This document shows, piece after piece, positions 1 to 25,501 of a stretch of DNA of 25,501 nucleotides. Source of the stretch: an uncultured virus (IMG/VR IMGVR_UViG_3300027907_000553) (lineage: Duplodnaviria > Heunggongvirae > Uroviricota > Caudoviricetes); IMG/VR virus record IMGVR_UViG_3300027907_000553; one strand, written 5' to 3'. Positions within the stretch are counted from its first letter, which is position 1. Each line of letters begins with the position of its first letter. Both the position numbers and the translations under genes were made by a program. The notes under the pieces were generated by a model, which worked only from the letters and a program-made list of their open reading frames with translations, was not told the DNA's origin and ran no database searches.

Positions 1-111
1 GGAGACGAGTCGGTTGCGGCTGACGGTCTAGTGGTGGTACGGTTGCCTCGCGCCGATCCTCTGCGCGCGAGGCTGCTACCGCTCCGCGTGTGAAAGACTG
101 AGAGGGAAGCG

Positions 112-324
112 ATGCCGCATGACCGTGCCCAACAGCGCCGCGTCTTCGAAGAAACGATTGCCCGCGTGATGGCGGAGTACGCGCCTGCCGAGGATGTCAT
201 GGTGGAGGCCAAGGCCCTGGACGAGACCGGGCAGTCGATCGTGGTGGCCCGCTATAAGCTGCACACCGATGGGCAGGTCGAGTGTTTCGAAGTGCTCGAT
301 GAGGTCCTATGGCCGAGCCTGTAG
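112..324 (+). CDS. Small hypothetical phage protein
   Basis: 70 aa ORF, purine-rich GAGGGAAG upstream, co-oriented with operon. Confidence 0.65.
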   Translation: MPHDRAQQRRVFEETIARVMAEYAPAEDVMVEAKALDETGQSIVVARYKLHTDGQVECFEVLDEVLWPSL

Positions 325-334
325 CCAGGGCGGG

Positions 335-370
335 CGGTAAAGGTGTCACTACCCTGGAAGGGATTGCAAT
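335..370 (+). CRISPR. Solitary CRISPR-repeat-like unit (type I-D-like: CCCT-GGA-AGGG hairpin + ATTGCAAT handle)
   Basis: TACCCTGGAAGGGATTG (350-366) is identical to 24961-24977; hairpin followed by an 8-nt ATTG(C/A)AA(T/C)-type end. Confidence 0.5.
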
Positions 371-372
371 CT

Positions 373-1413
373 ATGGCCGAGTCTTTGAATGCCCAGATCG
401 CCGATGCCTTCACCGCCCGCTTGCTCCAGGTGGGCCGGGCCGAGACCCGCCAGCGCCAGGAGGCCTGGGCAGCCCTACTCTTGCTGGAGCAGGATCTGTT
501 GCATGCCCTCCGCGAGGCCGATCCGGCACAGTTTAGCTTTCTCGTGGCGCGGCGGCGGGCCGTGCAATTCCTGATGCGCGATGAGGTGGACCCGCTCGTG
601 ACCACGCGGTACGCGCAGATCGCTCGTGACGTGGACGCGTTTCTCATCGCCCTGGCCGAGCAAGAGGCTAGCGTCACTCGGCGTATCGTCAATACCGAGA
701 CCGAGAGCCGGACGATCGACGACATGCCCAGCGAAGCGGCCTTGCGCCGTGCGGTGCGGCAGACGCTCATTCCCAGCCCGGCGACGCCGACCGACCTGAG
801 TACCACGGGGGACGACTGGTGGGGCCGTGCGGCGGCCGGGGTGGTCACCCGCGTGGGCGATTCGCTGATGGTGGGGGTCAGCTTGGAGGAGCCGCTTCCG
901 ACGCTCGTCGCACGGGTGCAGGGGACGGCGGCCAACGGCTTTCAGGACGGGATTATGGCCAAGGCCAAGGAAGACGCGGCGCGGCTCTTGCGCACGCAGA
1001 CGACCAATGCCGTCAGTGAGGCGCGCGTCAAGGTGGCAGATAGCAATGCTGGCACAGTACTGATTGAACATAGTGCGGTGCTTGATAGTAGAACTAGCAC
1101 TATATGCTTAGGGCGTCATGGCTTGCGCTATACCGTACCAGAGCACGAGCCTGTCAATCATAGCGTACCGTATCTGAATGGACCACCATACCACTATGGT
1201 TGTAGAAGTACCATGATACCAGTGGTTCCTGGAGGCGGACGTGTGCCGCAGGAGAGCGTGAGTACATGGCTTAGTCGACGGGACACGGCGTTTCAGGATG
1301 CGGTCTTAGGGCCAACACGGGCACGCATGTGGCGGGCAGGCACGCTTGCTCCACGTGCGCTGATCGACAGTCTCACGGGCAAGCCGTTGACGCTCGAGGA
1401 GTTAGGTGGATGA
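373..1413 (+). CDS. Phage head morphogenesis protein (Mu gpF / SPP1 gp7 family)
   Basis: RTQTTNA...HSAVLDSRTSTICLGRHG...PPYHYGCRST motifs and C-terminal GKPLTLEELGG; start is ATG373 or GTG343. Confidence 0.92.
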   Translation: MAESLNAQIADAFTARLLQVGRAETRQRQEAWAALLLLEQDLLHALREADPAQFSFLVARRRAVQFLMRDEVDPLVTTRYAQIARDVDAFLIALAEQEASVTRRIVNTETESRTIDDMPSEAALRRAVRQTLIPSPATPTDLSTTGDDWWGRAAAGVVTRVGDSLMVGVSLEEPLPTLVARVQGTAANGFQDGIMAKAKEDAARLLRTQTTNAVSEARVKVADSNAGTVLIEHSAVLDSRTSTICLGRHGLRYTVPEHEPVNHSVPYLNGPPYHYGCRSTMIPVVPGGGRVPQESVSTWLSRRDTAFQDAVLGPTRARMWRAGTLAPRALIDSLTGKPLTLEELGG

Positions 1414-1616
1414 CCACGCCTGCGGATTTTCGCCCGCGCTGTCGTCAGTTTCTGGCCGACCTGGAGGCGCTCTGTGCCCGCTATGCGGTCTATATCACCC
1501 CGTCAGGTTACGATATGCTGCAAATCTGGAATGCCTCCGTCGAGGATGCCGGGGGTTTTGATCTCGGAGCCATTGAAGATTGTACCGAGGAGGAACCGGA
1601 CGATGCCTCTGCTTAA
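1410..1616 (+). CDS. Small hypothetical protein
   Basis: ATGA overlap with MuF stop, SD-like GAGGAG/AGGTGG upstream. Confidence 0.7.
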   Translation: MTTPADFRPRCRQFLADLEALCARYAVYITPSGYDMLQIWNASVEDAGGFDLGAIEDCTEEEPDDASA

Positions 1617-1662
1617 GCCCTCGCTCCACGGGCAACCCGCTGACCTTAGAGGAATTAGGAGC

Positions 1663-1956
1663 ATGAATGCGTCCACGCTCCTCGCACGCAATGAGATCAT
1701 GACGACGCGCGTCTTACAGGGCGAGACCTGTCGCCGGGTAGCCCAGGACTATGGACTGTCCGTTACGCGCGTGCAGCAGATTGTGCGGCAGACGCTCCAT
1801 CACGTCTGCTGCACCCAGGCAGTCAGCGAAGTCCCCCTCCTCCCCCTCGACATGCTGCGAGCGTATTATGCCCGCGAGAAAAGTTTGCGGGGGATGGCGA
1901 TGGTGACCGTGCCGCCGAGGCGCCCGCCCATGTTATTAGAGGAGTTAGGCGCGTGA
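1663..1956 (+). CDS. Small HTH DNA-binding protein (Mor/sigma-r4-like)
   Basis: GETCRRVAQDYGLSVTRVQQIV helix-turn-helix pattern; AGGAG immediately upstream (alternative start 1603). Confidence 0.65.
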   Translation: MNASTLLARNEIMTTRVLQGETCRRVAQDYGLSVTRVQQIVRQTLHHVCCTQAVSEVPLLPLDMLRAYYAREKSLRGMAMVTVPPRRPPMLLEELGA

Positions 1957-2150
1957 TCACCGACGCGTACCGCTTCCTCACCCTCCAGGGGGAACCGGCG
2001 CTGCTGTGTCTGCTGTGCAATGGCATCAGTTTTCATCCCCAGGATATTGATTTCGTCTACTGTGCCACCTGCTACGTCTGGCTGGAGCGGGTCCCCCGAA
2101 CCTATGATCCCGCGCAAGGTCCTTACGGGCAGACCGCGAAAGAGCCGTGA
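1953..2150 (+). CDS. Small zinc-ribbon protein
   Basis: CLLC...CATC; GTGA overlap, SD GAGGAG. Confidence 0.7.
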   Translation: MITDAYRFLTLQGEPALLCLLCNGISFHPQDIDFVYCATCYVWLERVPRTYDPAQGPYGQTAKEP

Positions 2151-2347
2151 TGACCACGCGTGATGCCAGGTACACGCATTGGCAGCAACAGCCTGACGAC
2201 GAACTCGACTATGAGCCGGAGCCGGGGTTCTACGCGTCGCCCGACGCACCGCCAGACCCGCCGACGGTCTTGGAGCGGGTTGAGGCGTTTCTCAGCGCGG
2301 AGCATCGCCGCCGCACGGCGCAGGAGGATGCATGCCCGGAACCTTGA
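2147..2347 (+). CDS. Small acidic/Pro-rich hypothetical protein
   Basis: Overlapping stop and start with neighbours. Confidence 0.6.
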   Translation: MMTTRDARYTHWQQQPDDELDYEPEPGFYASPDAPPDPPTVLERVEAFLSAEHRRRTAQEDACPEP

Positions 2348-2550
2348 CGCTCACGGGCGAGGTGTGGCTCCCTGCGAGGCTCATGGCCGGGCGGACGATG
2401 GTGGCCATTGAGGCCCTCCTGCATGCGCATGGTGCGCTCCCGCAGCAGGCGCAGAGTCTGCGTTGGCGCCTCGATGCCGAAACACCGGGGAGTTACCGGC
2501 TGACCTATACCTTTACGCTGCCCGAGGAGAGTCTGGAGGCGCCCACATGA
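2332..2550 (+). CDS. Small hypothetical protein
   Basis: SD AGGAGG upstream, coupled to next gene. Confidence 0.65.
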   Translation: MPGTLTLTGEVWLPARLMAGRTMVAIEALLHAHGALPQQAQSLRWRLDAETPGSYRLTYTFTLPEESLEAPT

Positions 2551-2909
2551 CCTCCTGTTGTGCTTGTGCGCACTGTCAGTGCCTGTGTCATCATGATTTG
2601 ACCATGCAGGACTATCACCAGATGACGCAGGAAGTCTTACTGGGCGAGCGGTTAGCGGGTGTCGCGGCGCGCTGGCAGACCAATACGTCCCAGTTGCGGC
2701 AGGTCATCGCGCAGGTCTGTTATGCGGCGAACCCTGCACGGTATGAGCAGCACCGCGAGGGCGGGGGCAAAGTGTTGGAGAAGTTACGCATCTATGCGAC
2801 GGATTATGGCTTTGAGGCCGCGCCCACGTATGCGGCCTGCCGGCGTGAGCGGGAAGCGCGATATGACAGAATCTCTGATACTCGACGGCCGACTCGTGCG
2901 CCCCATTAG
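2547..2909 (+). CDS. Hypothetical protein with Cys/His-rich N-terminus and possible HTH
   Basis: MTSCCACAHCQCLCHH; LLGERLAGVAARWQTNTSQLRQVI resembles the HTH of 1663-1956; SD GGAGG. Confidence 0.6.
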   Translation: MTSCCACAHCQCLCHHDLTMQDYHQMTQEVLLGERLAGVAARWQTNTSQLRQVIAQVCYAANPARYEQHREGGGKVLEKLRIYATDYGFEAAPTYAACRREREARYDRISDTRRPTRAPH

Positions 2910-3084
2910 TGCGGCGACGGAAGCCTTTGTCCGGGCGCACCTGCCCAGGACGCCGGCGCTGTACGGGCGGATTTGGGTGGTGGAGACCTGTTGGATCGCT
3001 ACCTATCGTCATGCGGTGGGACAGCCTGGCCAGTTTGCCGGGTGGGCCTGTCTTAACCCCCGCCAGGAGTTACCGGATGCTTGA
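2863..3084 (+). CDS. Small hypothetical protein
   Basis: MTESLILDG... in ORF 2659-3084; ends overlapping the next start. Confidence 0.5.
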   Translation: MTESLILDGRLVRPISAATEAFVRAHLPRTPALYGRIWVVETCWIATYRHAVGQPGQFAGWACLNPRQELPDA

Positions 3085-3304
3085 TGCGCACGTCTGGGAA
3101 CGGCTCGAACTGCATGGGGTGACGGAAGAGCACCTGCGCATGTTGGCGTGTGCTCTGGAGCTCCAGAAGAATGGCTCCCTCGCCTGGCATTTTGCGCACG
3201 GCCATCTCTCGCAATGTGACCTGCGCGTGACGTTTGCGGCACGGCGAGCAGAGGTGGCGCGGGTGGAGGAGGCCTTTCTTGACGATACAAGCGTGCAGCG
3301 CTAG
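3077..3304 (+). CDS. Small hypothetical protein
   Basis: SD AGGAG, MLDAHVW... in ORF 2909-3304. Confidence 0.65.
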   Translation: MLDAHVWERLELHGVTEEHLRMLACALELQKNGSLAWHFAHGHLSQCDLRVTFAARRAEVARVEEAFLDDTSVQR

Positions 3305-3319
3305 CCGAAAGGAGGCCGC

Positions 3320-3652
3320 GTGCAGGCGGACTGGTTTTATCGTCTCGCCACGAAGGCGAGTCTCGTCGCCGGATCGGCCTGGATGTTTCTGGGGTCCCTG
3401 TTGGCGTTCGGGCTCTGGCTGGTGGCCGGGCCATTCTTGCACTGGGGCGAGCTATGGCATTTAGTCCCAACAAGTCTTTTGACGTGGACGACGTGGGTCC
3501 TGGTTGTATTAATACAAAATTCACAAATGAAACATGAGCAGGCATTACAACGCAAGCTCGATGAACTTATCCGATCAATAGACAAAGCCGATAATCGCTT
3601 GATTGGCTTGGAGAAGCAGCCACCCTCGGCGTGTCCACCGGAGGCTGGCTAG
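3320..3652 (+). CDS. Low-affinity iron permease (Fet4-like) membrane protein
   Basis: Two TM helices then LIQNSQ..HEQALQRKLDELIRSIDKADNRLIGLE, characteristic of the bacterial Fet4-like family; SD AGGAGG. Confidence 0.85.
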   Translation: MQADWFYRLATKASLVAGSAWMFLGSLLAFGLWLVAGPFLHWGELWHLVPTSLLTWTTWVLVVLIQNSQMKHEQALQRKLDELIRSIDKADNRLIGLEKQPPSACPPEAG

Positions 3653-3784
3653 GCGGGACGAGGCAGGGAACCAGGGCGGGTTCCGGCCCGCCCCAGTCTC
3701 CACACAGGCATTCACGAGTAGCCATGAGTGTAGCAGATCCTCCCCGGTCCTGCACGTCATCTGATCGCTTATACATTTTTCTGC

Positions 3785-3813
3785 TTGTCACACGTCGCCA
3801 TATCTAGTACCCT
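3785..3813 (+). promoter_or_regulatory. Putative sigma70 promoter of the RHH-TcmP-ParB/DUF5131 operon
   Basis: TTGTCA-17 bp-TACCCT; ATG 8 nt downstream with no SD (possibly leaderless). Confidence 0.5.
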
Positions 3814-3821
3814 GCCCGGCT

Positions 3822-3992
3822 ATGAAACGCATCAATGTATATCTCACTGACCAGGAAATTGCCGCCTTGCAGCAACTATCGCAGGACACGGGGCTCAAGT
3901 TTGCGGAGTTGGTCCGGCGCCTGATTGATGAAGGCATTGCGAGACGTGCGTCCGTGCGTGCTCAACCTTTGTCCGATATCCAGAAGGAGTAA
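3822..3992 (+). CDS. Ribbon-helix-helix (CopG-like) regulator, 56 aa, not in ORF track
   Basis: Translated by hand: MKRINVYLTDQEIAALQQLSQDTGLKFAELVRRLIDEGIARR...; beta-strand + two helices RHH pattern. Confidence 0.85.
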   Translation: MKRINVYLTDQEIAALQQLSQDTGLKFAELVRRLIDEGIARRASVRAQPLSDIQKE

Positions 3993-3999
3993 GCAACCC

Positions 4000-4737
4000 A
4001 TGCGATCTCGCACGCGCGACAAGGCTGGGTTTAGCGAGGCCTCGTATAAAAAGCATCACCTCCTCTGGCGTGCTGGGCGCGCGCAAACCTCGGCCTATCA
4101 TGTCACGCATCCTCAAGCTCGGTGTGTCATTATTGATATGCATGCGGGGGCTGGCGAGGGCATTGCGCTTCCCCAGCTTGATTTCTTTCGGGAAGATGTC
4201 TCGTTTCCGACGGCAACCTTGGCAACTCGACTGAGCGATATCGTCCAGGGGGATGTCATTCTATGCGAGCGCAAGGTGAAGGAGCGGCAGCAACTCACGC
4301 AGAAGTTTCCTCACGCAGTTATTCTGGCGGATCATGCGGATATTCCAGAACAACTGGGGCATGGGTATGATTGGGCACTCGTACTGAATGATCCCTGTGG
4401 CTATTCCGAGCACGGCATTGAGACGATGCAGCAGATTGCGTCGCAGGTGGCCACCGATTGGCTCATTGTCTTTAATGAGGGCTCGTTGATGCGCATACTT
4501 GGCATGCGCCCGGTGGTCACGCAGCAAGAAATACCCTTTGTTGCACGGGTACGGGCGGCACGCGCGCTCTATGCCTGGATGGCCGAACCCCAGGCGTGGG
4601 CTGCCCGATTGCGGGCGCGGCACATGGCCAGGACTGTCCTCATTCCTGCCTCCGATGGCTTTCGCTATCGTATCTTTGTCCTGAGCCGTATGCTGAGTGA
4701 TGCGGTCAAACGTGTCCCCTGGGAGATTGTCCTATGA
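4000..4737 (+). CDS. tcmP: Three-Cys-motif partner protein (TcmP-like Rossmann methyltransferase fold)
   Basis: KKHHLL...IIDMHAGAG (SAM motif I-like), ILCE, LNDPCG; directly upstream of a DUF5131 gene; SD AAGGAG at 3984. Confidence 0.7.
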   Translation: MRSRTRDKAGFSEASYKKHHLLWRAGRAQTSAYHVTHPQARCVIIDMHAGAGEGIALPQLDFFREDVSFPTATLATRLSDIVQGDVILCERKVKERQQLTQKFPHAVILADHADIPEQLGHGYDWALVLNDPCGYSEHGIETMQQIASQVATDWLIVFNEGSLMRILGMRPVVTQQEIPFVARVRAARALYAWMAEPQAWAARLRARHMARTVLIPASDGFRYRIFVLSRMLSDAVKRVPWEIVL

Positions 4738-6275
4738 GTCCTCTCACGATCCATCCAGAACTCCAAGCCCTTATTCCGCCCTTGACCGACGAAGAGCTAA
4801 GAGACCTTACGCGTAAATTGCAGCAGGAAGGCTGCCAGGAGGCCTTAGTTGTCTGGCAAGAAACACAGACACTCGTTGATGGGCATAACCGTTTGGCAAT
4901 TTGTGAGCGCTATGAGTTGCCGTACACCACGCGGGAAATGTCGTTTCCAGATCTGGACGCGGCGAAAGTATGGATGCTAGAGAATCAACTGGCACGGCGT
5001 AACCTGACACCCGAACAAATGAGTTATCTCCGCGGCAAAAAGCGAGGCGTAGTGGGACAGCCACATGGGGGCAACAGGAAATCAAGTGCAAAAACTTTGC
5101 ACTTGAAAACGGACGTACAACTTGCCAAGGAACACAAGGTTACAGCAACAACTATACGAAATGACGCTTCTTATGCGAAAAATGTTGATGTTATTGCTGC
5201 TGTTATTCCTGAAGCAAAACAAGCGCTTTTAGCACGTGATGCTAAGCTGGGACGTCACGAGGTCAAACAACTGGCCAGTATTGCCAGGGCGAATCCCCAG
5301 ACGGCACAGCATATCGTCTATACTGTCCGTGCGGCAAAGACGCCCAAGGCTGCCAAGAAGATCGTGCGTGATGCGCTGAAGGACCTGCCGAAGCCTGAGT
5401 CAAAGCCACTCCCAAACCCTGAAACACCTGCACTTATGTTGCAGCTTACGATCCAAGAAACAACGCCGAAAGCTGGACTTGAAACAATCAAGGCTGCCGA
5501 TGGGCGAGAGATGTTTATTCTGCATAAACCGGATTCCAAGTCCGTGTTTAATAAGACTAATGAGATGGTCGATTGGGCGAGTTGGACCTGGAATCCGGTT
5601 ACGGGTTGCTGGCATGGCTGTGACTATTGTTATGCGCGGGAGATTGCTAACGACACACGTATGATCGAGGCCTATCCGAAGCAGTTTGAGCCGACGTTTC
5701 ACCCTACACGCCTTGATGCCCCGAAAAATACGCCCTTTCCGAAAGAACTGACGCGGCCTGCGGATAAAAATGTCTTTACCTGCTCGATGGCAGATCTCTT
5801 TGGAAAGTGGGTACCACAACCCTGGATTCTTGAGGTCTTTGCCCGCGTTCGGTGCCATCCTGAATGGAACTTTCTGTTTCTGACCAAGTTTCCCCAACGG
5901 TTACTAGAGATTTGTGACGCCCTCGGCGGCTTTCCTGTGAATGCGTGGGTGGGCTGTACGGTGGATGGGCAAGCGCGGGTTGCGACGGCTGAGCGAGCTT
6001 TTCAACAGATTGAGGCCACCGTACGTTGGCTCTCGGTGGAACCGATGCGGGAACGCTTAACGTTTCAGAACTTGGCCATCTTTGATTGGCTCGTGATGGG
6101 TGGCCAAACGCAAAGCTATTTTAATAACACCCCGGCTTTTCAGCCCCCCTGGGAATGGGTCGAGCACTTATGGCAGCAAGCGCGAGTAGCAGGGGTAAAA
6201 ATCTATTGGAAAGAGAATCTCACGATTCGCCCAAAAGAAGTCCCGTGGGAGGCCTCGACCGATTCATCTGCATAA
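4734..6275 (+). CDS. ParB-like N-terminal domain fused to DUF5131 (gp37/gp68, radical-SAM-like) domain
   Basis: IPPLTDEE...LVDGHNRLAIC...NQLARRNLT (ParB-like); WNPVTGCWHGCDYCYA, FTCSMADLF, FLTKFPQR, WLSVEPM, DWLVMGG (DUF5131). Confidence 0.88.
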   Translation: MSPLTIHPELQALIPPLTDEELRDLTRKLQQEGCQEALVVWQETQTLVDGHNRLAICERYELPYTTREMSFPDLDAAKVWMLENQLARRNLTPEQMSYLRGKKRGVVGQPHGGNRKSSAKTLHLKTDVQLAKEHKVTATTIRNDASYAKNVDVIAAVIPEAKQALLARDAKLGRHEVKQLASIARANPQTAQHIVYTVRAAKTPKAAKKIVRDALKDLPKPESKPLPNPETPALMLQLTIQETTPKAGLETIKAADGREMFILHKPDSKSVFNKTNEMVDWASWTWNPVTGCWHGCDYCYAREIANDTRMIEAYPKQFEPTFHPTRLDAPKNTPFPKELTRPADKNVFTCSMADLFGKWVPQPWILEVFARVRCHPEWNFLFLTKFPQRLLEICDALGGFPVNAWVGCTVDGQARVATAERAFQQIEATVRWLSVEPMRERLTFQNLAIFDWLVMGGQTQSYFNNTPAFQPPWEWVEHLWQQARVAGVKIYWKENLTIRPKEVPWEASTDSSA

Positions 6276-6360
6276 ATAATGCTTGACTTTTCCCCAAGTT
6301 ATCCACAACCTTAGCGCATAATTCGCTCTCGCCCTCGGGCGAGATCCGCCTCTGTCTCTC

Positions 6361-6404
6361 ACGCGGCATTCGGGAACGCGCTTCCTGGATGCCGCGTTTT
6401 CTTT
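6361..6404 (+). terminator. Intrinsic terminator-like hairpin
   Basis: ACGCGGCATTCGGGAA-CGCGC-TTCCTGGATGCCGCGT followed by TTTCTTT. Confidence 0.6.
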
Positions 6405-6489
6405 GGTGCCTCTGGCTCTGCGGGATGTAGAGCCCCTGATCCCTGCCTGGCGGGATGCCGGGCCAACCACACACACCGAGAGGGTGCGT

Positions 6490-7272
6490 ATGGCGCTCAA
6501 GCAAGTCTATGACGCGCAGTTGGATATTCCCGGTGCCCTCATGGAGCACTACGGGGAAAAAGACGGTAAGTGGGTGCTGGTGCTCGACCCGCCTGCGGAG
6601 GATGTGAGCGGTCTGAAAAGTGCGCTCAACAATGAGCGGAACCTTCGCCGGGAGACCGAAAAGCAGCTGGTCGAGTTCAAAACGAAGTTTGAAGGCGTCG
6701 ACCCCGATGAGTTTCGCAAGATGCAAGATCGCGTAAAGGGGCTCGATGACGCCGATGTCTACGATAAGCAGGGGATCGAGGTCCTCATTGCCCGGCGTAC
6801 CGAGTCGATGAAAAACGACCACGAGCGGCAACTGGCGACGCTCAAGCGCGAGAACGACCACCTGAAAACCACGAGCGCTGACCTTGATCGCCGCTGGCGC
6901 CAGGACCGCATCAAAACGGCACTCCTTGACGCGGTCACCAAAAACGGTGTCTACGAGAAAGCTGTTGATGATGCAGTGCAACGCGGGCTTTCCGTGTTCA
7001 CGGACCTGGACGAGAAAGGGAACGTCATCGCCAAAAATGGCGACGATACGATTTACGGCAAAGATGGCGTCAACGCGCTCAACCCGAGCGAGTGGATTAC
7101 CACGCTCAAAGCCAGTGGCCAGGCGCCGCATCTGTGGCCGCCGTCGTCCGGAGGCGGTGCCCCGGCGAGTCATGGCGCCAATGGCGCGGGCGGCATCGAT
7201 TGGAACAGCATCACGAATCCGGCAGAACGCCTGACCCGCTTCCGCGAGTGGCAGGCGACGCAAACCCGCTAA
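6490..7272 (+). CDS. Capsid scaffolding protein
   Basis: Y.EKDGKWVL, GLKSALNNER coiled coil, APHLWPPSSGGGA C-terminal motif; immediately upstream of capsid. Confidence 0.85.
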   Translation: MALKQVYDAQLDIPGALMEHYGEKDGKWVLVLDPPAEDVSGLKSALNNERNLRRETEKQLVEFKTKFEGVDPDEFRKMQDRVKGLDDADVYDKQGIEVLIARRTESMKNDHERQLATLKRENDHLKTTSADLDRRWRQDRIKTALLDAVTKNGVYEKAVDDAVQRGLSVFTDLDEKGNVIAKNGDDTIYGKDGVNALNPSEWITTLKASGQAPHLWPPSSGGGAPASHGANGAGGIDWNSITNPAERLTRFREWQATQTR

Positions 7273-7344
7273 CTCCTCCCCTGACGAGCCTCCTGGCATG
7301 GCGCTGAGGCAGGGCGAGGGAACATCCGTGGAGGAAACATCCCT

Positions 7345-8280
7345 ATGGCCCTGACTATTGTTGAGGCGTCCAAGCTCAATTCCGGCGATGTCGCCCGCAC
7401 AGCGATCGTGGAGATGTACGCGAGGAATTCTGACATCCTGAGAGTGTTACCCTTTGAAGGCATAGCGGGCAACGCACTCAAGTATAATCGGGAGGATATT
7501 TTGCCCGGCGTGGGGTTTCGCGGGGTGAACGAAGGTTTCACGGAGTCGGTGGGCGTCCTGAACCCCATCACAGAATCCCTTGTCATTGCTGGGGGAGACC
7601 TGGATGTTGATAGGTTCATAACCCAAACCATGGGGGCGAACCAGCGCAGCGTGCAGGAAGGGTTGAAGGTGAAGGCCCTCGCGCATCGCTGGACCCTCGC
7701 CTTCATCAAGGGCGACAGTAGTGCCGATCCTCGAGAATTTGATGGTCTACAAAGGCGTATCCCGCCAGGGAGCTCGCAACTGCTCGATGCCGGGGCCACG
7801 TCGGGCGGGGATGCGCTGTCGCTCTTCAAGCTGGATACGCTGATCAGCAAGGTCGATGATCCCAACTACCTCATTATGAACAATACTATGGCTCTGAGGC
7901 TGGCACAGGCGGCCCGCAATACGGCGGTGGGCGGCTTCATTACGTGGGACCCCAATCAGTTTGGGCAGCGTGTCATGGCCTACAACGGCATTCCGATCCT
8001 GGTCGCCCGTGAGGATAACCTCGGCAACGATATCCTGCCGTTTACGGAGGCCAACCCTGGCGGTGGCGCAGCAGCCAGCACGAGCATCTATGCGGTGCAG
8101 ATGGGCGACGGCGGGCTCGTTGGGATACAGAATCAAGACATAAGCGTAAGAGACCTAGGAGAATTAGAAGCTAAGCCGGTTTTTAGGACCAGAGTGGAAT
8201 GGTATGCTTCGATCGCGGTTTTTTCGGGCCGTAGCATGGCGCGCTTGAGGGGGGTAAAGGATGCATCTGTGGTAGTATGA
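7345..8280 (+). CDS. Major capsid protein (HK97 fold)
   Basis: LPFEGIAGNALKYNRE..LPGVGFRGVNEG, GGDLDVDRFI, FIKGD...EFDGL, RTRVEWY; SD GGAGG. Confidence 0.93.
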   Translation: MALTIVEASKLNSGDVARTAIVEMYARNSDILRVLPFEGIAGNALKYNREDILPGVGFRGVNEGFTESVGVLNPITESLVIAGGDLDVDRFITQTMGANQRSVQEGLKVKALAHRWTLAFIKGDSSADPREFDGLQRRIPPGSSQLLDAGATSGGDALSLFKLDTLISKVDDPNYLIMNNTMALRLAQAARNTAVGGFITWDPNQFGQRVMAYNGIPILVAREDNLGNDILPFTEANPGGGAAASTSIYAVQMGDGGLVGIQNQDISVRDLGELEAKPVFRTRVEWYASIAVFSGRSMARLRGVKDASVVV

Positions 8281-8294
8281 TTAGATGCATCCTT
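8257..8294. repeat. 12-bp perfect inverted repeat at the capsid/HNH convergence
   Basis: AAGGATGCATCT-14 nt-AGATGCATCCTT spanning the capsid stop. Confidence 0.7.
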
Positions 8295-8301
8295 GTATAT
8301 A

Positions 8302-9258
8302 CTATGGATCATAGCGATGCTTGAGTCGACTCCATATAGCATGCTGGCTAACACCGTAGCGTTTTGCAAGGGCAGTCTGCGTCCATGCGCCGCTATCCCA
8401 CAAGGCCAGGGCTTCAGCCCACTCAGCATCACTTATCTTCCAGTTCGCATTGCGTTCTCCACGTGGGGCTCGTTCACGATGAACCCGCAATCCACTGCGA
8501 TCCCCTCGGGCCAGCAATTCAGGATGCGTAACATTGACATTGCGGCCTTTATCAACGCAATCAACCATGTTAGCAGTTTGTGTTCCTTCCCAGAGGTGTG
8601 CAGGGTTACAACAGGCCCTGACGTCGCACGTATGCAGCACCTGCATCTCAGGCGCTGGCCAGCGGCCATGGTGAAGAAAGAAACTGGCGACATGTGCCCC
8701 GTCATGGAGCAAGACGCCATTCTCTCGGACCTGAAATTGTCCATAGCCATTCTCATGCACGCTCGCTGTCCACAACCAGCACTCGTCTGGTCCGGCTATG
8801 GCTACTTTGCTCCAAAAGCGTTCTTCGAGCGTTTGGGGCCAACGTATGGCCGCTATCGCAAACGTTTGGCACTGCCGACAACAATAGGTTGCTTCTTTGA
8901 GACGCGAGGGGGCGACCTCAAAAGGTTTGCTACAAGGTTCGTAGGCACAGATCAAGCTGGTGTATTCAGTCCGGCGATGCCGACTTGCCAACTCAGAACA
9001 TCCATGCGAGCAATACCGCATGCCTCGTTTTGCAACAGACGGTTTCGCTTCAAAGGACTTGCTGCACGGCTCATAGGCACAGGTCAGCGTGACGCGACGT
9101 TTTTTGGACTCGGCGGCAACCGCGTTCCCCAAATTACCACAGGCACGCGAACAGTAGATTTTGGTGCTTTGCTTGAGTCTCGAAGGAAATACTACGAAGG
9201 GCTTGCTACAGGGTTCCCACGCGCAAATAACTGGAATACCGTTGACAGGCTCAACCAT
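8302..9258 (-). CDS. Free-standing HNH homing endonuclease with three N-terminal Zn-ribbon repeats and a C-terminal HTH
   Basis: 3x CA(W/Y)EPCSK.F...YC..C; ERFWSKV..CWLW..GYG..HTCDVRACCNPAHLWEGTQTANM; SD GGGAGG. Confidence 0.92.
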   Translation of the reverse strand: MVEPVNGIPVICAWEPCSKPFVVFPSRLKQSTKIYCSRACGNLGNAVAAESKKRRVTLTCAYEPCSKSFEAKPSVAKRGMRYCSHGCSELASRHRRTEYTSLICAYEPCSKPFEVAPSRLKEATYCCRQCQTFAIAAIRWPQTLEERFWSKVAIAGPDECWLWTASVHENGYGQFQVRENGVLLHDGAHVASFFLHHGRWPAPEMQVLHTCDVRACCNPAHLWEGTQTANMVDCVDKGRNVNVTHPELLARGDRSGLRVHRERAPRGERNANWKISDAEWAEALALWDSGAWTQTALAKRYGVSQHAIWSRLKHRYDP

Positions 9259-9375
9259 CAGACAACCTCCCTATTAGGTCGATGTGATATGCAGTTAGGC
9301 CCTCGTGCTGATAGGGCAACACAAGGCTTGGATACGAGCGGTGATCAGCCGCTACCTAACCACACGAGTATAGCA
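9259..9375 (-). promoter_or_regulatory. Extended -10 promoter (TGCTATACT) and structured 5' leader of HNH1
   Basis: GAGTATAGCA at 9366-9375 shared with 14004-14013; three-way junction folded by eye. Confidence 0.65.
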
Positions 9376-9404
9376 TAAATGCTTGTGGAAAGAAAGGAAA
9401 CATA

Positions 9405-9833
9405 GTGACGACTGCCGTATTCGATAAAGCCCTAGAACTTTTAGCACCAGGAGCCGCTTTGGCTGCCAACGGTAGCAGTACCGGCGTACTCCTCTACCCG
9501 CGCCAGTTTCCGTCTGCAGATTGGGTGGTTTACCTGTCCGCGGTCGTTGCTACGGGCACGTATACGTTCAATCTCCAGGTCAGCGACCTCGTGGGTGGCA
9601 CGTATACGACGGTAGCCACTATCACATGGCCTCCCGCTGTGGCGGCTGGCAAGCTGTCGGTCGGGATTAAGGGCAGTCAGGCGCAGTGGTTTGACAACGA
9701 TAGCAAATTTGTCCGCGTCAACTATGTGATCGGTGGGACCACGCCTGGCGCCGTCGTGGGATCGTATATCACGCTCCCATCCAACAATGCTGGCCTTGCC
9801 GTCGATGTCGGTGATATATATACATTTGTATAA
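9405..9833 (+). CDS. Capsid decoration/cement-like protein
   Basis: Beta-rich 142 aa, FDKALEL..., KFVRVNYVIGGT; first + strand gene after the capsid; SD AAGGA. Confidence 0.7.
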   Translation: MTTAVFDKALELLAPGAALAANGSSTGVLLYPRQFPSADWVVYLSAVVATGTYTFNLQVSDLVGGTYTTVATITWPPAVAAGKLSVGIKGSQAQWFDNDSKFVRVNYVIGGTTPGAVVGSYITLPSNNAGLAVDVGDIYTFV

Positions 9834-9868
9834 TATTCTATATTGTTCATAGAATGGAGGATCATGCC

Positions 9869-10276
9869 ATGCCTCAAAATCCAGTCATGGTCTATGCCAA
9901 AGAGGACGGAACTCCCTGCTACATGCACACCGTCGATGCCGCCGAAGCCGTGCGCCTGGGCGATTATACGCCCGCCCCGCCTGGCGGCAAGGATGTGGAA
10001 CCCGAGGCCCGCGCCTCGGCCATGAGCCGCTTCCGTACCGGTCAGGGCGCCACGCATCCTGAGCTTCAGACCGAGGAGGAGCGTGAGGAGGCCCGTGCCA
10101 AGGCGAATGAGCAAGCGGAGCTGCTGGCAGGCGTGCCCGAAGGCGCGCAGGTGGTCGTGATGGCGCCGACACCCGCCACCACGCCGACAGCGCGGAGTAC
10201 GGCGCGCAGCCACCAGGCGACGGCCAGTAGCAGTACGCCACCAGCGACCCAGCCCGCCTCGCGGCGCAGTGAATAG
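9869..10276 (+). CDS. Hypothetical head-associated protein
   Basis: SD GGAGG; MHTVDAAEAV; low-complexity C-terminus; position after the decoration gene. Confidence 0.7.
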   Translation: MPQNPVMVYAKEDGTPCYMHTVDAAEAVRLGDYTPAPPGGKDVEPEARASAMSRFRTGQGATHPELQTEEEREEARAKANEQAELLAGVPEGAQVVVMAPTPATTPTARSTARSHQATASSSTPPATQPASRRSE

Positions 10277-10284
10277 GCCAGGCG

Positions 10285-11037
10285 ATGGCGGTTGAGGACG
10301 TGACGATCGGGCAGTGTCGATTGATCTGTGGGGATGCGTTTGCTTTCGCGTCCGATATCCAAGCTCATGCCCTGATCAGCGATCCTCCCTATGGGATGAA
10401 CTTTGATTATACGAAGAAGCGCGGCGTGTCTGTCTATAGCTCTAATGGCGAAAAACGCTTAGAAAGCTTCTATACGGACCGTCCTCTCAAATGGCATGGG
10501 TCTATTGTTGGGGATACTATGCCGTTTATGCCTGAGCCATTCTTGCGGTTTCCCCAGATTATTCTCTGGGGCGCGAATCACTATGCCTCACGATTGCCTG
10601 ATAGTGGGGGTTGGCTTATCTGGGACAAGCGGGTCGGGATGGGCTCTAATGATTTTAGTGATTGCGAACTGGCCTGGACCAACTTGCGTGGAGCGACGCG
10701 CCTACATCGCCAGCTCTGGAGTGGCCTCGTGCGCGAGGGCGAGGAGGTCGGGAAAGTGAAGTGTCACCCCGCGCAAAAACCTATTGCTCTCATGCGCTGG
10801 TGTGTCGAGCAAACGACTGGCACCGTTTTCGACCCGTTTATGGGTAGTGGGACGACCGGTGTGGCCTGTGTAGAAAACCAGCGCCCGTTTATCGGCATTG
10901 AAATTGAGCCACGCTACTTTGATGTGGCTTGTCGGCGCATTGAGGAAGCGCATCAACAGATGCCGCTCTTTCCCGTGGTCCCTCGCGGTGTCGAACCGCA
11001 GCAAGCGTCCCTCTTTGCGGCAGCAGGAGGTGCCTGA
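10285..11037 (+). CDS. DNA N6-adenine/N4-cytosine methyltransferase (beta class)
   Basis: SDPPY catalytic motif before HPAQKP and DPFMGSGTT SAM motif. Confidence 0.93.
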   Translation: MAVEDVTIGQCRLICGDAFAFASDIQAHALISDPPYGMNFDYTKKRGVSVYSSNGEKRLESFYTDRPLKWHGSIVGDTMPFMPEPFLRFPQIILWGANHYASRLPDSGGWLIWDKRVGMGSNDFSDCELAWTNLRGATRLHRQLWSGLVREGEEVGKVKCHPAQKPIALMRWCVEQTTGTVFDPFMGSGTTGVACVENQRPFIGIEIEPRYFDVACRRIEEAHQQMPLFPVVPRGVEPQQASLFAAAGGA

Positions 11038-11038
11038 C

Positions 11039-11215
11039 ATGGTGCATCACGTCACGCCCTGGCTGTCCTGGGGCTGGTACCCTGAGCTGTCGGACTGGCG
11101 CTGGTGGTATTGTCTCGACGTGGAAGATGCCCCCTATGTCGTGTGGAGTCTGGAGTTGGGCCATTTCTGTGTGCGGGTGCGTTGGAAGCGTCCGCCTGCA
11201 GTGGGAGGCTCTTAG
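11039..11215 (+). CDS. Small Trp-rich hypothetical protein
   Basis: SD AGGAGG; fills the gap between the MTase and the adaptor. Confidence 0.6.
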   Translation: MVHHVTPWLSWGWYPELSDWRWWYCLDVEDAPYVVWSLELGHFCVRVRWKRPPAVGGS

Positions 11216-11217
11216 CC

Positions 11218-11751
11218 ATGGCCCTGGATGCCACTCCAGGTGGCGCGAATAGTAATTCTTATACCACGGTGGCCGACGCGACCCTGTACCTCCAGCAGCG
11301 TCCGTATCACGAGGCGTGGAATGCCGCGCTGGTGAGTGGCGACGCGGCCCCGGCGCTGATGTGGGCGACCAGCCTGCTCGACAGCCTCGTGCACTGGTAC
11401 GGGACGCCGACGACGCTGACGCAGGCCCTTGCCTGGCCGCAAACGGGGCAGGTGGATCGCTACGGGCGTCCGCTCGATCCGCTCCTCATCCCCGTCGCAG
11501 TGGAACAGGCGACTGCCGTCTATGCCTTAGCGCTGCTCGGGGATACGACGCTGAGTCAGCCGAACGGCGGTAGTCAGACGGCGGGCATCAAGTCCACGAA
11601 GATTGGCGGGACGACGATCACGTACCAGGATAACCCGAATCCCGTGGCGGGCACCTCGCCGGTGACGAGCGTGCCGAGTGAGGTTCGCGCACTACTCAAG
11701 GGGTATGGTACGATGGCGGGCATGATCAACATACCTATCCTTCGCACATGA
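11218..11751 (+). CDS. Head-tail adaptor/connector (DnaT-like family)
   Basis: NSNSYTTVADA..Y, QALAWP, IPVAVEQA, IKSTKIG..TITY pattern; SD GGAGG. Confidence 0.85.
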   Translation: MALDATPGGANSNSYTTVADATLYLQQRPYHEAWNAALVSGDAAPALMWATSLLDSLVHWYGTPTTLTQALAWPQTGQVDRYGRPLDPLLIPVAVEQATAVYALALLGDTTLSQPNGGSQTAGIKSTKIGGTTITYQDNPNPVAGTSPVTSVPSEVRALLKGYGTMAGMINIPILRT

Positions 11752-11759
11752 GGTGCCGT

Positions 11760-12722
11760 ATGCAGAGCATGCTCGTTAATGGACACGAGATTGACCAGCT
11801 TGTCTATCAGGGTATTCCGGTAGTCACGTATGAACAGATCGCCCTCGTCCATCAGGTTCCTGTTGCCAACATCCATAAGACGTTCCAGCGGCATAAAGCG
11901 GAGTTTCGAGAAGGTGAAGATTATTTTGCCCTTGATTTTGCTGAAGTAGCCTCGCTTGGACTTAGAGTCCAAGCGAACTCTAATGGCCTAACTCTCTTTA
12001 CAGAAGACGGCTATCTCCTGCTCGTGAAACCTATGCGCGACAAAGTATCCTGGCAGGTGCAGCGTATGATGCGCGATGCCTATTTCCGCGACCAAGCTCA
12101 CCAAGTAGAGCCCCAGAGCAGTGGTGAAGTAGACCGTCTGGCGGCGATTGTTGGGTTTGCCTATCAGAAGCTTGACCGGAAGATCGACAGCATCGAGCAG
12201 AATACCCGTGCGCGTCTCGAAGATGAGCAACGTGCCAATGATACTCGCTTCAAGCGCATCGAAGCCTTAGAGGCTCACCGCGTTGAACGCCTAGAGGCTA
12301 TCGAACATACCGTTGAGGCGATGGCCACGGTCGCGGCTGGCCCGTCTCCAAGCGTTATGGTCAATACGGTCGACGACTTTGTTGCAAATCGGCTGAGTAT
12401 GCTGGGATTGAGACCGTATACGAAACCCAAGGTCTTTGTGGCAGCTTTTAAAGCCTATATGCGTAGCCACTATGCATGTCAAAGTCAGTGCGGCGAGGAG
12501 ATCTACGCCCAGGAAGATTTGCTCGAAGCTTATACAACAGCGGGCTTTGGGACGCGAGAGAATCGCCATCTTGCAGGGGATGACCGCCTCCTTGCGGAAC
12601 ATGACCTTTTTCTTGACTGCGTGAGTAGAAAGCGCCAGCAACAAGGGGCACGGCCGCGCTTTCCGCGCTCTGTGAAGTCACCGCTTCTCTATAAACCGCA
12701 GAGCGAGGACGAGGGAGCGTAA
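11760..12722 (+). CDS. ORF6N-domain antirepressor-like DNA-binding protein
   Basis: YQGIPVVTYEQIA.VH...F.EGEDYF...LFTEDGYLLLVKPMRDKVSWQVQR..AYF, then coiled coil. Confidence 0.85.
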   Translation: MQSMLVNGHEIDQLVYQGIPVVTYEQIALVHQVPVANIHKTFQRHKAEFREGEDYFALDFAEVASLGLRVQANSNGLTLFTEDGYLLLVKPMRDKVSWQVQRMMRDAYFRDQAHQVEPQSSGEVDRLAAIVGFAYQKLDRKIDSIEQNTRARLEDEQRANDTRFKRIEALEAHRVERLEAIEHTVEAMATVAAGPSPSVMVNTVDDFVANRLSMLGLRPYTKPKVFVAAFKAYMRSHYACQSQCGEEIYAQEDLLEAYTTAGFGTRENRHLAGDDRLLAEHDLFLDCVSRKRQQQGARPRFPRSVKSPLLYKPQSEDEGA

Positions 12723-12726
12723 AGCC

Positions 12727-13041
12727 ATGCACGCGGCCTTAGTCGCCTTCTTAACCGATACGGTCCTCGTAGCCCCCTACACGGGCCAGGACGGCTATGG
12801 CACGCCCACGTATGGCCCCGCCGTCGCTACCCCCTGCCGCGTGGAGTACCGCACGCAGGTCTTTACCAACGCGCAAGGGCAAGAGCGGGTCAGCCGGGCG
12901 CTGCTGTTCTTTGATGGCACGGTGACGCTGGATATTCGCCATAAACTGACGCTCGAAGACGGCACGAGCCCAGCGATCGAGCGGCTCGATCTGTGGAAGA
13001 CGCCGCAAGGAGCTAAGGACCATTGGGAGTGTATCATTTAG
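12727..13041 (+). CDS. Head-tail stopper/closure protein
   Basis: GQDGYGTPTYG...CRVE...GQERVS; size and position. Confidence 0.75.
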   Translation: MHAALVAFLTDTVLVAPYTGQDGYGTPTYGPAVATPCRVEYRTQVFTNAQGQERVSRALLFFDGTVTLDIRHKLTLEDGTSPAIERLDLWKTPQGAKDHWECII

Positions 13042-13897
13042 GAATATTCGTACTGTGGCTGAACGATTGCCGCACGGGTGTTGTAAGTATCTTTTCATCG
13101 GACCATCCATAGGTGTGGCGGTCAATAAGAATTTGATGCTTGATATGCAGAATGGTACTCCACTCACTCAGGCAATGCGTTTCTCCATGCAGGGTCAGAA
13201 AGACCGTGTTACGGGTATTTCTCGCTTGTTCTATGCGTGTCGCCCAACGGACATTCCCCGGTGCATAGGGGCCGTTGTTGTCAGGATACCGATCCAAGGT
13301 ATGATGGGGACTTGGGCGAGGGCCGACATGGGCAAAGAATGCTTCAAAACTTGTGCGCCAGTCGTCACAGACCGTAATGCCACGCCCCCCGTAGCGCGGA
13401 TAGTCTTTCGACGTTGGCGAGTCACAGCGTTCTTTCATTTTCTGCCAGGCTTTGTATTCCGGCGTGGTACGAGTTCTTCTGTTCTGCCCATGCTTCAGGT
13501 TTCCTCGTTGCAACTGTTCTGCACGCAGGCATCCACAACTCTTGACCGATTTGCTTTGCAAGTCACGGGTTGTGACCGAAAGACGGTTGCCACAAATGCA
13601 TATGCAGATCCACCATGTCCCGCGTTCAGGATGCAGGGGCATGGTATCACGATGCATCACCGTCAGACGGGTAAAGGTCTTGTCTGTCAGGTCAAGAAAA
13701 TTGACCGGCGATTTATGCCGCAAACAGCCGCAACTGCGAGTGCGATGGGCGCGCAGCATAGACGACCGAACCGACACGATCTTGCCGCATTGACATTGAC
13801 ACCACCACGAATACTCGATGGTTGTGGCAGTGGTATCGCGAGCTATGACGGTCAACTGGTCAAACGTTTGGTCAGTCAGATCAATAAAATAGGCCAC
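13034..13897 (-). CDS. HNH-type homing endonuclease with two N-terminal Cys-rich repeats
   Basis: 2x DLTD.TF..LTV...C.C.CG...SCGC; MKERC...YGGRGITVC..W, TLDR..NNG.Y.P.NVRWAT; GTG13897 with SD GAGGAG. Confidence 0.9.
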   Translation of the reverse strand: MAYFIDLTDQTFDQLTVIARDTTATTIEYSWWCQCQCGKIVSVRSSMLRAHRTRSCGCLRHKSPVNFLDLTDKTFTRLTVMHRDTMPLHPERGTWWICICICGNRLSVTTRDLQSKSVKSCGCLRAEQLQRGNLKHGQNRRTRTTPEYKAWQKMKERCDSPTSKDYPRYGGRGITVCDDWRTSFEAFFAHVGPRPSPHHTLDRYPDNNGPYAPGNVRWATRIEQARNTRNTVFLTLHGETHCLSEWSTILHIKHQILIDRHTYGWSDEKILTTPVRQSFSHSTNIPK

Positions 13898-14013
13898 AGG
13901 TTGCCTCCTCACTTAGGCACGAGACTCACAAAGAGGAACGGCATAGCAGCAAGTGTGAGTGCTTGTGTTTCGGGTCGCGATTCCCTAGCTATACCGCATA
14001 GTGGAGTATAGCA
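13898..14013 (-). promoter_or_regulatory. Extended -10 promoter (TGCTATACT) and structured 5' leader of HNH2
   Basis: Same 10-mer as HNH1; 9-bp closing stem with two inner hairpins. Confidence 0.65.
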
Positions 14014-14035
14014 GATTGTATCGAGGAATACTCCT

Positions 14036-14425
14036 ATGATTACGGTCGAAGTGGCAGGATTGGATGTGCTTACGCGGACATTAAGTCGCCTCTCGGCACA
14101 GGCTCGTGATGGCGTGGGACGCGCTTTGATGACGGAGGCCGATAGGATTCTGGAAGAGAGTCGGTTTCTGACCCCAGTGGACACCGGCCTCATGGTATCA
14201 ACAGGTCTAACAGAAGGACCAGTTGAGCAAGGCGCGACCCAAGAGATGGTGATCCGCTATGGCGCCCACGGACTTGCGCCGTATACCATTCGCCAGCATG
14301 AAGATACAACGCTCAACCATCCCAACGGTGGCCAAAGCCATTTCCTCAGTGCGCCGTTTTTCGCCGCGACGGGCGGTATGGCCGAACGCTTTGGCGCCAT
14401 CATTGGCCCGGCACTACGAGGCTAG
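14036..14425 (+). CDS. HK97 gp10-like tail completion protein
   Basis: TPVDTGLM..T, PYTIRQHE, HPNGGQSHFL motifs. Confidence 0.85.
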   Translation: MITVEVAGLDVLTRTLSRLSAQARDGVGRALMTEADRILEESRFLTPVDTGLMVSTGLTEGPVEQGATQEMVIRYGAHGLAPYTIRQHEDTTLNHPNGGQSHFLSAPFFAATGGMAERFGAIIGPALRG

Positions 14426-14427
14426 CG

Positions 14428-14691
14428 ATGCCCCAGTTTATGCGCCACGACGGCTATGGCAATCCGCTGCCCGACCTCGCCGACGCCCGCAAAGCCGTCC
14501 TCTATGAGCGGCCCTTTAATGCTCAGCAGCGGCGCACCATCCTCCAACTCCTCGAAGAGCAGTGGCGCGAACTGCTGCGCAAGGGCATGAACGGGGATGT
14601 GACGCTGACCTTTTACGTGCGGGACGGGCTCATTCAGCCCGATGTGGCGCTGACGGAAACGCATGTCTACCGCAGCGTGAAGGATGAGTAG
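14428..14691 (+). CDS. Small hypothetical protein
   Basis: 87 aa, tightly packed; NGDVTLTFYVRDGLI. Confidence 0.75.
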   Translation: MPQFMRHDGYGNPLPDLADARKAVLYERPFNAQQRRTILQLLEEQWRELLRKGMNGDVTLTFYVRDGLIQPDVALTETHVYRSVKDE

Positions 14692-14694
14692 CAT

Positions 14695-15105
14695 ATGTTG
14701 CTGGACGAGTTAGGCTCCTACCTCCAGAGTCAAGGCGTGGGTGCCGTGGGGAATACGCTGTTTAAGGGGAGTTTCCCGCTCGATACGATCGAGAACACGG
14801 CGCCCATTCTGGCCTTGATCGAAGTACCGGGGTTGCCGCCCATGCGCAGCCATGATGTGCCGGTGGCGCGTTACGAACAGCCCGTGGTGCAAGTCGCCAC
14901 GCGTGGGGCGCCGTACGGCTATCCGGCGGCGCGGGCGGCAGCACAGGCGGCCTGGGAGGTGCTCGACGGCGTGCAGAATGCCTCGCTCAGTGGGACGTTT
15001 TATCTGTGGCTCCAGGCACTCCAAAGCCCGTACTGGCTACGGACGGACGACTTTCAGCGGCCCGTCCTTTTATTCAACGTTCGATGCGCACGTGCGCTCG
15101 CATAA
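14695..15105 (+). CDS. Tail terminator / minor-capsid-family protein
   Basis: YLQSQGVG, EQPVVQVATRG..Y, ALQSP..L..D...RP...FN. Confidence 0.85.
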   Translation: MLLDELGSYLQSQGVGAVGNTLFKGSFPLDTIENTAPILALIEVPGLPPMRSHDVPVARYEQPVVQVATRGAPYGYPAARAAAQAAWEVLDGVQNASLSGTFYLWLQALQSPYWLRTDDFQRPVLLFNVRCARALA

Positions 15106-15114
15106 GGAACCCGT

Positions 15115-15519
15115 ATGGCACTCTTTCTGAGCGGCACTGTCCGCGATGCGGAACTCAATGCGATTGAAGCGGCCGTGAACGGTACTGGCGCCGCCACCCT
15201 AGAAATTCGCTCGGGTACCGTCCCGGCCAACTGTGCCGCCGCCGATACCGGGACCGCGCTCGCCATTGTCACCCTGGGTGCTGACTGGCTTGCGGCTGCG
15301 TCAGGCGGCGTCATCGCCAAAACCGGCCCGGCCTGGACCGATACGAGTGCCGATGCTACGGGCACGGCCGCCTATTTTCGCATTAAAGGCGGCACTACCT
15401 GCCATATCCAGGGCACGGTCGGCACCAGCGCGTCCGACATGATCGTGGACAACACCTCGTTCAATGCCGGGCAGCAGTTCACTATAAACTCGTTCCAAAT
15501 TACTATGGGCAACGCCTGA
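15115..15519 (+). CDS. Virion structural protein
   Basis: LEIRSGTVPA, ADATGTAAYFRI, QGTVGTS..D, typical small phage structural beta protein. Confidence 0.75.
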   Translation: MALFLSGTVRDAELNAIEAAVNGTGAATLEIRSGTVPANCAAADTGTALAIVTLGADWLAAASGGVIAKTGPAWTDTSADATGTAAYFRIKGGTTCHIQGTVGTSASDMIVDNTSFNAGQQFTINSFQITMGNA

Positions 15520-15549
15520 GTAGTAAAATCAAGTAGTTATGAGGAAGTA

Positions 15550-16953
15550 TTGCCAATCATTATCGTGCCTTTGGTGAGAATGTTCATGCCATCGCTGCTC
15601 TGGATCGGTGTTGTGGTCCTGGTCCCCCACCTCGTGCTGGCCCAGACCGTGCCCGTCATCGGCAATCAGGTGGTCCTCGGGCACGTGAACGCCTGCACCA
15701 CAGGACCGAGCGGCGGCACGGATGCCTATGCCTGCACGCTGGGCTATGCCCTCACCGCGTATCAGACGCAGGCGTGTTACCGCTTTGTGGCGGATGTCGC
15801 GAACACGGGCGCGGCGACGCTCAATCTCCACAGTCTGGGCGCCAAAGCGATTGTCAAGGTCCAGGGGGGTATCACCACGCCGCTGGCCGATAATGATATT
15901 CGCGCGGGCCAGCTGGTCGCGGTCTGTTATGACGGGACCAATATGCAGTGCCAGAATTGCAGCGGCAACGTCGGGGCGGGCGTGCCTGCAGGGAGTGTCA
16001 ACCAGGCGCAGTATAACAATGCGGGTGCCTTTGCCGGCTCCAGCGGCCAGACCCTCGATGCGACCACCGTGACGGGCTGGAGCCTGCGCGTGACGCCCAT
16101 GAGCGGGGATCTCACGCTGGGCGCAGCCCATGGCCCCATTGTCGCCTGTACCGCTGGAGCCACGGAACGCCTGGCCACCTTACCCCTCGCCGCGACGGCG
16201 ACGCAGCATCACTGGCGCCTCGTCAAAGTGGATACGGGTCCGGGCGCCTGTACGCTCACCCCGGCCGGGAGTGATACCATGAACGGTCTGGCCGCGGCGC
16301 AGCAGGCCCTCACGCGCGGCGGCTACGTCGAAGTCGAGCGGCTCTCGGCCACGGACTGGCACGCCACGGTGGGGCGCACGGCCATTGACCTCAGTACGGA
16401 CGTTACCTACGGCACGGGCATCCGCGAATCGCTCTTTCTTCCGGCGCGGGCGATGGACGTCAACGGCGCCTGTACGCTTGGGGCCGCGGCGGTCCTGGTG
16501 ACCGGCGGCCCCAAACTCCAGGCCATTACCTGCACCGACGCCGATGCGGACGGCGTGGAGGTGCACACGGTCCTGCCGGCCGGCTGGGACGGCGGCACGG
16601 TGACCCTGAAACTGGCGGCCTTCAGCCTCGGCAACAACACCGGCGAAGTCGTGCAGATGCGCTTTTCCGGGCAGTGTGTGCGGGAGGGTGACAGCGTCCA
16701 GGCGTTTGCCATTACCAGTGGGACTGCCGCGACGAGTGCCAGTAATGTGGCGGCGACCCTCACCTTTGGCAACACGGCGGCGCGCGAGCAGTTTGCTACC
16801 ACGGCGGCGCTGACGTTGGCGGGTACCTGTGCTGGCGGGGCGCATGTCTATCTGCGGGGCTTTGTGAACGCGACGGCCACGACGCTCACGCCGATGAGTG
16901 ACGTCAAAGTGCTCGGCGTGACGCTCACCTATACCCGGTGGGCCAACGATTAG
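15550..16953 (+). CDS. Fibre-like structural protein with signal-peptide-like N-terminus
   Basis: ANTGAATLNLHSLGAKAI...DIRAGQLVAVCYDG fibre module; hydrophobic N-terminus ending VLA-Q; start uncertain (15550, 15580 or 15586). Confidence 0.7.
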   Translation: MPIIIVPLVRMFMPSLLWIGVVVLVPHLVLAQTVPVIGNQVVLGHVNACTTGPSGGTDAYACTLGYALTAYQTQACYRFVADVANTGAATLNLHSLGAKAIVKVQGGITTPLADNDIRAGQLVAVCYDGTNMQCQNCSGNVGAGVPAGSVNQAQYNNAGAFAGSSGQTLDATTVTGWSLRVTPMSGDLTLGAAHGPIVACTAGATERLATLPLAATATQHHWRLVKVDTGPGACTLTPAGSDTMNGLAAAQQALTRGGYVEVERLSATDWHATVGRTAIDLSTDVTYGTGIRESLFLPARAMDVNGACTLGAAAVLVTGGPKLQAITCTDADADGVEVHTVLPAGWDGGTVTLKLAAFSLGNNTGEVVQMRFSGQCVREGDSVQAFAITSGTAATSASNVAATLTFGNTAAREQFATTAALTLAGTCAGGAHVYLRGFVNATATTLTPMSDVKVLGVTLTYTRWAND

Positions 16954-16961
16954 GAGACCCG

Positions 16962-19250
16962 ATGCCACGTGTATTCCTGGCGCTCCTCACCCTGCTCCTG
17001 GGCGTCCCCGGCCTGCTCCTGGCGCAGCCGCTGGCCGGACAGACCGTGAGCCTGGCCGTGCCCGTGGTCGTCAGCCCGACGACCGCGATCAGTGTCCAGG
17101 TGGCGGGCAATACGTCCTGTACCACGACGGATTGGGTGGGGCTCTTTGCCGTAGGCAGTGCATCCTCGGCGGGGACGCGCCTCGCCTGGCAGTATCTCAA
17201 TGGCTCGACCACCCCGCCAGGCGTCTGCCTGAGTAGTGCCACCCTGTTTTTTACCTCCCCCGCCACGCCGGGCAATTATGAGGTGCGCTTTTTCCCCAGT
17301 GGGAGCTTTACGCCGAGTGCTCAGAGTCTCCTGGTGGGGGTGACGCCTGCGCCGCTCGTCACGAGCGGTTCCGGTTGGCCGACCCCGCCTACCGCCACGG
17401 TCACCTCCTTGTGTGGTGCGGTCTACAGCCCCGGCCATGCCAACTGGCTTACATTTGCGAGTTATGCCCCGGCCACGGACGGGAGTGCCGATATTGCGGC
17501 CAAACTCACGACCGCCATGGCCGATGCCATCGCCACGAACAAATGCCTGCATCTCCCGGCGGGGATCTATCTCCTCACGACGGACGTGACGCGCAATATC
17601 GCCAGCGGCGAGAAGCTGGTCCTCGCCGGAACGCCGGGGACGACGCTCAAGCGCACGGGTGATACTGGCGCCCTGGGCTTTGCCGCCCCGCTCATCACGA
17701 CGAAAACCCTCACCGCGACGGTCGCGGTGAGCGATGACGGGGTCACCGTGAACAATACGACCGGCATCCAGGTGGGGGACATCGTCGAAGTCCAGACGGC
17801 GATGAATATGTCACCGGGGACCGGCTGGGCGCACGCGATGTTTGAATACGCCCGCGTGGGGGCGCTCACGGGCACGCGCATCACGTTTGCCGAGGACTGG
17901 AAAACCAATTACCGGTTTCACCCCAAACGCGCCCTCACCTACCGGATGGACGGGGTGGCGAGTAGCCTGGTCTATCCGCTCTACTACCTGCAATCCAGCG
18001 AAGTGGTGGTGACCGGCGGCCCCGGCTATAGCCTGGTGGATGAAACCGGCTACTGTCGCGCCAGTGGCTGCACGGTCAGCTTTCACCAAACGCCGGCGGC
18101 GGGGACCCTCGTCACGGTGCAAACGACCTCCGACATTCCGGTCAACATCTACCGCGGTGGCACGCTGCTGCTCGACACGCTGCGTTGGGAAACCCCTGGG
18201 CCCACGGCGCCCAATGCCAAAATGATTACGAGCTTTCTCATGCCCGCTGGGGCGGTGCTCCGCAACCTGAGCGTCTGGGAGGCGACCCCGGCCATGGACA
18301 GCGGCTATCCGTCGGGCGGCTGGGGCGGCAACGATTTTTTCCAACCCGGTCTCGTGGGCGCGCTCCTGGAGTCCATTACCATTCAGGGTGGGCGCTATGG
18401 CATTTTTCCCTACGGACGTGGCAATGTGATCCGCAATATCGTGGGCTACCAGACCTGGCATACCGTCTCGATCGCGTTTGCCACGAGTCACACCTATGTG
18501 GATGGGGTGGCGAGCGATCGCTGTACGGTAGGAACGGACGGCCACATGGCGCAGTTCTACTTTGTCCGGAACAGCGTGGCAACCCGCTGCCTGGGTGGCG
18601 TCAATCACCGCGCCAGTGCTGGCAGCCTGCAAAACGTCTCTGCCGAAGCCGGGACCCCGTCCCAATTGGGCATGGGCGCGCAACAGGGCCTCATTGTGAA
18701 TGATCCGCTGCGGGCCAACCCGCTGGATAATCCTATCAGTGTCTATGACGTGTCGGTCACCCCAACCGCCACCAATGATATCGTCCTCGAAGATCTCCGC
18801 CTCGTGGGCGTGAACGTGAGCGGGAGTTATCTGCGTGCCCTCACGCTGCGGCGCGTCACGACCGATCAAGGTATCGACATTGATGGCGCCTGGCCGGCCC
18901 CGGTCTGGTCGCTCGTGATGGACACCGTGACCTCGGCCCTCGAAGTCAATGTACGGACGGCCATACGGTGGACCATTACCGGGCTCACAGCGCCCAGTCT
19001 GCGCACCAGTTGGGGTGGGGAAAACGGCTCCCTCCTGGCGAGCAGCGTGCTCAGTGGTGCCGGAGGTGCCTATCTCCTGGATGATACGGGCCATCTCGTG
19101 CGCGAGGCGCGGGACGTCACGTTTACCCAGGCGCAGCGCCTCTTTAACGCGCCTAGCGGGGACGCCCCCTACTGGCGCTTTCTGCGTTCGACCTTTGATG
19201 CGAACCTGCGCCCCCCGGCGATGCCGGCCCCGGTCGGGCGCGTGCGCTAA
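16962..19250 (+). CDS. Tailspike/depolymerase-like parallel beta-helix protein with Ig-like N-domain and signal-peptide-like leader
   Basis: MPRVFLALLTLLLG...LLA-Q; DWVGLF...WQY...GNYEVRFF; DGSAD.AAKL..A......LHLPAGIY; SD AGGAG. Confidence 0.7.
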   Translation: MPRVFLALLTLLLGVPGLLLAQPLAGQTVSLAVPVVVSPTTAISVQVAGNTSCTTTDWVGLFAVGSASSAGTRLAWQYLNGSTTPPGVCLSSATLFFTSPATPGNYEVRFFPSGSFTPSAQSLLVGVTPAPLVTSGSGWPTPPTATVTSLCGAVYSPGHANWLTFASYAPATDGSADIAAKLTTAMADAIATNKCLHLPAGIYLLTTDVTRNIASGEKLVLAGTPGTTLKRTGDTGALGFAAPLITTKTLTATVAVSDDGVTVNNTTGIQVGDIVEVQTAMNMSPGTGWAHAMFEYARVGALTGTRITFAEDWKTNYRFHPKRALTYRMDGVASSLVYPLYYLQSSEVVVTGGPGYSLVDETGYCRASGCTVSFHQTPAAGTLVTVQTTSDIPVNIYRGGTLLLDTLRWETPGPTAPNAKMITSFLMPAGAVLRNLSVWEATPAMDSGYPSGGWGGNDFFQPGLVGALLESITIQGGRYGIFPYGRGNVIRNIVGYQTWHTVSIAFATSHTYVDGVASDRCTVGTDGHMAQFYFVRNSVATRCLGGVNHRASAGSLQNVSAEAGTPSQLGMGAQQGLIVNDPLRANPLDNPISVYDVSVTPTATNDIVLEDLRLVGVNVSGSYLRALTLRRVTTDQGIDIDGAWPAPVWSLVMDTVTSALEVNVRTAIRWTITGLTAPSLRTSWGGENGSLLASSVLSGAGGAYLLDDTGHLVREARDVTFTQAQRLFNAPSGDAPYWRFLRSTFDANLRPPAMPAPVGRVR

Positions 19251-19278
19251 CGGTGTCGATGCTCTAGGAGAACGCCCG

Positions 19279-19788
19279 ATGGAGTGGACGGAGGCGAACC
19301 TCGACAAGCTTGCGGCCGACATTGCGGCAGACCCGGTGCTCGGGGCGCTGCCGCACAACGGCGATAGCGCCGTGGTGGTCGCCGAGGCGTACAACCTGGC
19401 CGCCGCCCCGGACTTCTGGGTGTGGAAGACGGCCATCCAGGAGCAAGAGGTGTATGAGTCGAGCGTGGGCGGTGCCAGTTGGAGTTGGCAAACCTACAAG
19501 GCGCAGACCGTGCAAGACCGAGACTCGTGGGCGCGCATGTGGTCACCGGGCGGGGTGAACCCGTCGCTCCAGCAGACCCGCGATGGCTGGCTGGCGATCT
19601 TTGGGGGCCAGGGCGCCTCGCAAGTCCAAGTCAACTATTTGCTGGCCCTGGGGCGGCGGCAGGCCACCCGCACGGAGAAACTCTACGCGAGTACCGCACA
19701 AGGGGCAGGCACCACGGCGGCCCCGGCTACGATGGTCTTTGAGGGGCTGCTCACCCCCTCGCTAGTGGAGCAAGCATGGGCGGAATGA
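19279..19788 (+). CDS. Hypothetical virion-associated protein
   Basis: SD AGGAG; coupled to the next gene by ATGA. Confidence 0.75.
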   Translation: MEWTEANLDKLAADIAADPVLGALPHNGDSAVVVAEAYNLAAAPDFWVWKTAIQEQEVYESSVGGASWSWQTYKAQTVQDRDSWARMWSPGGVNPSLQQTRDGWLAIFGGQGASQVQVNYLLALGRRQATRTEKLYASTAQGAGTTAAPATMVFEGLLTPSLVEQAWAE

Positions 19789-20564
19789 GGGACTACGACC
19801 GCGCCGAGCGCCTTGCCGATGAGGCAGACGTTCAGATCAGGCTCGACTGCTACTGCCATACGTGCAAGCTGTGGCACAAGCCAGGGCCGCAGACTCCAGA
19901 GGGCTTCAGCCGAGAGTTGTGGGAGTGGCATGCCAAGCACGTCGGGCATGACTTTGAGTTTCTCTCCACCCGCCGGCGACTGCCCAGGCGCTTCCGGGAC
20001 TGGTTCTGGCAAAAGATGGGATATGCGCCGTGGTATGTCGAATACGGGGAAAATACGAATTTCAAATTGGCCTATAGTTCGGCGACAGCGATTACGATTA
20101 CGCTCGGGTCGCTCGCCGCCTCCTCGACCTGGATTTCGGGCCGCGACGCGGTGGCGATTGATAATACCAGCGCCCGCAATATCGACTCCGAGATTACCGC
20201 CCGGATTGTGACGGGCACCACGCCCGCCGTGGACTCAGAAATTCGCATTTACGGCGTCCAGGCCCTCTTTCCTGATACCACGGTGGTGTGGCCCGATACG
20301 ATCCTGGGCACCAACGCGGGGACGATCAACCTCACCAGCGCGTACACGCGCGATGGCGGGATCAAGCCTCTCCTCGGCGCGACAGCGGTCTCGGCGACCA
20401 CCGGGGTCACGTACCCGATTAGCTGCCTGAGTACGGCGCAAGCCTGGGGCAAGGAGCCCAAGCGCTGGACGGTCTTTGTGACGCATAACAACACGGCGGC
20501 CTTGAATGCGACGCAGACGGCGCCTGTGATGACGTATACGAGTTCATATTTTACTGACACGTAA
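19785..20564 (+). CDS. Structural protein with N-terminal Cys/His segment
   Basis: CYCHTCKLWH...HAKHVGH followed by a Thr/Ala-rich beta domain. Confidence 0.7.
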   Translation: MRDYDRAERLADEADVQIRLDCYCHTCKLWHKPGPQTPEGFSRELWEWHAKHVGHDFEFLSTRRRLPRRFRDWFWQKMGYAPWYVEYGENTNFKLAYSSATAITITLGSLAASSTWISGRDAVAIDNTSARNIDSEITARIVTGTTPAVDSEIRIYGVQALFPDTTVVWPDTILGTNAGTINLTSAYTRDGGIKPLLGATAVSATTGVTYPISCLSTAQAWGKEPKRWTVFVTHNNTAALNATQTAPVMTYTSSYFTDT

Positions 20565-20572
20565 AGGTCTCT

Positions 20573-21448
20573 ATGCCCGCGAGTCTTGGTGTCCGCAGTC
20601 TCCAGTACGGCGCTCCCTTCAACGCCGTGGCCCCGCTCAACCGGGGCCTGGCGGCGTGGTGGATGGTGCTGCCGCTGTCGCCGGGTGGCTCGACGTGGCA
20701 TGATCTCGTCGGGCGTGCGGACGGGGTGGGGACGGGGCTCCAGCCCAGCACGGCGACGGTGGGGTGGGGTGCGACGCGGCGCCCTGGTGGCTGGGCCGAG
20801 GTGCGTTTTGGCGGCGCCACCTTTGCGCAGGCTTCCCCGGTGGCGGCGCTTGATAATGCCCCGGCGTTTAGTCTGGCGGTCTGGGCGCGGCAGACGACCA
20901 CGAATGTGATCGGCTACCTGGTGAGTAAATATGCGGCGGGGGTGCAGCAGGTCGCCCTCGAAACGTGGAACGATAATAATATCTATTTTGAGATCGCCAA
21001 TGGGACCGCCGCGTATCTGAACCTGCCGTCCTATACCTCGTTTATCAGTGCCGGGGTGTGGTTTCATCTCGTCGCGGTTTTTAACGGGGCCGGTGCCACC
21101 AATGCCGAGAAGGCGCAACTCTATCTCAATGGCGTGCCGATGTCCGTGGCCTATTCCGGCACGCTGCCCACGGTCACCTATCAACTGCAAGCCAGTCCAC
21201 TCAATCTCGGGCAGTATGGGCAGGGCACGCAGCGCTGGGTCGGGGCGATGGATGATGTGCGCGTCTACAACCGGGCGCTTAGTGCAAGCGAGGCGCGCGG
21301 GCTCTACAACGCCTCGCGCCAGGGCTACGCCCAGGAACTCAACTGGCTCACGTGGCCGCAGGGATGGGCGGGCGCGGTGGCGGTGGCCGCCACCAAAGCC
21401 CCACCCCCGCGTCGACAACCCTGGCGTATCTTTCGGAGGGCCGCCTAG
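20573..21448 (+). CDS. LamG/concanavalin-A-like lectin domain protein
   Basis: FSLAVW, WFHLVAVFNG, LYLNG, GAMDDVRVYNRALSASE. Confidence 0.9.
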   Translation: MPASLGVRSLQYGAPFNAVAPLNRGLAAWWMVLPLSPGGSTWHDLVGRADGVGTGLQPSTATVGWGATRRPGGWAEVRFGGATFAQASPVAALDNAPAFSLAVWARQTTTNVIGYLVSKYAAGVQQVALETWNDNNIYFEIANGTAAYLNLPSYTSFISAGVWFHLVAVFNGAGATNAEKAQLYLNGVPMSVAYSGTLPTVTYQLQASPLNLGQYGQGTQRWVGAMDDVRVYNRALSASEARGLYNASRQGYAQELNWLTWPQGWAGAVAVAATKAPPPRRQPWRIFRRAA

Positions 21449-21949
21449 ATGCCTCGACTCTACAAAGTGGCTGCGACGTTTACGCTCACCGCGGCGGGGG
21501 GCAATACCGACCTCCTGCAACTGAACCCGGCGACGAACAAACCCCTCCGTCTCGTAGGCTTTCGGCTTGGCAATACGACGGAAGTCGGCGATGCCGCTGA
21601 AGAGGGTTTAGAACTCCAACTGACCCATATGACGGCGACGGTGACGGATGGGACGGGGACCGGCTCCGCCACGGTGACGCCGACGACGGTGCCACGGCCG
21701 GGTATCGGCCAGGCGGCAGGCTTTACCGCGCGGGTCAACTCACCGACGGTGGCCACCAGTTCTGGCACGACGACGGTCCTGGAGTATCTCGGGTGGATTA
21801 ACCGCCTGTCGCCGCTGGAAACCTTTTACCCGGAGAACAAGTGGTGCCCGGAAGCTATCGCCGGTGAAGCGCTCATTTTGCGCATGAATACTAGTCTCAA
21901 TGATGATATGACTTTACAAATTAGTGCTTTCGTAGAAGAAGACGGCTAG
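21449..21949 (+). CDS. Hypothetical structural protein
   Basis: Abuts the LamG gene; Thr-rich beta composition. Confidence 0.75.
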   Translation: MPRLYKVAATFTLTAAGGNTDLLQLNPATNKPLRLVGFRLGNTTEVGDAAEEGLELQLTHMTATVTDGTGTGSATVTPTTVPRPGIGQAAGFTARVNSPTVATSSGTTTVLEYLGWINRLSPLETFYPENKWCPEAIAGEALILRMNTSLNDDMTLQISAFVEEDG

Positions 21950-21995
21950 AGCCCCGCTGCGGTTGCCTGGCATCTGACTCCCAGGATGTCTCCCT

Positions 21996-24503
21996 ATGGC
22001 GCTATGGATTGTCGTTCGTCGTCGTCGCCTGCGTCAGCTGCGGCGCTTTGTGCCCACGCAGCGCCCACTGACCGCGACGACGACGCTGACGCAGGCGGCC
22101 CAGACGCTTTCCGCCACGGGCGTGCTCCCCCTGCTTGCCACCAGCAGTCTCACGCAGGCGGCGCAGACGCTGAGCAGCGCCAGCATCCTGCCGCTCGCTG
22201 GGACGAGTAGCCTCACCCAAGCCGCGCAGACGCTTTCCGCCACGGGCCAGGGAACACCCCTCCTTACCGGGACGGTGGCGGTCACCCAGGCCGCCCAAAC
22301 GCTCAGTAGTACCGCGGCGGTGGCGCTGCAGGCCACGACCGCGCTGGCGCAGGCTGCGCAGACCCTCGACGGGCTCGGGGCGCATGAAGGGCCATTGGTC
22401 CAAGGCCGTTGGCCCTTTGGGGCCCTGCTTACCACCACGATTCCTGGCGCCGTGCATGGCCTGGGGACGCCCAATCTCTTCGTGCAGGTCTATGATGCCG
22501 GGATCCCGGCATCGCAACTCCAGGCACAGGTCACCATCCATCCAACCTCCTACGACGTCCAGGTGCAGTTTGGGGCGCCGACCGCCGGGGCCGTCCTGGT
22601 GAGTGCCATGACCCAACCCGCGGCCGGGAAAGCGTTTCTCGTCGCCGATGGCGCGAGCTGGAGCTTTCCTGCCAGTGAGCATGGGCGCGGTAGTGGGTTG
22701 CTCTTTGTGCAACTCTTTGACTCTAGCGGCCTGCACGTTGAGGCGCCGATCCAGGTCACGGCGACAACCGGTGATGTCCTGGTGACCCTCCCGGCCGCGC
22801 GGGATGGGCGGATCGTCGTGGCGGCGCCCAGTAGCGTGCCCACCCCGGCTAATAGTGCGACGGTCTTTAGTAGTACCAGTGTCACGGTGTCGGCGGCCAC
22901 GCATGGACGCGGGTCGGTCAATCTCCTTGTGGCGGTCTATGACGCCGCGACACCGGCCAGACTTCTCGATGCGCCCATCACCGTGAACCCCAGTACGCAG
23001 GCCGTCACGGCGACGTTTCTCGTCACGCAGGCAGGGACGCTGATTATTGGGGGTGGCGCGGCCCTCGGGGCGGGCGCCGTCAGCGTGACGCAAGGCGCCC
23101 AGACATGCAGTAGTACGGGGACGCTCGCGCTCCAAGCGACGGGTGCCCTGACGCAGGCGGCGCAGACCGCGACGAGTACGGGCACGCTGCCCCTCCAGGC
23201 GGCGGCCACGCTCGCCCAGGCGGCGCAGACGGCGAGCAGTACGGGCGCGCTGCGGGTGCAGGGTACGAGCAGTGTGACGCAGGCGGCCCAGACCCTGACG
23301 AGTACCGGGACGCTGCCGCTGACGGGAACCAGTGCGCTGACGCAGGCGGCGCAGACAGTAAGCAGTATCGGAGGCTCCCAGGCTCTCGGGCTGGTGGCGC
23401 TCACGCAGGCCGCCCAAACGCTCACGAGTACGGGTGTTCTGCCGCTGGCGGGTACCAGTGCTCTGACACAAGCCGCGCAGACGGTGACGAGTACCGGCTT
23501 CATGCTGCGTCTTGGGACCCTTGCGGTCACGCAAGCCGCCCAGACGCTTGTGAGTACGGGCGTGTTGCCGCTGGCGGGCACGAGCAGTCTCGCCCAGGCG
23601 GCGCAGACGCTCGCCAGTACGGGAGCGCTGTGGCTTGCCGCGACGACCAGCCTGACGCAGGCCGCCCAGACGGTGACGAGTACCGGCGGCACGGCGCTGC
23701 AAGGGAGCGCTGCGCTCACCCAGGCCCCGCAGAGTCTGACGAGCACGGGTGTCCTGGGGCTGACGGGAAGTGTCACGGTCAGTCAGGCACCACAGGTGAG
23801 CAGTAGTACCGGAGCGCTGTCTGTGGCAGGCACGCTCACAGTGACGCAAGCCGCACAGATAGCGAGTAGTACCGGCACGCTTGTCGTTGGCGCGAGTGTT
23901 ACAGTCCTCCAGGCCGCTCAGACGCTTACTAGTACGGCGGTGGCGCTTCTCACCGGGACTGTCGCACTCAGTCAGGCCGATCAAACGGGGACGAGTACGG
24001 GGGCCCTCGCCATTGCGGGCGGCGTGGCGGTCACACAGGCTGCTCAGAGCCTCAGTAGTACAAGCTTCCTGATAAATCCGGCCTCGGGCGCCGCGCTCCT
24101 GACGCAGGAGGCCCAGAGCAGTGTGGCGACGGGTAGCCTGCGACTCGTTGGGATGGCAACCCTCAGCCAGGAAGCGCAGAGCCTCGCCGCCACGGGTGCC
24201 CTGCGGCTTCTTGGCACGGCGACGGTCAGCCAGGAGGCGCAGAGCCTCGCCGCCGCAGGTATCCTGGTGCTCGGCGGGACGGCAACCATCAGTCAGGAGC
24301 CGCAGACTCTTGTGAGTCAGGGGGTCATCGCCCTGACTGCGACGGGGCTACTCGTGCAAGCCGCGCAGACCGTCATGGCGGAAGCGATAAGTATTCCTGT
24401 CCCTGAAGTCGTTCGAGGCGCCCAGGGGGCCTTGACCCATGCCACCACGAGCGTCATGGGCTTGCGCCGCACGGGTCTCGGGCAAACTCCTCTTTTAAGG
24501 TGA
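21996..24503 (+). CDS. Long repetitive fibre-like protein (about 26 x 21-aa QAAQT repeats plus 3 H-G-x-G..V(Y/F)D modules)
   Basis: Repeats visible in the protein and as 63-bp DNA periodicity. Confidence 0.85.
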   Translation: MALWIVVRRRRLRQLRRFVPTQRPLTATTTLTQAAQTLSATGVLPLLATSSLTQAAQTLSSASILPLAGTSSLTQAAQTLSATGQGTPLLTGTVAVTQAAQTLSSTAAVALQATTALAQAAQTLDGLGAHEGPLVQGRWPFGALLTTTIPGAVHGLGTPNLFVQVYDAGIPASQLQAQVTIHPTSYDVQVQFGAPTAGAVLVSAMTQPAAGKAFLVADGASWSFPASEHGRGSGLLFVQLFDSSGLHVEAPIQVTATTGDVLVTLPAARDGRIVVAAPSSVPTPANSATVFSSTSVTVSAATHGRGSVNLLVAVYDAATPARLLDAPITVNPSTQAVTATFLVTQAGTLIIGGGAALGAGAVSVTQGAQTCSSTGTLALQATGALTQAAQTATSTGTLPLQAAATLAQAAQTASSTGALRVQGTSSVTQAAQTLTSTGTLPLTGTSALTQAAQTVSSIGGSQALGLVALTQAAQTLTSTGVLPLAGTSALTQAAQTVTSTGFMLRLGTLAVTQAAQTLVSTGVLPLAGTSSLAQAAQTLASTGALWLAATTSLTQAAQTVTSTGGTALQGSAALTQAPQSLTSTGVLGLTGSVTVSQAPQVSSSTGALSVAGTLTVTQAAQIASSTGTLVVGASVTVLQAAQTLTSTAVALLTGTVALSQADQTGTSTGALAIAGGVAVTQAAQSLSSTSFLINPASGAALLTQEAQSSVATGSLRLVGMATLSQEAQSLAATGALRLLGTATVSQEAQSLAAAGILVLGGTATISQEPQTLVSQGVIALTATGLLVQAAQTVMAEAISIPVPEVVRGAQGALTHATTSVMGLRRTGLGQTPLLR

Positions 24504-24508
24504 TTCCT

Positions 24509-24904
24509 ATGGCTGACATACCCTTGCTCCCCGCCACACTTTTGGAAGGCACGACCGGCATCTATACCTTTACGCTGCTTAGTGAAAGTGGCGGGGCAAT
24601 TCCTATCGGTGTGCTCGATACGCTGACGCTCACCTATTACGATGTGGCCAGTGGCCTCATCGTTAATGGGCGCACGAGCCAGAATACACTGAATGCGAAC
24701 GATGTGACCGTTGTTACTGACGTCGGCCCGCCCGCGGTGACGACCGTGACATGGCTGCTTCAGCCTGCCGATACGCAGATGATTGAACCCAACTTGCGGC
24801 ACGAATACCGCGTCATTCAATTTCGGTGGTCGTGGGAGGGAGGCACGCGGTACGGCGCCTATCAGGTGCAGTTTGCGGTGGAAAATATGGCCTTTGTGGT
24901 GTAA
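24509..24904 (+). CDS. BppU-N-like adaptor / structural protein
   Basis: EGTT..YTFTL....G..IP...LTLTYYD pattern; SD AAGGTGA. Confidence 0.6.
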   Translation: MADIPLLPATLLEGTTGIYTFTLLSESGGAIPIGVLDTLTLTYYDVASGLIVNGRTSQNTLNANDVTVVTDVGPPAVTTVTWLLQPADTQMIEPNLRHEYRVIQFRWSWEGGTRYGAYQVQFAVENMAFVV

Positions 24905-24945
24905 GACGTGGCCTGCAGTTTTGGGCTGGTTCCTGTGAGCCAGGT

Positions 24946-25054
24946 GTGCTAGAGTCATGGTACCCTGGAAGGGATTGAAAGGAAGGGATTGAAACGCCTT
25001 TGGGTGGCACATGCCGCCGTTCATAAGCTGCTGTTCCCTGCAAGGGATTTAAAT
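24946..25054 (+). CRISPR. Degenerate two-repeat CRISPR-like mini-array
   Basis: 36-nt units GTGCTAGAGTCATGGTACCCTGGAAGGGATTGAAAG (24946-24981) and GTTCATAAGCTGCTGTTCCCTGCAAGGGATTTAAAT (25019-25054), 37 nt apart, last 22 nt 18/22 identical; intergenic. Confidence 0.55.
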
Positions 25055-25178
25055 CATCATACCGGTAGTCACTGGTCGCCTGAGATGGCTTTCAGGTAAC
25101 ACATACCGCCGCAGAGTTTCGTAGCACCTTGTTGCTGCGTTTCTGTCGGCGGTTTCGTGTTTCTGGAGGTCGCGCACC

Positions 25179-25427
25179 ATGGAAGACGCCCCCTACCGCT
25201 CGGAATCCTGGTCAGGGCTTATCCAATTTCGCTGTCCTGCCTGTGGCTACGATACCCTGCTGCAAGCCCGGATGGATGCCCACATCGCGCACTGTACCCG
25301 CTTGCAAGCGGCCATCGCCGCGGGAGAGCCCCCATCGCCGTTTCCGCCCCCTGAGCCAGAGCCTGACGAGGAGCCCGCCCCAGACGACGAGCCCGTCCCG
25401 GTCCAACCAGCGCCTGCGGGGGCGTAA
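25179..25427 (+). CDS. Small zinc-finger protein with Pro/acidic tail
   Basis: FRCPACGY...MDAHIAHC; SD GGAGG. Confidence 0.75.
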   Translation: MEDAPYRSESWSGLIQFRCPACGYDTLLQARMDAHIAHCTRLQAAIAAGEPPSPFPPPEPEPDEEPAPDDEPVPVQPAPAGA

Positions 25428-25430
25428 CAT

Positions 25431-25501
25431 ATGCCCACCCAAGCCAGATCAGCATTCGGCATCGCCTTGCGTCTTGGCGATGGTATTGCGGCCGTGTTGA
25501 A
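25431..25501 (+). CDS. Probable major tail tube protein, 5' fragment
   Basis: MPTQARSAFGIALRLGDG resembles siphovirus tail-tube N-termini; runs off the window. Confidence 0.55.
   Translation, partial: MPTQARSAFGIALRLGDGIAAVL

Follow-up and report, generated by a model that had tools for sequence, protein, structure and literature searches.

Why does a phage head gene begin directly behind what resembles the end of a CRISPR repeat, and does that sequence act on the CRISPR system of the host? The question was raised by a 25,501-nucleotide stretch of an uncultured caudovirus (IMG/VR IMGVR_UViG_3300027907_000553; the window, meaning this whole stretch), in which a gene for a MuF-type head morphogenesis protein starts just after a small hairpin and eight further nucleotides. 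Lone CRISPR repeats in phages are known, and a few of them act as RNA anti-CRISPRs (Racrs). A catalogue of viral solitary repeat units (SRUs) holds 2,103 entries, with subtype I-D among those represented, and some SRUs act as Racrs (PMC10651486). The phage family studied here bears on the origin of such units and on their relation to viral mini-arrays. It forms a compact natural series, in which the same two loci are empty, carry a type I-D fragment with a Cas6 hairpin, or carry type I-E repeats with sibling-aimed spacers.

The unit before the MuF gene

Positions 335-370 read CGGTAAAGGTGTCACTACCCTGGAAGGGATTGCAAT and end in CCCT-GGA-AGGG-ATTGCAAT; GTC stands at 304-306, 307-320 read CTATGGCCGAGCCT and 371-384 read CTATGGCCGAGTCT. 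The latter two stretches are identical at 13 of 14 positions, differ at position 12 and are offset by 64 nt, all as given in the preliminary description of this DNA. Coordinates of the features are collected in Table 1.

Table 1. Features around the MuF start and at the second locus of the window
Feature	Position	Strand	Description
Upstream 70-aa gene, no assigned function	112-324	+	Stop TAG 322-324; final 18 nt form the left copy of the earlier overlap with MuF
Relic MuF translation start	301-320	+	GAGG 301-304; GTC 304-306 (GTN position); ATG 309-311; left copy CTATGGCCGAGCCT 307-320
Insert, 5' part	325-342	+	CCAGGGCGGGCGGTAAAG; no significant likeness to CRISPR repeats; missing from L012, which has CTC there
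Phage SRU unit	343-370	+	GTGTCACTACCCTGGAAGGGATTGCAAT; extended form GTCGTCAC-N-TCCCTGGAAGG-R-ATTGAAAC, common to SRUs at two other sites in relatives (L011/L009; G005)
Core	352-370	+	Hairpin arms 352-355 and 359-362, loop 356-358, 8-nt handle 363-370 (ATTGCAAT)
Right copy of duplicated overlap	371-384	+	Contains the working MuF start, ATG 373
MuF / SPP1 gp7-type head morphogenesis gene	373-1413	+	PF04233, E=7e-9; phrog_241 (PHROG 241 head morphogenesis), E=1.6e-56; 73 homologues
Second locus, unit 1	24945-24995	+	Core CCCTGGAAGGGATTGAAAG 24963-24981, then partial tandem copy GAAGGGATTGAAAC 24982-24995
Spacer-like 40 nt between units	24996-25035	+	Missing from one-unit relatives L175, L249 and L344
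Second locus, unit 2	25036-25054	+	CCCTGCAAGGGATTTAAAT; 73 nt after unit 1 (genuine arrays have a 72-75-nt period)
Conserved non-coding scaffold	25055-25175	+	CGGTAGTCACTGGTCGCC ... CAGGTAACACATACCGCCG ... CGGCGGTT; 3' of the units; terminator-like hairpin 25120-25139; fold z = -3.1

The 3' 19 nt of the unit (352-370) match the hairpin and 8-nt handle of genuine CRISPR repeats. The exact core 18-mer CCCTGGAAGGGATTGMAA is found in metagenome CRISPR arrays at 28 or more loci, in 12-95 copies with a period of 72-75 nt. Among the matches listed, the repeats of these arrays are 37 nt long (for example, GTCTCAAAGCAGTAGCTGCCCTGGAAGGGATTGAAAC). Also among the matches listed, Cas1d (TIGR04093) scored above cut-off adjoining core-bearing arrays in L244, L310 and L332, Cas4 adjoins the arrays in L244 and L310, and Cas2 adjoins that in L310; Cas6 matches near core-bearing arrays, again among those listed, were below cut-off. 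Since some AT-rich arrays with the same core adjoin a Cas4g/Cas1g fusion, the core is not exclusive to type I-D. A 30-nt repeat ending in CCCTACGAGGGATTGCAAC forms, among the matches listed, a 17-copy array in one genome, and a scan of genome contigs for the core gave one genuine array (L092) among the 120 stretches listed, the rest being single chance-like copies. With the core occurring exactly in arrays beside cas1d, cas4 and cas2, the earlier proposal that a solitary, type I-D-like repeat unit is joined to the MuF start holds.

The unit has the 3' stem-loop and 8-nt handle of the type I-D repeat family, in which Cas6d cleavage 3' of the stem-loop produces an 8-nt 5' handle (PMC10212523). 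The predicted cut, between 362 and 363 and thus after G362, agrees with this rule and with the position first proposed. The handle ATTGCAAT is identical to ATTGAAAC at 6 of 8 positions and differs at 2. The likeness does not extend over a full-length (~37 nt) repeat: the 5' half (334-351) agrees with genuine repeats at 10 of 18 positions, a level that 8.9% of random 18-mers from the window also reach. As the 5' half is at chance level, and is absent in L012, the 36-nt unit of the preliminary description is unsupported. The repeat-like part appears to span ~343-370, and firmly only 352-370. The core corresponds to 19-20 of the 37 nt of the repeat, a coverage of ~51-54% against the rule of at least 90%, so that the unit would probably fail the SRUFinder rule of ≥90% coverage for full matches and would be at best a partial match by the method as set out in PMC10651486. 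The core is absent from the SRU table of that paper, and the contig numbers of six relatives are absent from the nine of its supplementary files that were searched.

The unit is solitary and intergenic, lying between the stop codon ending at 324 and the ATG at 373, with no second copy within the 100 bp that delimit an SRU. As a single unit, it does not form an array of two or more regularly spaced repeats flanking spacers at 300-400. It sits within the structural-gene operon, on the sense strand of the head genes; positions 1-600 contain neither a promoter-like site (sigma-70 consensus) nor a terminator-like site. The hairpin is predicted in short contexts, where it is weak and no stabler than shuffles (z = 0 to +1.8). 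No Cas family was found among the window ORFs scanned (20 by Pfam, 23 by NCBIfam). The small neighbouring proteins, of 70, 75, 134, 82 and 91 aa, belong to no PHROG, Pfam or NCBIfam family, and so nothing points to an Acr. This includes the 70-aa gene, which has no match in these three collections and has homologues at the same place in L010, L012, L004, L008, L375 and L011. The relic ATG (309-311) is the start of an out-of-frame 75-aa ORF (309-536). A blastn search with window positions 1-4000 found no match in GenBank phages. Rfam, searched over the whole window at E up to 1, also gave no match; real arrays (L244, L310) and I-E arrays (L381, L008) were equally blank, which makes this result uninformative about CRISPR repeats.

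Insertion history, the second locus and the host

Relatives reveal how the unit came to lie where it does. We aligned the MuF start in 12 sequences, excluding L007, whose 5' end is missing. Four of the 12 have the 64-nt form (the window and L001-L003) and one has a 22-nt form (L012). One I-E repeat is found at this place in three (L004-L006) and a three-repeat I-E mini-array in one (L008). L010 alone has the uninterrupted gene overlap, which reads GAGGTGCTATGGCCGAGCCCGTAA and is present in a single copy; in the remaining two (L009, L011), the MuF start has no unit in front of it and the gene upstream is another one. From this alignment, the insertion split an old overlap between the 70-aa gene and the MuF start, and each gene kept its own copy, giving the 14-nt duplication. 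The simpler alternative offered in the preliminary description, an insertion with a duplicated start, is thus the one that the relatives L010 and L012 display. By count the duplication is unremarkable, since the window contains 33 direct 13/14 repeats within 200 nt, against ~1.1 in mononucleotide shuffles; its reality rests on homology, as L010 has just one copy at the corresponding place. In L012 the left copy has diverged at 4 of 18 positions.

The type of repeat at the MuF start switches among relatives. Supplementary file 3 of PMC10651486 lists their exact repeat GTGTTCCCCACGCGTGTGGGGATGAACCG as type I-E, and arrays of two or more I-E repeats with spacers are present in L004, L008, L381 and G003. 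The L004 mini-array spacer matches the 5' end of the neighbouring gene of a sibling, L375, at 32 of 34 nt, directly after the ATG; the copy of this gene in L004 itself is much more diverged (~9 mismatches by our count). No match in ~325 kb of family sequence was found for spacers S1 and S2 of L008, the second-locus spacer of G003 or six spacers of L381. Variant forms co-occur in the same set of metagenome runs.

The unit is also present in multiple copies. With up to three mismatches allowed, the core occurs three times in the window (at 352, 24963 and 25036), against 0.00 expected from 100 shuffles, the further two occurrences falling at a second, non-coding locus. The repeat type differs among relatives at this locus too: two I-D-like units are found in the window and in G001, a single one in L175, L249 and L344, a decayed one in G004, and two I-E-like repeats in G003; the scaffold downstream is kept whatever repeat type precedes it. 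Considered as an array, the second locus of the window amounts to two half-units 73 nt apart. Its 40-nt spacer has no target in ~325 kb of family sequence, and in IMG/VR the first 24 nt of this spacer occur only in two copies of the same locus. Conserved TGCTAGAGT precedes unit 1 and may be an extended -10; no promoter-like site was found in 24800-25300 under the sigma-70 consensus. The second locus looks like a small-RNA gene of its own. The second-locus unit of L175 and the MuF unit of the window share an identical odd handle, GCAAT.

Metagenome runs containing window DNA are labelled rhizosphere metagenome, and no RNA run was among those listed. The exact core was absent from all 401 sampled genomes of one phylum (that of G011, a Chloroflexi MAG), and was present in one of 201 sampled genomes of the cyanobacterial phylum, as a single copy and without an array. 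The rhizosphere runs and the cyanobacterial count mean that a cyanobacterial host is not required. Among the five genomes behind core-bearing loci, one had single copies, with one mismatch. The flanks of the provirus relative G003 contain no tRNA genes and no NCBIfam housekeeping genes, and hence give no host clue. We compared 1,116 spacers from CRISPR arrays with the window and its relatives and obtained only short matches at noise level (E ≥6e-4 per query). A spacer of L273 that agrees at 18 of 19 nt with the sequence immediately 5' of the L011 unit (E = 0.003) was discounted, as about three such matches are expected over 1,116 queries.

Function and origin of the units

We give even chances to the following reading: positions 343-370 form a solitary CRISPR repeat unit borne by the phage and corresponding to the 3' part of a type I-D-family repeat, and this unit competes for host Cas6d and Cascade. 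According to this explanation, the Cas6 hairpin CCCU-GGA-AGGG and the 8-nt handle of an I-D-family repeat were inserted into the overlap of the 70-aa gene and MuF. Being on the sense strand of the head-gene operon, the unit would be transcribed with it; host Cas6d would bind the hairpin in the RNA and cut after G362. The cut RNA and host crRNAs may then compete for Cas6d and Cascade subunits, causing Racr-like inhibition. The explanation presupposes a host repeat of the form CCCU-N3-AGGG-AUUGNAAN. The phage has at least three such units, one before MuF and two at 24.9-25.1 kb. Several points speak against a decoy: only about half a repeat is present and the handle is 2/8 off ATTGAAAC. The core is missing from the published SRU table, the sampled genomes of the two phyla gave no array with it, the hairpin is weak, and the unit is placed in a structural-gene operon without a promoter-like site in 1-600. 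Characterised Racrs have a strong promoter of their own, and late expression is poor timing for an anti-CRISPR. In a wider sense, the unit probably interferes with or borrows the host CRISPR system.

The same unit could have been captured as a repeat-spacer junction and act as a guide today. This proposal concerns origin and is compatible with competition for Cas6d and Cascade; we regard it as possible, though not what we would expect. A host I-D array would have taken spacers from the phage family beside GTN PAMs, and spacer-protospacer recombination would have copied the adjoining repeat end into the phage, replacing the PAM and rendering the site uncuttable. The phage's own sequence behind the 8-nt handle could then be loaded as a crRNA-like guide against insert-free siblings. 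GTN/GTH is the type I-D PAM (PMC10212523), and at each of the three sites that could be tested, the end of the I-D-like unit falls where GTN stands in uninserted homologues. At the MuF site, the triplets of the homologues before CT-N-TGG are GTC, GTG, GTG, GTG, GCC, GTC and GTA (6/7 GTN); at the L011/L009 site, those before TTYGAAGA are GTC, GTG, GTG, GTA, ATA and GTC (5/6 GTN); and at the G005 site they are GTC, GTC and GCC (2/3 GTN). With GTN accounting for 5.5% of the trinucleotides in the window, we calculate ~0.003 for the two sites that were examined once the idea had been formed; against this, two of the three GTN triplets are no more than Val codons. The GTC described earlier at 304-306 keeps a meaning, as a junction of the GTN|protospacer type that recurs at two further SRU sites, whereas its role as the flank of a self-target does not stand.

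Further observations fit the capture of a junction. After the unit in L011, likeness to the 70-aa gene continues for ~37-46 nt (26-30/37), about one spacer length, and then drops to background (8-13/30). The sibling-matching spacer of L004, whose match begins directly after an ATG, is an I-E analogue; the shared metagenome runs of the variant forms and the RecT recombinase encoded by the relative G003 also fit. For phage mini-arrays that lack a leader, PMC6858448 notes that recombination with host arrays may supply new spacers, and that such mini-arrays are directed at adjacent genes in close relatives. Against capture, none of the 1,116 spacers matches the phage family above noise, and among the sequences compared no sibling with an uninserted MuF start is close enough to be a target; by our count, L010 has ~9 differences in 37 positions. 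Capture does not account for the left junction (325-342) of the insert in the window, the G005 case is a replacement of ~30 nt and not a clean insertion, and the handle shared with L175 fits movement between phage sites equally well.

In its general form, the proposal is that SRUs of this family arise by recombination of host spacer and protospacer, that the repeat end lands at the PAM position, GTN for I-D or ATG for I-E, and erases the PAM, and that the phage's own downstream sequence becomes a handle-bearing guide against insert-free siblings. We hold this generalization only tentatively and consider it rather doubtful. In Synechocystis, 3' trimming brings the crRNAs down to 39-45 nt (PMC10212523), and a repeat downstream may thus be dispensable. 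Recombination between an SRU and a repeat is mentioned as a route of integration in PMC8616872, the relevant passages of which do not describe capture at a PAM junction. If true, the unit would be a protein-free, self-favouring element, and the MuF and 24.9-kb loci would be re-armed with the repeat type of the current host.

An unlikely alternative is that the unit has no function, being the decaying remnant of recombination with CRISPR DNA or another phage site that is harmless between genes. Close relatives variously have the unit, lack it or have something else in its place; no more than half a repeat remains and the handle is degenerate; L004 and L008 retain only GGGATTGA-like remains before the MuF ATG, the G004 second-locus unit has decayed, and the stability of the hairpin is at shuffle level. 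Decay would not, however, readily explain why the hairpin and handle are precisely what every copy retains, why the same two loci are re-used by two repeat types, or why the second locus of the window has gained a unit relative to L175. We counted 16 units in 324,846 nt of family sequence, which is partly redundant, and all 16 are on the gene-sense strand. In addition, the window and L012 agree at 18 of 19 positions of the core and at 805 of 1041 positions (77%) of the MuF DNA, which is no more than modest evidence of selection (p ~0.07 at 79% background identity, by our own arithmetic).

It is very unlikely that the unit just happens to resemble a repeat end and is in fact a non-CRISPR hairpin of translation initiation or regulation, for example a ribosome-binding region or an operator recognised by an RNA-binding protein of the phage. 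In the window, L012 and G005, the unit does end 1-2 nt before a start codon, in place of the usual GAGG/GGAGG Shine-Dalgarno sequence, and in our reading GGAAGGG could act as a weak, distant one. Yet the 18-19-nt identity to genuine repeat ends is exact and includes the handle, the L011 and second-locus copies are not beside start codons, and relatives have unmistakable I-E repeats and spacers at the same two places. Finally, CreA/CreR-like self-repression or sensing, in which the first 11-13 nt of a guide-like RNA pair with the PAM-flanked copy at 304-320, can hardly be true despite the GTC and 13/14 match there and the GTN/GTH PAM of type I-D: the left copy is fully accounted for by the 3' end of the 70-aa gene, retained together with the relic Shine-Dalgarno sequence and ATG of MuF, a split gene overlap (L010) and not a seed match to a PAM-flanked repressed promoter; this copy has diverged freely in L012, 304-325 and the surrounding sequence contain no promoter-like site, and the match ends after 14 nt. 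The regulatory self-target put forward initially is disfavoured.

Two ideas become testable in this family. Because I-D-like fragments sit at the I-D PAM of uninserted relatives, the origin of SRUs by PAM-deleting spacer-protospacer recombination can be tested, as can the idea that a bare hairpin and handle suffice to engage Cas6 or Cascade. If neither is true, the unit is one more catalogue entry of the known SRU kind.

Comparison with known systems

The unit is closest to the SRUs and Racrs (Faure et al. 2019, as cited in Camara-Wilpert et al. 2023, and the latter work itself, PMC10651486), with which it shares the form of a lone repeat-like intergenic phage sequence without cas genes; both the I-D subtype family and the I-E repeat of the relatives are represented in that catalogue (PMC10651486). 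Unlike them, the window unit consists of the 3' hairpin and handle only, lies in a structural operon directly before a start codon, and has no promoter of its own that we could find at the MuF copy. There are, moreover, several copies per phage, the loci swap I-D-like and I-E units among relatives, and inhibition is here only inferred.

The mini-arrays of L004 and L008, with 2-3 repeats, 1-2 spacers and no cas genes, are like the viral mini-arrays described in inter-virus conflict (Medvedeva et al. 2019, PMC6858448). In agreement with the pattern reported there, one spacer of the relatives targets the adjacent gene of a close sibling and not that of the carrier, and the second locus of the window has two units at array spacing. 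Unlike such mini-arrays, the flagged unit is one half-repeat without a repeat-flanked spacer, and what comes next is the start of a working gene of the phage. The contexts are bacterial I-D and I-E, in contrast to the Sulfolobales of PMC6858448, and no leader was identified here.

Compared with type I-D repeats and their processing by Cas6d (PMC10212523), the unit is alike in the stem-loop followed by 8 nt and in the GTN/GTH PAM; it differs in being solitary, in lacking the 5' 18 nt, in its handle ATTGCAAT and in its location in a phage without cas genes among the ORFs scanned. Phage crRNA-like regulatory RNAs (10.1101/2024.10.29.618823) similarly imitate host CRISPR RNAs and compete for Cas proteins. 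As described there, those RNAs copy regulatory mini-arrays with partial matches to cas or toxin promoters, whereas the partial match next to the MuF unit is the duplication of a gene overlap.

The half-repeat before the MuF start

The 3′ end of the unit at 335–370 reads CCCT-GGA-AGGG-ATTGCAAT. The following bases (371–384, CTATGGCCGAGTCT) match 307–320 (CTATGGCCGAGCCT) at 13 of 14 positions, with an offset of 64 nt, and 304–306 is GTC; all these letters, as given in the preliminary description, were correct on re-reading the window. Two same-strand head-module genes flank the unit, which thus occupies their 48-nt gap (see table). No GenBank phage matched the window (blastn, 1–4000), and the public runs with window DNA were all DNA runs labelled rhizosphere metagenome. 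We found no Cas family in the window ORFs scanned (0/20 by Pfam, 0/23 by NCBIfam). A 110-aa ORF at 3320–3652 matches PF04120, 'low affinity iron permease' (E=1.9e-21), a family unusual in a phage structural region.

Coordinates of the features (window, unless a relative is named)
Feature	Position	Description
70-aa ORF	112–324	Stop TAG at 322–324; ORF list
MuF / SPP1-gp7 head-morphogenesis gene	ATG 373 to 1413	PF04233; phrog_241 E=1.6e-56
Second locus	24905–25180	270-nt non-coding; two I-D-like half-repeats 73 nt apart
MuF in-frame TGA (relatives)	L008:2187–2189; L010:3832–3834; L011:3832–3834; L009 about 1469	
Homologous Cys codon	1201–1203	

We compared the unit with real CRISPR repeats. Scanning metagenome contigs for CCCTGGAAGGGATTGMAA gave at least 122 stretches and, among the matches listed, 28 loci were arrays of 12–95 copies with a period of 72–75 nt. 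The 37-nt repeats of all 28 arrays listed end in the CCCTGGAAGGGATTGMAA motif plus C (for example, GTCTCAAAGCAGTAGCTGCCCTGGAAGGGATTGAAAC); one array among the matches listed has a repeat ending in ...GGGATTGCAAC, and the genome-contig scan gave, among its matches listed, a 17-copy array of the 30-nt repeat GTCCTCATTGCCCCTACGAGGGATTGCAAC. Where flanks were available (28 ORFs scanned), adaptation genes adjoin the arrays: Cas1d (TIGR04093) scored above cut-off next to arrays in contigs L244, L310 and L332, with Cas4 in L244 and L310 and Cas2 in L310, and Cas6-like ORFs scored below cut-off. One set of AT-rich arrays adjoins a Cas4g/Cas1g fusion together with an I-D-type Cas3′. In cas-adjoining loci, the repeat strand ending in ATTGAAAC has the same direction as the cas genes.

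Judged by its letters, then, the 3′ 19 nt of the unit are CRISPR-like. Against the best real repeat, the 5′ half (334–351) agrees at 10 of 18 positions, a score that 8.9% of random 18-mers from the window also reach; the 36-nt repeat proposed earlier thus holds for its 3′ 19 nt, which have array identity, and is not supported for its 5′ half, which is at chance level. Cas6d cleaves after the stem-loop, leaving an 8-nt 5′ handle, as described in PMC10212523, and by this rule a cut is predicted between 362 and 363, where it had been placed before. Folding of short contexts predicts the hairpin, at a stability no greater than in shuffles, and Rfam gave no match in the window, nor in real CRISPR arrays; it is therefore sequence identity, not folding, that carries the CRISPR case. 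With up to three mismatches, the core (352–370) occurs three times in the window (0.00 expected). It also occurs once or twice (46–62 nt apart) in seven GC-rich metagenome contigs (L269, L291, L307, L317, L329, L331 and L341), directly preceding a conserved gene starting ...TV-x-VRNGMFE-x-K, so that at least one further element has acquired the half-repeat.

A duplicated gene overlap

We aligned the junction in 12 sequences, the window and 11 IMG/VR relatives (L007, whose contig begins inside MuF, was omitted). L010 has no insert: its 70-aa gene reads ...GAGGTGCTATGGCCGAGCCCGTAA, and overlaps the start of MuF by its last 17 nt. The 64-nt form is present in 4 of the 12 (the window and L001–L003), and in L012 the form is short, TAG-CTC-CCCTGGAAGGGATTGCAAC-CTATGG. 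L004–L006 carry a single type I-E repeat followed by CGAACTGGGATTGAGAC and the MuF ATG, and L008 carries three I-E repeats and two spacers immediately 5′ of this ATG. In L009 and L011, a different small gene lies upstream, with an ATGA overlap with MuF. An insertion into the overlap survives only if both genes retain their ends, which explains the duplicated CTATGGCCGAG-Y-CT; on this alignment, the left copy combines the end of the 70-aa gene (C-terminus and stop) with a relic MuF GAGG-N4-ATG. Since near-repeats within 200 nt are frequent in the window (33, against about 1.1 in shuffles, the type being common here by count), we argue the duplication from homology, not statistics. Thus, insertion with a duplicated start, which the preliminary description had offered as its simpler alternative, is borne out by the uninterrupted L010. 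Its favoured reading, a solitary I-D-like repeat with a PAM-flanked partial self-target that could serve as a sensor, decoy or regulator, is partly right: the unit is a solitary I-D-type repeat fragment, and the supposed regulatory target is a relic of the gene overlap instead.

The relic start (301–311) opens a 75-aa ORF (309–536) that runs across the repeat unit into the 5′ end of MuF, in a frame offset by one base. Initiation at 309 may divert ribosomes from the true start at 373, or couple them to it.

Of the 7 MuF genes that we compared, 4 have an in-frame TGA in place of a conserved Cys codon (motif PYH-x-x-C/TGA-RS); past the TGA, their reading frame is still conserved. About 17 of 73 MuF homologue clusters are 275–278 aa long, as if gene callers halted at the TGA. 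In genes with the TGA, a perfect GC hairpin, CCCGGU-GGU-GCCGGG, begins 14–16 nt after it; in Cys-bearing genes the peptide is the same and the hairpin is broken. In this phage head protein, the TGA is thus a candidate site for selenocysteine or for read-through.

The second locus and type I-E units

The second locus of the window holds CCCTGGAAGGGATTGAAAG with a partial tandem copy, and CCCTGCAAGGGATTTAAAT. Three relatives (L175, L249 and L344) carry a single unit there, its core identical to that before MuF, in comparison with which the window and relative G001 have effectively gained one unit plus 40 nt (spacer-like). The unit of relative G004 is I-D-like and decayed, and the provirus G003 has, at the same spot, a pair of I-E-like repeats with a 32-nt spacer. 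TG-N-TAGAGT is conserved upstream of the units, and downstream, a scaffold that includes a terminator-like hairpin is conserved in all versions (in the window, fold z = -3.1; hairpin at 25120–25139). The second locus is a better small-RNA candidate, as a mini-array or resembling an RNA anti-CRISPR (Racr), than the unit before MuF. Additional I-D-like units were found between the portal and 70-aa genes in L011 and L009, and before another gene in relative G005; in total, 324,846 nt of partly redundant family sequence hold 16 units, all on the gene-sense strand.

The I-E repeat, GTGTTCCCCACGCGTGTGGGGATGAACCG, is typed as such in Supplementary file 3 of PMC10651486. Relative L381 (MuF 53% identical) has at least five I-E-type repeats and a degenerate sixth at 703–1040, just upstream of the portal gene; its spacers matched nothing in the family sequences compared. 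L004 has a 34-nt spacer between two I-E repeats, and 32 of the 34 positions agree with the 5′ end of the neighbouring gene (75 aa) in the sibling relative L375. The target starts directly after the gene's ATG, an accepted type I-E PAM, and L004's own copy of the gene is far more diverged than that of L375. We take the match as a sign of use against siblings, a pattern described for virus-borne mini-arrays (PMC6858448).

Function, origin and published systems

Most likely, the unit before MuF would work as RNA, mimicking a repeat and engaging Cas6d or Cascade of the host. A serious companion reading is that it may be a captured repeat–spacer junction doubling as a guide. For each I-D-like site, we checked, in uninserted copies, which triplet precedes the homologous sequence. 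The type I-D PAM is GTN/GTH (PMC10212523), and GTN was found in 6 of 7 copies at the MuF site (GTC, GTG, GTG, GTG, GCC, GTC, GTA), 5 of 6 at the L011 site (GTC, GTG, GTG, GTA, ATA, GTC) and 2 of 3 at the G005 site (GTC, GTC, GCC); GTN makes up 5.5% of window trinucleotides. Capture is also favoured by L011, where likeness to the 70-aa gene continues 3′ of the unit for about 37–46 nt, roughly one spacer, and then ends; by four metagenome runs, across which contigs of the window, L004-like and L011-like forms co-occur; and by a RecT-family single-strand-annealing recombinase (TIGR00616, above cut-off) encoded by G003 (L366:3687–4814), which bears on recombination via spacer-length homologies. 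However, none of 1,116 array spacers gave a counted match to the family, the siblings compared include no near-identical uninserted MuF start, and the left part of the window insert is unaccounted for. In L273, an AT-rich metagenome array, one spacer that is GC-rich and of low complexity matches 18 of 19 nt at L011:2425–2443, immediately 5′ of the L011 unit; about three hits as strong are expected over 1,116 queries, and it was not counted as evidence. Finally, the unit is possibly a neutral scar.

Solitary repeat units, Racrs and mini-arrays of viruses have been published before (PMC10651486, PMC6858448, PMC8616872). New in comparison with these are a half-repeat only, its place at a start codon within a structural operon, the alternation of I-D-like and I-E units at two loci among relatives, and the location of units at PAM positions.

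What the first reader, a model, noticed from the sequence alone, without database searches (positions are those of the whole stretch)
24946..25054. Cas-less degenerate CRISPR mini-array inside the tail module
Seen: two 36-nt units, both starting GT, sharing a CCCT-N3-AGGG hairpin and ATT(G/T)AAA(G/T) ends, 37 nt apart, in the only long non-coding gap of the tail region. Unit 1 shares 17 identical bp with the unit 24.6 kb upstream. The 5' halves have diverged while the hairpin and handle, the part Cas6 recognises, are kept. Known: phage mini-arrays, creA-like pseudo-repeat pairs and Racrs have this layout. Inference: the phage borrows host Cas proteins for inter-phage competition, regulation or anti-CRISPR.
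Basis: partly seen in the sequence, partly recalled or inferred. Interest (0 to 1): 0.75.

Follow-up and report, generated by a model that had tools for sequence, protein, structure and literature searches.

The report
Collapsed phage-borne type I-D CRISPR mini-array
A soil phage carries, just ahead of its tail genes, the worn-down remains of a small CRISPR array copied from its host's type I-D system, at a spot where related phages keep working mini-arrays aimed at one another.

Summary
The two units and a third at 334-370 exist and exceed chance (3 motif hits against 0.34 expected).

They are CRISPR-derived. The hairpin plus handle equals the 3' end of a 37-nt repeat in uncultured-bacterial arrays that lie beside Cas4-Cas1d-Cas2, which marks type I-D.

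Sixteen related phage loci show seven states of this one site:
- an intact I-D mini-array, with a spacer matching rival relatives 29/29 beside a GTT PAM;
- collapsed I-D forms, the window's among them;
- type I-E mini-arrays;
- an empty site.

In the window:
- Unit 1 is only the 3' 19 nt of a repeat, 7 nt after a conserved extended -10-like box. Its "5' half" is that box, not diverged repeat.
- An exact 14-nt tandem duplication follows it.
- Next comes a 23-nt spacer-like stretch with no target found.
- Unit 2 is a degenerate full-length terminal repeat.

No cas genes lie in the window or in five related, incomplete records.

Best reading: a decaying mini-array, probably still transcribed and cut by host Cas6d but without a working guide. 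Decoy, regulator and live-guide readings remain open.

This is a new member of a known kind. The comparative locus is the interesting part.

The parts
24947..24955 (+). Extended -10-like box TGcTAGAGT, the putative promoter of the array and of the downstream tail-gene leader
   Evidence: Read. The form TGnTAGnnT recurs at the same place in all 16 related loci. The two-hexamer sigma-70 scan found nothing here, so promoter function is inferred.
24963..24981 (+). Half repeat R0: hairpin CCCTGGAAGGG (24963-24973) plus 8-nt handle ATTGAAAG (24974-24981). It starts 7 nt after the -10-like box.
   Evidence: 18 of 18 bases equal the 3' part of the host-type repeat. The same promoter-proximal half repeat stands in relatives L040/L181 and L084/L178 and in the host leaders of L160 and L173.
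24981..24994 (+). Second copy of an exact 14-nt tandem duplication: GGAAGGGATTGAAA at 24967-24980 and again at 24981-24994. Base 24995 is the C that completes a canonical ATTGAAAC handle.
   Evidence: Read directly. The same duplication, now diverged, is present in the L177/L188/L191 type.
24996..25018 (+). 23-nt spacer-like stretch (psiS)
   Evidence: It lies between the handle and unit 2. It has no match except itself in the phage loci held. No seed-plus-PAM match above chance turned up in 314 kb of phage and host sequence. Its first 20 nt have no exact match in IMG/VR apart from near-identical contigs. The relative L040 also has a 23-nt first spacer.
25019..25054 (+). Degenerate full-length terminal repeat: hairpin CCCTGCAAGGG (25036-25046) and handle ATTTAAAT (25047-25054)
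   Evidence: It aligns to the host repeat over 34 columns with 26 identical and scores 16, against a maximum of 15 in 20 shuffles.
25064..25200 (+). Conserved structured leader. GGTAGTCACTGGTCGCC and following bases pair with the Shine-Dalgarno sequence (25165-25169), the start codon (25179) and the first codons of the next ORF.
   Evidence: Alignment fold of 7 locus variants gives 42 pairs, 5 of them with compensatory changes. The single-sequence fold has z = -2.9.
25179..25427 (+). 82-aa Cys/His-rich small ORF with no family hit. Its SD and start region (25162-25192) is the site that the relative's mini-array spacer matches. A major tail protein gene follows.
   Evidence: ORF list. No Pfam or PHROG hit. 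The L040 spacer matches here 28 of 31 with a gap. The next ORF in G001 hits phrog_584, major tail protein, at 5e-7.
334..370 (+). Solitary repeat unit, degenerate in its 5' half: hairpin 352-362 and handle ATTGCAAT 363-370. It ends 2 nt before the ATG (373) of the Mu-F-like head gene.
   Evidence: 25 of 31 columns identical to the host repeat; score 19 against a shuffle maximum of 15. It is flanked by the duplicated CTATGGCCGAG (307-317 and 371-381), and GTC precedes the first copy. The relative G003 has it at the same place. G002 has a unit one gene upstream instead.
24500..24904 (+). 134-aa upstream gene, used to find orthologous loci
   Evidence: 9 related viral loci at 64-99% identity.

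Best explanation
This is a collapsed, Cas-less mini-CRISPR array of type I-D origin. It sits in the 5' leader of the phage's tail-gene transcript.

Shown:
- The units derive from a real 37-nt type I-D repeat used by co-occurring bacteria.
- The site is a hot spot. Related phages carry there an intact I-D mini-array, collapsed I-D forms, type I-E mini-arrays, or nothing.
- The intact relative's spacer matches rival relatives next to a GTT PAM.

Inferred:
- An L040-like array (promoter, half repeat, 23-nt first spacer, full repeats and spacers) lost its spacers by recombination between repeats.
- It also suffered a 14-nt slippage duplication.
- What remains is promoter + half repeat + duplicated repeat tail + 23-nt remnant + degenerate terminal repeat.

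It is probably still transcribed from the conserved TGnTAGAGT box. Both 4-bp hairpins survive, so host Cas6d probably still binds and cuts it. The released RNA would carry 14 repeat-derived bases between the handle and the 23-nt stretch, and it has no detectable target. I therefore think it no longer guides interference, and that any titration of Cas6d or Cascade is a by-product and not its selected role.

My odds: CRISPR-derived mini-array remnant about 0.9; 'no selected guide function today' about 0.5.
For: Identity of the repeat:
- The 18-nt core occurs at 71-77-nt spacing in 13 contigs of 10 bacterial assemblies among 69 genome loci.
- One of these arrays (L134) lies beside Cas10d/Csc3, Csc2, Csc1, Cas6, Cas4 and Cas1.
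- Among 15 distinct metagenome loci, the repeat GTCTCAAAGCAGTAGCTG+core lies beside Cas4-Cas1-Cas2 in 3. L160's Cas1 scores 423 bits on the type I-D Cas1d model, above its cut-off of 385, and is 64% identical to L134's Cas1.

Comparison of the locus:
- 16 of the 17 anchor hits are related and fall into 7 states.
- L040/L181 has a half repeat, a 23-nt stretch and 3 full repeats that differ from the host repeat at 3-4 of 37 positions.
- Its 33-nt spacer matches G003/L177/L188/L191 at 29 of 29 bases with a GTT flank, while its own copy of the site has diverged.
- A second phage group's spacer matches relatives at 34 of 37 and 33 of 37 with a GTC flank.
- GTN/GTH is the type I-D PAM, and I-D repeats have the 8 + 29 nt handles that make a 37-nt repeat (PMC10212523, passages).

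Signs of decay:
- An exact 14-nt tandem duplication.
- The L084 type keeps one fused unit, with the window's R0 left flank and unit 2's right flank.
- The L177 type shares the duplication and has lost its spacers.
- No target was found for the 23-mer.
- Loss of spacers by recombination between repeats is expected for viral mini-arrays (PMC7099407, passages).

Co-occurrence: contigs from the same rhizosphere runs hold the window type with 0 differences, plus pieces with the L084-type deletion and with the L040/L177-type and I-E-type tails.
Against: - The hairpin and handle of R0 are perfect in the window and in the L084 type. Spacer-poor forms make up 9 of the 10 I-D-bearing related loci, which could reflect selection for a lone repeat and not decay.
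- The 23-nt length equals that of the first spacer of the intact relative. It also falls in the 21-24-nt range of known viral regulatory crRNA-like RNAs.
- The search for a target was limited: exact 20-mers in IMG/VR and 314 kb of local sequence. The host genome, including its effector-gene promoters, is not available.
- Near-identical copies of the window type (G001, L082, L083) give no information on selection.
- No RNA data exist for this locus.
- Promoter function is inferred from a conserved -10-like box alone.
Confidence: 0.5

Rival explanations
1. Selected repeat mimic (Racr-like RNA anti-CRISPR). The promoter-proximal half repeat, made in quantity at the head of a late transcript, binds Cas6d, and possibly Cas5d/Cas7d, and starves the host's type I-D system of parts.
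For: [quoted passage not shown]
- R0 lies 7-8 nt after the -10-like box in the window, L040 and L084 types.
- Lone units recur at other places in this phage group: window 334-370, G002 at 43327, G003 at 51498, and the loci L047, L057, L059 and L065.
- R0 is intact in 7 of the 10 I-D-bearing related loci, that is the window, L084 and L040 types.
Against: - By the SRUfinder rule, two units within 100 bp are a mini-array and not a solitary unit (methods passage).
- R0 has decayed in the L177 type, at 5 of 19 positions.
- R0 lacks the 5' 18 nt of the repeat, and it is untested whether Cas6d needs that part.
- No acr gene was recognised nearby.
- There is no binding or inhibition data.
Confidence: 0.2
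2. crRNA-like regulator: a type I-D counterpart of viral 'Cracr' and host CreA/CreR RNAs. The repeat-like, 23-nt, repeat-like unit would load into host Cascade and, by partial pairing, shut down a host promoter such as cas10d or a CRISPR-guarding toxin, without cutting DNA.
For: - The architecture fits: a short spacer-like stretch of 23 nt and a degraded distal repeat. Compare the 21-24-nt psiS of viral Cracr RNAs (bioRxiv 10.1101/2024.10.29.618823, sections 7-8).
- Host type I-D loci have regulatory mini-arrays with degraded distal repeats that pair with cas10d promoters (bioRxiv 10.1101/2023.03.03.530964, passages).
- The intact relative also begins with a 23-nt unit.
Against: - No seed of 9 or more bases with a GTN flank above chance was found in the 314 kb searched, which includes the Cas4-Cas1-Cas2-leader contigs. 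The host effector operon could not be examined.
- The 14-nt duplication puts repeat-derived bases, not the 23-mer, next to the handle that Cas6d would create.
- The 23-mers of the window and of L040 are unrelated.
Confidence: 0.13
3. Live one-guide mini-array. The RNA between the two hairpins is a working crRNA against a competitor phage or plasmid that is not in the collections searched.
For: - Both hairpins are intact, and degenerate terminal repeats are normal in arrays.
- Relatives at this locus do carry cross-targeting spacers with correct PAM flanks.
- Viral mini-arrays typically hold a single spacer against a close relative (PMC7099407 abstract; PMC6858448).
Against: - The guide would begin with 14 repeat-derived bases. 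Its unique part is 23 nt, against the 33-39 nt of real spacers of this repeat.
- No protospacer was found.
- Wherever this repeat occurs in DNA, the repeat-derived seed is preceded by CTG, not GTN.
Confidence: 0.12
4. Not CRISPR-related: chance hairpins, or a phage regulatory motif that only resembles a repeat.
For: - Rfam gives no hit for the window units.
- The stems are only 4 bp, and the minimum-energy fold of the whole leader does not use them.
- Of the 78 viral loci that hold the 15-mer, many lack the handle extension and look like chance occurrences.
Against: - Unit 2 and the unit at 334-370 align beyond the hairpin to the real repeat, scoring 16 and 19 against a shuffle maximum of 15.
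- The orthologous site in a relative holds full 37-nt repeats with 33- and 36-nt spacers, one of which matches rival phages.
- Another relative holds type I-E repeats at this same site that are 28 of 29 identical to an array next to a complete I-E operon.
Confidence: 0.03

Closest known systems
Virus-borne mini-CRISPR arrays (Medvedeva et al. 2019, PMC6858448; phage mini-arrays of Faure et al. 2019 as described there and in PMC7099407 and PMC11656645)
   Same: - No cas genes on the virus.
- One or two spacers between repeats that match host arrays.
- An intergenic position that is the same in relatives while the spacers differ.
- Spacers that hit nearby genes of close relatives, while the carrier's own copy is mutated. 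All of this is seen in this phage family.
- Stand-alone repeats occur elsewhere in the same genomes.
   Different: - The window's own copy has no identifiable target. It is damaged by a 14-nt duplication and a short 23-nt spacer.
- The repeats are bacterial type I-D.
- The first unit is a half repeat fused to the promoter, not a full repeat behind a leader.
- The same site holds type I-E arrays in other relatives.
Solitary repeat units / RNA anti-CRISPRs (Racrs; Camara-Wilpert et al. 2023, PMC10651486)
   Same: - A repeat mimic immediately downstream of a promoter in a phage.
- The repeat type matches a CRISPR system present in the same community.
- The unit at 334-370 and the single-unit L084-type locus look like classical solitary units.
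   Different: - The pair at 24946-25054 is two units 37 nt apart, which that study's pipeline classes as a mini-array.
- Unit 1 lacks the repeat's 5' half.
- No inhibition or Cas binding has been tested.
- That paper's main text mentions type I-D only in its reference list. I did not open its supplementary lists of units, which may include type I-D units or even these contigs.
crRNA-like regulatory RNAs: host CreA/CreR-type mini-arrays (Shmakov et al. 2023 preprint 10.1101/2023.03.03.530964) and viral 'Cracr' RNAs (Liu et al. preprint 10.1101/2024.10.29.618823)
   Same: - Repeat-like, short spacer-like, degraded repeat-like layout.
- A spacer-like stretch of 23 nt.
- Expression without nearby cas genes.
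   Different: - The defining partial, PAM-flanked match to a cas or toxin promoter was not found in the little host sequence available.
- The viral Cracr candidates in section 7 of the preprint are for V-A, I-F, I-E, I-C and I-B, not I-D.
Type I-D CRISPR arrays of bacteria (review PMC10212523)
   Same: - A 37-nt repeat with a small hairpin followed by an 8-nt handle.
- Spacers of about 35 nt.
- GTN/GTH PAM flanks on matched targets.
- A Cas4-Cas1d-Cas2 module and a leader of about 205 nt in the putative host contigs.
   Different: - The window holds only a half repeat and one degenerate repeat, with no adaptation or effector genes.
- The host leaders of L160 and L173 carry a half repeat 56-57 nt before the first full repeat. 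I did not find this feature described in the passages I read.

Membership tests
Type I-D CRISPR repeat | 37-nt repeat consisting of a 5' part, a short hairpin and an 8-nt 3' handle (the 8 + 29 nt crRNA handles) | tested here: met
   - Unit 2 (25019-25054, 36 nt) aligns end to end with the 37-nt host repeat, 26 of 34 columns identical.
- Unit 1 matches only the last 18-19 nt, at 18 of 18.
- The unit at 334-370 matches 25 of 31.
- Handle lengths are taken from PMC10212523.
Type I-D CRISPR repeat | The same repeat lies next to type I-D cas genes in cellular DNA | tested here: met
   - L160, L162 and L173 have Cas4-Cas1-(Cas2)-leader-array. L160's Cas1 is best matched by the Cas1d model, at 423 bits against a cut-off of 385.
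- The L134 array shares the 3' 19 nt and lies next to Cas10d, Csc2 and Csc1.
- Effector genes of the exact host were not seen.
Type I-D CRISPR repeat | Targets flanked by a 5'-GTN/GTH PAM | tested here: met
   Met for relatives only. Two of the 2 cross-targeting spacers have GTT or GTC flanks. The window's own spacer-like stretch has no target to test.
Rfam CRISPR-DR families | Score at or above a family's gathering threshold | tested here: not met
   The window gives no hit. The window units give none at E up to 5. The host repeat's best hit is CRISPR-DR10 at 23.8 bits, against a threshold of 39.
Virus-borne mini-CRISPR array | Two or more host-like repeats flanking 1-2 spacers in a viral genome without cas genes | tested here: met
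   - Two units flank 37 nt.
- The virus identity rests on head, connector and tail genes.
- No Cas family appears in 30 window ORFs.
- Cas6 and Csc2 are absent from 5 related records that are 21-70% complete.
Virus-borne mini-CRISPR array | Spacer matches a related virus, while the carrier's own copy escapes | tested here: not met
   - Not met for the window: no match for 24982-25018 or 24996-25018.
- Met for the relative L040/G006, at 29 of 29 against G003-type phages with its own copy diverged, and for L024.
Solitary repeat unit / Racr | A truly solitary repeat, with no other repeat-like sequence within 100 bp | tested here: not met
   Units 1 and 2 are 37 nt apart. The criterion is from the methods passage of PMC10651486. 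The unit at 334-370 does meet it.
Solitary repeat unit / Racr | Binds Cas proteins and lowers CRISPR interference | not testable with these tools
   This needs expression in a strain with a type I-D system.
Viral crRNA-like regulator (Cracr) | [quoted passage not shown] | tested here: inconclusive
   No GTN-flanked seed above chance was found in 314 kb or in 179 kb of host-type loci. The host's effector operon is not among the sequences held.

The most novel reading that the evidence does not exclude
The site ahead of the tail genes may be a swap-in dock. There this phage family would exchange host-matched CRISPR cassettes of two different subtypes, I-D and I-E. The window's promoter + half repeat + 23-nt + degraded repeat unit would then not be debris. 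It would be a phage-made type I-D crRNA-like regulator or decoy, the first of that subtype, processed by host Cas6d at the very 5' end of the late transcript. That design mirrors the half repeat standing in the host's own array leader.
Probability: 0.15. Interest if true: 0.75.

Novelty: new member of a known kind. Interest (0 to 1): 0.5.

Why it matters
Phage-borne mini-arrays and lone repeats are already known. This case adds a bacterial type I-D example with unusually clear comparative anatomy. One intergenic site in one phage family shows intact, collapsed and empty states, and it holds arrays of two CRISPR subtypes. The variants coexist in the same samples, and the cross-targeting spacers obey the type I-D PAM.

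That makes the family a natural series for asking three questions:
- how viral mini-arrays are gained, used and lost;
- whether collapsed forms become decoys or regulators;
- what a promoter-proximal half repeat, which the host leader also has, does.

The window's own copy is probably the least functional member of the series.

Tried and rejected
- **Rfam.** At gathering thresholds the window gave nothing. Permissive scans gave only sub-threshold CRISPR-DR10 hits for the host repeat, and nothing for the window units or the I-E-type repeats.
- **Related phages in GenBank.** Megablast of 25 kb of the window against GenBank phages found no match.
- **Own assembly.** It is not held, so I worked from the nearest virus record G001, which is identical at the locus and so uninformative.
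- **Host identity.**
  - The protein atlas on a host-contig CoA-transferase gave only 'Bacteria, commonest Pseudomonadota'.
  - G002 is labelled a provirus, but the 37 of 58 ORFs I scanned are phage-like or unassigned, with no clear host flank and no tRNA.
  - The host repeat against plasmids gave only noise.
  - The I-E-type repeat's nearest plasmid relatives are mostly Streptomyces and alphaproteobacteria, which is a weak hint at best.
- **Targets.** Nothing was found for the window's 23- or 37-nt stretch. About 25 host spacers gave no convincing hit to the phages held; the best was 17 of 18 bases at E 0.035. The two I-E spacers and L040's third spacer matched only themselves.
- **RNA evidence.** No RNA holder is listed.
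- **Promoter.** The two-hexamer promoter scan found 0 sites.
- **Folding.** The whole-leader minimum-energy fold does not show the 4-bp repeat hairpins.
- **Unit 2 as a guide.** I considered the idea that unit 2 plus the native downstream sequence guides against array-less relatives, and dropped it. The flanks there are GCG, GCA or GTG, and an indel breaks the seed.
- **Earlier notes of this scan.** Searches by place and by sequence returned nothing.
Full report
**What is in the window**

The window is the structural half of a tailed phage. Its genes include:
- a Mu-F-like head morphogenesis protein (373-1413);
- a scaffold protein and a major head protein (7345-8280);
- adaptors and a tail terminator;
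- a Laminin-G-like protein;
- an 835-aa protein built of 21-residue repeats;
- a 134-aa ORF ending at 24904.

After a 274-nt gap comes an 82-aa Cys/His-rich ORF (25179-25427). In the near-identical record G001 a major tail protein gene follows it. Larger relatives go on to a tape-measure protein and a J-like tip protein.

None of the 30 window ORFs hits a Cas family. Cas6 and Csc2 profiles found nothing in 5 related virus records, which are 21-70% complete.

**The observation**

The two 36-nt units are as described. CCCTNNNAGGGATT occurs 3 times on the + strand (352, 24963, 25036). Shuffles give 0.34 on average, and 1 of 100 reaches 3. The three sites form one repeat family (D14).

**Is it CRISPR?**

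A scan of one genome per prokaryotic species with the 18-nt core CCCTGGAAGGGATTGAAA returned 69 loci.
- In 13 contigs from 10 assemblies the core recurs every 71-77 nt.
- Each such repeat pairs the same 3' 19 nt with an unrelated 5' half.
- One array (L134) lies next to Cas10d/Csc3, Csc2, Csc1, Cas6, Cas4 and Cas1, a type I-D system.

A metagenome scan with a pattern that tolerates the variation seen in phage copies returned 15 distinct loci.
- The common repeat there is GTCTCAAAGCAGTAGCTG plus the core and a final C (37 nt), with spacers of 33-39 nt.
- In 3 of the 15 loci (L160, L162, L173) the array follows Cas4, Cas1 and Cas2 and a leader of about 205 nt.
- L160's Cas1 is best matched by the type I-D Cas1d model, at 423 bits against a cut-off of 385. 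It is 64% identical to L134's Cas1.
- Others are array ends next to ordinary chromosomal genes.
- Three of the 15 are phage contigs.

Aligned to this repeat:

| Unit | Columns identical | Score |
|---|---|---|
| Unit 2 (25019-25054) | 26 of 34 | 16 |
| Unit at 334-370 | 25 of 31 | 19 |
| Unit 1, 3' part only | 18 of 18 | 18 |

The best score in 20 shuffled windows was 15. Rfam places none of the window units in a CRISPR-DR family. Even the host repeat reaches only 23.8 bits for CRISPR-DR10, against a threshold of 39.

**The same site in relatives**

A 17-nt conserved anchor just downstream (25064-25080) pulled out 17 viral loci. Sixteen are related and one is a chance hit. Between the stop of the 134-aa gene and the anchor they show seven states:

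| State | Loci | Content |
|---|---|---|
| 1. Window type | 2 | As in the window |
| 2. L181 = L040 = G006 | 1 | -10-like box, half repeat, 23 nt, then three full 37-nt repeats with 33- and 36-nt spacers; the repeats differ from the host repeat at 3-4 positions |
| 3. L084 type | 4 | A single half repeat |
| 4. L177 type | 3 | A decayed half repeat plus the 14-nt repeat tail, no spacer |
| 5. L184 type | 2 | Two 29-nt repeats with a 32-nt spacer |
| 6. L176 type | 3 | The same kind as state 5, with a degenerate second repeat |
| 7. L186 | 1 | No repeat at all, only the -10-like box |

The 29-nt repeats are type I-E. They are 28 of 29 identical to an array that lies directly after cas3-casA-casB-cas7e-cas5e-cas6e-cas1e-cas2e on a Frigidibacter plasmid, and the spacer length is the same.

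All 16 related loci keep a TGnTAGnnT box upstream.

Contigs from four rhizosphere runs laid on the window show the window type with 0 differences. The same runs also hold pieces with the L084-type deletion and with the tails of the L040/L177 type and the I-E type. The variants therefore coexist.

**What the relatives' spacers hit**

- The 33-nt spacer of L040/G006 matches the G003-type phages (G003, L177, L188, L191) at 29 of 29 bases, 30 of 33 overall. The site is the ribosome-binding site and start of the small ORF next to the array.
- The same spacer matches L186 at 25 of 26, the L084 group at 27 of 29, and the window at 28 of 31 with a gap (25162-25192). G006's own copy differs in the middle.
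- The flank is GTT.
- In a second phage group, L024's 38-nt spacer matches L004 and L081 at 34 of 37 and L033 and L166 at 33 of 37, with a GTC flank.
- GTN/GTH is the type I-D PAM, and 8 + 29-nt handles are the type I-D crRNA form (PMC10212523, passages).

This is the pattern described for virus-borne mini-arrays: one or two spacers, targets close to the array in near relatives, and the carrier's own copy mutated (PMC6858448, passages; PMC7099407, passages).

**Anatomy of the window's copy**

- TGcTAGAGT (24947-24955) is followed after 7 nt by the half repeat CCCTGGAAGGG + ATTGAAAG (24963-24981).
- GGAAGGGATTGAAA occurs twice in exact tandem (24967-24980 and 24981-24994), and base 24995 is C. 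Without the duplication the half repeat would end in the canonical ATTGAAAC.
- Then come 23 nt (24996-25018) and the degenerate full repeat (25019-25054). Its hairpin is kept, with loop GCA in place of GGA, and its handle is ATTTAAAT.
- The L177 type shares the duplication, with 3 differences between its copies, so the duplication is older than the split of these types.
- The L084 type looks like the window type after recombination between its two units. It has R0's left flank and unit 2's right flank, AAATCATC.TACC.

I read the series as decay of an L040-like array by recombination between repeats and by slippage. That route of loss is expected for viral mini-arrays (PMC7099407). The direction of change is inferred, not shown.

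**Does the window's copy still do anything?**

If host Cas6d cuts after each hairpin, the RNA would be the 8-nt handle, then 14 repeat-derived bases, then the 23-mer, then 28 nt of unit 2.

- Neither the 37-nt nor the 23-nt stretch matches anything except itself in the phage loci and five larger relatives held.
- No GTN-flanked seed rises above chance in 314 kb of phage and host sequence.
- The first 20 nt of the 23-mer occur in IMG/VR only in near-identical contigs.
- In DNA the repeat-derived seed is always preceded by CTG, not GTN.
- No RNA data could be found (see Tried and rejected).

I therefore favour a remnant that is transcribed and probably still cut but has no working guide.

Three other readings stay open:
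- **A selected Racr-like decoy.** Lone repeats right after promoters are typical of these (PMC10651486).
- **A type I-D crRNA-like regulator.** The short 23-nt spacer and degraded distal repeat resemble host I-D regulatory mini-arrays and viral Cracr RNAs.
- **A live guide against an unsampled rival.**

The host's effector operon, which would decide the regulator reading, is not available.

**The third unit, 334-370**

- It is a full-length but degenerate repeat that ends 2 nt before the ATG of the Mu-F-like gene.
- It is flanked by a duplicated CTATGGCCGAG (307-317 and 371-381). The first copy is the end of the 70-aa ORF and is preceded by GTC.
- In G002 the two genes overlap at this sequence and there is no unit. 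G003 has the unit at the same place.
- G002 instead has a unit one gene upstream. It is followed by a diverged copy of a segment of the 70-aa ORF, which in G003 is flanked by GTC and matches 28 of 38. My hand count against the window gives 29 of 38, also after GTC.

This fits capture of repeat units by recombination at former protospacers. I could test only the flanks, not the activity.

**Comparison with what is known, and novelty**

The element is a new member of a known kind, namely viral mini-arrays and lone repeats.

One full-text search for 'type I-D' with 'mini-array' and 'phage' found 4 papers, of which 3 were listed. In the passages I read from those three, none describes a phage type I-D mini-array. 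I did not open the supplementary lists of viral repeat units in PMC10651486 or of Faure et al. 2019, which may already include such units.

The points that go beyond the textbook picture are:
- the seven-state hot spot that takes both I-D and I-E cassettes;
- the promoter-fused half repeat, which the host leaders of L160 and L173 also carry, 56-57 nt before their first repeat;
- the visible route of decay.

**Verdict**

The present function of this copy is unresolved, with 'decaying remnant' the most likely reading.

Noticed in passing
window 25064-25200: A leader of about 135 nt, conserved across all locus variants, folds into a long hairpin. The hairpin pairs GGTAGTCACTGGTCGCC and following bases with the Shine-Dalgarno sequence, start codon and first codons of the 82-aa ORF. 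The alignment fold gives 42 pairs, 5 with compensatory changes. It looks like a translational control element and matches no Rfam family.
   Followed up: partly
L160 (- strand) and L173:891-983: The putative host's type I-D leader carries, right after a TATAAT box, a half repeat identical to the repeat's last 19 nt. It stands 56-57 nt before the first full repeat. The type I-D leader of L134 lacks it but shares the GATGCTCGC motif that follows it.
   Followed up: partly
window 307-381: The solitary repeat at 334-370 sits in a 46-nt insert (325-370) between two copies of CTATGGCCGAG. The first copy is preceded by GTC, a type I-D PAM. This suggests the repeat was captured by recombination at a former protospacer. 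In G002 the two genes overlap at that sequence and no repeat is present.
   Followed up: partly
G002 (L194:3288-3344, - strand): A lone half repeat lies after the stop of the upstream gene. It is followed by a diverged duplicate of a segment of the 70-aa ORF. The matching site in G003 is flanked by GTC and matches 28 of 38.
   Followed up: partly
window 21996-24503: An 835-aa ORF is built largely of 63-nt (21-residue) tandem repeats: 11-13 copies at 60-79% identity. It hits no Pfam or PHROG family and lies among tail-fibre-like genes.
   Followed up: no
window 2505-2521 and 24562-24578: An exact 17-nt direct repeat (CTATACCTTTACGCTGC) lies 22 kb apart on the same strand. It is read in different frames in two ORFs, and a third copy at 11520-11536 is 82% identical. 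I estimate about 0.02 such pairs by chance in 25 kb. It remains unexplained.
   Followed up: no
L024, L033/L166, L004/L081, L047, L057/L061, L059, L065, L050: Other viral contigs carry the same type I-D hairpin plus handle as lone units or two-unit arrays. It often ends 1-3 nt before a start codon, as in ATTGAAAT-ATG and ATTGAAAC-c-ATG, so the 8-nt handle would be almost the whole 5' untranslated region after Cas6 cutting.
   Followed up: partly
window 10285-11037 and 4734-6275: A DNA methyltransferase and a DUF5131-containing 513-aa protein sit inside the head-gene block.
   Followed up: no
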